Assembly: GCA_010015805.1 (NCBI GenBank)
Contig: ML978124.1
Span: 434,001-498,000 of the forward strand
Length of the DNA: 64,000 bases
From: Rhizodiscina lignyota
Lineage: Eukaryota
Direction of reading: 5' to 3'
Shown: positions 1 to 64,000 of the stretch, piece by piece
Layout: each line of letters starts with the position of its first letter
Numbering within the stretch: position 1 is the first letter of the stretch
Made by a program: the position numbers and the translations under genes
The notes under the pieces: model-generated
Told to the model about the DNA's origin: nothing
The model's database searches: none
The model's input: only the letters and a program-made list of their open reading frames with translations

Positions 1-382
1 CACAGCTGGCGATGCAGCAGCGAGGTAGGCGTGCGCAAGATCAAAAGCGCATGTGGGAGAAACGCGCACAACTGCCAAAGTGGTGCTTGAGGGTGTTGTT
101 GGCAGATGAAGCACGCGAAGGAGAATATGAAGAGCGCAACGGAGGAAAAGGCAACTTCGAGAAACGATGCGGCTCTTTTGTTGTGCCAGGGCGAAGGCGC
201 TAAGGGTTCACGCTAACTACGTATGCGGCTTAGCGCCATCTTAGAACTCCAAGGACCAACGCAGATTCACATGGAGCGAAGTGAACGAGGCCAGTATATT
301 CTAGCGCATTCATCTACGTCGCTTCTGCTTCTTACTCCGTACAATTGCCTCTTCTACGTCAAGGTCACTCATGTCGTCTAGC

Positions 383-2021
383 TTATGTCTTGCTCTCCTT
401 GCTCGTCCCGTTGCATACTGCAATATAAACCGAAGAAACAAGAATCAGTGCAGAGCCCGCAACTGACATGAGATTTAGCCCCGTGCCAAATACCATTAGG
501 TCAGCTGCAATCGCGAATACCATCTGCGTATACACCATACATGTCACTCGCGTGGAGCTTTCATGCTGGAGCCCGGCCGCAAAGACAAATTGCTGTAGTA
601 TTCCGTATCATCAGCCACTCGATCACTGTGTCTGGGGAAGGACATTTCTGTACACTCACCATTAGATATCCGGAGATCGTTATCACAGCTAAGTAGGTCC
701 AGTCCTGCCAAGCTGAGGGGAGGACAAAACCGATCCCTGGTACGGCGACCATGGCAAGCGCAGCGAGTACTGCACACCAAAAGGAGAAAGTGTTCACAGT
801 CTGGAGTGGTGATGCTCTTTTGCCAATCCATCTGATTGTAGTAATGGCGAGAGTATTGCCTGCCAATGATCATCAGCATTTCTGCCATACGCGGAAAAGA
901 GATCTCTCGCAACCTAGTACACCAAGCATTGCTACAGCAACCGCGCCAGCTCTCTGTCCAGCGCTCACGACCACATGTGGCTGAAGATCGATGGCTGGCA
1001 CCGGGACAAGTGTGCTGTTTATAACATCCATCATGTGGCTGACGTCCATGTCTAGTTCTAGGCTAGGGGACCACGGTCTCGCGATGAGCACGACACCGAC
1101 AAGCGAGACTAATGCAGCAAGTTGTTGTATACGGGTGAATGATTCTTTCAAAATGAAAGAGCACGCCCAGCAAGCAAGCGATGGCGCAAGGAATGTGACA
1201 ACAGTCGCATCCGCGATTGGAAGATACATCAACGAGTCTAGTTCACCAGATCATCAGTATCATCTTTTGGCTCATAGAGGACAGACCCCGTGGGGATGAG
1301 CGCTGGATACATACAGTACATCCCCAAAACACCGAAACATCCTCCAAGACTTCTTCCAAGCATCAGCAATCTGATTCCCTTCGCTCCGAGAAGGAAATCA
1401 GGAGTCTTCTGCCGCCACAGGTATATGCTTGCAAGTATCGATGTTACTGACATTCGCCAGAAAAGAATCTATCAGTGTTAGCGCTCCATTCTCATGCCAC
1501 ACCGACAAATCTCCTATGTTACGAAGTCTTACCTGAAACGGATGCATGCCATTGCCGTGGTTTCCCTCAACCTCAAGCACTCTCGTCGTTGTATTCATGA
1601 GCGTGGCAAACAGCTGCGACAGCACGACTAGGAGCAGGCCTTTGTTTCTTTGCCAGAACGCTTGCAGCTCAGCCTGCAATGATTTTGGGAACCCCCCAAC
1701 CAGTCCAGATGCTCCATCCTCTTTAAGGAATGCGGAGTCTTCTCCAGATAGGTCTTCCTCTTCGGCCGCTAGATCGATGGATTCTTTGCTGGATATGCTG
1801 CTATCATCGAGCGATGTAAGTTTCCGGTCTCGCCGGCGGCCAGCTGCGTCATCCGCGGACTCTACATCATTGTGATTTATCGGGATAAACTGCAAGGGAA
1901 TTTCTATTGTTGTCTCTCGCTGCTGGTTTTCCTTGGCCCTTGATGGAGTAGCAAGACTGTCACCGTCGTGGTCCTCGATCGCGCTAGGCTGCGGAAAGGA
2001 CAGCGGCTTGCGTGAGTCCAT
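383..2021 (-). CDS. EamA/DMT-family (SLC35G-like) drug/metabolite transporter, multi-exon
   Basis: Spliced translation gives GLLLVVLSQLFATLMNTTTRVLE...GMHPFQ, LMLGRSLGGCFGVLGMY, LPIADATVVTFLAP, VSLVGVVLIARP, TTIRWIGKRASPL and MVYTQMVFAIAADLMVFG, ending KESKT* (TAA 383-385). Multiple TM helices; GT-AG introns join the ORF pieces. Confidence 0.88.
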
Positions 2022-3051
2022 ATAGAAGCATTAGAATACCAACTGCCATCTACCTACAACAGATCGAAGGCTGAAAAACGAACCAGAAAGTTAGGTCGCA
2101 GAAAAGATGGAATTGGTTATCACATAAGCTTATGTGATCTTCGGGGAAGCGCCCCACAAGCATTATGTACGCCACAATCGCAGCATTGTCCGCATGCGTA
2201 TCGCAACTGTTTATTTCACAAAGGAGGCCTATGAAACCTCCGAGGTTTGTCACCTATCGTTCGAAATAAACCTTCACTTGTAGTTATAATAGTTTGAGAG
2301 TCCACAAAATTGACTTGAACCCCTGAGGCCCTCATTTCCGATACCTGAAACGCTACCTTTTCATGCGATGGCTCTTCCACTGCTTCCACATTGGAAGCCG
2401 AGGGGAGTGGATATTTAGAGAACAATCTCCTGCTGTTCATCCTCCAGTGTGTCTCTTCCGCGCCACTTGAAATAATTGCTGGTATCGAAGAAAAATGTGC
2501 TGCTCCATACACATGCCATGACATGGTCCAAATCAAGGATCTCGGAGGTCGTACGATCCATTACTTCCGTTTCATGTGTAAACCCCCCAAGATAGTGGCC
2601 TATTTCCTCTTCATGTTTGGCGTCACTGCGCTCGTGTATCACAGGCTCGGGTTCGGCTACAAGTCTCATGTACACAAACCTTTATCGGTGCAAGCAACAA
2701 TTTCGAACTCGCGATTGCCGTGACCGTTGCCGTATATGGTACTGCGAGTGGTCAGATGTTAGCGAGCACAGTACGTCTGCTCGTTGAAGCCCCGGTCCTT
2801 GTAGGGCTGTATATGCCATCTAGTGGGTGAGGAAGAGGTTGGGATGGAACCCCTTGAGCGATGTATCATGTGCAGCGACGAAAATGAATGAAAATGAGAG
2901 ATGCAAAGCTAGTACATAGGACGTAGGTTTTCTGTAGAGTTTTAGATTTTGTATTTATAATATATCTACCCTCTAAGCGATAGTTCAATTGCCACGCTCT
3001 CCAGCCATGGCAGCCGCACGGGGCGGAGAAGAGTAATCTCATCCGTGATCA

Positions 3052-4965
3052 TCAGTAGGTGTATCTGAAGCTAGGCTATAGCTAGTTGTTAGCATTGAAT
3101 GAAAGCAATGAAGCCTGACTTGAAAGCAATGAAAGGGCATACGTACTTCACCGCCCTCAACTCTCAGCTCACCTCGGTCTGCCTTATTGTTCGCGATCCG
3201 GAAAAAGACCGTCTCGATGCATACGACGACGATTGATAGAATCGCACACGCAATGCAGGCCCACAGTCCAGGGTGATACGCCGGAGCGTCCTGGCTTCTG
3301 AAGACCAGGCTGCCAGCGATGCCTCCAATCCCACCAAAGCCGACCATGCTGGCAGAACAGAAGGCTCTCTTCCACTGCCCACGGATATTGTTTGCCTGGT
3401 ACGCCATTGTCGCAGGGACGTTCGAATTCGCTCCGGCAGCAGCGAGGAAGACGCCAAAGTATCGTACACCGACGCCCTTAGTGAAACCCATCAGTGCCAG
3501 TCCAATGATAGCCATGACCATATTGAAGATGATGATCGGGCCGCGAATGTGGTATTTATCGCCGAACCAGCCGGTCGCGTACATAACGATGCCACCCCAG
3601 ACATACGGAGGTGCGACGAGGCACTGCGCAGCGCCGGTACTGAAGCCCATTCCGTCTTCGAGAATGACGGGAAGGAAGTAGGCAAGCGCGTATGTGACGG
3701 TGGTCGTGTCAAAGAAGATGAGCGCATATCCCCAAATCTTGAAATCAAGCGCTGGTCGGAGAAAGCGGCCGAACGTGAAAGGTTCGAGTTGCGCATCGGA
3801 GCGGTCGGCGTTGACACGGTCGACAATCCACCTGGTTTCTTCTCGCGTGAGGAAATACCAGTACGTCTTCCCATCGTCAGGGAAGCCGACAAAGAAGAAA
3901 TAGCCAGCAATTCCCAGTCCAATGGTCAATGCGCCTTCAATGATGAAAATCCATCGCCAGCCACGAATACCGTCGGTACCTTCCATTTGAGAGAGCTATC
4001 AAGGCGACGTAAGCAGAATGGCAACTACGTCTTTGTAGGGAGCTTACGCCAAACGCCAAAATACCGCCAAATGCAGATGCGACAGCGCCGAGGATGTAGA
4101 AGAACGAGTAGCGCTTTCCCACCTCATCTTTCTCAATGTTAGCGTAGATTCGCGTCAGTTCCAAGGAGTAGACGTACATCGCAGATACCATGTACCTAAA
4201 TTACGTGGAGCAAATTAGCACAGCTCTGGGCTTGATCTTTGCATCACATGATAACCTACTGAGCAGATATACGCAACCTGGGAAGAAGCCGGCCTTCCTC
4301 AAGTCAGCCAACGATCGTGATATCGGACAAGTTGCAGATGTTTACCTCTAGGGCACCGAGGATAACTCGGAGGCCTGACATAACCTTGAAGTTGGGCGCA
4401 AATCCCATACCGATCATGACAGCTCCCCAAAGGACAGTACTGGGCCGAATCAGCGACGTGAGATGTCTCTCCGGAATTAGTGAGACTCACATGTTAGATA
4501 GGTGGATTCTTGGACCAATCTTCCGACACAACACTGTCGACGGAGGTTGAAGGATGACATAAGGGATAAAGAAGACCAATGTAATGATGGACTGTGTAAT
4601 GTTAGAATGGAAGAAGGCACTCGTTTTCGTTAGTCCGAGGGGCATACATAGCGAAATCCTATAAGATCGAGGTCCTTGGCCATACTACAGAGCAGTCAGG
4701 ATATTTACTCGTGTATCAATAGACCAGGGTGCAAGTGCACTCACCCAGCGATGTTCGCCACGCCCAAATTCGTCCGATCAATGAGACTCGCGCAGTACAT
4801 GAGCCCCGTCAACGTGACCAGCCTTCTGTCGATCTTCCAGACGATCTTCCTCTGCTCCTTTTCCGTGTACTGGGTGACGAAAGCCTCCTGAGAGCCATCT
4901 TGCGACGGAATCCTCTCCTGTGCGTACTCGTCGTACTGAGCTCCAGACTTCTCGATGTCGGCCAT
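3052..4965 (-). CDS. MFS transporter, allantoate/nicotinate (anion:cation symporter) family
   Basis: KIVWKIDRRLV...SLIDRTNLGVANIAG N-terminus, GWRWIFIIEG, YQANNIRGQWKRA, C-terminal exon PSFRYTY* (TGA 3052-3054). Several short introns. Confidence 0.93.
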
Positions 4966-7327
4966 GGTGATCAGTCAACAACAACACGGACCGCCGAGTG
5001 GTAGCAAATCTCGAGCCGAATGGCCGGATTGAAACGAATCGAACGAATAGAAGGAAAGGAAGAGAAGGCAATCGCTTTGCGACGGATAAGCGGCACAAAG
5101 AAGGGAGAAACGATTACTTATTCCCTGGTGGATGGAGTGGAGGTAGAGAGTATATATCACTACCATACTCCTCCCCTCAGATGAATGGTACCTCACGTAC
5201 GACAATCATGTTCCCCGCTCAGCCCATCTGTTCTTCCGCGTGGATGCCATGCAGCGCATTAAAGGAAGGAATCTACCGAGGATCACATCAGAAAAGCCGA
5301 TTAATTCCAGTTCAGTAGCCTTGACCGCCGACGTGGAGCGCCGTCAGTCAAGGATACATGTTGAAGAGAGCCAACGGAAGCCTATCGCAAGCACTCCATG
5401 CAGAGCCGGTGGAGGGGCAGCATGCATAGGAGCCTTACGGACGAGGAAACGAAGTGGTCCGATGAAGAGAATTTGGGATAATGGAATGCGATAACGCGTT
5501 GAAAGGGGTAGGCAATGACGCCGCAGTAGCGAGTTAGCCATCGGTAGCATGGACGCGGACGAAACCAGGGACCACTTAGGTACCAAGTTGACAAGAAATG
5601 CCTGCGGGAAAGGATGATCTTGGCTATCGAAGGATGACGAGGACAAGAGGCATGACCACTACCCCGGACCCCGCAATGGTGGGTCCACAAGGTATCATAG
5701 TCTGTGCTAAAGAAACAACTCGCCTTGATCTGGGGTCGGCACACCTTGTAAGTGCTTGAACGAAGTGGATCCTGCGAAGGCCGGCAAAAGAGCTGCGAAA
5801 CAAAGCTTGGAAGTGATGGTTGCTGGCTTGCAGTGTCTCTGAAACCAGTTACCAACAGCGATTACGAGAGCATGGGTCATCCCACCTGGAAGGTGATACG
5901 ATAGGACGGCGGATATATACTTTGTGAGTCGCGAGAAACAGTAAAACGGCAAGCATGTCAGAATTCTGGACTTACATTGCTGAGAGGCTGAAGTGCAAGG
6001 CAAATCATGTCCAATCAGGCAGGTAAGATGCGGTGACAACGAAGGGACGACCTCAGACTGCTCGCAACAAGCAATATAGAAGCAACAGCCATTTGATGGC
6101 CGTGTTCCGCATCCCAAGATGTTGGGATTTGAGCCTCGTCCAAGGAACTCTTGGACTTCGACCGGCCGTCTTGGAATGGCGCGAACTTCTGCAGTATGAG
6201 ATAATGCCGCTCTTTGGCGCGGTTGTTGCGCCAAGTCGAAGAGTCGGTACAATGGCCGACGAGACGACGATCACGATAGGCAGGAGATGAGGCGTGGACG
6301 TTAGTCGTCGTGGGTTGGTCAGCGCTAAGGAGACGGAACGCTTGGAGATTTGTGGGGGAGAATGCGGAGCCAAGCGAAATCCGGGGAAACTCCATATTCG
6401 AGTGACTTTTAGTCAATCGGTCCTCTGCGGCCGCCAGGGCTGAGTATTTTCCGAGACGGGGAGATGACTTGAATAGATTAGGTTCTGAGCCACCATCTGA
6501 CCAAGAGCAGCCAAATGGAGGAAACGCAAGCTCTTTTTCCGCCGCCGTACTGAGCCGATGCTCGGTAACGGGCGGCAGATTGTTGCTCGCAAGACTTTTC
6601 TAGCTGGGAGATAAGCTGAATTGATATGGAGACTGGAGAGATACGATATACGTCTCGGCGAAATACGGCTGTCCTCGATGTTGGAATTCAAATGGTGATA
6701 AGAGGAGGCAGCGGCGTTGGCGGCCGCATGAAGACGGGGTAAATGCCTAGTATCTAGCTTTTCGTGGCTAGGAGGGAGTGAGAAAAGGTATGAAGGAGGG
6801 TTGACATTGTCTGGATATTTCTCATCCTTGATTGCAAATTGCGCAGTCATGAAGAGCGATTGCATATCCATCGGCTGGCACCGACAAGAATGGAACGTCA
6901 GAAAGCCGTCGTCTACCTATGGCATACGGAGTACAACCCTACCCAAGAAACAAGCAAGCGAGGCATCGGCCTCTTCAAAGGACTCGGGCACAGCCCATGG
7001 AAGCTGTTCTTCTGGTCGTAGTGGAGTACATCAAGATCAGGATCTTCTTGGAAGTTCGTTTTAATAACGCAATATAAATGAATCTAACGAATGGGTATAT
7101 CTCGTCGCTCCAGACACTACAGCTGGAAGGGCCGCTAGCTAGCGGTGTGCCGGAACGATCATCCCAACGCCAATGCCATGCAGGATTCCAAAATCATCGA
7201 CATTATGTACCTTCGTACTCTTCATCATAGGGTGCCACCCAAGTCTACCCGCACCCAACATCCAGACGGTCGGTAAGTCGCCAAGTCGAGCGGCTCCAGC
7301 CCAGATCTTCTCGCGCGCAACGCAATA

Positions 7328-8548
7328 TCAACAGCAACCACTTCGTCGCCCGCCCCTGTTTACTCTGAACACCTCTTCCCACTCTTGCATCCCACTCATC
7401 CAGCCTGGTCCTGTTCCTCTTCTTGGCCTGCCCTTTCTCCTTCTTCTGGCTCCACTGTACCCATCTTCCACCGTCAGTCCGCTCTTGATGCTCCCTCCAT
7501 CTTCTGTACCACCCCAGCCTCCACTGTCGCCATACTGTATACCGCTGGCAGGATCATCGGGGTTGATTTCTCCCAATTCAATCTTCGTTAATATCATTCT
7601 CGCCAAACGTGAAAATAGCTCTTCGACGGCGTCCCCTGTCAGCGCGGAAACCTCCACTGCGACAGGTATGTTGACACTAGAGGCCCATCGTGACGCCTCC
7701 TCTGCTGAAACTTCACGCCCGTCCGGCGCTACGGTCGCCGTGTTTTGTGATCCCAATCCAAATCCTCTCGATGATTGTGCGGAGCCGAGTGAGGACGGTG
7801 GGATAGTAGATTTCCTGCTGTCGAAGCTTAGAGGTGTAGGAGGAGGTTCGGTATCACCAGGGTCGGCGGCGTCAGACTTGTTGCCGGCGAGCAGGAGTGT
7901 AAGTTGTGGGGATGCAAGAGCACGAGCGTCATTGAGGAAGGTCGGTAGAGCGCGGAAAGATGAGTGTGAAGTAATGTCGTATACTAGGATCGCTCCAGCG
8001 GCACCTCGATAGTATGAGCGAGAGACGGATCGGAAGCGTTCTGTGCCTGCTGTATCCCATAGCTGGAGCAGATCAAATCAGCGCTTGAGTTCTACACAAA
8101 GATATGGCTGTAGTGCTGAGGGTCGTACTTGAAGCTTGATCCGTTTTCGCCGTGCGCCTGTACCAATCTTGACGATCTTTGACGCAAACTCTACGCCGAT
8201 TGTCTGCGATGATAGAACTCGCCCTGCCATATATGAGCCTCCAGTTCGTCAGAAATTTCCCGTCCTATACTGACATTCGTCCTTCACAAAACGGTGCAGG
8301 ATACATGATCTTGGCTTATCAGCAACCGATATTCGTCTTCAACACCTCGAAACGCTCACTTTCCGGTGCCGCTTGGTCCCAGCAGTATAATCTTTGCCAG
8401 ATAGTCGTACATGCTTCCGAGCTCCTGCAATGATCATCAGCTTGGACGCAAATGAAGACCATATTAATGCGGTTACCTGCTCCCGCGGCTCTCTCGACGT
8501 GCCAGACGCCACGGTGGACGCGCCCGAATTTGCGCGTTGTCGAGGCAT
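7328..8548 (-). CDS. Rab small GTPase, Rab4/Ypt4-like
   Basis: Spliced product: [18 protein letters not shown] (G1), TIGVEF (G2), [20 protein letters not shown] (G3), GNKSD (G4), EVSA (G5), C-terminal GCC prenylation motif. Four introns. Confidence 0.92.
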
Positions 8549-10612
8549 GGCGATCGTATTATTGCATGCATAAGCGGTGTGCTCTCGGGGGCATGATGAT
8601 TTATTTTGAAAGATGAAAGAAGAGTCTCATCCCCGCGAACTGACGCGCCGCATGATACAGAGAGATTGTGATGCAACGCAACCAAGCTCCGCGGTAGTTG
8701 GCACAAGGTATCGTTTCCGTAACCGCCACAGCACGCTAAATGCGCCACACCTTTTCTGAACCTCGAACAATGAATGATCTATGCTTGGCACTTTATTGCT
8801 TCTCTGAACTTACGGACCAGGCTAATAATTCCAGAATCATCTTCTAAATTGGTAGCCGATGTCATTATACGTTTAAGATCCAGCACAATACTGGTAGCCC
8901 TTCAACTAAATACAACATCATACGCATGTATCAATCATATCCGGTCCTGTGCTACCATCCAGTAGCAAAATGACAGACGTATACGAAGGGTCGCAAGCAC
9001 ATAGTGACAGCACAATCGTTGGATTTGTGAGCATAGCAGGCGGAGTTGGAAGGGCCATCTCGGGCAAAAACACTAGCATGTCGATACCACTGTCTAAAGT
9101 GGCAGTCCATATATACGAGCTCAAGCCGATATAAGTAACTTACTGTTATCTCTGGAGTGTGCGATGTGCGTGAACCCTGAAATCAAATGACAGCCTCGAT
9201 CACTACGCTGCGTATTTTGTTCTCTTCCTGTCTCAGGACTGATTGGGATCGCTCCCTTCCACCAATGCCTCCTATATTTGCACATTCCTGCGGCCTGGTC
9301 TGTCAATATTCGCACAATCGGAGCATGTCCCACCATAACTAACGGCGATAATGGTCGGTTGGTCCGAATTGTATCGAATGTAGTGGTCGCCCGGCCAAAC
9401 AACCCAAAGCACCAGCCGAATTGGCTGAGCAACCTGGCCAGGCTGCCAACTCCATGGCACTTGTTCCGTACAATCAATCGACTCAACCGACGACTCGCCT
9501 TTCGACCCAAATAGCTCTTCCCGCTCCCGCTCTGCTCCGCAGATCCAAACGACTCCAGTTGTGAGCATGGAATTGACCCGTTCGATTCATTTAGTCGCTA
9601 TTTAGCATTAGCTTAAGTATTGTCGACTTTCAACATTGGTATCGGCAATAGTGCTTATAGAGGGCAGGCTGGTATGGGATGGACAGATAGATAGGTGTCT
9701 TCTTCGTATATATAGTCGGCGAGGGCGTCGACGACTCCTTTCGTTTGGCGGCATCTGTTTTGTGAGCCAAGCACTTCGCGTGCATTTTTGGAATCTGCAT
9801 CATTCTCCACCAAGGCTTTCTTCACAACAGAGGTATTTAAACATGGAAGGGCACCCATGTCTCGTCACATCCATCTTGCTTGGCTGGAAGGAGGAAGCAG
9901 TAATTTCACAGGCGCTTCCAGGAGGCCAGGGAGGCTCTTTTAGGTCCCAATGCGAGCGGCCGGAGTAACTTTCGGCCAGCATTGCATCCCACGCATTTCA
10001 CTGCCATCCCACAGCCTTTGCCACGCACGTGCGCAGCGCCCCCAAGAGACGATCTGCGAGATACAATTAGAACTTGATCAAAAACGGATTCAATCTCTGT
10101 CTTCAACGAGCAACCTTCCCAAGCCTTTGGCAACCGGTCGTTATGCTCTCCTCGCTTAGCCAACTTGCGTCCGAGATCTCGACTGTACGAGAGCCTTCCC
10201 CGAATTAACAGGAAAGAAAGCACCAGACAGGGCCGAGAAAAAGTTTGGGTCGGCGGCATACGTCACGCTTCAGAATTACAACCAAGTTTGCCAACCCGCA
10301 TGCCTGACGGAAGCACCGGAGCAGGCCCAAAATGCAAAAGAGAGTTACGGAATGGCACAGCCTGAGACAGGAGAATTGGCCAACTCATTTTTCATGGGGG
10401 CTGAGCGCCCAGGGGTAAGAGTGGGCGTCGGGTCGAATGGGGTTTAAAGCTCCCGTGGGCGGGCGTCATGCACACGAACTTTTTGTTGCATCGATCGTCT
10501 TCATGCCGACTGTGTCGCGTGCTCATCTTCCCTTTCGCCTCTCCCCGCTTTCCTTCTCTCTCGTTTCTTCCCTTCCTCATGTAATCCTTCCTGCCATTAG
10601 AACCATTCCATC

Positions 10613-12219
10613 ATGAGCTGGTTTCCACGCATCACACCAGGCTTTCCACAATACACGGGCCCCTATTCCGTGGGATCCGCAGACTTTGAGATACCCGTCT
10701 CAAGTCTCGATTCACCTGCGTCTTCTCCAGATTCTTCCATCTCTACTGTCGCTTTCCGTATCTTTTATCCATGCGAGGCTTCTGCGCGCGAAAAAGCCGT
10801 CAAATGGCTCACATATCCTCATAGAGGATACGTCCAGGCATATGCCCGGTTCCTCGGCGCTCACAATCTGTTTGCTCAGCTGTTCTCGTAAGTATTGCAC
10901 AGAATCGCCTGTCTATGCCGTATGCTGATTGCTCCAGATACTTTCCACACTTATTGTACTACGCAACGATACCAGTCAAAGCCAATGCGGAGTCGTTACA
11001 AGCGAATACCGAATCACAAAGATGGCCAGTGGTAATATTCTCTCATGGACTTGGCGGCTCTAGAAATGCGTATTCGCACATTTGCGGTACGTTGGCAAGC
11101 CATGGGATTGTTGTCATTGCACCAGAGCATAGAGACGGAAGTGCTCCCGTTACATACATCAAGTCGCCGAGCAGCGGAAAGGTCCGGCCTCTATATTATC
11201 GACGAGCGAGCCACACTCCATCACCGGAAGTCTACGAACACCGCGATAATCAATTGAAAATCCGTCTTTGGGAACTTGGCCTTATCCATGACGCCATTCT
11301 CAAGCTCGACGAAGGCTCTCTCTACATACCCGCGAACACCAAAATAACCAAGCGAGAAAGCGGGGAGTTAAATGACGTAGTAAACCAACTTCAAGGCCAA
11401 TTAGACGTCCACACACCGGGGAGCATTGTTATGGCTGGACACAGTTTTGGAGCGGCAACTATGGTCCAATTCACCAAGAGCGTCTACTACAATGACCAGA
11501 GCGACGATCCTTCATACCAACCGCTCTACACACCGAGCACGTCCTCTTCTATAACTCGACAAATTACACCAGCGACTACCGTACTGCTGCTTGACATGTT
11601 CTGTCTTCCTCTTCGCAGCCCTTCCACGGAATGGCTCTGGTCACAGCCGATGCCCTGCTACGCCCCGTCTGGTTCTGGCGGTGACGCACTCCTCGCTGTT
11701 CTAAGCGAGACCTTTTCCAAGTGGAAAGGCAATCTTTCAGATATGAAGCTCGCTCTATCTGAAGATCCTACTGGTGCCAATCTATCCCGAACGAAGGCTG
11801 CGCCGACATTCTTCTACCCAACTGCGAGCGCTCACCTCTCTCAGAGCGACTTCGGGATTCTCTTTCCGCGCGTAACACGTGTGGCCTTCAAGTCTGAAGA
11901 GCCGGAACGATGCCTTAAACTAAACGCACGCGCCATGCTGCAGAAGATGAGGGAGAACGGATTTGAAGTGGCCAGCACGGCACAGATTGATGCCGAAGAG
12001 GAAGACAAGAGCTTCCCGGTAGACACTCCCTTCAACACTAGAGAAGACTGGCGTATTCTTGCTACGAATGGCGGTATCAAGGGCTGGATACCAATCAACA
12101 TAGACGATGGCACAGAAAGCGAGTCGGATGGAAGCATGGATGTAGACAAGTGGAAGAGCCAGACGGACGCCGTCATAGAAGGCGAAGTACTGGGAGAAAT
12201 GAGGGAGCAGAGCGCATAA
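10613..12219 (+). CDS. PAF acetylhydrolase (isoform II-type alpha/beta hydrolase)
   Basis: FPQYTGPYSVG, AFRIFYP, WPVVIFSHGLGGSRNAYS, PEHRDGSA, nucleophile GHSFG, AHLSQSDF. Intron 10888-10937. Confidence 0.93.
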
Positions 12220-12859
12220 GCGGACTTGTATATTTTCTGGATTGTATCAATTAACCTGCATCTAGCGACGGTCATGGGTTGGTTTGGGCTTGTAAAGCAC
12301 TGTACTGCGGCATATATATACACATCGGCCATTGTATTATCTCGATCTTCTGTACATATACACAATTGCGCATCCAATGGAAAAGATTCATCGGTGCTTT
12401 CAAATGATCTTGAGTCTTTGAGCAAGCTGTGATCAGAGTGCACGACGAACTCTCAAATGCATCTCCATCCACATGCGCCGTACTTCAAGACAACAACTCC
12501 TTCTCGCTCACTCGGAGATACTTTTTTGACTTAAACACCAGCGGTTTGTTTATTATGACACCTTTACAACCTCTTTGCATTCTTAATCTTTTGAAGCCAG
12601 CTATCAATGCGCAGACTAGCGAATTAGAATTATACGCCTCACGTCGAGCCAATAAGAGCGGTTTCCCAGATGAACTCACAGGCTCCGCTTGGACAACGCA
12701 ACGACGCCGAACGCAACAAGTTTAACTCCCAATCTCACGACCAAGCCTTCAGGGATGGTACGTACCCTTATCCGGAGCGCCATCGTCCGAGGAGACGGGG
12801 CTGCACAGATCGGCATCGCTCGCCTTCGACATTCCCATGGTCTCCAGACTGCATCTTCG

Positions 12860-13195
12860 CTATTCGCGGCGGCGACGGCGCCGCGTTCGAGCTGTCTGTC
12901 TGTCTGGGCCGCAGGGCAGCGTCGAGGTAGAAGCGCTCCTTTGCGAATCGGGGAACTTTGTTTTACAACTGCTGAGTTCGATTGGCGTGGCGACTGCGGG
13001 CTGTTCCTTGGGACGGGCGTCATGTCCGAGGGGTCTCTTCGTGCGCGCAGAAGACTGAAGAACGTGAAGTGGATGGAGCAGTTCGGCAGCGTGGAGGTCA
13101 AAGCGCTCGAATAGTGGTCTCATTCTGGAGTCTCGTGCCGTGACGGATCTAAATGATGGATCGTTTCCGGTTGACGAGTAAGCAATTGCGTACAT
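12860..13195 (-). CDS. Possible small hypothetical protein (MYAIAYSS...RRRRRRE)
   Basis: ATG-initiated ~110-codon frame in a GC-richer patch. No recognisable motif; may be non-coding. Confidence 0.2.
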   Translation of the reverse strand: MYAIAYSSTGNDPSFRSVTARDSRMRPLFERFDLHAAELLHPLHVLQSSARTKRPLGHDARPKEQPAVATPIELSSCKTKFPDSQRSASTSTLPCGPDRQTARTRRRRRRE

Positions 13196-14345
13196 GGTGC
13201 GTCGTATTCGAGGGGCTTTGATAGCGAGAGGCGCGAGAGGCGGAGCGTGACGGTAACGGGGGAGATGTTCGGGAGAGGAGTGCTGTGAGGAGGGATACGT
13301 TAAGTCTTGAGAAGAAAGTACATGGCTAAGAGGCTGCAACCCGCATGGATGATGAAGGATCTCCGAAGGGAAGGAAGATATAATCTTACTACTTCCAAGG
13401 ACTAGAATTGAGCAAAATTCTTGATTGGAATGAAGAACCACAGCCATGACGCAAAGAATATCCTAAATACTTGCCTTAGACCAGCATATCCAGAGTGTGA
13501 ACAGGGCAGAGAGGAACGAAGTAGCAGTCTTTTCAACATCTTAAGTACACGCAGCGGTCGCCTCTGATACAATGCGGATTGCACACGTCACCCAAGACCA
13601 AAGACAAGTTTTCAAATACCTGTATTCCATTCTTCGCGGCCTCCATTCTTGCTCTGAACGTACACACACCACCATCTATGAACAAGAGCGGCCCGCAAAA
13701 CGCGACCATCTACCGGGGAAAAAGGCGAGAAAAAGTATTACAAGGGAAAAAAAAAGGGGGTGCAATCCTCCACAGTTTCGATTTATCCAAAGTTTCAAAA
13801 AGGGGTTGCAAGCAACTAGTCGCAAGAAGAGGAAGAAAGCCAGAAAGTATAAGCGGAGATCGACTGTCTCGACCAGTCAACTGTGCCCATCAACCAGCCG
13901 CAAGAAACGAAAACAAAAGCAAAGATTCCAAACTTTTCGTCTCGAATTAAAAACAAAGGAAAACACAGCTGTGACGGCCGTCTAGGGCAGTGAATGGGTA
14001 CTGGTACCGAATTATGAAAACATGGTTCCGAAGGCGAGAAGACTCGGCTTATGGGGGAATTGAGGAAAAACGGACAGAGAAAGTAGGGGGAAGAGAAAAA
14101 GGTGTGTCGGTGGTCGGCCGTGACAGACGTAGCTCGTCCATAAAGGTGTGGAAAAAAAATCCCTTTCCACTGGGGAATGCCGCTGCAAAAGAAAAAGTCC
14201 CAGGCCCATTAAGCACTCTTTCCCCCCATCGCAATGCGCAGGAAAAACACCCGGAAAACAAAAGCCCCAAAAACCAACGCGTGATCCAGTCTCTTCTCTT
14301 CGATCTTCTTCTTCAGCAACCTCCTCTTCCACTCCATTGAGGTGC

Positions 14346-16650
14346 TCAAAACATGCCACTTCCATCCGTGCCCACACCCACGCCCATTCCGTCCATCTGA
14401 CCAAGGCCACCAAGACCTGCGCCCGCAACGTTTACTCCGTTTACATCTCCGAGTCCGACGTTCAGGCCTGCGAGGTTCGGCATGTTGAGTTTGAGGTCGG
14501 GGTTGCAAGGGGGTGAGTGCTGGCGATGGTACTTGAGACCGTTCAAGTTCTTGTAGCGCTTGCCGCAGACTTCACATCTGTACGGCTTCTCCTTCTCCAT
14601 GCCCACGGTGCCAGGGTAGGGGATCGAGGTGAGGGGATCGACGATGGAGTAGGTGCCGTCGGGGTTCGAGCGGAGCTGTTGGTTTTGATGTCCGTGCTAG
14701 AGAAGACGTCACTTCCAATGTCCCAAAGGGATTATATCTAGGCAGGGGAAAAGGGATCTAAGCAGAACGAGTGTACTAACCTGTTTGTGATACTTCAGTC
14801 CATTCTGGTTCTTGTACGCCTTCTCACACCCAATGACCGGACATCTGAACGGTTTGTTCTCGGCATCGATTCCCGTGCCCGTAACGCCAGCGCCCAATCT
14901 ACCAGCCAGCTGCTGTTGCACCGCACGCGCCAGATCGGTATCGTTACCCAGCTGACCAGTGCGCAGCGCATACTGCAACTGCTGCTGCGTCAGACCACCG
15001 CCTTGCTTGCTGTACAGGCGCTTGGCGGGCTCGTCGATTGTAAGGCCGGACATGTCGTTTTGCAGACCCCCGCCAAAGTTGGCCGTGTTGCCCGCAAAGC
15101 CACCGTTGTTTCCCAGCGCGGCCCAGTCGAAGTTCGGGTTGTTCATCTGCATCTGCATCATCATGTCTGGCCCCATGGGAAGGCCGTGGAAATCCAAGTT
15201 GCCCATGTCGAACTCGGCGTGGGGCGTGCCGGGTATGCTGGAATCAGGAGACTTCTGAGATTGTGTCGCGGTTGCAGAGATGGGAGTGTTGAAGGCTGGG
15301 GTATTCACGGAAGAGACGGTTGGATTGTTGGGGAAGTTGAAGTTGGTGCCTGCAGGTGTGGTTGGTGTGGAAGACCGAAGGCCTTGGTGAGATTGCATGG
15401 TATTGGCGAGGTTCATGTTTAGAGGTGGTACTTGTGGAGTCGTCTGCTGGCCAAAGTTTTGCTGTTGCTGCTGCTGGAAGCCAAAGTTGGACTGCATTGG
15501 GGTTGGAGGTGCAGCGGTGTCATCCATTTCCATATCATCGAGGGTATCAACATCTTGCACAGGCGGGACAGGAGCAGGCTGTTGCTGTGGTTGAGTTTGC
15601 TGATTCGGTCTCTGCTGCTGTCCCGTCACGAGGGTTTGCGCGCTCTGAGCTCCTGCTCCGGGTGCCATAGCGCCAGTTGGTCTTCCACTTGGAATCTGCT
15701 GACTCGATGGCATCTGCAGACTTGATTGCATTTGCATCGGTCTCTGAAGTATCTGGTTCGACGGCTGTGCATGGTTCTCTTCGTAGTGCTGTAGAAGTTC
15801 GTGTAGCGAGTCCAGTGTGATGCCGCAGCAGGTGTAGTCTCGAAGGAAGTTCGCCTCCATCTTCGGCAAGTAGGAAGACGAGTGGAAAGACGGCGATTGG
15901 TGGAAGGCATAGGGTGACGTCCCAGTCATGAGTATGCTATACAACGTTAGTTAACGTCTGCTATCAAGCGCGAGGCGTTTGCTTCATGCAGAGTAATGCT
16001 TACTCGTCTCGAACCCAACTCCCAACAGACACGCCTCCCCAGCTCATGCCATTCGCAAAGCTCCCCGCAGCGCTCTCGCGCCGGGGCCGCTCCACGCGAC
16101 CTGGAATCTGTCGCGCTCCTGATCCATAGTAGGACGATGGAAGGCCGTTGGAGATGGAATCTTGGCGGCCCGTCACACTGAGCCTGCCGTCATTGCCGTT
16201 GCGCGCGCCAATGTTTATGGCGGACGACTGGTTTCCCGTCGCACCGGCCTCTTGCAGCGCGAAAGTGAGATTCGATGTCTGGTTGCGCGGGGACTGGGAG
16301 TTGAATCGCGGCGGTGTGGCGATGTCGAGGGGCGCCGCGGCAGTGTCCATGTCATCGGCCGCGCGCAGCGGGGGAGAGTCTGGGAAGAGGGGGAAGCTGG
16401 TGTCCCCGGAGTCCTCGAAGAGAATGTCGGAGTCGAGGAAGGCGCTGTTCGCCTCGATCTCGACGGGCTTCTTGTGCCACGAGAAGTAGAGGTCCTTGCC
16501 TTTTCGCGGCCGCCCAGCGGCTCCAAAGTGCGAGGCGACTGGGCAGACGGGAGTGGTGACGGGAGTGCTGTCCGCGGTCGATTCTCTGCCACGATCGCTG
16601 GTTGAAGGCGAGTGGACAAGAGGCGGCGGTGTGTCTTTCAGGTCCCGCAT
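14346..16650 (-). CDS. SFP1: Split C2H2 zinc-finger transcription factor Sfp1
   Basis: RRESAAGS...[32 protein letters not shown]...[36 protein letters not shown] and [23 protein letters not shown] are Sfp1 signatures. Two introns. Confidence 0.95.
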
Positions 16651-18274
16651 GCGATCGTAGGAGGTCGTCGATCTGGCGCAGCTCCGGAGTTATAGCCGCG
16701 GAAGTGGGTGGAGTGGCGTCGGGGCGTCAATTGCAGAGGCTCGAGGGCAGAGGGGATGCGACTCGAGGGGATTCGCAGGTGGGCAGCGATGCAGGTGGTG
16801 GTGTTTGATGGAGGTTAGAAGTGAAGCCGGCTGGGAGCGTGTAATGTTGTCGTCGAGCAGCGTGCATGGCATGGCGTGTGCCGGGTGGGTACAGGGACTG
16901 GGGCTCTAGTGGGCGGTGACGGCAGCACACACGAACGAAATCGTCCCAAGAGCAGGCGCTCCGATCACATCACACTCAGAACAGCGCGCGCATCAGCATG
17001 GAAGCAGGCGAGCGAGAGCGAGAGTGCAGAGACCCTGAGCGCCACCAAATCATTCCGGATGCTGTTGCCAGATTCCGCATCGAAACTAGGGCGCCACGCG
17101 ACGCTGCTCGCTCGCGCTGAGGGCACTGTTCAAGAGCCAGCCATGTCTCCGAGACACTGCGCACCTCGAGTAATCGCGCGCAGTGCCGCCTCAGTGCCTG
17201 TGCCGCACGTTGCTTTTGGGAGAGACGCACTGGGCCGCTGCTCATCTCGCAGCGAGATGGCTTCCATGCTGTCTGCCTATAAGACTATATAGAGGCACAC
17301 CGGCAGCGCTCTCTCGCCTCGCTTGCACTGCGCTCGCCGTCACATCTGCGCGCCTTGACTCCGACGGGCCGGCGAGATCCACGCGAAGGCTTCTAGAAAA
17401 CGCATAGCTGAAACGCCTTATCGATTGCTTCCACGTGGGAGCCGTTTCCAAACAGCTGCTCGCCTCCAGCGCGCTCTCGAAGCTGCGCGTTCGACTCCGT
17501 TTTAATTCATGCTGAATAGCAATCGGGGCAATGCTCCACAATACAAGCACTCGCTCGCAGCGCTCAGCGACGAGTCAACTTCCCAGCTTGGCAGAGTAGC
17601 GAGGAATGGCGAGGCGATCGCCGGCTAAGGAGAGCAACCCTGGAAATAGCTCGGAAAAGGAAAGCAAGCCGGGCTCACGGGCCGAGACTCATTTCGAGCG
17701 TAGAGCGGATGTCGCCTGGCGCCAGTGCGGAACGCTTTTACGTTAAAGCTCCGCGAGATTAGTTGTTAAATGACACGCCGTTTATGCCACTGAATTCCAT
17801 AAGCATGACAGGCCGCCTCCAGCGCATCCTGGAGATCGAACTGCCCTACAGCCGCATACTGCACCTAACGAAGCCCTCCTCCGACTGCCGTGACGGGCCG
17901 ACTGGAATGCTTGCCAATTGCGTTCCTTTTGTCGAGTGGGCTAATAGAACAGCCCGATACACACAATTGATGCGACTGACGGCATAATGAAGTCACAGGA
18001 TAACCAGGAATGGGTGACGCTTGATAGGTGAGATTGGCTACCCGAGAAGCCGAGGTATGGCGAGAACGCGATGCTCTACAGCTGTACAGGGGTAAGCTCG
18101 AACACAGCGTCCACGCAATAAAATGGAGCCTGGACCGCTTGCCACTGGAGTGATATTTTGGGACAAGGTCCAGACAATTGAGAAAGAAAGAGAAAGAACG
18201 GGAAAAGAGGGGGTCGTGAGAGCTTGTTGAGAGGCTCTATTTTGCTTGACTATTTTCAATATTTCTCCACTATA

Positions 18275-20465
18275 TCACTCAAACAAATGGTCCAAAGGCT
18301 GCCCAATCACGTCACATTGTTTGGCGTCAGGGAACGGCTTCATCACTGAGTTCCACTGCAGCTCCAACATCTCCGGATTACTGGCATCGACCGGCTTCCA
18401 AGGCCCAGAGAAGGAAATCTGATTCAGGGTATTCCAATAGCCTCTCACTCTCAGGTACTCCGGATCCGGATTGGGATTGAGGTTTCTCCCAAACGCCGTC
18501 CAGTAGTCGAGGCACAGCTGTGAGAACGGCATGTCGTTCTCATCACGCGCCGGGAAGCCACCACGGGCAACATTGCCGAAGGTGTTGGCCAGATCGCCAG
18601 CATGGCACTTGTAGTACTCTAGTGACGGGTCGCCGAATGGATGTGAAGGCGTGACTGGAGGGAGGCAAACGCCATTCATATTATACCCTGGATCTTGATA
18701 TGTGCGGTTGAACTCGAAGTACCATATATCCGGCAAGACGCCGAACTTGACGCCGGCATATGCCGTGTATTGGCTTGAACAGTGGAAAGAGTTGTCCGTG
18801 TAGATGCGCGTCGTAGTGTTGAACACTCGCAGAGTCATGTTGGATCCCATTCCTAAGGGGAAGGCGCCAGAAGATATGATTGCATTGGCGCTGAGCTTGA
18901 GCGATGCTGCCATGTCGTCAATTCCAGTGGTGAGATTTGTTGTGTGGAAGAATGGTGCAAGGACTCCTCCTTCGTCACGATTGACGCCAAGCATCACTGG
19001 AACGGAGTTGGTGTCGGTTCCCTTGGCGCTGGCGTTTAGATTTAAGTAAGAACTTCTCAAATACTTTCCGTCAATAACTGGATTGCTATTGTCAATGTTA
19101 GAGAGCTACTGATTTACCAGACATACTGGCCACACTGGTAGACTCACTTGGATATCGTCTTCAAGCCGGAGATGAGTGCAGTTGCATTGTACCCCTGCAA
19201 GCACGCCAGCTGGTCCTTGGCAGAGTCACACCCTGTCTCTTGAAGAATTGGGATAGTAGACTGATTGACTGATTGCGAAATGGGAAGATATGGCTCGAGG
19301 TAGAGGCTCTGAATGATGGCTCCGTGGAAGAGGCCTTTGGCTTCCGGGGACGCTATGAGTGCTGCCACACTCACGGCACCGGCTGATTCTCCATAAATCG
19401 TCACGCGATTAGGGTCTCCCCCAAAGCGAGAAATATATTTCTGCACCCATTGCAAACCGGCAATGCAATCGGAGAGCCAGTAATTGCCGTTATGGACGCC
19501 ATCCTCGAAAGCCAGGAAGCCAAGGGTGCCGAGTCGGTAGGCAAGGTCGACCATCACGACATCTCCACGAGCCGCAGTATTACCGCCGTCGTTGGTAGGG
19601 TTGCTTGCTGAGCCTGTAGTGAAGCCCCCGCCGTAGATGTAGACCATCACAGGCTTTAGCTGTTGCTTCACCGGACTCCTCTCGCTTGGAAGGTGCGTCG
19701 TATACAAATTTAGGAACAAGCAGTCCGTGCTTCCATTGTTCGGTGGCTGCAGACACTCTGGCGCAGGATTGAGGGCAGAGTTTGTCCCAGTACCGTCGTA
19801 CAGCTTGGAATACGTAAATCTTTCTGGCTCCTTTGCAAATCGCACGCCCATGAATCGGAACGTCAGAAAATCTCGGTATCCAATTAGAGTTTGCTGACCA
19901 ACAGGTTGCGCAACCTGGAATCGAGCAGAAGTATCGGCAAAGGTGCTATTCGATGCAGGGGCGCTCTGAGTGCAAAGAGCGGGGAGACTTTCGTGGCAGG
20001 AGACACGGTGTACTTTCCCAGTGGCATCAATAGCTTCGCATAGTGCTTCGTAATGGTGTACCGCAGGCTGGCTTTCCGAATCAATCCAGAACAGCTGGTT
20101 GCTTGATACCCGGCCACTGTAAACTTCGTATGCCAAAGAGTAGTTCAACCCAGCACGAAAGTCTTGTCGCTTCGGTGACCATAAGTTCTCGCCCAGAGCT
20201 CCGCAAGCTTCGTATGCTGATGATAATTTGCTCTTTGCGCTCACAAGCACAGCAGCACTTGTCTTAGTGGTATCATTTGCTGCATTTGTCAGTATATTCT
20301 TGGCAGAGCCATAAAGAATTTGTTGAAATACGGACTGATCAAATCATCGGCAGCCAGGATGCTTATGTCGCCATAGCGGTCCGTTATAGGGCTGGGGCCT
20401 CCAAACGCAGTTGATGCAAGTGAAAATAAAATAAAATTCGCGAGCATTGCAGTTTGACGTGTCAT
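18275..20465 (-). CDS. Secreted type-B carboxylesterase (cholinesterase-like)
   Basis: Signal peptide (MLANFILFSLASTAFG), DCLFLNLYT, PVMVYIYGGGF, YRLGTLGF, FGGDPNRVTIYGESAG, NRDEG, CHAGDL. Two introns. Start is 20465 or 20447. Confidence 0.92.
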
Positions 20466-22493
20466 TGCGGCCTGGGGTCGCTGAAGCTGCAGGAACAATT
20501 CGACCAGCGCAAGGACTCGACATCTCACTATCCATGGTGAACGGCATCCTTATAAGGTAACCTCTGTGTCTTTTCCGTGCAATGTTGTCTGCTCCGCATC
20601 AGTTGAAGTTGGCTGATATTCACCGCCAAACACGGAAATGGCTGTCCTGCCTTTTGGCTAAATTCTCCTTTGGTGGACCGCACGTTCTTCGCAGTCCAAC
20701 TTTTCCATCGCCTGGTATCCCCCTCTTTCTAGAATTGAAGCGCGTGAGAACATCTGCTGAGCTGTACCATCATCCAGTCCGGCGGGGCTGGCATACGTTT
20801 TGGCTAAATCCTATTGCGGAGTAAAGGGCATCGGAAATAAAATTCCTAAAAAATTGGATTGGGAGATCATCAGCACCATCTTCGACCTTGATCCGCAATG
20901 TCGGTTCAAGGCTGGATCCATTCCATGCTTGGAGTGGGAGCATCTTCCTGAGCTGAAGGCCAAGCTCGTTCTTTGGCGATGGACGAACATCCTTCGATCT
21001 CCAGCGGCTTAAAAGGCTAATAAGCAAGGTACTAAAGGGCAATAAGCTTGGTCTCCACCTTCTGCCAGAGAAAGCATCCTTGAACTTGTGCCTGAGATTC
21101 CTGAATGCTGCATGCTGCATGGCATTGCGCTAGCGGAGAGATTGCCGACACTCGAGGGTAAAATAGTTTGGCTGTCGGGCGAGCTGTAAGGGCAAAGATC
21201 GAGCATGCACTTCAACGTCAGTGAGATTGGCTCTGAAAGCTTACTTCTACGTTATTTGGAGTGCATGTAATAATAGCAGTATCATGAGAAACTTGCGCAC
21301 TGTACGAAGGTATCAGGACTATACAACAGCTGTTTCGTATGTACAAATCTGCAGCCAGCTTTTTTTTGTCACCCTTGAGGTTGAGCACGAGCGACGTTGA
21401 CCGTCACGGACCGACGACTGTCCCCGACGGCTTGGCATCGTCTTGTCGTCTCAACTTCATGTCTACTGCATTTCACGACAGATCCGCTTTTAAATCAATA
21501 CACATCTGTTGTTGATGTTATCAAGTGTATATCCAGTAGTATTTCAACCTCGTATTCGATTGACTATGTCTTTGGACTTGTACGATGGCAGAAATCCTCT
21601 TTTTGATCACAGTTCCTCAACGCGCCATGTGCGCTTCTTCCTTCACTTCTCTTTCCTTAAGGCTGATCGACTCTTGACAAGTCGTACTATAATCGTACTA
21701 ATATCAAGTAAACACTTCAACCGTTGCTGTTGATTCCGATCTCGGATCTGTTGGCGGCGTTGCGGTGATTCTAATCGGAGGCGTTCACCGTGCAACACCT
21801 CCATCAATCCGGCAAACTTTAAAAATGGCCGAAGATTCCCCTTTTCCTTTATTCTCACGTGCTTATTACACGCTCTTCTTCGTTTGGCTTTTCTCGTACG
21901 ACTTTTCTCTGACGCGGAGGTGCATGACACGTGTTGCTCATTTCAAGAGTGCTCATCTTCCTCCGCGTACCTTCTATTCTAGGCAGACACTTCATCCAAC
22001 ACGCGGAAGAGCTCGGCAACTGGCGGATTTCTGGCGCTGCAGCCTGCAGAGCTAATTGCACCCCGCTGCTCATTTCCACAACACCTACTCTCTTGTGCAT
22101 TCCTTCCCTATTAGCCGAACTGTTCATTAAACGCGCCAAGAAGATCGGCAACTTCCAACGCTCGAACAACAACACTCACATACGCGCCTTGGAACAACAT
22201 CTTTCGGTTTCTCAACTCCCAAGTTCCTCATCTTGCTTGCACTTCTCGGTTGGTTGATCCTTCTATTGGATTCGTCAACTGGTAAGCCATTGCAAGATCT
22301 CAAAGCTGCTCAACAAGTCTTCACTCACAGCTTCGATCTCTCCACTGAGAGCACAGCTGACGCGTGATTTTGGCTTGACTTCAGCAAAACAGTACTGTTC
22401 CAATCCTGTCAACCAGCGTGTGGCATTCTCCAAGAAGCATTTGATACTCGTTACGGTGTCCTTGCTCACATTGCTTTTCTTGGAATCGACAAG

Positions 22494-25400
22494 ATGGTGG
22501 ACTCCAAGTCCGATCCGCCTGATAGGCGCGCATCAAAGTCACAAATCCCGAAAAGATCCATCCCGCATCATCTGTCAATCACCGCAGCCAAGAGCAAGCG
22601 ATTTGTCCAGTCTGCTAGAGGCCGTCTGCAAAATCAGCGTGCTAGCGACTCTGAGATTTCACCTCAAGTTCCTAACCGCCCGAGCCAAGTTGACCTCATG
22701 AGGCCAAGCTCTGTAAGAAATTATGTCAAGGCTCTTGGGACACTCCTAACAAACACTTAGGACAACGTCTCACGGATCCCCAAGGCTGCTAATCTACACA
22801 AACCGCTGCCAAGCCGTCCGGTGCTTCAATACCAGCGTCAGAGCATCCATACCGAAGGCCGCACTCTCCTTGATGCCATCGATCATCGTGCCGCAGGACT
22901 GGCATTCCCGACGCTGTTACCGTCTGGCCCGTCTGGCCCACCTCCTGACCGGCCACTTCCTCCTCTGCCAAACAACCCTGCCCACTCCACAGAGGCACCG
23001 ACAAAGGTAGAGAAAGACAAGGGCCCCAAATCGAGCTCTCGGGCCAGCGACCGTGTGCCCAAGCCTTCGATGTTCTTATCCACGCTGCCAATGATTCCAC
23101 AGCCTACGAAAGTATCATCCAGCAAGCATACTCTCGTGGACAACAACTCCAAGGCGAAAGAAGTGTCTAGTCAGAAGGCGAAAGAGGTCTCTGATCCGAA
23201 GGCAAAGGCTCGAGAGGTAAAGGGTTCGGTGAATGTTGAAGAGCAATGTGGCGTACAATTCACGAACGGAGGCCGATGTACAAGGAATTTGCTATGTCAG
23301 ATCCACACTAAGGAAGCAAAGCGAGCAGTACCGGGCCGCAGTGTCTCATTTGACATTCTACTGGCAAGGTATCTGGCGAGGAATGCTCATGAAGACTTTC
23401 GCAGCACTATGGCTCGCTCAGTAAGTGACAAAGATCAAAATATTCCCGCAGTGCTACTTGTTACGCCACTATCAGGACACATCATCGGATGGAGGGTCTT
23501 CCTGGTTGGAAGCTGAGCGGAGTCGTGCTACAATCAACTATGATTCCACTGAACCCCGCTCTGTAAGTCTCAATGACCCAAACCTACAATGCTCTGTGTG
23601 ACGTACACTTTAGAATGTGGAGACAAATATCCGCCCTCCCGCTATCTCTGCAGAGCGTAGCCGTCTGCCGAGACGTATGTTTCGCACGCGACGCAGACTC
23701 CCCGCAGGTGAGCAAGGGAGCCCGTCGGAGAAGAAGAACCTTGGTAATTCGCGTGCCGTGATGACCAACGCAACTCGCCATGAGGAGGCTCCAAAAGACC
23801 CATCTCATGCTGAGGGCTCTACTACGGCGGAGCAGTCGGCCACACCATCGCTTCCGAACTCGCCACATGGCTCCTCTGAGAATCTTGCAGCTGACTACCA
23901 AGACGAGATACGTGACGACCTTAGCCTTATGCTTGAGGAAAACCCAGCTGCAGGTAGGCTTTGCTCCCTTGACTTGTCCACAATTGTATTCCCAACCCGA
24001 TGTCGCAAACAATCTGCGATATATTCCCTTGGAACCTATCTGTTGGCCCCATCTCAACAATGATATGCGTGACCCCACTCGCTGTGATTATATTGCACTG
24101 TATGCCAAAACAGCTAATGTGCTTTCACTTGCAGGTCAAGATACCGAGAATCATACCGGGCAGGCCCAGAACGTAGTGATTCAGGCACAATCCAACGCTG
24201 TGGTGCCTGAGCATGCACCTGAACCTGTACTTCCGCCATTGAGGCCTCCTCCAACCTATCCCTTTGCTCGCAAGGAGAAGGTCCATAGGCCTCCTCCCAT
24301 TGGCTTCCCCAAGCTCGTTTCGTCACCACTGTCCAATTGTATCAACCCTAACGACCTTCCATCTCCTCCGCGTTCTTTCTCGCGTGTGGCACCAGGCAGC
24401 GCGTCGTTCGTTGCATCTGAGGATGTACCCTCGGTCGAGTCTGGCGAAGAGACTCTGCCATTGCCCAAGCAGATGCGGCCCTTCACCACCGATGGCAGCC
24501 CTGAACCAGTCCAAAGGAATGCCGTCGAGCCCAAGGACCCTCCGTTGAGGCGTCTCCCGCGGAGGCCGACGCTTGTTACCCCGACGCTTGATAGCGAGTT
24601 GGAACGCCAAAGGTCTCATAGAGGAATAATGGGTTCGATTCCCATGCCTCCAATTGCGAGAAGGGCTCTTCCTCTTTCCCCTCTTCCACGTGAGAAGTCG
24701 GTCGCCAACTTCACAGCTCGATTCGAACGCAGCAACACAGAACGTGCGTCTGCTGGTGAACCTGACATCGCAGAAGGCAAGGCAGTTATCGAGGCTGGCG
24801 GCGCAAAGGACGTCGCGGTCGTTGAGCCTGGCAACGCGAAGGATGATTCACTCGTTGAGACTAGTGACGTGAAGGACGATTCACTGGTTGAGCCTGGCAA
24901 GGCAAAGGACTCTGTGGTGCCTGAGCCGAACATTTCGACAGACAAAGCGATCACCGAGACTGGCAACGGAAAAGAAACAGAGGTTGCTGAACTTGGTGGC
25001 GTTAAAGACGTCGAGGCTGCGGTGGAGCGAGACTGGAACTCACCAAGGCGTCCATCTGTGAAGGACACAGAATTCTCCGGGCCAAAGCTTAAGGTTGCTG
25101 CAGAGGCCGACTCTTTCATTTTTGGTGAGGCAGGCACGCACCGCGCTAATTATGATCCAATCTCCCGGGGCAAAAGTTTTGTTCGGCGTATGAGTGGTAA
25201 CACTTCCTTCCCCCTCGCTCGCACCTCAACCTTCGAGGAACCCACCACCACACTTGATTTTCTGTCTATCCCTGGCAAGATCAAAAACAAGGAAGCGAGC
25301 AGTGGCAACGGTGTTGATCGTCTCGAATCCGCTCAGAACTTGGAGCCTGAGCCGCGCCTCTCACTCAACAGCTCCAACGCACTCGACACCAAAAAGGCTG

Positions 25401-26162
25401 CAAACAACAACGAAAGTCGCGAGAACACGACTTACAAGCAACCAACCGTGGAAGACGACGCCGAGTCGATCAATACCATGGATCACCCATCGATGGCCTC
25501 CCGAGCGTCAAATCACGCTCTTAATCGCGCGAATTCGGTTCCTGCTGGTCGCATCCAGCCAACTGAGAACACCATCCGACGCGGTGGCAGCCAGCGCCTT
25601 GACCTTACCACGCTTGTCCTCTGCCAGGAGGATGTCATCAGTGAGCACGAGAGAAGAATTTCTCGTCTGGAAGACGGCGTTGCTCAGGTGAGCGCCGCCA
25701 TGAGCACATTGAATGCTCGTGTGCCAGAGAACCTGGAGGAGGTAAGTTCTATAATGCTCATTCAATATCTCAAATATCCGACGCTAACAGCGACGCTTTC
25801 TACAGCAGCTCGCACGCCCTCACACGACATCCACAACTGCGGCAGTTGTGGGCTCCGTCCGTCGTCTGCTCAACCGCCGCTCACGGATCCCAGTTCCGTC
25901 GTCGCCGACGCCAAGCCAGCGTCGACACACGGCGGTGTCTGTGAGGGAGGACGGACTGACGGCGGAGGCTCGCCGCCTCGCAGATGCCATGGCGGCCGTG
26001 GCGCGTGGCACCACCGACCAGGCAAGAAGGGAGGAGCTGATGTCGGTGTGCTGGTTTGCCTGCGAGGCGGTGAGGCGCAGTTGTGAGGCGCGTGCGGCTC
26101 TGGAGTCGCTCAACAACACGTTGGAGGCGATGCTCTCCGACCCCAGGATCAATGGGGTCTAA
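22494..26162 (+). CDS. Large (~1089 aa) low-complexity protein containing an SCA7 (Sgf73/ataxin-7) zinc-binding domain
   Basis: Phase-consistent six-exon model: 22494-22712, 22761-23420, 23476-23562, 23614-23953, 24135-25741, 25806-26162, all introns GT-AG. VNVEEQCGVQFTNGGRCTRNLLCQIHTKEAKRAVPGRSVSFDILLARY matches the SCA7 pattern C-x-C-x-C-x-H...KRAVPGRS. Confidence 0.75.
24776..25020 (+). repeat. Coding 33-bp (11-aa) degenerate tandem repeat, ~7 units
   Basis: GKAVIEAGGAK / DVAVVEPGNAK / DDSLVETSDVK / DDSLVEPGKAK / DSVVPEPNIST / DKAITETGNGK / ETEVAELGGVK. Confidence 0.8.
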
Positions 26163-26659
26163 ATTGGTGTGTTTGTTCGTTTGGTCGGCGTTCCTGGGAT
26201 CGGTGAGCATAATCGCCAACGTGTTGTTGGGCAGGTATTGATGGAAGGAGCGATTGGTTTTGCTTTTTTTGCTTTGGCGTTGGCGTTGGCGTTTGTTTGT
26301 TTTGTTTTTTGTTTTTTTGATAACGAAATGACGACTGCTGCTGCTATGAATGTATCTGTGCCTTCCTGCAAGTGATGTAAAAGAGCCAGGTTCTCGTGGG
26401 CGTATAAGGCCTACAATGACGCCTCTGTCCCACGATAACGAGAAGCAAATCGTCTACGGTAGGCCTAGTAAGCTACTTCCTATCAATCTCGAATGTAAAC
26501 TTGCTAATATGCGGAGGCTTCTTAGAAGAGCTGAAGTAAACTGTAATACAGTTACTCTATAGACTGTTTCCTCGCGGGAAACTACCTCCTATCGAGAGTT
26601 AAAGTGCTTCTCTACTCTGTTCTCCACGCCGTCCTTCGTGAGCTCTGACAGCTGATTTG

Positions 26660-27553
26660 TGGCAGTAGTTCTACAAAGTTCGAACTATCTAACAGCCCCT
26701 TATTATAACTAGACCTATCCTCAACTCACGTGCTGGTGACGATTTCTCAATTCTACTGGCTAGTCTTAGGGGTGACAAACTCTTTGTCTCTTAAACTATT
26801 CGTAGCCTGTAATAATACATATATGGCAATAGTTCTATAAAGTTCTAACTATCTAATAGCTTCTTATCATAACCAAACCTATGCTCAACCCGCGTGCCAC
26901 TCATATCTTCCCAATTCCGCCGGCAAGTCTTGAGGATGACAAGCGCTTTGCCCCTTGAACTAATTCGAGGACTGCAACAACACTTCTATGGTAATAACTC
27001 TTTCATGTTCTAACTATCTAATGGCCTCTTATTATAACCAAACCTTTGCTGAACTCTCGTGCTCTTGGGGGTTTCCCAATTTCGCCGGCTAGTCCGGAGT
27101 GTGACAAGCGCTTCGTCTCTTGGCCTAAATTCGAAGTCTACAATAGTACTATACGAGAACCGCTCTTTAACATTCAAGCTCTTCAATTGGTCCTAGTAAT
27201 CCTCAAATCAATGCTCAACTCACAGTACTGCTGGCATTTCCCCAACTCCGATGGCCAGTCTTAAGGGTGTCAAGCCATTCGTCTTGTAAACTAATTGGAG
27301 TCTGTAATAGTACTATGCGGTGATAGATTATTATTGTTCTGGCTCTTCAATTGGCCCTAATAATACTCAAATAGATGCACAACTCGCACTACTGATGACC
27401 TTTTCTAAACCCCGTCGGCCAGTCATGAGGGTGTCAAGGGCTTTGTCCCTTCATCTAATTCGAAGTCTGTAACTGTACTATATGGCAATAGCTCTTTAAT
27501 GTTCTAGCTCTTCAATAGGCCCCAGTAATACTCAGATCGATGCTCAAGTCACG
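26660..27553. repeat. Diverged ~165-bp tandem array, five full units plus a partial sixth
   Basis: Units start at ~26660, 26824, 26989, 27154, 27318 and 27483 (periods 164-165). Recurring blocks include tggcaatag, atgctcaactc, ggc(c/t)agtc, gggtg(a/t)caa and taattcgaagtctg. Confidence 0.93.
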
Positions 27554-28184
27554 TCGCTATTTGTGCGAGTATTTCAGTGGGAGTTTATAGCTCGGAGGCG
27601 AACATGACGGCCTGGAAATCGAGGGAACAAGTCGTGGCTTTCATTTGCTGTCTTGTGCATCGCCGGGGCTGACACCCGTGAAGTGCAACAGTGAGATCCG
27701 CACACTCCTGTGGTCGCTCAATACCATGTCAACAATGCTCGCAATTATCAGAGCCCGGATGGAGGAGAGATAGAGGGAGAGGGAGAGGACGATCTGGTGA
27801 GTTTACATCCGAGGATACACAGGAGCAGCTCGCCAAGCATGATTTCGAAGATTTGTTCCTCGTTATCGCGGAAAAGAGACGTCGTTGTACGTTGTACGTC
27901 TCATACGCTCACGAGAGACTGCGCCCTTTTTTCAGGACTTATACAAAAGGTGAGTTGTGAAAATATGTAAAGATACTGTACAGTCAATTGTATGAAACTC
28001 GATGGTGTGAAGAGGGACCATTCGCAGAGACGCACCCCCACTGGGGCGGGTGCTTCGACAAGACTTCGAGGACAGCTTCCCACTATATCCAGACTAAAGC
28101 ATTCTCTCTCATTGGTGGTTTCTCTTCCATGATTGCTTTAGTAGACCCCCTGTCTCATTCATATCGTTTCAATTTCCCTTAGTA

Positions 28185-28627
28185 TTACACCCCGAATCCT
28201 CCACCTGCCGCAGATCTCCTCCCGGCTTCACCCTGCATCTTCTCCGAAACTTTCAGGTTGACTTCGAAGAACTTTGATACGCATCGATCGAGGCAGACTG
28301 ATTCGGCTTTGTTCAGGTCGGATTCCCGGTAGTCGTTTTGTATACATTTCTTCGCGCAGCTCTGCGTCAGTCTGGGGTTGAGCAAGAATGGTTAGTAAGG
28401 CTTCCTAAAGACACGACTGACGGGGAAGGATAGAAATGAAGTGAGACATCACAGAAGAAGCTCAGGGATGGACCGAGTGTTCAGTTAAGGAAGTTGCACG
28501 ATTGGGGAGCACGCGAGCGTCCGTACCTTGTGAACATGTCTGAAACCATCTCAATCTCAATTTCTGCTGCGGCAATCTTCTCTGCCGACGTAGGTTGCGG
28601 TCGCCCGCCGCCGAATAGGAAGGACAT
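28185..28627 (-). CDS. TIM10: Mitochondrial intermembrane-space chaperone Tim10
   Basis: [34 protein letters not shown] + LTQSCAKKC...[21 protein letters not shown] (twin CX3C). Intron 28372-28526. Confidence 0.96.
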
Positions 28628-29103
28628 GGTGGAAAGTTTCGAGTTGTGAGGGTGGGTAATGAGATAGGTTGATGATATTTGGAGCTCCGACGTCGAAAAG
28701 TCGCAGTAAGTACAAAATTTGAGCTCGGGGCACCATATGGTCAAAGCTTCGTCAACGCCGAAAAGTTCAAGACACCGACATCTCCCCCATGGCCATCCGT
28801 TACAAGCTCGCTCGGTCTGCGACGGCCAGTTTTCAACAATGGATTCAATATAGATTGGATTGGATGACTGATCAGGGCTTTTCTTTAGTGATCGATCGGC
28901 TGTCTCACTTTACTCGCGGTATGTTAAGATTGTTCTCTGGATACTCTTCATTCTCTTGCAATGATGATTTACTCAATAGAACCGTTGCGAATGACACTCT
29001 CATCAGTGCATGACTATTACCATATACCCAGTCTGATCTCCTCAATGCATCTACTCCGTTTTCAACCATTATGCTTTCAATATTCTAACACCAACCTTAT
29101 AGA

Positions 29104-30997
29104 ATGACTGTCCGCGTGCCGTGCTTCGTAGGACGCCATGTCTTCCAGGATTTGATACGAGCGCAACGTGGCTACTTTCGAAACTTCGCCGTCCATGCTA
29201 GACAAGCAGCTTCTAAGGGAGCTGTTGCTCAAGCACGTGGATCAGACTACGAAGATCGTGTCAGATCTCTTCAAGAACGAGGAGATCTAGACCGATGTTA
29301 TCCGTCATGGCCTCCATCAGAAGCGCGACGTAGATTGATATCGCTTCACAGTCTGCGGCAAAAGTTCGACAGGAGTCTGCAAGCAAATGGGATAGCGGAC
29401 GAGACCTTGCAAATACACGGTACGTATATATGAGGGCTTACTCCATCCGTAGCTGACGCGACGCAGGCCGGGTAGTTTCCCGGCGGATGGCAGGCTCAAA
29501 GTTAGTTTTCTACGATATCGAAGACACTGGAGAATCTCCACACCCGCGAATACAGATTATGTGCAATTACCGCTCCATGGCCGATCACGTCAAAGACCAA
29601 GACGATTTCAAAGCAACTTGTCAAATGTTGAGACCGGGAGATTATATAGGTGTGCACGCATGCTAGTCAGTACAGAAAACCGTTATTGACTCCATTACAG
29701 GTGTACTCGGTCGCCCAGAAAAGTCCTCTAAAGGGGAATTGAGAGTACTTGCGCAGGAGCTCCCGATGCTATTGTCCCCTTGTCTCCATCAACTTCCAGA
29801 TCAGATCACGGACGAAGAGACTGTATCTCGCCGTAGCCATTTGAGAATGAGGATGGACCCACAGTTTTTGCGAAACGTCAAGCTTCGATCCAAGGTTGAG
29901 GAGGAACTTGCCGTTTTACTCAAGCGAAGGGGCATGGTTCAAGTTCGCACGCCAATCCTGGCGAGCCATGCAAGTGGAGCAGCTGCAGAGCCATTTGAGA
30001 CAGGCTCAAAGGCCCTATCCGGGGAAAAGCTAGCATTGCGCATTGCACCTGAACTCTTTCTAAAACGACTTATGGTAGGAGGGATGACGAAGATCTTCGA
30101 AATTGGACCGGCTTTTCGAAACGAAGGTTAGTAATATTTGGAGTTCGTGTAAGATTTTGGTCGGACAGGGAGATCTGACATCACTAAGGAATCGATGCCC
30201 TTCACAATCCCGAATTTACAATCTGCGAATTCTATCTGGAAGCTGCAAGGTTGGACGATTTAATGCGGGATACGGAAAAGTTGTTTTCCGAGCTACAAGA
30301 CGAAATCTTCTCTTACTTGCAAAGGTCCGGAGCAGAGACACCTCACATGCCAAGCCTCCAAGGACAATATCCAGAGTTACACTTCTGTGCGACATTGGAG
30401 AGAGAGATAGCCAAGGCGATAAATGGCTACCGGCTCCCTGACCTCATGGATCCTACCGCTGCGGATGAACTCCGAGCTCTTTACGGCCGATTGAGTTTTG
30501 ATCTTCCGTCAGGTCCAACATTACCTCGGCTTCTCGACGACCTTTGCAAGCGCTTTATTGAGCCACTCTGCGAACGGCCGACTTGGATTACTCACCACCC
30601 TGCTGTGCTCTCGCCCCTTGCAAAATCTTTCGATTCAGAGGGACAGCGCATCTCGGCAAGGGCGGAGCTCTTCGTCAATGGCCAAGAGCTCGTAAACTGC
30701 TACGAAGAGGAAAATAGCCCCTTCAAACAAAGAAGCAAATTCCTCCAGCAGTTGAAGTTCCATGAGGAAGCCGGTGGTGGCGAAGAGATGCCCATTGGTG
30801 CTAGCAGCCGCTTCAAGTCTGGGATCGACGAGAGCTACATTGAAGCTTTGGAGTGGGGAATGCCGCCAACAGGGGGATGGGGATGTGGAATGGACAGACT
30901 GATCATGCTGTTTGCTGGCGCCACGAATATAAGGGACGTCCTACCTTTTGGAAACCTGAAGAATGTCGCTGCCATGGGGAAGCCGTGGAGGACATGA
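29104..30997 (+). CDS. MSK1: Lysyl-tRNA synthetase class II, mitochondrial
   Basis: Arg-rich presequence-like N-terminus, GAAAEPF, LRIAPELFLKRLMVGG...FEIGPAFRNEGIDALHNPEFT, GMPPTGGWGCGMDRL. Three introns. Confidence 0.93.
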
Positions 30998-31308
30998 TGA
31001 GTCGGCTGAGCTGGTCAATACAGTGGCGCTCCTACAGAGGCATGCGTGTACTATATTGTAAATTAGACGACAAAGCATCGAGAAATTGAATGTACATCAG
31101 ATTTCCGTCACCCCAAGATTTATCTAGTTTTCGCTCACGTGAAGACGCGTTCTCTGACTGACTCGCGCGATGTGGCTTCTTCGCCTCGTCTGAATCGCTA
31201 CCTGGCCATATTGTCCCGCAAACTGGCAACATCTTCGCACCAGGCCTTTGTCTCTCAAATGGCCGAATTGCCATCTCCCTTTGGATCTACACTCATTTCC
31301 CTTCAGTC

Positions 31309-32879
31309 ATGGACGCGAAATACAAGTCCCTTAAGGAGGACTTCGTCTCCAACCTATCCGGTGGCTCAGTATGGGAGATGAACCTAGTTACGCTGGTCGC
31401 TCCTGTACGTCTAATATCAACCCATAATTGAAAACGCTCTTTTTGCTAATGATCACACGATATCAGGCATCTGTTCTCTTATGGTCTGTGTTACAATCTC
31501 GCAAACGCGCGTTCACTCCTTACACAATCGAGGCATGTCTGACGGACTGCCTATTGAACTGCGGCGCAATTCTATTCGTCACAACGATATATTCGGGGTA
31601 CCCTGCTGCACTGAACGCGTTTCTGCTGTTACCAGCTCTCGTCACATATTTCTCCTCACCGGTCAAGTCGGAAGCAGGCAAACCCCGACCGACTCCAATT
31701 CGCACCGGAGATGGGAATGCAGAGAAGGATGAGACAGGAATTGAGAAAGCACCGGAGCAGCTACCGATGAAGCCATTCCTCACAGCATATCGGGGGTCAA
31801 TGTTGGTGGTGACCGCCGTTGGGATACTTGCTGTGGACTTCAAGGTCTTCCCAAGGCGCTTTGCGAAAGTTGAGAATTGGGGCACTTCGCTCATGGATAT
31901 GGGCGTGGGCTCGTTCGTCTTCTCTGGAGGACTTGTTTCTGCCAGATCCATACTGCGCGAGCAGTTATCAGGACGTAAGAGCAGTCTTTTGCAGAGGCTA
32001 CGAGCATCCTTATGGCATTCACTGCCTCTTCTGGTGCTGGGCGCAATACGACTGTTCAGCGTCAAAGGCCTAGACTATGCGGAGCACGTCTCAGAGTACG
32101 GCGTACATTGGAACTTTTTCTTCACGCTTGGCCTTCTACCCCCCTTCATGGCCCTGTTTCAATCAATGTTTGATATCCTACCGTCATACTCTGTCCTCGC
32201 GATCCTTGTTGCATGCGTATATCAAAGCGCACTCGACTCTACCGAACTCACAGCCTTCATACTCACAGCACCACGCACAGATCTCTTCTCTCAAAACAGA
32301 GAAGGTATCTTTTCCTTCGCTGGCTACCTCGCCATCTTCCTCGCTGGACTTGGAACCGGAATGTATGTCTTGCCGCGACGCGCTCCTCCTGTGCCCCCTT
32401 GGTTGCGCTGGTTGTTCCCTTTCGACTCTGTCTTCGGTCGTCTGGCCACATGGTCTATTTTCTGGACAATCCTCTTCTCAGCCTCGACTAGCTACGACCT
32501 TGGTGGCCTCGAAGTCTCACGCCGGCTCGCCAACCTCCCATACGTTCTCTGGGTCTCCGCATTCAACACTGCACAGCTTACTCTCTTTTGTGGCATCGAA
32601 GGCTCGTGCTTTCGGGATTTGCACAACTCCAAAATCAAAGATGCTGCGCTGGAAAGGAAGAAAGCGAAGGAAGCAACAAGCAGGGTGCTGTATGCATTTA
32701 ATCGAAATGGGTTAGCACTGTTTTTGCTGGCGAATCTGCTGACTGGGTTGGTCAACATGACTCTGCCGACGCTGCATATGGGAAATTTGCAGGCAATGGG
32801 CGTTCTGGTGGCCTATATGGGAGTCATGTCGGCAGTAGCTCTGGCATTGGATGCCTGGAACATTAGTGTAAAGATATAG
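31309..32879 (+). CDS. GWT1: GPI inositol acyltransferase Gwt1 (PIG-W)
   Basis: YKSLKEDFVSNLSGGS, AVDFKVFPRRFAKVENWGTSLMDMGVGSFVFS, HVSEYGVHWNFFFTL, NREGIFS, SRRLANLPYVLW, NRNGLALFLLANLLTGLVN. One intron near 31405-31466. Confidence 0.97.
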
Positions 32880-33119
32880 GCAATTGCATGCGCATTATCG
32901 AAATATTTAATGAGTTCACGATCATTGATGTGAGAACATTCCGCTTTGAGCTTGGGCATGGCTTCCGATGTTCTAATCTCACTTTCCCCACGAGGTCTTC
33001 AACCATGAACTCTCAGCCTCGCAACTGCCAACTCGTCTGGAATACAGTTTTGTGCTCTTCCACCTGAATAACCAACAAATAATCTTGAAACTGATATTTC
33101 GATATCGTTTGTGGGCGCC

Positions 33120-33208
33120 TGACGTCACCAAATCCCCACTTTGCGAATCTGACCATCGGCGCCACTACTCACGCATTAAACGCGTCGATATTCTGTGATC
33201 GGACGCGT
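33120..33208 (+). promoter_or_regulatory. Two MCB-type boxes (ACGCGT at 33180 and 33203) plus a CRE (TGACGTCA at 33120) upstream of the Sfr1/Mei5 gene
   Basis: Exact motifs within 120 bp of the ATG at 33236. MCB boxes are typical of MBF-regulated DNA replication/repair genes. Confidence 0.45.
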
Positions 33209-33235
33209 CAATCGCATCACCATATATCCTCAAAT

Positions 33236-34239
33236 ATGTCACAAGAACCAAGTCAAGCTTCCGCGACCGCGACTCCCCCGAACCCCAAGCGTCGCCGTCT
33301 GAATGGCTACGCGACGTCGAGCGCACTATCGAAGCCGTTTCGGAGCCCGTTCCGTACGCCGCTGAAGCAGACACAAGATGGATCGGCGGCCAAGTCACAG
33401 ACTCCAGCGCAGCAGTATGCCGAAAATAATAGAGTTCAAGAGCAAGTCACAAGGGGAAGCGCTGCAAAGTCCATGCCAACATTCGCAAGACCGTCGAACC
33501 AAAACCACATCCGAACGCCGCTCCATACCTCCTCTCCACTATCAAAGGCGCCTGCTACAGCGGATCCTCAAACAATTGCGGCGCTCCGTGTGGCTCAACG
33601 TCAGATGACTACTCTGACCACCTCAATCGCTTCCGCAAAGCGTGATATCGATGCTCTGAAGCAAGCCATATCCCTCTCGACGAGCACGCGAGATGAAGAG
33701 CTGGAAGAGCTGATTGACAAATGGAGAAGTGCAGCTAGAGCCGCGGCTGAAGAAGTCTTTAGCGGATGTAGGGACAAGGTGAATAGGATGGGCGGCGTCG
33801 GCGCATGGAGGGAGAAGGAGAAAGAACAGAGGGAGTGGCAGAAGGGTTGGGATCAGCAGAATGACGCTGATGCAGCTGCAGCTGCAGCTGGTGAGGACGA
33901 TGAGGACGATGATGAAGATGTGGAAGGCGAAGATGCTGAGAGCAGAGAGGAAAGGAAGATGAAGAAAGAGATGCAGAGGGAGTTCCAGAAGCAGAGGCGG
34001 GAGGAGATGGAAGGCGACAAGGAGGAGATTGAGCTGGATGCTGAGCAAGTGAAAGAAGATGAGGAGCTTTGGAAAGGTGCTGATGATGATGTAAGTCTGC
34101 CTATGTCTAATTTTGTCTTGGAGATGCCCCGACTGATAGCCTCTTCTAGAGTTTTACAATGGGCATGATGCTGCGGACATTGAAAGTTGATTTAGACGTT
34201 ATTGGTTATGATAAAGTAAGACAAGCGTGGGTGGGCTGA
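33236..34239 (+). CDS. SFR1: Swi5-dependent recombination protein Sfr1/Mei5 (Dds20) family
   Basis: LSKPFRSPFRTP, ELEELIDKWRSAARAAAEEVF...VNRMGGVGAW, last exon SFTMGMMLRTLKVDLDVIGYD...WVG*. Intron 34091-34149. Confidence 0.88.
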
Positions 34240-34669
34240 TGCATATGAACAGCGGCCTGCATTCTGGCCACTTCGCTTTGCTATGTCTTGCTGTATAGTC
34301 ATGTGGAAGACTTATGGGTGGAATTCACAGTGTTGAATTCGTCATATATATGTACTACCGAAGTCATAAAGGTAGACCATAACACGAAAGAGCCCTCAGC
34401 TAGCTAAGCAAGTTGCAAGAAAGGTATCCGAAGTAAGACTGCATGATGAACGAGTGTTGACGACACTGACCGAACACACCTGCTGCGCCTTGCATGAAAA
34501 GACCGAGAAATCATAATGTCATTTGCTTCGTAGCCATCGCACCCGTCAGAGAATACATTTCCAGCATGTAATCTCTCTGGATTCAGTCTGTACATCCATC
34601 GTGCGCCCAATCAGGTAGTTAGAGAAAGAAGTGAGAAGGTATGCGTGCATGTCACGCCGACGATGTCTC

Positions 34670-36073
34670 TCAGCCCGCAATATACTTCCGGATTTTCTCA
34701 TACTGCTGAATCTCTTCAGTGGTCGGCCTTCTTTCAGGACCTTGATAGCGGATCGGGTCCTGTCCAGCACATCGCCTCAAGTGAAAACGATGTGTTTGCT
34801 TTTCCGCATCGAGTACCTGGTACGAAAGCACGTCATACAGACCGTCGTATCTTAGGCCTCTTTCCGGACGGTAAAAGCTCTTCACAGAAGACAAGTTGTG
34901 ACTCCGGATAACTCGGACCGGATGCTTCGTGATCGTACCGTTCTCGTCAACTCCGGTAGCTGACTCGATCATCCGTTTGGTATTTTCTGTCATTTGAAAA
35001 TCTGCACCATCTGTGCCTGAGTACCAAATCTCATCTCCATCGTCCCGATCTTGATAGCCAGTGCCGCCGCTTAGTACAATGGAGTATGCACCTTTCCCGG
35101 AAGAACCAAAGATACCTCCTTGCGCAGCTCCATGTGCACCATCACGAACGGTGCACAATTGTGTTGGCCACCATTGGCCGTTTAAGAGGTTTCCTCCGCC
35201 GTAATACTGCGGATGCTCTCTGTTTGGGTAATCTTTTTTGATCCTGTCTGCGTTTCTTTTCTCGAAGTTGTGCTTACTAACCTTTCTACCAAGCTCAATT
35301 CCATCGAGAGGATCAGTATTGAATTTTGCTGCCGCCCACTTGTTGTACAGTTCACGCGCGTCTGCACGAATATCCCATGGGAAAGGCGTTTCTGACAAAT
35401 TCGCATCGAAAATTTGGGGCAGACCGGTAGTCTCGCTCAGCATGCGCACCTTCTTTAAGGACACGGGCCAAGATTTGTGGCCTTTATCGCCCATGTCCAA
35501 GCTGAAGAACATGATCGCGTGCAGCTCGTCTCGTAATTGGTTGAAAGTGTCCGGTGTCGCTTTCTGCGGGTCTTGACATGTCTCAATCAGACGCGGGATT
35601 CTGCTCAGACGGGTCGTGAGTGCCCGAAGCTCAAGCTTCTGTGTGAGCCTGTGCTTCAGATCGAGTTCGCGATACCATTGTGGCAACGTCCGGTTTGCCT
35701 CAGTGCTCTGAGGGGGACTTCTCGGGCCATCGATCGTCGCTTCTCTTGAAGCGCCATCTTCCAGGGGTACAGGTTCAGATGTCTTCGGCTTTTTTGTTAT
35801 TTTCAAACTCGATAGGTCCATGGGCCTTGGATTCTCTCTCGGCGTCGCAACAGATGCTGGTGTTCTCTCCTGTGGACTCTGCTCACGGCCCCGCTTAGCT
35901 CTGTTGGGTTGTGGCTCGGTAGCACCATGGTTCTCCCTCTCCTTCATCTGCTCCTGCCTCGCAATGGTCCTTTGCCTCTCTTCATATTCTTCCATCAACT
36001 TCTTCCGCCCAGCTTCATAGCGAGCTTCGAACTCCTCCCATTGTTTTTGCTTGATGGGATCGTCTTCATACAT
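34670..36073 (-). CDS. SRA/YDG-domain protein (5' end may extend via an upstream exon)
   Basis: GQWWPTQLCTVRDGAHGAAQGGIFG, GAYSIVLSGG..YQDRDDGDEIWYSGT, PVRVIRS, GLRYDGLYDV, FHLRRCAGQDPI. Confidence 0.9.
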   Translation of the reverse strand: MYEDDPIKQKQWEEFEARYEAGRKKLMEEYEERQRTIARQEQMKERENHGATEPQPNRAKRGREQSPQERTPASVATPRENPRPMDLSSLKITKKPKTSEPVPLEDGASREATIDGPRSPPQSTEANRTLPQWYRELDLKHRLTQKLELRALTTRLSRIPRLIETCQDPQKATPDTFNQLRDELHAIMFFSLDMGDKGHKSWPVSLKKVRMLSETTGLPQIFDANLSETPFPWDIRADARELYNKWAAAKFNTDPLDGIELGRKVSKHNFEKRNADRIKKDYPNREHPQYYGGGNLLNGQWWPTQLCTVRDGAHGAAQGGIFGSSGKGAYSIVLSGGTGYQDRDDGDEIWYSGTDGADFQMTENTKRMIESATGVDENGTITKHPVRVIRSHNLSSVKSFYRPERGLRYDGLYDVLSYQVLDAEKQTHRFHLRRCAGQDPIRYQGPERRPTTEEIQQYEKIRKYIAG

Positions 36074-37009
36074 AATGTGTATAGCTTTGGTGCTTCTGAG
36101 TTTATAAGTTAGTGGAGGTTTATGTAAAAGTAAATCGAATTCAGAGTCTTCCTTGAGATAAGTCCGACAACATCAATCCTTGAGGAACTTCGGTCCCGGA
36201 ATGTGCAAGCAGTCTCGGAGAATGAGAGGGGATTTAAGTTCATACCTTGACTTGAAGTGCCTTTCTAATCGGCGTGTTCCAGAGGTGTTTTGGCGTCAAG
36301 TTGCAATGCCGGGATAGGTCGAAGAACTTCAGAGTCGCGTGGTACACACGTACGTCGGTTGCTATCCACAACAAAGCTGCAACCTGATGCAACGCTTGGT
36401 GGGTGTTGTGACGTAATCGTGCCTATCCACTCGTCAAAATTTGGGCCAAGAGAAAAATAAGAGAGAAGAAAAGGAGGGTGTTGTTAATGTTATAAACTTA
36501 TGAATCGGACATCTGTTGCTCGTGCTATTGCTCTTCATACTCTGAATCGCGTGAAGAAAAGGTGTAAAAGAGTTGATATGTGATAAAACACATTACAAAA
36601 TGTCTTCTATAGAGTGCACGGAGGCAGGTTTAAAGCAGTAATGTATTGGGAAGTTTCATACTTGAGATTTAGGAAATTCACTTACCAACTTGAGTGCCGG
36701 TACCGAGAGCTATGTGCCAATTTCCTGACGAAGAAAAGCAGGCTGGCATTGGCCAGCCAAGCCGACCAAGATGTTGATGAGTTGAACTTTGGAATCAAAA
36801 AAAGTCCTTGTTGATGTGAGAAAGTTCGTGTGAGTTGATCAAGAGATCCAGACTTCTTAACACGCAATACTAGCGCTTCCTAATCGGGTTAGGGTAGGAT
36901 AGGATAAGCGGCTTTAGGCAGCCACGGCAGCGTCCCTTATTGCAGGTGGTTGCGAACGCGTTTTCGGTATAATATACTGCTGATGTGAAAGAAAGAGAAG
37001 GGGATTCCG

Positions 37010-37789
37010 TCACCGGAGCCCTCCCTTTAAAAACTCTTCGGCTACTTCAACGGCCGCCTTCGCTCCAACGAACTGTAACTGGGGCCCAATGCTGCATCTT
37101 GAGACGCCAATTCCTGCCAGGTCTTTCACAGTTAAGCCACCCTTTGCCAACTTGACGCTGACATTCAATTGCCCATTGAACGCCTCTGTGAGCTCCATAA
37201 CCTCAACCGTGGTGATGCCGCCTCTCTCGCTACCGCCCAAGACGAACACATTGAAAGCCCCAGCATCTAGATAAGCCTTCCCCCTCGTGATCGCATCCTC
37301 AATCGTTCCGCCATGCATCAGCGTGTCTGTTCGCGCGTTGACAACAAAGTCCGGCACACCGCTCGATACTGATGCTCTGACTGCCCGTCGAATGCGCGAT
37401 GCTGCTTCGTCAATACTGTACAGCTTAGACGTCTGGGTATCAGCGTCGTCGAGATTGATGCCCACGGCGCCCAAGTCGATGATCTGCTTCATACCCTGCT
37501 CCAGCTGGTCTCCGTAGCCCGAACCAAATTCTATGCTGAGTGGTAAGTTGAAGTCACGCGCGATTCTGGCGACTACACGGCCCGCACGCAAGTTGGTGTC
37601 CATATCCAATCGATCAGGGGAGAGGCCTTGTGCCGCAGCCACTGAAGATAGAGATGTTGCCAGAGCTTGGCACGACCCAATTGATGCGATAGCTCGTGCA
37701 GTGATGCCGTCGTAGACATTCGCTAGCAAGAGAGGTTGGCCAGGTTTGTGTAGGTCGCGGAAAGACTGAGCAAGCTCGTTGAGAGCCAT
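37010..37789 (-). CDS. Isocitrate lyase/PEP mutase superfamily protein
   Basis: FRDLHKPGQPLLLANVYD, ALATS, GYG, GAVGINLDD, FVVNARTD, AITRGKAYLDAGA, GVSRCSIGP. Intronless. Confidence 0.88.
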   Translation of the reverse strand: MALNELAQSFRDLHKPGQPLLLANVYDGITARAIASIGSCQALATSLSSVAAAQGLSPDRLDMDTNLRAGRVVARIARDFNLPLSIEFGSGYGDQLEQGMKQIIDLGAVGINLDDADTQTSKLYSIDEAASRIRRAVRASVSSGVPDFVVNARTDTLMHGGTIEDAITRGKAYLDAGAFNVFVLGGSERGGITTVEVMELTEAFNGQLNVSVKLAKGGLTVKDLAGIGVSRCSIGPQLQFVGAKAAVEVAEEFLKGGLR

Positions 37790-38587
37790 TGTACGGAATG
37801 CTCTAGCCGGTCCGGAAAACAGACCCGCTGATCAGTAATAAAAGAGGTTTAAATGATAAGAAAGCAGCAGCAAGGATACAGAAGACGTTTACACGAAGCG
37901 TGCGTGTTGTGGAGCGCGTTGGTCAAAAGAATCGTGTTCGTATGAGTGACCCAGAGACCACAGAAGGTTTGTGCAGAAGAAATATAGAAGATACCTTATT
38001 AGTCAGTTGCTACAAACGCCAATTAGTTTCGGAAGCTAGCCGGAATTTTCATGTGAGAGCTAATATTATGTGCATATTAAAAAAAAAGTGGCCATTCTGC
38101 TAAGTAATCCGTGGCATCGTAAGATCCATGCGTGGTATATACCCAAGATGGAAGGTGATCATTAATGCATCTTTTCAACCACCAAAATTGATGTTTTTTA
38201 TAATAGCGAATCCAAATGTGAATCTTCTTTAACTGTCAGCTACCTCGCTCTATGTAGCATGTGGACCGGTATCGTAACTTCCTGAAGACAGACGCAGGGC
38301 ACCATGATTTCTGCATGTCCAGGTCGCGGAACGGGATGAAAGTAAGGAATATTGAAGGTACATTGAACCGGTTTCTCCTTCCAAACCTTTGTACGTTCAA
38401 TGTTGTCGAGATGTACGGTCATTCTTTCTCAGTCTCGTCGTACGCAGTCTGTTTCGTTCAATGATAAACCGTTTCGTCCAATACACAATCTCCAAACTGC
38501 AAAGAAACATACACTGCATACTTGCGCCTTCAGCTACTTTGCAAGGATTTTCAAAGACATACTTTCTCTAAGAAATCATCTTCGAAA

Positions 38588-38977
38588 ATGGCCAAATTAT
38601 CGACGTCTCAAACGTCAGCTTCAACGCCTCCAACAAGCCGGTTTCCTCAAGATACTCCATCCAACTCTCAGGCGCCGCTTTTATGCATTCCACCAATACG
38701 CGTTGATCATCCGCAAGAAATCACGATTGATATACCAGACTTCCAGAGCTCAAAAGCCGGTGTGGATTTTGACACCGAAGCGCAGACTTTGACACTCGAT
38801 CAGAATGAGGAAGACGATGAGACAACATCTACAATGGACTCCGAGCTATCAGAACTCTTCTCCGTATTACGCGATTTGTCAATGGTCTTTCTGGCTGTAC
38901 TGATGTGCCTGGGTTTGGCATTGCTGATGGTTTTGCGATACTGGATGGGAAGAGATGGAGTCTTTCTGGGTTCATGA
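38588..38977 (+). CDS. Hypothetical small tail-anchored membrane protein
   Basis: ATG in AAAATGG context; Ser/Thr/Pro-rich then acidic region; C-terminal hydrophobic helix LSMVFLAVLMCLGLALLMVLRYW. Confidence 0.55.
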   Translation: MAKLSTSQTSASTPPTSRFPQDTPSNSQAPLLCIPPIRVDHPQEITIDIPDFQSSKAGVDFDTEAQTLTLDQNEEDDETTSTMDSELSELFSVLRDLSMVFLAVLMCLGLALLMVLRYWMGRDGVFLGS

Positions 38978-39291
38978 GCAAAGTTCAAATTTTGGGGTTT
39001 GGACTCAATGTTGGTATGGCGCTTCTGAAGGAGGAAGATGGACATTGAGGTGGATCCTGTCCGAATGAAGATGGGAACGCTTTGCAGAGATAAGAGGACA
39101 GCACGAATGAGGAAAGGAGGATCGTTCGGAAATTCCTTGGGTTAGAAAATTTGAATAGATGATGAGTTTGGTCAAAATAGGAGTTCAAATGATAGAAGTA
39201 GAGTCCAGTGCTGCCATCCCAAATGTGGTATCGTTCCCAATTTACGCCGTAATACAATTCAGTACCTCACTGTTCATTTGAGGAATTATGT

Positions 39292-40197
39292 CTACAGTCC
39301 CCAGACGGCGAACAACACTGTGGCCACCATGATCCAATACCCAGACATCTCCGCAACAGTCTTGATGGCGCCGCTTGTAGTGCTGGATGACGCTGTTCCC
39401 TTGGGTAGCGTCCCATTGATCACAATCTTATTGCTGCCATTCGCGTCCGCCACATTGACCAATGACTTGTTCAGCGCCGCATAGCTCCCATTGCCAATTA
39501 TCGAATTCAAGTAGGTGCTGTTCGTATTGTCATCGCATCCACAATCCTGATTCTTCGCGCACAGACACTCCACATCCTTTGTCTGATTTACACCGTTGGG
39601 GAACGTCGAGTTTCTCGCGGACTCGTTGTGGAAAGTATAGGGATGGCTATACGGGTAGGAAAAGGCGCCGGCAGCCCAGATGCCAGGGAAGATGAGGAAG
39701 GGCGTCGCAAGGAAGATGGGATTAATTCCGCGCGGTGATCGGCCACCTGCAGCATAGGCAGTCGTCGCACCTCCGCCATAATAGCGTCCGCCAGCGAATG
39801 AAGGGCGAATGCCGGTTGTGCCGCCTACCGCAGCTCCGCCAGAGGAACCGGTACCGCGACCTGGAGTATGTCAGTGAGTAACTGAAGAGTTAGCGCTCAA
39901 GGAGGACGTACTCCCTGATGAAGAGGAGCCTCCTGAAGAGGAGCCTCCAGATGACGAGGAACCTCCAGATGATGATGAGCCTCCAGATGATGAAGAGCCT
40001 CCACTGCTTGTTCCGCCGCCACCCTTACCCCCTCCACCTTTGCGCTTGAACAGATCATTCAGGGATTCGACGGGCGCGTCGACAATTGAAGGCGCATAGT
40101 CACGGATAGCTATATCATTGACTTCGGCAGGGATGGAAAAGGTAGAGGATAGCGATGCGCTCGCGAGCGCGATTATTAATGTGTGGAAAATCTTCAT
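39292..40197 (-). CDS. Secreted Gly/Ser-rich, probably GPI-anchored or C-terminally anchored protein
   Basis: Signal peptide, KR Kex2-like site, (GGSSSS)n tract, GGRYYGGGATTAYAAGGRSP, CLC...CGCDD, INGTLP, hydrophobic C-terminus. Intron 39861-39911. Confidence 0.85.
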
Positions 40198-41867
40198 GGG
40201 TAGGTTGTCTCAGGGTGTTGTGGAGAGTTGGAGGTACAACGCGGTCAGAACCGAGAGTTATTGTATCGCAACGGCCGCGGCAATTGGAGTTCGATGGAAA
40301 TTTATCCGCAGGGCGAACATAGGGCGAATGTAAATGTCATGGACACGAAAGAGATGCCTGAGGAAGCGATGACATGGCGACGCCCCTCGATTAGGATACA
40401 GAAGGTGCTGAAGTTCTGGGGCAGCTTGGCACCATGGCGCAGTTTGATCATGAAATCAGCAAGCATGCTTCATTTCTTTGCCAGCCAATCAGCGTGCTCC
40501 TCGGTTCAACCCGAACGACGCCGGCAAGGCTGTCCGGGCGTATTTCGCATTCGCTAGTGGAGGAGGATCGTAAATGTAACCGGGTACATTCTGAACAGCC
40601 ACGATTCGTCTAGCAAAACTTTGGAAAAGCCCAACGAGCGGTTACTTAATGATGTTTCAGCAGCCGCAGTTGCCGGCCTGTGTCTTCTCACCAGGGATTT
40701 GTCCTGTGGCAGTATCGTACCGCCACCTTCCGCACTAGCGATCGTACTCGGCTATTCGATGGACATTGACGACCTTTCATGTGTTCGATGTGATGCGAGT
40801 TAATGATAAATTAGAAACTTACGATTTCGTCTGAACAATAGAGCTGATAAGTTTGCTGTGGTTGAGTTGAGCAAGCGCTATCTGGATGAAGTACTAACCT
40901 AACAGAGGCAGTGAGTTTAGACCGCTCCCCTTACCGGTGTAGCTATCGGCCGCTTGCCAGTCAGATTTTGGAGCCTCTTAGAGATCAAGCACAAACACGG
41001 AAGCTGTTTGCTTGAAGGCTTAGGCACGGGAGTAATACAGCTGACTCTCCGGTCATGGGGAGGCCTTGGAGACAAGGTCATTGAAATCGTGATGAGACCG
41101 CAAAGTAACTTAGCTACCCAGAGACCATCATTCAGAGTTGAATGGCTGATAGTAGCACTCCACACAATGAATGGCCAGGAACAATTCTGATTTGTGAATT
41201 ATGCTCCAAAGCGGCATTTTGGAAGGATGATTCATTCGACTTCGAACACGTGGAAATGAGAGAAGACTCCTGTTATTTTCTCAGAAGCTGTCATCTAAAA
41301 TTGAAAGATGAAGAGTTATGAATGAAAGGCCACGGTCGCTAAAGTCAAATTGGCATGCACATTGCGATGATATAGGTAGTCAATGGGACACAAAAAGTGG
41401 GTTTCCCAACCGGAGATGAATATTATATCGGGCCGATGCGCTCATTCATAGAACGCGACATCGGTAAGGTCCTCTCTCCTTCCAGCCGCGAGATATTTCT
41501 CCAAATGGGCAGCTGAAATGAAGAGAGAAGAAACAGGTTCTGGTTCCGAAACGCAATCGGCACGAAGATGCGCCAGCTATGATCAGTGTGGCTGCATCCT
41601 TTGGAGTTGTAGTAGTTGGGGATCGAGGTCGCCCGCACCGATTTCCACATTCCGTTACGCTCGCGCAGAATTCCTTCGTCGTCACCTTCGTCTGGCGACC
41701 GCCGCGCAATTCAACGACATCCCATTGGTTTCTGGAGAAGTAGCTGAAAGGAAGACTATTGCTATGGCAAGTATATTAATTAACCCAAGCTCTCTTGAAG
41801 TCCTCGTTTCGTATTCAACCACCTTTCTCTCAATCTATTCGTCTCCTGTTAATTGCTTCTTCCCATC

Positions 41868-44800
41868 ATGACAGAACCAATACCGGGCCCAAGGGGCTAT
41901 CCCATCATTGGAAATTTGCTGGATGTCCAGGCTGAAGTCCCTCTCCACGCCCTGGAGCGTCTTGCAGATATTTACGGGCCTCTCTTCAAATTCAAGGTCG
42001 GCAGCCATGAACGCGTCGCCACCGGCAGTTTCGAGATTTTCGATGAGCTTTGCGACGAAACGCGATTTTGGAAGGTACCTCCAAGGGCCTTGCAATCATC
42101 AGATGGACAACGGAGGGCCGTTGGCCTTTTCGCGTCTCCATCTGAGAAGAACGAAGATTGGGGACAAGCGCACCGAATACTAATGCCTGCTTTCGGGCCA
42201 ATCGCAATCGAATCGATGTTTAATGGTAAGCTCCACTCTCAAACTACAGCATAGTGCATTCGATCACACTAACATTCAATAGAGATGCACGACATTGCCA
42301 GTCAGCTAATTCTCAAGTGGGCGAGAAAAGGATCCGATTACAAAATCCCGGTTTCTGGTGACATGTCTCGACTCACACTTGACACTATCGCTCTCTGTGC
42401 CATGGATTTCCGCTTCAATTCATTTTACCAAGATGAACTGCATCCGTTTGTTCAAGCAATGAACAATGTTCTAGCGAACAGAAGCAATGCTGTTCAGTTA
42501 TCGGGTATCATTTCGAGGTTGCTACCCTCCCACACAGAACAATTGAAGAAAGATTCTCTTTATCAGAAGAAGGTATCTCAAGATTTGGTGCAGTACCGGC
42601 GCGATCATCCGACGGATAAAAAGGACCTCCTCAATGCAATGATATATGGGAAGGATCCGAGGAGTGGCCAAACAATGAGAGACGAGTTGATCGCGGCTAA
42701 TATGCAAACGTTCTTGGTTGCCGGTATGCAAGAGGAGCTGTGAGCATTGATTTAGAAGCTAATTAGCTTTACAGGACATGAAACGACATCGGGCCTTCTA
42801 TCGTTCGCGTTTCTATTAATGCTCAAGAATCCTTCGACCTATTTCGCTGCCCAACAGGAAGTCGACCGAGTCATCGGTAAAGGCAAAGTAGAGGTTAAAC
42901 ATCTCAACCAGCTCAAATACATCAATGCTCTTCTTCGCGAAACTTTACGCTTAACTCCCACGGCGCCGGCGATTACGAGAAGTGTGAGGCCTGAGAACAA
43001 GGAAGAAATCCCAACGGTGGGCGGCGGGAAATGGGCAGTGCCGAGAGATGGTGCTGTCATATGCCTTCTTGGCAAGATCCAGCGAGACCCAAAAGTGTGG
43101 GGCGATGATGCGGAAGAGTTCAAACCAGAGCGCATGATAGATGAGAAGTTTGAGAAGATCCCGAAGAATGCTTGGAAGCCATTCGGAACAGGACTTAGAG
43201 CCTGTATAGGTCGTGCCTTTGCCTGGCAAGAGGCAGTCCTTGCTGTGGCCTTGATTCTCCAGAATTTCGACCTCTCACTCGACGATCCCAAATATGAGTT
43301 CAAAGTCGTCCAAACGCTAACAATCAAGCCAAAAGACTTCTTCATGAGAGCAAAACTCAGGCCTGGAATCGTTGCTACTCAACTTCAAGAGTCTCTCATG
43401 GCCTCGGCACCAACTGATCTTAGCCCTCACGAACATGCGAGCAAGCCTGGAACTCAAGACCCGCACGCTGGCAAGATAAGGATACTGTATGGCTCAAACA
43501 CCGGGACTTGCCAGTCACTCGCTCAGAAGTTAGCTTCGCAAGCCAAATCGGCCGGCTCTGAGGCATCTGTGGAGGATATGGACTCGATGATAGGCAGTCT
43601 ACCAAAGGACCAGCCTGTTGTAATAATCACAGCATCATATGAAGGCCAACCTCCCGACAATGCCGCCCGGTTCGTCGCTTGGTTAGAATCGCTTGAGGAC
43701 AAGAAGGCTTTTGAGGGAACCAAATTTGCCGTTTTCGGATGCGGCCACAGCGACTGGCGGACCACATTCTTACGGATACCGCAGCTTGTCGACAGCAAGT
43801 TGGCTGAACTCGGTGCTTCACGTATCACTGCCATGGGAAGCACAGATGTATCGAAAAACAACATCTTTGATGATTTTGAAACGTGGGCGGAGAAGGAGTT
43901 ATGGCCCGTAATGCCAGCTGTTTCTGGATCACAGCCAGTATCGATGACAGAGTCGGTGAAGCTACCAGACTTGATTGTCGAAACAACTGCCCAACGCCGT
44001 GCCGCGCACCTCAAGCAAGATTTGCAGTACGGTACGGTCGTCGATGTCAAGCGGCTCACAGCATCCACTCAACGCGAGAAACGGCATATTGAGATTGAGC
44101 TGCCTGAGGGCATGACATATCAAGTCGGAGACTACCTCGCGGTGCTTCCACTGAACCCAGATGATAGCGTAAAGAGGGTGATGAAGAGGCTTGGTCTTCC
44201 AGCAGATGGAGTCCTGACTATTCGCGACGCGGGACCAACGATACTTCCAACGGAGGCACCAATTATGTTGTTCGGGGTACTTAAAGGCTACGTTGAATTA
44301 TCACAGCCTGCAACACCGAGAGTATGCTCATATCAGACCAACCCTCCGATAGAATAATATTGCTAACTCAACTGAAATAGGATGTTGCTCAACTTGTGGA
44401 CCTGGCAGTGGATCCGGATGAAAGGGGGAAGCTGAAGGACCTGACTGATCCGGACATCTACACCACGTCGATACTCAATCATCGTACTAGCGTCATTGAT
44501 CTCCTCGAACGCTGTCCTAGCATTCAAATCTCTCTTGCTCAGCTCCTCACGATGCTGCCTCCACTCAGACCACGACACTACTCCATCTCCTCATCATCGC
44601 TCAACAAAGCATCCTCATGTACACTCACATATTCTGTCATCGACGAGCCTGCTATGTCCAACAGCGATGAGCATTTCGAAGGCATCACAAGCACTTATCT
44701 TCGCGACCTCAAGCCTGGCGACCGCATACTCGTCTCTGTTCGGTCCACAAACAAGCAGTTCCGTCTTCCAACTGACCCGGAGAAGACACCAATCATGATG

Positions 44801-45262
44801 GTTGCGGCGGGCTCGGGCATCGCGCCTTTCCGTGGGTTTATCGAGGAGCGCGCAGTTTTGATCAAGGAAGGGAACCGCAAACTTGCTAAAGCCCTGCTCT
44901 TCTTCGGCTGCCGCTCTCCCACGGCAGACTGTATGTACAGAGACGAATTCGACGAATGGGTCAAGATTGGTGCCGTCGATGTTCGATACTGTTTCAGCCA
45001 GGACCCAGCGCGCAGTGAAGGCTGCAAGTACGTCCAGGATCGGATGTTGAAGGACAGACAGGATATTTATGATCTGTGGGACGGAGATGCGAAGTTTTTC
45101 GTCTGTGGCACGAAGAATGTTGCCCACGAAGTTGCTCGGGTGGCAAGGGAATTGGTGAAGGGGAAAGCCGAGGCGGAAGGCAACAAGGTGAGTGACGAAG
45201 AGGTCGACGAGTGGATCAAGGAGAAGAGGGGTGAGAGATTTGTTAGTGATGTATTCTCATGA
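41868..45262 (+). CDS. CYP505: Self-sufficient cytochrome P450/NADPH-P450 reductase fusion, CYP505 family
   Basis: PIPGPRGYPIIGN, AGHETT (across an intron), LRETLRL, FKPERM, heme motif FGTGLRACIG, FMN loop YGSNTGTC, RHYSISSS, AGSGIAPFRGF, C-terminal FVSDVFS. Three introns. Confidence 0.96.
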
Positions 45263-45535
45263 CCGTATACTTTATTCAATGTGGACTGCGGTAATAATCT
45301 AATGTATCATAAACACCTATTCCGTAAGTTGTATTCGTTGTAGCAGCTTGCGCTGTACCTCTATGCAGTAATTCATTAAGTCACCCCGCTGACCTTATTC
45401 TGCCAACCTTACACTATATGCAGAACGTCATGAAGTTGTGCGGTTGACTCTCTTCCATCCAGATTGAATTGTATACAAAGGCAAGATGCTCAAATCAAAA
45501 CACTTCTATGAGGCAAAACAACAATGATATTCAAT

Positions 45536-46141
45536 CTATGCTTTAACTGCTACGAATCCCTCCTCCACCGCCTCGCGTGTATGCGGTAAAACATAGTCTG
45601 CTTGCGTGCACTGCGCCTGCAACCCCCATGACACCAGCGACGGCACCTGTATTCCAAATGTCAGGTGCCATACCTCCACCGCCTTCATCGACTCTTCGCA
45701 CAGGCGACCTCTTCCTCGCCAGAGGTTGCCCAACCACGTCCGCGGGACCCTGTACACGTGCTTCGTGTTTACCCAGCTTGCACACCAGAGCTCCGAAATG
45801 TCTTCCATTTCGAGCATTAGGCCGGTGTCTGGATGGGGGAGGGCTGGGGGAAGGGGGAGGAAATGCGTCCTTGATGATCCGTAGTGTGTCTGGCTGCCGA
45901 ATTGCGGCAACTGAAAGTCGGTGTTGTGGAAGGATGTCACAGTGAAAATATCGACTTGGTCGATTTCGGGGAAGTAGTCTAGTACGATGACTGGATGCGA
46001 GAAGCATCCATCAGGGACATAGACGGGGTATGGAGTAGGGGCTAGGTGCTTTAGCTTTGGCAGCCAGAGAATTTCGCCACGGCGGCAGAGTCCTGGTTTG
46101 ACTGCTGGATGCTTTTGGAGGTTTCCTTTGAATTGTGCCAT
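45536..46141 (-). CDS. Uncharacterised protein with a putative PemK/MazF-like domain (paralog A)
   Basis: Intronless 201-aa ORF: RGEILWLP...GCFSHPVIVLD...VDIFTVTSF...FLPLPPA...SWVN...YRV...LCEESM. Shares this motif series with the 51012-52385 ORF. The fold assignment is inference. Confidence 0.65.
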   Translation of the reverse strand: MAQFKGNLQKHPAVKPGLCRRGEILWLPKLKHLAPTPYPVYVPDGCFSHPVIVLDYFPEIDQVDIFTVTSFHNTDFQLPQFGSQTHYGSSRTHFLPLPPALPHPDTGLMLEMEDISELWCASWVNTKHVYRVPRTWLGNLWRGRGRLCEESMKAVEVWHLTFGIQVPSLVSWGLQAQCTQADYVLPHTREAVEEGFVAVKA

Positions 46142-46913
46142 TGTTCAAAGTTCCTGTTGGTTCGATGTGTTTCCGTGGTGTGATATGTGATGTGCTTATT
46201 CGTTGTGTGTGCTTTCTTGCTACGAAACGTGCGTATATCTGACCGAAGCGTAGAAACGATTGTGATGAACGATCGGATGTGCGAGATGGAATGTAACTGA
46301 AGAGAAAGAAGGAAGGAAGGGAAGCATAGCTTTATTCTGTTGCCCTGCTGAAGATAGAAATTCACCGTTGGAAATTGTGCAGTGTAGAAAATAGGAAATG
46401 CTTCATTGGAAGCTCTATGATTGGATTGTAGAAAGCCGTTGAAGGCGCTGTTGACCAAATTGCGGCCATGATGATTTGACGTGGTCCCCATCAAATTATC
46501 TGACTCGCGTACCAGTGTTATTTACATGACGAATCTCTCGATGGAGAATTATCATTTTCTCTGCGGGGATTGGGGCCCGTTATGTGGAGGAGAAAAGGTG
46601 ATCTATGATACTCAACGTTGGAAGAGCATTAGTGCGGCGCGTCTGCAGAGTGCCTTAAGCGCATACATAAGCCATTGTATATACCTGCTACGCATATACG
46701 GCATTGCGTTAAGATGTGAAAGATTTCGAATATCTTGATATTAGAATGTTGAAGTAGTACTGAAGATCGTGAAGAGAGGCGAAAAGAAAAGGAGAAGTCG
46801 CCAGGTGGGGCCAATCTCTTTTAGGAAACAAATGATCCGCTTTAAACGGCCCGGTCCATCTTGCGGGGGTGGGGCAGGGGCCAGGGTGGGTGGCCAGAGT
46901 GGGTGGCTTGATC

Positions 46914-47266
46914 CAGGGTGTCCAATAATCCTCTGGGATTATGGATTATCATAATCTTAATAATCAAGATTATCATAATCGGATTATAATCAGATTATAA
47001 TCCTAGTACCTAAGCCTAGGGGGATAGCACCTAAACCTAGGGGGGCTTAGGTCCCGAAAGCTAGGTGCTCTAGGGGTATACACAGATCATTATTTTTAAA
47101 ATTTAGAGTACAGTAATTAAAAGTTACAGCTACCTAGCTTTAGGTACCTAACCCTTCTAGGGCTAGGTACATCCAGATTATGAGAGGATTATATAATCTC
47201 ATAATCAGGATTATCATAATCTAACCTAATCCATAATCGTTCATAATCTGATTATTGGACACCCTG
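46914..47266. mobile_element. Non-autonomous hAT-type DNA transposon (MITE-like), 353 bp
   Basis: Perfect 17-bp TIRs CAGGGTGTCCAATAATC (46914-46930) / GATTATTGGACACCCTG (47250-47266). 8-bp TSD GCTTGATC (46906-46913 and 47267-47274). Dense subterminal GATTAT/ATAATC repeats; no coding capacity. Confidence 0.93.
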
Positions 47267-47484
47267 GCTTGATCCAACAAGTCGAAGCAATTCTCACTCT
47301 TCAACAAAATCGAGAGCATCTCTGAAAACCTTATATAATATGCTCGAGGCATTAGTTATCAAAAATGCACAGCTTCAACATACGCGAGTTGTATTAGCTG
47401 TGACTCAACCTCATTAGTACTCTCTACCCCTGCTAAAGAAACATGAAATGCCACCATCCCTCCTTTACATCTGTTGCGCATGCG

Positions 47485-47880
47485 CTAGAACGAGAAGGTA
47501 AACACCAAAAGCAGTCCCACAACCAGAATCACGAACACTGCAGAAATCACGGCCACGTACATCGGGAGGTTAGATCCGGTTGGCGACTCCAAGTCCAAGC
47601 TCTCTTCATCGTAAATCCGTTCGTGTCGCCTTCCATATTCGTATCTTTCCAATTGAAGCAATGGCAGCTGTTCGTGGGGGAAGTGGAGGAGTGCGATACT
47701 CGAGGTGCGACTGTTGCTGGCGACTCTGGATGGGCCACTTATTACGAGCGGGTTCGTTAACGGTTCGTAGTCTCCGACGAGAGTGGAGCCACTGTAGCTA
47801 CTAACGGCTGTGGACTCGTAGCTACCAACGACAAGTGCGCCGGCGACAGCATGGTCGGAAGTTGTGGTTCCGTAAGACAT
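47485..47880 (-). CDS. Hypothetical small tail-anchored membrane protein
   Basis: 131-aa ATG ORF, Ser-rich N-terminal part, terminal TM helix MYVAVISAVFVILVVGLLLVFTFSF. Confidence 0.55.
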   Translation of the reverse strand: MSYGTTTSDHAVAGALVVGSYESTAVSSYSGSTLVGDYEPLTNPLVISGPSRVASNSRTSSIALLHFPHEQLPLLQLERYEYGRRHERIYDEESLDLESPTGSNLPMYVAVISAVFVILVVGLLLVFTFSF

Positions 47881-48391
47881 GATTCGATTGTAGTAGGAGT
47901 CGTATTGCTGATGTAGATGGAGTATCGGAGTAATTCTCGAACGTAGTTTCGCTCTTGTATCCTGCTGTGTTCGACTCTGGAATCTTGAACTGTTTGAGGA
48001 TATGTGAGATGAAGAGAATGAAAAGAATGTGAGAAGGAAAGTCTGATAAATACATAAGGATGATCTGAATATTGGAATATTCTATTGGATGTACGAATTT
48101 GATGATGATTCCGATCTCATACTTTCAACGGCGGTGATATGCATTACATAATCTAATAGTTTTCCACCAAGCTTGGAAAATCCAACGTCGCTGATAATAT
48201 CGCTAGGGATGCATGACGTTTCGATAACAATTTAAGTGCAAGCGTCCGCGGCGAAGCTCGGATGTGAAATGATGGGAAAGGCTGTCATTCGAACATCGAT
48301 CCCCTGGTGACTTCCTATCAAAATGATGACACTCCACAGGGAGTGTGTCTTCTCTCTCATATAACCATCTTTCGTAAATATTCCTTCTTGA

Positions 48392-49184
48392 TCAAGGCTC
48401 CAATCCCGATCTCAGACGGCCGGGAGAGTCATGATCGTGATATTCGCATTTCCGGACACTGCAGGCACTCCGCTTATTTGACTGGCGGCAAATTTCGCAT
48501 CGCGCATACTCGTGCGGTCCTTCATGTGCACGGCGCCTGATAATCAGGTCTTGAAGGAATTCCTGCCGTCCTTCAATCGTTTTCTCTTCAATAGCCGACT
48601 CTACCCAGTCAGCTAGACTGTACCACCATAAGGCAACCATGTCTACTGCTAACTTCCGCAGGTCAGCCCCTGCGGAAGTATTTTCATAGATGTACTGAAC
48701 GTAGCAGACAAGATCGTCGGACCCTGCAAGCCAGAGATCGATCAATATGTCGATGATAGTATTCTTGAGAGCCGGAATACCGCACTTGTCAGCAAAGACC
48801 CAAACCTCACATAGGAGCTTGCGAAAGTCGGGATGCTGTGCTTTTGTAGCCCCCATGTCTTCGAACAGTTGTCCAGTGTAGAGCCAGAATAGGAAAACCT
48901 CGAAGACCTCATTCTTGGTGTTTTTGAGAACCAATGGTTTGTTTGTATAATTCGCAACGCTGTCGTGAATGATGCCGTCGAAATACGAAGACGCGAAAGA
49001 GATGAGGCGCCCACGGAAGGTGTATCCTCGGTTTCCGACAACGATGTTGACGAATTCACCGCCGAACAAGGTCGGACTACTTTGTCAGTAGCAGAACAAG
49101 CGGATGATTACTCAGGGCTTACTCTTTCTGCTTCAGCATTAATGCCTCCTGTGTGGGACATCCCTTCGAGATTTGATTACCCAT
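48392..49184 (-). CDS. Fungal BTB/POZ-domain protein with a predicted N-myristoylation start (MGNQISK)
   Basis: VNIVVG...LISFASSYFD...FEVFLFWLYTGQL...VWVFADKCGIPALKN...YIYENT...LRKLAVD...CEYHDH. Exon 1 49123-49184 plus intron 49077-49122 (GTAAGC...CTGAC...TAG) is phase-consistent. Confidence 0.85.
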
Positions 49185-49506
49185 CTTCTGTGAGTTTCGG
49201 TGATCTAGAACCAGACGAAACAGTCGAACTTGCGAGATGAGTGAGAGAAATGAAAATATTTATGGTAGTCTAAAGCTTGATGGTGAGGCGGAGTTCGGTG
49301 GATTCAAATCATAGGTGAGGCTTTGAAGAGGAGGCAAGAACGCAAATTAGAAGCAGTTGATTCCAAACGGAACCAATGCATGCGCAACCAATTATTGGTA
49401 TTGACTGCCGTCCAATGCTTTCCACGCCAAACGACCCTCTCCGACCGAAAATGCCGCACAATAAGCCTCAATCCAGTTAATCATCGCTGCCATGCCAAAA
49501 TCGTCA

Positions 49507-50328
49507 TCAAGCGAACTTATCGTGTTTGCCTTTGACTTTGACATCAAGCAAAACCTCGTGAAAGTTCCCATCCCTTCTTGCCCTCTTGAGCATCTTGACA
49601 TCGTTGTCTTCGAGTCTCCGGCCAACCATTTCCTCAAGCTCCTTTCGACTAATCTTCTCCCGTGCTCTCTCTTCCTTGTTAGCCTTCAACTTCGGCTTGA
49701 ACCTGGCTTGCATCCGTATTCTGAAGGTCGTTCTGAACTCGATGAACTCCGCGTCTCCACGCACATCCGCAGCACTGCCCCCGACGGTGCCCTTATCCTC
49801 GTCAATAGCCAAGAACTTGTCTCGCTGTGTTTGTATGCCGAAAGCACCTGGATTGTCGGCCACTGGTATGCACAAGAATGACTCTTCGGGCGAGATTGCT
49901 TCTCGCGTTGCCGACAATACACCAAACTTGTCGCACGTCAGATATTTCCCATGATGGCCCTTGAAGCTGAAGCTCTCAGTGCCGGCTATACGCGTGGCGA
50001 CCCAAACTTGTCTGACATCGTGAGGTTCTGCAGTGAAGTGATGATCGCCCTCAACCTCTTCAACCTGTATTGAGAACACTTTGCCATTGTTATCGCAGGA
50101 AAGGCAGCTCGGGTGGTCGGTAGGCAGCACGATGATTACGGGACCTGAAATATCAGCGACTGCTTCGGCGTTCACCCACGAGTCGTCATCTTCAGCGGGT
50201 TCTTCTGTAGTCTTGACGAGCGCTTTTGGTTCGGGTGCTTCAGCGGCTGCACCTTCTTCGTCGGCGGGTGCGCGCTTCCGCTTTTTGCTTGGTTTCTTGT
50301 CGCCTTTGAACGTTAATGGTTTGACCAT
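49507..50328 (-). CDS. FRG1: FRG1-family protein
   Basis: MVKPLTFKGDKKPSKKRKR, EPHDVRQVWVA, SFKGHHGKYL, ATREAISPEE, RIRMQARFKPK, ARRDGNFHEVLLDVKVKGKHDKFA. Confidence 0.93.
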   Translation of the reverse strand: MVKPLTFKGDKKPSKKRKRAPADEEGAAAEAPEPKALVKTTEEPAEDDDSWVNAEAVADISGPVIIVLPTDHPSCLSCDNNGKVFSIQVEEVEGDHHFTAEPHDVRQVWVATRIAGTESFSFKGHHGKYLTCDKFGVLSATREAISPEESFLCIPVADNPGAFGIQTQRDKFLAIDEDKGTVGGSAADVRGDAEFIEFRTTFRIRMQARFKPKLKANKEERAREKISRKELEEMVGRRLEDNDVKMLKRARRDGNFHEVLLDVKVKGKHDKFA

Positions 50329-51011
50329 GTTGCCTGAAGAGGATTTGGGGGTTTGAAAGTTGGAAGTTAGGGCTTCAAGTGTACGGAGTAGCGCAGTTTC
50401 AATGACGTTCGGAAGAAGCCGAGAGAGCGCGTCACTTCACTCGGAAAGACGCGTCGCGACATTCGAACAGACAAATCTATCACGAGATCATGCAGTTGTA
50501 TATGCCATCCACTTTCGGCGAGCATTCTGCCAGATACAAAGTGAATTTGACGGCATGTGAAAATCGGAGTCAAGCACAGCTTCGACATACATGGACTCAT
50601 CGATTTGAGCGCGTACAGCTTGGACTTCTGACCCTTTCTCCTAAAGCGCCTAAAGGTAGAGCTTCAATTCGATTTGCCTAGGGTTTCCTTGTTCCAGGAA
50701 TGACGTGCACTGGAGTATTCACTTTGTTTCTAAAGACCTCTCTTCTACTAAAGAGTATTAGAGACCGGAGTTGAGAAAACAAGTTAAAATAATATACTCA
50801 TTCTTCTAGTGATGAGGGAGGAGCGACGGTGGAATGTGTAATTGAGCAATCATTGAATTATAGGAACACTTCCTTCTGTCGAATAAAGATATTTACTTGA
50901 ATGTCATTTGCATGACGATGAGCTCTCTCTTGCGCCAGTAGAAACTCGATGCTGAACACTGCTGGTACATGAAAAGCCAGGATTCCGTCCATTTGGACAT
51001 CAAAACACAAA

Positions 51012-52385
51012 TTAGGCGAAGTAAAACTGCAACAACAGCAAAAGTAGCAGCACGACCGCCATAGCCAACATGAAGGCTATCACGAACAATTTTCCCACCA
51101 GTCCGCGGTCCTGGGTATAAGCGCGACGTGCACGCTTAACCTCCCTGTCCGCTTCCCCTCTAACCTCCTCAAGTCGCCTCTTGTTTCCGGCAGCGCGGAG
51201 GTTCGAACCGCGAAGTAATTGCGACTGGTCCCGCTGAGCCCAAGCAATGTCCTCCTCCTGCTGTTTCGACAGACGGTCCATTTGCGCAAGTTCAGACTGA
51301 AACGCCGCCAGCTGCTGCTCGTGCTGTCTGTTCAGGTTCATAACCCGCGTGCGGTGCTCATCCTTTGCTTCGCGAAGTCGATCATGTAGTTCTTCCAATT
51401 GACTTCCCATGCCCTGCAATTGGCGCTCATAGGCAGCTCCAATCTCCTCACTCTTTGCTGCTCCTTGTTTGCGCTCCTCTTGGACCATTTGCATGCACAT
51501 CCCGTGCTGGATATCCATCGGCGGGGTGTCATGGTTGTGAGTGCGGGGTGCAACATTGCTGGGTGATCCGAAAGTATGAACCGCGGCAGAGGAACTTGTA
51601 GATTCCGAAGGACTCGGAGTCACGGGCGGTAGGAATCGATATGGCGTGTTGTTATTGCTGACTTCGAATTCGGGCAACTTTAAGCAGTTTGCGCACAGCG
51701 GGAGCTGCTCCCATATGAGACCGCGAACTTTCTGCCGCTGGTCTTCGTTGAGATACTTCCCCACATATCGTAGAAGGTCGTGTTTGTGCATGTGAAGCAC
51801 CATGTCGACGTAAGACTGCTTCTGAAGCTGCTGAGGTCCCTTCCTGAAAGGATGCCTCAGGTAGCTGAAATGAACGCGATGAGAACTGAAGACCTGCACC
51901 ATGTCGACGTAAGATTGCTTCTGAAGCTGCTGAGGTCTCTTGGAAGGATGCCTCAAATGAATGCGATGAGGATTAAAGACCTTTACCCAGGCATTTTTCT
52001 TCATGTCGAAGTTCGGATTCTCGAAGTAGAGACGTGGTTGTCTCACTTTCTCGGATACTGTGGCTGGATACAGCGGCAGGTACCCATAGGGGTCGGGAGG
52101 TCCCACGCTGTTTAGACCACTTCTGGTGAGGGCTGTTGTACAGAGTATCGTAACGCGTCCAGAAACATAGTCAATATCGAACACGATGAAAGGATGGTCA
52201 AAGACCCCGAACTCAACTTCGCTGAACTGGCGAGATTGAGAATTCCTGATTGCTTGAGCCGAAGCTTCTTTATGAGTCGGAAGCCACACGTAAGAGCCGC
52301 GAGTGATCGATTGTAAGTCGACCCTCTCGTTACTCCAAGACGGCAACCGCATCATCTTGCGTGCGAGGTCCACAGCACTATCCAT
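51012..52385 (-). CDS. Uncharacterised protein: putative PemK/MazF-like domain (paralog B) + coiled coil + C-terminal TM anchor
   Basis: Intronless 457-aa ORF: RGSYVWLP...GVFDHPFIVFD...VTILCTT...YLPLYPA...AWVK; E/Q/R-rich heptads; terminal LFVIAFMLAMAVVLLLLLLQF. Confidence 0.7.
   Translation of the reverse strand: MDSAVDLARKMMRLPSWSNERVDLQSITRGSYVWLPTHKEASAQAIRNSQSRQFSEVEFGVFDHPFIVFDIDYVSGRVTILCTTALTRSGLNSVGPPDPYGYLPLYPATVSEKVRQPRLYFENPNFDMKKNAWVKVFNPHRIHLRHPSKRPQQLQKQSYVDMVQVFSSHRVHFSYLRHPFRKGPQQLQKQSYVDMVLHMHKHDLLRYVGKYLNEDQRQKVRGLIWEQLPLCANCLKLPEFEVSNNNTPYRFLPPVTPSPSESTSSSAAVHTFGSPSNVAPRTHNHDTPPMDIQHGMCMQMVQEERKQGAAKSEEIGAAYERQLQGMGSQLEELHDRLREAKDEHRTRVMNLNRQHEQQLAAFQSELAQMDRLSKQQEEDIAWAQRDQSQLLRGSNLRAAGNKRRLEEVRGEADREVKRARRAYTQDRGLVGKLFVIAFMLAMAVVLLLLLLLQFYFA
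51797..51982 (-). repeat. In-frame internal tandem duplication (99-bp and 87-bp copies)
   Basis: gcaccatgtcgacgtaaga(c/t)tgcttctgaagctgctgaggtc at 51797 and 51896. Protein: KVFNPHRIHLRHPSKRPQQLQKQSYVDMV / QVFSSHRVHFSYLRHPFRKGPQQLQKQSYVDMV. Confidence 0.92.
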
Positions 52386-54097
52386 TGACGGCAGTATTTA
52401 ACGCATAGCGAATGACTGTGTGAAAGGAAAGAAAGGAGTGTGGTGTACAACGGATGGAGGCTGAAGAAGAAGGAAGGGAATTTATAGTTGTGTGCGCGCG
52501 GAGCCATAACAAACATTAATACTCCGGGATCGGAGAGAGATCGAGTCACAGTGTGTGTTGCAACGCGTCGGCGCGCCAACGCGCTAGAAGTGAATTGAAG
52601 TACTCCCTCTCACCTCTTTCTTGAAGCATGAGCCTCATCACTCCCCATACCTTAACAATGCATTACAGCCTACGCAATAACATTGCCCTCTGATGAGAGC
52701 AGTAAGACTGATAGCCGTGCGTTCATCATTCTGCTTGGTGCTCCGAAATTATTCCAGACGTTCACCAGCTGCACTGAAACCCAAGCTCGTTTTCGCACGT
52801 ATATATATCAGTGCCTCCGCATCATTTAAGAGACACAATCCAGGTGATCGCCTTCGCTCTCAGAACTCGTAGATCGATATATACGAACACGTTCGCAATA
52901 GAAGCGGGCCAACTACGCTTCGATACGCCAATTGAGAGGGCCATTATTTTCCTTCAGCACAAATCTGCTCAAAACAGTGCATGAGAAGGCCTTTTTTCCA
53001 GTATATGGACTCAGTTCTGATGCTTCCAGCTCTTCTGACCAATCTTTCAAATTCATAGGCGCGTGAGAACATCTGAAGTTCTCCCTCAGACTGGAAGAAG
53101 AGCCTCATAAGGTATGCTGTATACTTCTCGCAAGCTCAACTCGGTAGCACAACTTCTACGAGGTCTGCATCATCCCCGAAATCGACCCCAAGTGGAAAGA
53201 GATTCGTATGTCGACTTGGCGTTGGCAATGGCCAAGGAGCAATGCCTGGGACGAGTCGTGGAAAATCAGCGTCCTTGATAAGTATCCTATCTTACGCCCA
53301 GCTTTCGGAGACGACCGAAGATAAATGAACAACAGTGCGGCCAGGCACGCGACGCTTGGCATCAGTGCAAGATGACAGTTCTTCTCGACAACAGCAAATC
53401 TGATATGCGCCCGCCACATACGGAGCTGACGGCTCAATTAGGAGGGTGGAAAAGTCTCCGCTGTGCACGGCCACCAGCCTTCCACTCCGGGGCTCCTTCA
53501 TGAACTTCTCGGCGCGGGAGTCGAAATGCAATTGATTGGGCTGCCCGCTTGAACGCCACGGCTTCCATGCTCGCACATCATCTAGATAAGGCGAGTGTAT
53601 CCTTATCATGCCCAGGATGACAGGGAACGGGGCCTGAGTCGCCCTCAAAACGTCTTGGAGGTTACATGGTGCGTCTGACAGCAGGGTCGGAATTCTAGAA
53701 AGACATTGCGCGACTCTAGGGATGCTCTCGAATCATGAGCAGCTTCTGCAGTTGGTAAATGCGGCTCGTAGAGGGCCAGCAAATCAGACGACACATTGCG
53801 TAGTTCAAAACCCCCGGCGGCGACTCCGCACTTCACTCGTTATGGCAGCTCGCCGGACCATCAACTTTTGCCAACCGTCCTCCGCTGCTTGGCTGACAAG
53901 CTTCTGCAGTTGCGTGCGGGATACCGCAGGTCATCGAGACGATCTTCGGTCATTCGGTGCGCGAGGCAAATCGCATCTGCGGCCATGTATATCAGTTCGC
54001 ATGGATCGCGTTTGGTCGCTCGAAGGCGACTGCGACCTCGAGGTATTCGACCTCCAATTCAACGCGAGCAGCATCTGCCGCTTTCAACAGCGCGGCA

Positions 54098-56234
54098 ATG
54101 GATACGCAACACAATTTCTCGTCCCAGACGGACGTCGTGAGGAACAACGACCCAGCCCTCGATATCGCACACGAGCACCACCACGAGCATCTACATCACT
54201 CAGCAGCTGCTGAGAAAGGCAGGGAAGATGAGGTAGTCTACTCAATTGGCACAACGGGGGAAAAGAGCAATATTCCAGATGCTGATCCTATGGATCACGC
54301 TCTGCACGACAGACACCATCCTGAGCGCCAGCACGGCATTGATAAGAAGAATGATCTAGGGATCGATTATGATGCCACTGAGAAGGGATATGGATCAGAA
54401 GGCCAGAGTGGTGAGGGTGAAGCTGCTCGTGGGCGCGGTTGGAAGAGATTCTATCGCCACTACAAGCTGTTCATCCATATTGCCATCGTTGTCGTCTTCA
54501 CGGGGTCAGGCTTACTCAATTGTGGTGTCTGAAAAGCAGAGCTAAATCTTGAACAGATGGTGGATAGCAGGTCTTGTCCTCCACCGCCCAGGCACCTCTC
54601 AGCCAAAGAACTGGATCATTCCCTTCCTCCTTTGGCTCGCCATTACTCTTCGCATCATATTCTTCTACGTTCCAATAACTGTTGTTACGAAACCCATGCA
54701 TTGGGTATGGAACCACGTCTCGGATCCGGTCGTATCACGCATCCCACAAAGACTCCGCCTCCCGCTTGGCGGAGCTATCTGCGTGGCAGTCATTCTTGTT
54801 GGATCCTTTGCGAGCAAGGAGAGCCAGGGTAATACCAGAGCAAACCGTGCGGTTAGCCTGTTCGGCCTGCTTGTATTCATAGTCGTTCTCTGGGCTACAT
54901 CGCGAAATCGGAAAAAGATCGCTTGGCACACAGTCATTGTCGGCATGCTGGTGCAATTCATTGTAGCTCTGTTCGTTCTCAGGACCAAGGCTGGATAGTA
55001 AGTATCCATTTCGCCTTCTTTCTCCGATGTGGGCCATCGCTAACCGCGTCGAATAGCGACATCTTCACTTTCGTGTCAGAACTTGCCCGTGACCTCCTTG
55101 GCTTTGCCAACAACGGCGTTATCTTCCTTACGGATAGTTCCGTTCCTAATCTTCCGTGGTTCTTCACAGGTGTCATACCCCCTATCATATTCTTCGTCTC
55201 GTTTGTACAGCTCCTCTACTACTGGGGAATTCTACAATGGTTCATCGGAAAGTTCGCCGTCTTCTTCTTCTGGTCAATGCGCGTCTCTGGCGCTGAAGCC
55301 GTCGTGGCCGCTGCGTCACCCTTCATTGGACAGGGCGAGAATGCGATGCTCATCCGGCCTTTCGTGCCCCACTTGACCCAGGCAGAGCTACATCAAGTTA
55401 TGTGCTCGGGTTTTGCTACTATTGCTGGCTCTGTCTTGGTCGGTTATATCAAGTTGGGAGTAAATCCCCAGGCGCTTATCAGCTCTTGCATCATGTCAAT
55501 CCCCGCTTCTCTGGCAGTCTCGAAGCTCCGATATCCAGAAGAAGAGGAAACTCTTACAGCTGGACGCGTCGTCATCCCTGACGATGATGAGCATCGCGCT
55601 GCCAATGCTCTTCACGCATTCGCAAATGGCGCGTGGCTAGGCCTCAAGATTGCGGGTATGATTGTTGCAACACTTCTCTGCATTATCGCTCTTCTCGGAC
55701 TCGTCGATGGATTGCTTACATGGTGGGGCCGCTACCTAAACCTTACGGGTAACTACGACTTGACGCTCGAGTTGATCCTCGGATATGTTTGCTATCCGAT
55801 TGCTTTCCTACTCGGCGTCAGCCGCGAAGGCGACGACCTGCTCCTCGTCGGCCGTCTCATTGGCATCAAAGTTATTGCGGTATGTTTCTCCAGGATTCAG
55901 AAAATTCCCAATACACCTACTGACATATTCTCAGAACGAGTTCGTCGCATACAGTACCCTCACTGACACCACTGCACCGCGGTTCGCCGAGACGTATGGG
56001 TCTCTCACCCCTCGATCCCGCCTTATTGCTACATACGCCCTGTGTGGCTTCGGCAACATTGGTTCTCTTGGCACTCAGATTGGTGTCTTGTCGCAGATCG
56101 CTCCTGGAAGAAGTGGTGATGTTTCGCGATTAGCTCTGTCTGCTCTCGTTTCGGGTATCATTAGTACATTGACCAGCGCCGCAATTGCCGGTATGTTGGT
56201 TACAGACCAGGCTGCCTTTATCAATCCCGCATAG
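54098..56234 (+). CDS. Concentrative nucleoside transporter (CNT/SLC28)
   Basis: RAVSLFGL...WATSRNRKKIAWHTVIVGML, AAASPFIGQGE, ELHQVMCSGFATIAGS, SCIMSIPASLAVSKLRYPE, NEFVAY, YALCGFGNIGSLG. Three introns. Confidence 0.95.
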
Positions 56235-56882
56235 CGATATCGAGAATTCATGAATATTACAGAGCAATTGAGGAAGTTGAAACAGTGTACTACGCCCTGC
56301 GTAATCAGTTGTCGTTTTCTGTAGCGAGAGATAAAAATTTATAATAACAAACGCAAACAGTTCCTACAGTTCAGCGAATTCTAACATATCCAGAGCTTTC
56401 GTGAATTGCGTTTCTTCATGTATATTTGTACATCTATCAAGCGCTTGCTCTATGGTCTACTTTACTCGAACAAAGGGACCAACAGCTGATTGTTTCGCTC
56501 ACTATACTGCGTAGAGGCCGACTGGTTCCACACCGGAAACTCTGAGATCCAACGCTATGCTTCAGATCCCGATACAAGCCGAACTTCGCATCGCCCGGCC
56601 ACGTTTCAAAATTCGTTGAATGACAGCGCGCATTGGATACTGTCAAGACAGCCATAAACCAAGAGGCTCGTCGAAAAGTCGCTCGAGATTTGGATATATG
56701 AGCTTCAAATGTCATCTTTCAGCGTCCGAGTCCGGGCCTGGGCTCGTGACATGCAAGTTGCTGAAGTACTTGACGCGTTCACCCACGACGCCTCCGCGGT
56801 GCAGGTCAACAAGAGTTGGGCTCAAGGCTGGCATCTTGCGCGCCGCTGCCCCCGTCTCTGAGCTAGCAGCAGCAGGAATAAG

Positions 56883-59406
56883 TCACTGCTCCTCTCTTCC
56901 CTCTTGCGCATCCACATAACTCGGTGGTGCCAACTCCTCGCCGCCCTTAACCCACACCTTTGCAAGCTCTTCCTCGATCTCTTGCCTGCGCGTCTTCCAT
57001 TCCTCCACCTTTGCCAAGCGCTCGCGCAGTTCTGCGAGCTCCTTTTCGACGCTCTGTTTCTCCGTCTCGGTGCCTATGCGCTGGAACTCCCAGGATTCGC
57101 CCTCATCGCCGATGCCGAGGGTTAGGGTAAACGTATGATAGCGCTTTAGAGATGCGCGTGTGGAGATGGTTATTAGTGCTACTATTGTATTAGTGAAGAG
57201 CATTTGTTATGGAACTTGAGAGGATGATAGGGGACGTACTGATGCCCCGAGCCTTCGCACGCTCGTAGAGAAGGCCCTCCACATCTGAGGACACGGCGGA
57301 CGTCCCTTCATCGATGAAAGCATACCGCGGCTCGTGATACAGTAGTCGTGCAATCCCCATGCGCTGCTTCTCGCCACCGGATAGAACATCTTTCCAATCC
57401 TTGCGGGTATCCCAGCCACCTTCACGATCGGGCAAATAACCCAGTCTCGCATCTTCTAAAACTTGGCTGAGCTCCAAGTCTCTCCTCTGTGCATCCCTCA
57501 TGTCCATCTCCGTATGAGGATAAATAACTTGGTCCCTGAGCGTACCAGTTGAGAGATATGGCCGTTGCGGAAGGAACATGATTCCATCCATACCAATACT
57601 TCTCGGTCGTGAGACCAGTCCACGATACGTAGGCCAGAGACCCGCGACAATACGTGCCACAGCGGATTTACCAACGCCATTTGGCCCTGTGATTAGCAGA
57701 TGCTCTCCACTGTGTACAATAAACGAGAGCTCATCGATCAACTCCTCGCCGCCCATTGGATATAAGGCAGGTGCAACAACAGGCACGTTCTCGAGACGTA
57801 CGCCATCGAAGCCTTTATGGATAGTGCCTTGGACGTCTGCTAAGCTGAACAGCTCGGGATGAGTCGAAGGAGATGGAAAGTATGCATCAGCGTGAACACG
57901 ATGCAGGGTTGAGATGAGGGTATACACTCGTGACGTGTAGCCCGCGAGCTCGGCGAGGTCCTTGATGGAGTACATCATCCTTCCGCCAGCATCAGCGAGA
58001 GACAGCATAAGCCGCTTGTTTGTGATGAATTCTTTCATTCTGCTTCGTTCTCTCCCGCCGTTGCTTTCCCCGGGTGTCGTAGCAGACGTGCCATCCGAAA
58101 GCTCGGAAAGGCCACCGAGACCGCCCCATGCCGGGAGAAAGATAGGTAACGATGTGATGAGATATCCAAACGCAGACCAGGAGTATTTCAAAATAAAGTC
58201 CTCGAGCATATTATACCGAATCTTGAGAGAGTATATGCCTTCCATCCACTTCCTCAAATCCCGGAAGCCTTTATCCAAGAACTGCTTCTCCATGCTCTCG
58301 CCACCATAGAAAGCAACTTCTTCCGCATTTGCTATGAGTCTCGAGTGTAAAGCGCGGAAGTCACCTTCTCTTCGCCCTTCAACAGCTTTTAGCTTTCCGA
58401 ACGGTGGAGATAAGCGTCGGAGGAGTGTGGCGGTGAGAAAGTAGTTCGAGAACAGTCCAGTGAAGGCGAGGGGACCGAGCGAGCGGAAGAGTTGGTAGTT
58501 GAAGACGCATAGATCCACGAAGGGCTTGCCGAGTGAGGAGTAGAGCGATGCAGCGGAGGTGCAAAATAGGGTGAGATCTTGGGTTATGAATTGGTCGGCT
58601 TGTGTTCCAACCCCTCCGTCTAAGTTGAGTAGCTTGTAAAAGTTCAGATGGTCATTGAGGTAGAGGTCGTGGATGTAGCGAGTCAGTCGAGTGCGGAATG
58701 CTATGCTGACTTTCGACTGGAGGAACTTGATCATGGCGTTGGTGTAGGACGCGAAGCAGCCAACACCACACCACTTCGTGATACCCCAAAGGAAGGCCTT
58801 TCCATTGCCCGCGACAAGATCTCGAACGATTTCACCGTCGAGGCGCGCAACGACGAGGGAGAGGTAGGTGCGCAGCATCAGGAAGACAGCATGGGAGATG
58901 ATCAGACCGGTTTCTTTCGATCGCCATCGCGGTACCATAATATTTAGAAGCGAAAGGAACTGGTGTAGGAATGCGAGATTCAGACCAGGCTTGGTCTGAG
59001 GTGGTGGGACTTGGGGCGTAAAGCCATCGCTGAGCCCGGCAGCTCGTGGTGGCTGCAGGAACAGTCGTCTATGTGCATCGAATGTTGTCGGCTTCGTAGG
59101 ACGTATCCTCACTTTCGCTGTCGAGTCCTTATACGGCACATATATGATTCTCGTCCCGTCTCTTGCTCTCAGCCCCGAATTCTTGCGCACCAGCGCCCTC
59201 CCTTGTTCCTTGTCCGCCCTGCGTATCCGCCACCAATTGTAGCCGCCGTAGGTGGAGGATATAATCGAAATGAGAAGCGCGAGGGTCGCTAGGAGGCGCA
59301 TTGTCCGTGAAGTCTGTCGCACCCGACGCCGAATGCGATCTGCATACGCATGGTAGAGCGCTACGAGCGGGTCATCGCTCGAGCGAAGGGTAGACTGTGC
59401 GGCCAT
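56883..59406 (-). CDS. PXA1: Peroxisomal half ABC transporter (ABCD), Pxa1-type
   Basis: LRTYLSLVVARLDGEIVRDLV, EGDFRALHSRLIANAEEVAFYGG, Walker A GPNGVGKS, LSGGEKQR signature, FIDEGTSAVS. One intron near 57180-57238. Confidence 0.92.
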
Positions 59407-59815
59407 TGTCGCGGATGAGGTTCCAGTTGTTCAGGTCATTATTGGAGAGATGTTTGCGTTTTCAGCCACTGCTGGTCGGATAGCAGCGGCGAATGCAACG
59501 TAGAGACGAGATGTGATGTTGAAAGGTGCCATTGGCATGTGAGCATCACAGCTCCATCGCCGTCATTGGGCGGAGCCGAGGCATGTGATGATATGGTTCG
59601 GAGTTTTAATTCACCGAATTTCGTAGACTTGCAATTTTCCAGCTAGGCTTGAAGTAAGATACATATGTATTATCCTGTTTAAACTTAAAGTCCTGCCCAG
59701 ATGGTATGTAAAGCGGCCTCCCCCTTTTGAACAAAATGCATGCTTTGTCGCGATGCCCAATATGTAGCTGGCATATCAATCAGAGTGGGAGACGCAAAAG
59801 AGCAAAGATGACCGA

Positions 59816-60607
59816 TTGAATGATATCGCGGCAGCAAAGCTTAATATCCGCATTATATGGGCTCTGATTCGCCTGCTGATTCACAACCGGTATGATCATC
59901 TAGCACAGGTGATCTGGAGTCATGAAAGCGACATGTGCTTAATATACAAGGCCGAAGCTGCTCCTCCAGGATCGGAAGCGAAGGGAGATGAAGGCACCGA
60001 TCCAATCGCAGATGTGCCTCGGGATCTGAGAGCACTGGTCGATATAGAATCACACCAGGCCATCTTCCGGCAGGAGCCTCAAGTGCAGAACGAGCGCGAC
60101 TTTGTCACAAAGCTGACTCCAAAGCACCCGACACCAGACGAAGCTAACGTCAAACGATTCTGGTTAGCGGAAACCGTCATGACGGGCAAAATGACCTGTG
60201 GAAGACAGCTCAATGTCGGCGTCGCGCTTCCACTACCACAAGCATTCACCGCATTCAACGCGTTAGGAGGCAAGTTGAATCTCACGCAGGGCTAGAACCC
60301 GCCCATCAACCAGAGTAGTGTAGCTGAGCTTGCGGAGGAAGAGAAGGTTCCGGGCACAGAGACGCCGAAATCAAAATACACCGGCGCATTTGAGTCGGAG
60401 TGGACATTCAGGAAGTGCATTTTCACTCCAAGCGTCCAGTATCGACCGGATCCTCGACAGACACTGCATACATGGCGGCCATTGCACTGGGTAGCGAACC
60501 GTCTTTTCAAAGGATCCACGCCTGACTTCTGGAAAGTCGAAGGAGGAGAAATGACGCGAGATTATGCTAACCCGACGGGCATGCTGTCGAACTGCATCAT
60601 CTATTGA
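59816..60607 (+). pseudogene. Possible pseudogene: ~260-codon frame with one internal TAG
   Basis: ORF 59816-60295 continues in the same frame for 103 codons past TAG 60293-60295 to TGA 60605-60607. Family not recognised. Confidence 0.3.
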
Positions 60608-61939
60608 GGTCGAAAATGAAAAAGGCTGTGAAAATAGTAGCGCCAATTGAATGCTGAGTCCTCGACTGTCTAGGAGGACGATGAATGCCTGCGTTGGTGA
60701 GATGCAGGAAACGGAGAGGTTTCTCTTCTGGGGAGCGATGTGTGTCCTAGATTTCCATAGTGCGAGTACGATAATTAAATATGGCATTCCGGCTCCTCAA
60801 TGAAATGGCAGGTCGAATGGAACCATAGCTCATTTTTCAGCTGTGAATAATACTCATCCAGCCATCATGGAGCCAACTGGTTTCAACTCCTTGATAGAGT
60901 GGTTGCATGATGCAAGGAAATCGCTTGTGTCGCATTGGGCTGCCTGCAGATGACGCATGTCTCTCCACGTCCGCTTACATGAAGTGTGCATCAATTTGAC
61001 TTTGCATTTGAAATATCAAAAGTTGGAGTACGATCTTCGTCGTCTGATTCATGCCAGCTGATGTCAAACTGTTGGCCAATGGCGGATCAACTCGAAAAGG
61101 AGATGAAAAGAGACGACTGAAGGCCACTTATCTAGCATCTTCTACAAACTTGGAAGAGACGTTCCTAGCTTAACCCAATACATATGTGGAGCAAGCGGTA
61201 TCAGAGCAACAGCATGTGTGGCATAGCCACGCGGAACGCCGAAGGGCGAAGGTATGACGAGGTCACAGGCGATCAGACCTCGGAGAGGCCAAGCGATTGT
61301 CGAATCGATATTTGCGCACGCACGGGCCATTTGCAAACAATGGAGCTGCCGTTTGTCGAGATAAAGAAATTCACAATGTGTGTTGATTGTTGCATAGGGA
61401 GAGCGACGAACACGCCGCGGCTGAGGAAAGCGAGAGGCATGCGTTGGGGAATGTTTCGAATAGCACAGCTGTCATGTCGCCTGTGGTGTAGCAATTTAAA
61501 TTTAGGGCCCAGGGTGATGCATGGGGCGTGACGGCAGCACGCGAACGCAGTGATAATTGGGCCGTTTGGCGGCGAGACTGGCACTCGGCTTTTCCTTTGT
61601 GGGTCTTTTCACGCCCCTGCAAAAGCCCTCACCTCAGGTCGCGGGTAAAGGCCTTGGTAGCGCTGCACCTCACATAATCCTGCATCCCCAAAACTCTTCC
61701 TCTCCCGTTTGCTTTGCTCTTCTCGTACATACTCATTCACGCCTTTGTCTGTCTGTCGTTTATTAACAGCCTTCAAGCTCCTTTCTAGCCTTCGTTCGTG
61801 TGCTGCCTATTCCGATCGTTCCCCCCTGACCCCCCCACGCCTCCTGAATCGACACGCAAGCCAGCCTGCGATATCTGCCCCGACTGGGCGCTCGTGACAA
61901 CTCGCCAACCTTTGTCTCTTTGTCTCACACACATCCACA

Positions 61940-62908
61940 ATGCGTTTGTCGATATGGAGAGCACGTCTAGTGCTCCTGCTGTTCGTTCTGGCCGCCATCG
62001 CCATGGCTGAGGATGACGAGTTCAAAAAGATGGGCAAACGGCAAGATTCTGTAAACTTGTCAACCGGTGCCTCTTCAGCGACTTCGAGCAGCGACAGCGC
62101 ATCCAGTTCTTCGGCAACCGACTCTCCAACCTCTTCCTCGGACCCGCCATCCTCATCTTCGCCAACTCCGAGCTCGTCAGACTCGTCAGACTCGTCAACC
62201 CCCACATCGAACTCTCCATCGCCTACACCAACCGCCTCGAGCACTCCTCCGGCGGACAGTGCAAGCTCTACGCCTCCACCAGCATCTTCGTCGAGTGCAA
62301 ACACTCCAAGCAGCGCATCTTCCACCCCCGGTTCCTCTTCTGATGATAGTTCGTCATCGCAAACTCCATCGGCATCAGACTCGAAATCTTCAACGCCAGG
62401 CTCAGCAAGTGCCTCGCCGACGCAGTCTTCTTCCTCCACGAGCCGCGTCACCAAGGCTACGACTATAACCAAGGCCCTAATCGGCAGTTCAACCTCAGTT
62501 GGCGTTTCGACTGTTCCCACCACTGTCAACGGGCAAGCAACCTCTGTCGCCGTGACACACAGCCGTGTTGTCTCGTCAACTACCGGTTTCGCAACTTCCA
62601 CACTCACGCCTAGTCTCAACGATGCTTCCAGCGGCAACTCTAGCTCAGGCCTGTCCGACAACTCGAAGAAGATCATTGGTGGCGTCGTTGGTGGTGTCGG
62701 GGGCTTGATCCTGCTTGGCGGTATCGCAATCGTCGTCTGGAGAATCTACGGCAAGAAGAAGCACCACGATGACGACGACGATGATGAGCTCACCTCTGAT
62801 GGTTCAATCAGAAGGGAGAAGAGGCGGGCAAGCAGCATGCCGTTCCAATCAAACTTGGAGCAGTATCACGCCCCATCCGGAAGAGTGAACGCTGCCTCTA
62901 ACTTCTAA
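61940..62908 (+). CDS. Mid2/Mtl1-like cell-wall stress sensor (type I membrane, Ser/Thr-rich)
   Basis: Signal peptide, KR site, long Ser/Thr tract, TM KKIIGGVVGGVGGLILLGGIAIVVWRI, tail PFQSNLEQYH...NAASNF. Confidence 0.88.
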   Translation: MRLSIWRARLVLLLFVLAAIAMAEDDEFKKMGKRQDSVNLSTGASSATSSSDSASSSSATDSPTSSSDPPSSSSPTPSSSDSSDSSTPTSNSPSPTPTASSTPPADSASSTPPPASSSSANTPSSASSTPGSSSDDSSSSQTPSASDSKSSTPGSASASPTQSSSSTSRVTKATTITKALIGSSTSVGVSTVPTTVNGQATSVAVTHSRVVSSTTGFATSTLTPSLNDASSGNSSSGLSDNSKKIIGGVVGGVGGLILLGGIAIVVWRIYGKKKHHDDDDDDELTSDGSIRREKRRASSMPFQSNLEQYHAPSGRVNAASNF

Positions 62909-63729
62909 CCTGACGTCTCTTTTCTATTGTGTTTGTATTTTTGGGCATGGTACATACTCTCCCTTCCCTCTTCAGCAGGCATAAAGAGGAAAGAAAATCG
63001 GTCATATATTTGCATTGTCAGCGAGGTGCATGGCGTTTTTTTCGGACGGAATTGATCAGAATAAAGATCAGGTCGATCCTTTTGGGATAGCGAATGCTCG
63101 GGATTCTTTGCACAAAATACATCTAGTCAATAGATTCATCATGGGCGCTGTACAGCTTGGAGGCCGTAATGCACGAGGCTCTCCTTCCCTTCCTTTCATG
63201 CTTGTAACAAAACATTCTGATAGTCAATAGTAGATCGTAGTATAGCCAATGCAGAATGCTTCTGCAATTCTTTCTTCCATCTATGTTCGCAATTATCGCG
63301 AAGCCATGTCGATCTAGCTCAGAGTGTATCTCGCCCTGCTGCCAATAAACCCATCCACTCCCGCAACTCTGAAACCACACCCCAGTTCAGCCACTCCCGC
63401 AACTGGACCGGTTGCATCTGCGTTTCAATGTAGACTTCCGACGTTCAGGAACCATGCTGGATCAAACATGAAAATATCTAGCTGCCCGCTTGCGTGGTCT
63501 GCGTAACATCTACATTTTCATGTTTTAAGTATCACATAGAGTGGGATCAGCACCAGGGGATTTCAACACCACTTTATTTTCATTCTTTTCACCTCTTATT
63601 AGACTGATCAGAATCTTGCAGTTTCGAAACTTTACTTTGCACCAATTCACTACCATCACCAATTGACGTCGTCTGGAGGTTCGACTTCCACTTCCAATCC
63701 CACATCATCATCGCAACCAACCTTTCACC

Positions 63730-64000
63730 ATGCAGCTCTCCACTCTCCTCATAGTCTTCTTCAGCTCCGCGATTCGCGCCAGCTCCGAGCTTGGCTACAC
63801 TCACATCGACTCTCTCCTCAACAGATTCGCCCCCCGACAAGGTCCGGCGAACCTACAATCATTCGCCGGTCAGCTTGGCGGGCTGGCACCAGCGATCGTA
63901 CAGTCACAGGACCCGAAGAGACCTTTCCAGGTGGCCAACTCCACATTTCCCGACTTCCCTACCGCAGGCCAGAAGACGTGTGATACGCAGTACAACAGTT
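63730..64000 (+). CDS. Possible secreted protein, 5' part only (runs off the window)
   Basis: CACCATG context; MQLSTLLIVFFSSAIRA signal-like peptide; frame open to the window end. Confidence 0.35.
   Translation, partial: MQLSTLLIVFFSSAIRASSELGYTHIDSLLNRFAPRQGPANLQSFAGQLGGLAPAIVQSQDPKRPFQVANSTFPDFPTAGQKTCDTQYNS

Follow-up and report, generated by a model that had tools for sequence, protein, structure and literature searches.

The 64,000-nt window analyzed here, the whole stretch of Rhizodiscina lignyota contig ML978124.1 from position 434,001 to 498,000, carries two related genes, designated A and B:

45536..46141, minus strand: gene A (P0001), a single open reading frame (ORF) of 201 aa; a soluble family member with the full set of family motifs
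51012..52385, minus strand: gene B (P0002), a single ORF of 457 aa; a divergent member in which a predicted MazF-fold domain is followed by a charged helical linker and, at the C-terminus, by a putative hydrophobic anchor

The stop-to-stop frames span 45536..46144 for A and 51012..52397 for B, with an upstream stop 1-4 codons before each ATG; the A protein has a net charge of -2. Both ORFs are located where the initial annotation had placed them, and all motif strings of the ordered series that it described as shared between them (beginning with RGEILWLP in A and RGSYVWLP in B) were found in the translations. The similarity between the two proteins is above chance, as pairwise BLASTP aligned them with 31% identity over 87 aa (E = 7e-4) and as a family HMM trained on 50 other sequences, with A and B left out, picked both genes from the 1355 six-frame ORFs of the window, A with 127 bits (E = 2.7e-38) and B with 63.5 bits (E = 1.2e-18). 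No third copy was found in these ORFs by the blind HMM at E ≤ 10, nor by a scan with a profile that included A and B, where the next match had an E-value of 0.045. A maximum-likelihood phylogeny of 52 domains made A the sister of P0003 (support 99/87), its closest relative (45% identity over 163 aa), and set B on a very long branch (3.08) beside another clade with moderate support (91/84); none of 200 bootstrap trees united A and B. A recent origin of the pair by tandem duplication is ruled out by this tree, in which the two are not mutual closest relatives. A and B are old or fast-diverged paralogues.

A and B belong to an uncatalogued family that is spread across Pezizomycotina, with 51 further representatives (53 including A and B) that are annotated as "hypothetical proteins", are distributed over five or more classes of filamentous ascomycetes and include homologues in relatives of Podospora and Neurospora. 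Searches of Pfam, PHROGs, and NCBIfam found no credible match for any of the 53 members; scans against the latter two collections yielded nothing below an E-value of 0.0058, and every matched family was matched by one member only, including phrog_1936 ('MazF-like growth inhibitor'), with a single match at E = 0.3. Word-index searches of 5.8 billion clusters with A and with residues 1-240 of B returned only A and/or B themselves, and so did a search with the 53-sequence alignment; the latter null result reflects a limit of the method, because known members were not returned either.

Structure prediction placed a domain of about 150 residues at the N-terminus of the family, which was delimited in A and B as follows:

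45644..46108, minus strand: predicted MazF/CcdB-fold domain of A, residues about 12-166
51858..52313, minus strand: predicted MazF/CcdB-fold domain of B, residues about 25-176, with His64 and Thr84 kept and without equivalents of Arg91 and HPD

For both A and B, this domain is predicted with good confidence to fold like the CcdB/MazF (PemK) toxins, as an SH3-like barrel followed by a C-terminal helix, in support of the MazF-like barrel proposed from the motifs; in the model of A, strands are formed by residues 23-27, 49-57, 62-69, 94-97, 122-133, and 145-147, and the helix by residues 149-162. The two models are not independent, because largely the same 53-sequence alignment stands behind both, and their Foldseek E-values were only about 2e-3. 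Moreover, the fold is no proof of function, because CcdB, which binds gyrase, has the same fold as MazF and yet no RNase activity.

At the sequence level, none of the 53 members scored above the gathering score of Pfam PemK_toxin (PF02452, 23.1 bits); the best match, by a single member, had an E-value of 0.034 and was under the cut-off. No family member was significantly matched by an HMM built from 68 relatives of MazF, and PDB sequence searches with 2- and 53-sequence profiles found no toxin, with two chance membrane-protein matches (E = 1.4 and 4.9) as the only results. Hhalign comparisons with MazF gave a statistically weak, collinear alignment with a probability of only 2.4-5.9% (single-comparison P = 0.019 and 0.0065); none of 40 column-shuffled controls was equally good. 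Homology to MazF is not established from sequence. We considered that the likeness to MazF could reflect convergence on a small beta-barrel or modelling bias, with the family representing an unrelated fungal domain, perhaps a relative of DUF6590; the lack of significant matches to MazF by sequence or by profile, Foldseek E-values of the size found here, and the ESM Atlas, where fungal clusters that partly bear DUF6590 (17-69% of members) are nearer than PemK clusters, are in line with this explanation, which we nevertheless judge very improbable. Most likely, the family domain is a remote homologue of bacterial MazF, and the models suggest that the family forms a eukaryotic offshoot of the MazF/CcdB fold superfamily.

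The residues and the motif that stand out in the family alignment are, in A:

45995..45997, minus strand: codon of His49, the first residue of strand 2 (HPVIVL; DSSP of the model), aligned by hhalign with Arg29 of E. coli MazF
45935..45937, minus strand: codon of Thr69, the last residue of strand 3 (TVTS), aligned by greedy hhalign with Thr52 of E. coli MazF
45827..45871, minus strand: family-specific motif R-x2-[YF]-L-P-[IL]-x-P-x3-H-P-D (Arg91-Asp105), in loops longer than those of MazF

Arg29 and Thr52 are the catalytic residues of E. coli MazF. Among 102 sampled MazF relatives, the Arg29 column holds R in 97 and the Thr52 column T or S in 101; one Escherichia relative (L005) naturally carries His at the Arg29 position. 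Where MazF has its catalytic Arg, as strand 2 begins, the fungal family has His in the aligned column in 52/52 sequences; the Thr69 column is T in 52/52, followed by S or T in 51/52. The Thr that was proposed to be kept and the His that was proposed to replace Arg are thus both invariant, but their placement on MazF rests on strand positions and low-confidence alignment columns, Thr69 having been paired with Thr52 in both greedy hhalign runs at low posterior confidence. The Arg91-Asp105 motif, which has no counterpart in the hhalign alignment with MazF, is conserved at R91 (42/52), P96 (50/52), P99 (48/52), H103 (44/52), and D/E105 (45/52), and the polar residues Arg91, His103, Asp105, and Ser151 are conserved in 42-46 of 51-52 sequences. 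A metal site composed of Cys46, His49, His103, and Asp105 was also considered and is ruled out, as position 46 is Ile, Val, Ala, or Leu in 18/52.

A fold acquired from a bacterial toxin could serve, without cutting RNA, as an often membrane-anchored RNA- or protein-binding module, comparable to CcdB with gyrase, in which the invariant His and Thr would contact the ligand. We regard such a module as possible but rather doubtful, since the two absolutely invariant polar residues both occupy aligned MazF catalytic positions, since the conserved pattern of Arg91, His103, Asp105, and Ser151 is more typical of an active site, and since one of the invariant residues is a His, a classic acid/base residue of RNases such as RNase A and RNase T1.

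The genomic context gives no support to the suggestion that A and B act as RNase effectors in fungal conflict, whether in nonself recognition, in antiviral cell death, or in spore killing. In the window, A and B are surrounded by genes of housekeeping type (a P450-reductase fusion, FRG1, a nucleoside transporter, an ABC transporter, GWT1, and a tRNA synthetase), which argues against such a role. The 34 metagenomic loci with homologues, which represent 17 independent groups and have low power because only about 3 groups include 6-kb flanks, likewise contained ordinary genes (ABC transporter, GH67, YVC1 channel, and Myb), with no recurring neighbour family and no synteny with the window. No NLR/HET-type neighbour was found in the window or at the metagenomic loci, and no representative among the 53 is longer than 466 aa, so that no large or NLR-type fusion is seen among them. 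An antitoxin gene of the MazE/PemI/Kis type was not found beside family genes in the window or in the 17 metagenomic groups, subject to the same low power, and the scan for tandem RNA-antitoxin repeats, which covered positions 51000-52400 (gene B itself), found none. A conflict role would fit the predicted toxin-type fold, the fast divergence (no word-index relative in the 5.8 billion clusters and a nearest homologue of A that is only 45% identical), and the presence of two copies in this one window and of several per-genus clusters among the representatives. It is compatible with an RNase mechanism but is itself not supported by the context, and we consider it improbable.

Gene B differs from A in two further features:

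51797..51941, minus strand: in-frame 99-nt direct duplication, with copies at 51797-51842 and 51896-51941 that are 96% identical over 46 nt
51015..51107, minus strand: C-terminal hydrophobic segment, residues 427-457, tail-anchor-like and extending to the last residue

The duplication repeats the start of the C-terminal helix, so that QQLQKQSYVDMV is present twice, and is also evidenced by a second, weak family-HMM stretch at residues 155-204. Tandem Repeats Finder missed this duplication, which was detected by a separate repeat search. The C-terminal segment reaches 3.28 on the Kyte-Doolittle scale in a 19-residue window, and a membrane-anchor-like segment at this position is shared by 21/53 representatives (B and 20 others, about 40%). 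In the subclade of B, His and Thr are kept, Arg91 is lost and the HPD motif is mostly lost; the activity of B may therefore be altered.

The analysis shows that A and B belong to this family, which fold is predicted for it and which residues it conserves; an RNase or RNA-binding function is inferred. The explanation that we favor, with a likelihood that comes close to even without reaching it, is that A and B are divergent paralogues of a Pezizomycotina family whose MazF-fold domain acts as a metal-independent endoribonuclease of the MazF type or at least as a single-stranded-RNA-binding module. His49, which opens strand 2, would serve as the acid/base in place of MazF Arg29; Thr69-Ser70, where strand 3 ends, would act as MazF Thr52; and Arg91, His103, and Asp105, from the family-specific loops, would complete the site in A-type members. 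MazF requires a homodimer to form its RNA groove. The net charge of A, -2, speaks against this reading. As the family genes lack an antitoxin partner, their control would need another source; tethering is one candidate, in which the long linker and C-terminal anchor of B and about 40% of the representatives would keep the domain at the cytosolic side of an organelle membrane. In its most specific and more tentative form, which we deem possible though on the unlikely side, the family would comprise the first eukaryotic MazF-type endoribonucleases, ancient in Pezizomycotina and derived from a bacterial toxin, which use His (possibly a His49/His103 pair) in place of Arg, need neither metal nor antitoxin, are often tail-anchored and cut RNA at an organelle membrane. 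Such tail-anchored RNases might contribute to localised decay of mRNA or of rRNA/tRNA, or to regulated cell death.

To our knowledge, MazF/PemK/CcdB toxins are regarded as prokaryotic, and no fungal family with a MazF fold turned up in a full-text literature search. The accessible portion of a survey of toxin-antitoxin families (PMC2446400) reports eukaryotic matches in the ParE and Doc categories, with no MazF among them. A family conserved this widely among filamentous ascomycetes, with invariant residues at the catalytic positions of the toxin, would mean that the MazF fold has been domesticated in eukaryotes; if active, its members would add to the known sequence-specific RNases and might provide fungi with a further, membrane-localised level of RNA control or cell death. 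The family provides a concrete set of genes for testing, including the homologues in Podospora and Neurospora relatives.

Among named families, the domain of unknown function DUF6590 (PF20233) is nearest, with 0.92-0.93 for protein-language-model features and a TM by query of 0.56 for Atlas structure, and is, like the A/B family, fungal and of similar size; its HMM matched 0/53 members at E ≤ 10, and a full-text search found no mention of DUF6590/PF20233. MazF, PemK (Kid), and ChpBK (PF02452; PDB 4mzm, 5cr2, 1m1f) are bacterial type II toxin-antitoxin endoribonucleases, whereas the A/B family is eukaryotic and showed no adjacent antitoxin at the loci compared. Two long loops, which carry a conserved R..YLPIxP...HPD motif of their own, make the family domain larger than MazF (about 150 versus about 110 residues); it also differs from MazF in the His that replaces the catalytic Arg and in the long linker and membrane anchor that often follow it. 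CcdB (PDB 1vub) and the type III toxins CptN, ToxN, and AbiQ (4rmo, 4ato, 4glk) score below MazF proper, and the A/B family showed neither a match to the CcdB HMM (PF01845) nor the gyrase-binding C-terminal residues of CcdB; the conserved (H/R)P and T(S/T) motifs of the family are MazF-like.

The initial annotation named two paralogues, gene A (P0001) and gene B (P0002); both proved to be real ORFs, and all motif strings quoted from them are present in the translations.

Family genes in the window
45536..46141, minus strand: ORF A, 201 codons
51012..52385, minus strand: ORF B, 457 codons

The stop-to-stop frames exceed these ORFs by only 1 (A) and 4 (B) codons. Although A and B resemble each other only modestly in a direct comparison (BLASTP E 7e-4, 31% over 87 residues), the proposed relatedness of A and B is settled, because a non-circular profile of 50 other family members, with A and B excluded, recovered both among the 1355 six-frame ORFs of the window (E 2.7e-38 for A and 1.2e-18 for B). 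Profile scans of the window found no third copy. A and B fall apart in the tree and are not sisters. B also contains a charged, helix-rich region, in which Pfam matches were at chance level only, and an in-frame 99-nt duplication, through which the beginning of the domain's C-terminal helix is present twice.

Word-index homologue searches with A and B returned nothing beyond the queries themselves; a full HMMER scan of the A/B alignment against 1.84 billion representatives (E<=1e-3) defined a family of 53 proteins, A and B included, of 101 to 466 aa, with P0003 as the top match other than A and B (E 5.6e-28). Names were available for 18 of the 20 clusters looked up, all "hypothetical" or "uncharacterized" and all from filamentous ascomycetes (Paraphoma, Ascochyta, Phaeosphaeria, Stagonospora, Diatrype, Chaetomidium, Cladorrhinum, Podospora, Neurospora sp., Colletotrichum, Madurella, Monosporascus, Zalerion, Xylariaceae, Cladophialophora [Eurotiomycetes], Phialocephala [Leotiomycetes] and Sphaerosporella [Pezizomycetes]). 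Scans of Pfam, PHROGs and NCBIfam gave no credible match for any family member, and full-text searches of articles found no description of such a fungal family (PMC2446400 and PMC12699882 among those consulted). The signature reads G-x-I-x-W-L-P ... (G-C)-x-x-H-P-V-V-V-L ... T-S-F, followed by R-x-x-Y-L-P-I-x-P-x3-H-P-D ... L-x-L ... S-Y-V ... L-x3-S, and every family motif is present in A. At four metagenome loci (L088, L089, L090 and L092), the family gene is divided between two reading frames; some members, unlike A and B, thus probably carry an intron within the domain.

With regard to structure, confident AlphaFold2 models based on the 53-sequence alignment bore out, at the level of prediction, the MazF-like fold initially proposed. 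The model of A reached pLDDT 82.8 and pTM 0.75, with 117 residues above 90, and that of B (residues 1-212) reached 77.2 and 0.68; the two mostly share one alignment and are hence mutually non-independent. Among the matches listed by Foldseek searches against the PDB, all were MazF-type toxins: 30 for A, the strongest at E 2.3e-3 and with TM by target of 0.52-0.69, and 32 for B, including MoxT, YdcE and CptN. A VIA-align search, which makes no use of Foldseek and compared the model with 48,161 representative chains one by one, was clearer. Independently of the 53-sequence alignment, the ESM Atlas placed PemK_toxin clusters among both feature and structure neighbours, at a level under its own bar for family naming. 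Overall, a MazF/CcdB fold is very likely.

At the sequence level, the apparent link to bacterial MazF is faint. E. coli MazF and ChpBK were taken from the K-12 record, and 68, later 102, distinct bacterial relatives were gathered, excluding three loci from unpublished genomes. Comparison with the fungal family profile by hhalign gave probabilities of 2.4% and 5.9% (single-comparison P 0.019 and 0.0065); a reversed MazF profile gave P 0.27, and 0 of 40 column-shuffled profiles reached P 0.0065 (best 0.014). The sole local match was HPVvVlS on RPAlVlS in the first run, and the SYVN strand plus C-terminal helix in the second. Both greedy alignments were collinear, pairing G22 with G10, His49-Pro50 with Arg29-Pro30 and Thr69-Ser70 with Thr52-Thr53, columns that hold G in 100, R in 97, P in 96 and T/S in 101 of the 102 bacterial sequences. 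In the model of A, strand 2 starts at His49 and strand 3 ends at Thr69, the positions that Arg29 and Thr52 occupy in the MazF structures. The suggestion that His replaces the catalytic Arg while Thr is kept is therefore the best alignment available, but it is not proven; homology of the domain to MazF is likely. Separately, a natural MazF variant 96% identical to that of E. coli, in an Escherichia sp. record (L005), has the catalytic Arg29 changed to His (GHHPAVVLS), the residue found throughout the fungal family at the aligned position, and could be an inactivated or altered toxin.

His49 and Thr69 are invariant (52/52 aligned domains), and 47 of the 52 domains carry a basic net charge (median +5; A is an outlier at -2, and B stands at +10). 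The domain may bind single-stranded RNA and cut it as MazF does, by metal-free 2'-OH attack, with His49 as acid/base and Thr69 holding the phosphate; in A-type members, long loops would contribute Arg91, His103 and Asp105 to the site. We regard RNase activity as tentative, at slightly less than an even chance. The main rival, a binding module that shares the fold and lacks catalysis, is less likely. B belongs to a 7-member subclade in which Arg91 is absent from all seven and His103 from five, with His and Thr retained.

The initial annotation also suggested effectors of a conflict system, for which the genomic surroundings provide no support.

Other features near A and B
34670-36172, minus strand: ORF of 500 codons with a SAD/SRA domain (E 3.4e-25), a type that reads methylated DNA in other eukaryotes
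39292-39870, minus strand: ORF matching the full profile of DUF7732, a fungal domain of unknown function (E 5e-47)
41452-45262, plus strand: multi-exon gene for a self-sufficient cytochrome P450 of the P450-CPR fusion type, with the P450 joined to a flavodoxin/FAD/NAD reductase
47485-48081, minus strand: ORF of 198 codons between A and B, no Pfam match, hydrophobic C-terminus
48392-49084, minus strand: ORF of 230 codons between A and B, no Pfam match
49507-50436, minus strand: FRG1-like gene

The neighbourhood comprises the P450-reductase fusion (which stops ~270 bp away from gene A, on its 3' side), FRG1, the SRA-domain protein, a concentrative nucleoside transporter, an ABC transporter, GWT1, a class II tRNA synthetase and PEP mutase, and GC content peaks at 0.607 at 16001-18000 (0.46-0.56 elsewhere in the window). 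No toxin-, antitoxin-, NLR- or HET-like gene was found around A and B in the window. Among 34 metagenomic loci with family members, representing 17 independent groups, identifiable neighbours were ordinary genes, and neither a recurring neighbour family nor a neighbour shared with the window was found; this negative evidence is weak because only ~3 groups have long flanks. A conflict-system role is possible but improbable. Since no antitoxin is present, the putative RNase would be controlled through its expression or by a C-terminal anchor that tethers it; a TM-like segment lies near the C-terminus in 21 of 53 representatives, and that of B extends to the final residue.

Compared with MazF, the fungal domain is ~40 residues longer, owing to two long loops, one following strand 3 and the other strand 4, which bear the conserved Arg91 and His103-Pro104-Asp105. 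The named family lying closest in language-model features is DUF6590 (PF20233), also fungal, whose HMM matches 0 of the 53 members. Because no member passes the threshold of Pfam PemK_toxin (PF02452) and the family, unlike MazF, lacks both the catalytic Arg and an antitoxin, we have not assigned it to the MazF family; instead, it represents a new eukaryotic variant in the superfamily of the CcdB/MazF fold.
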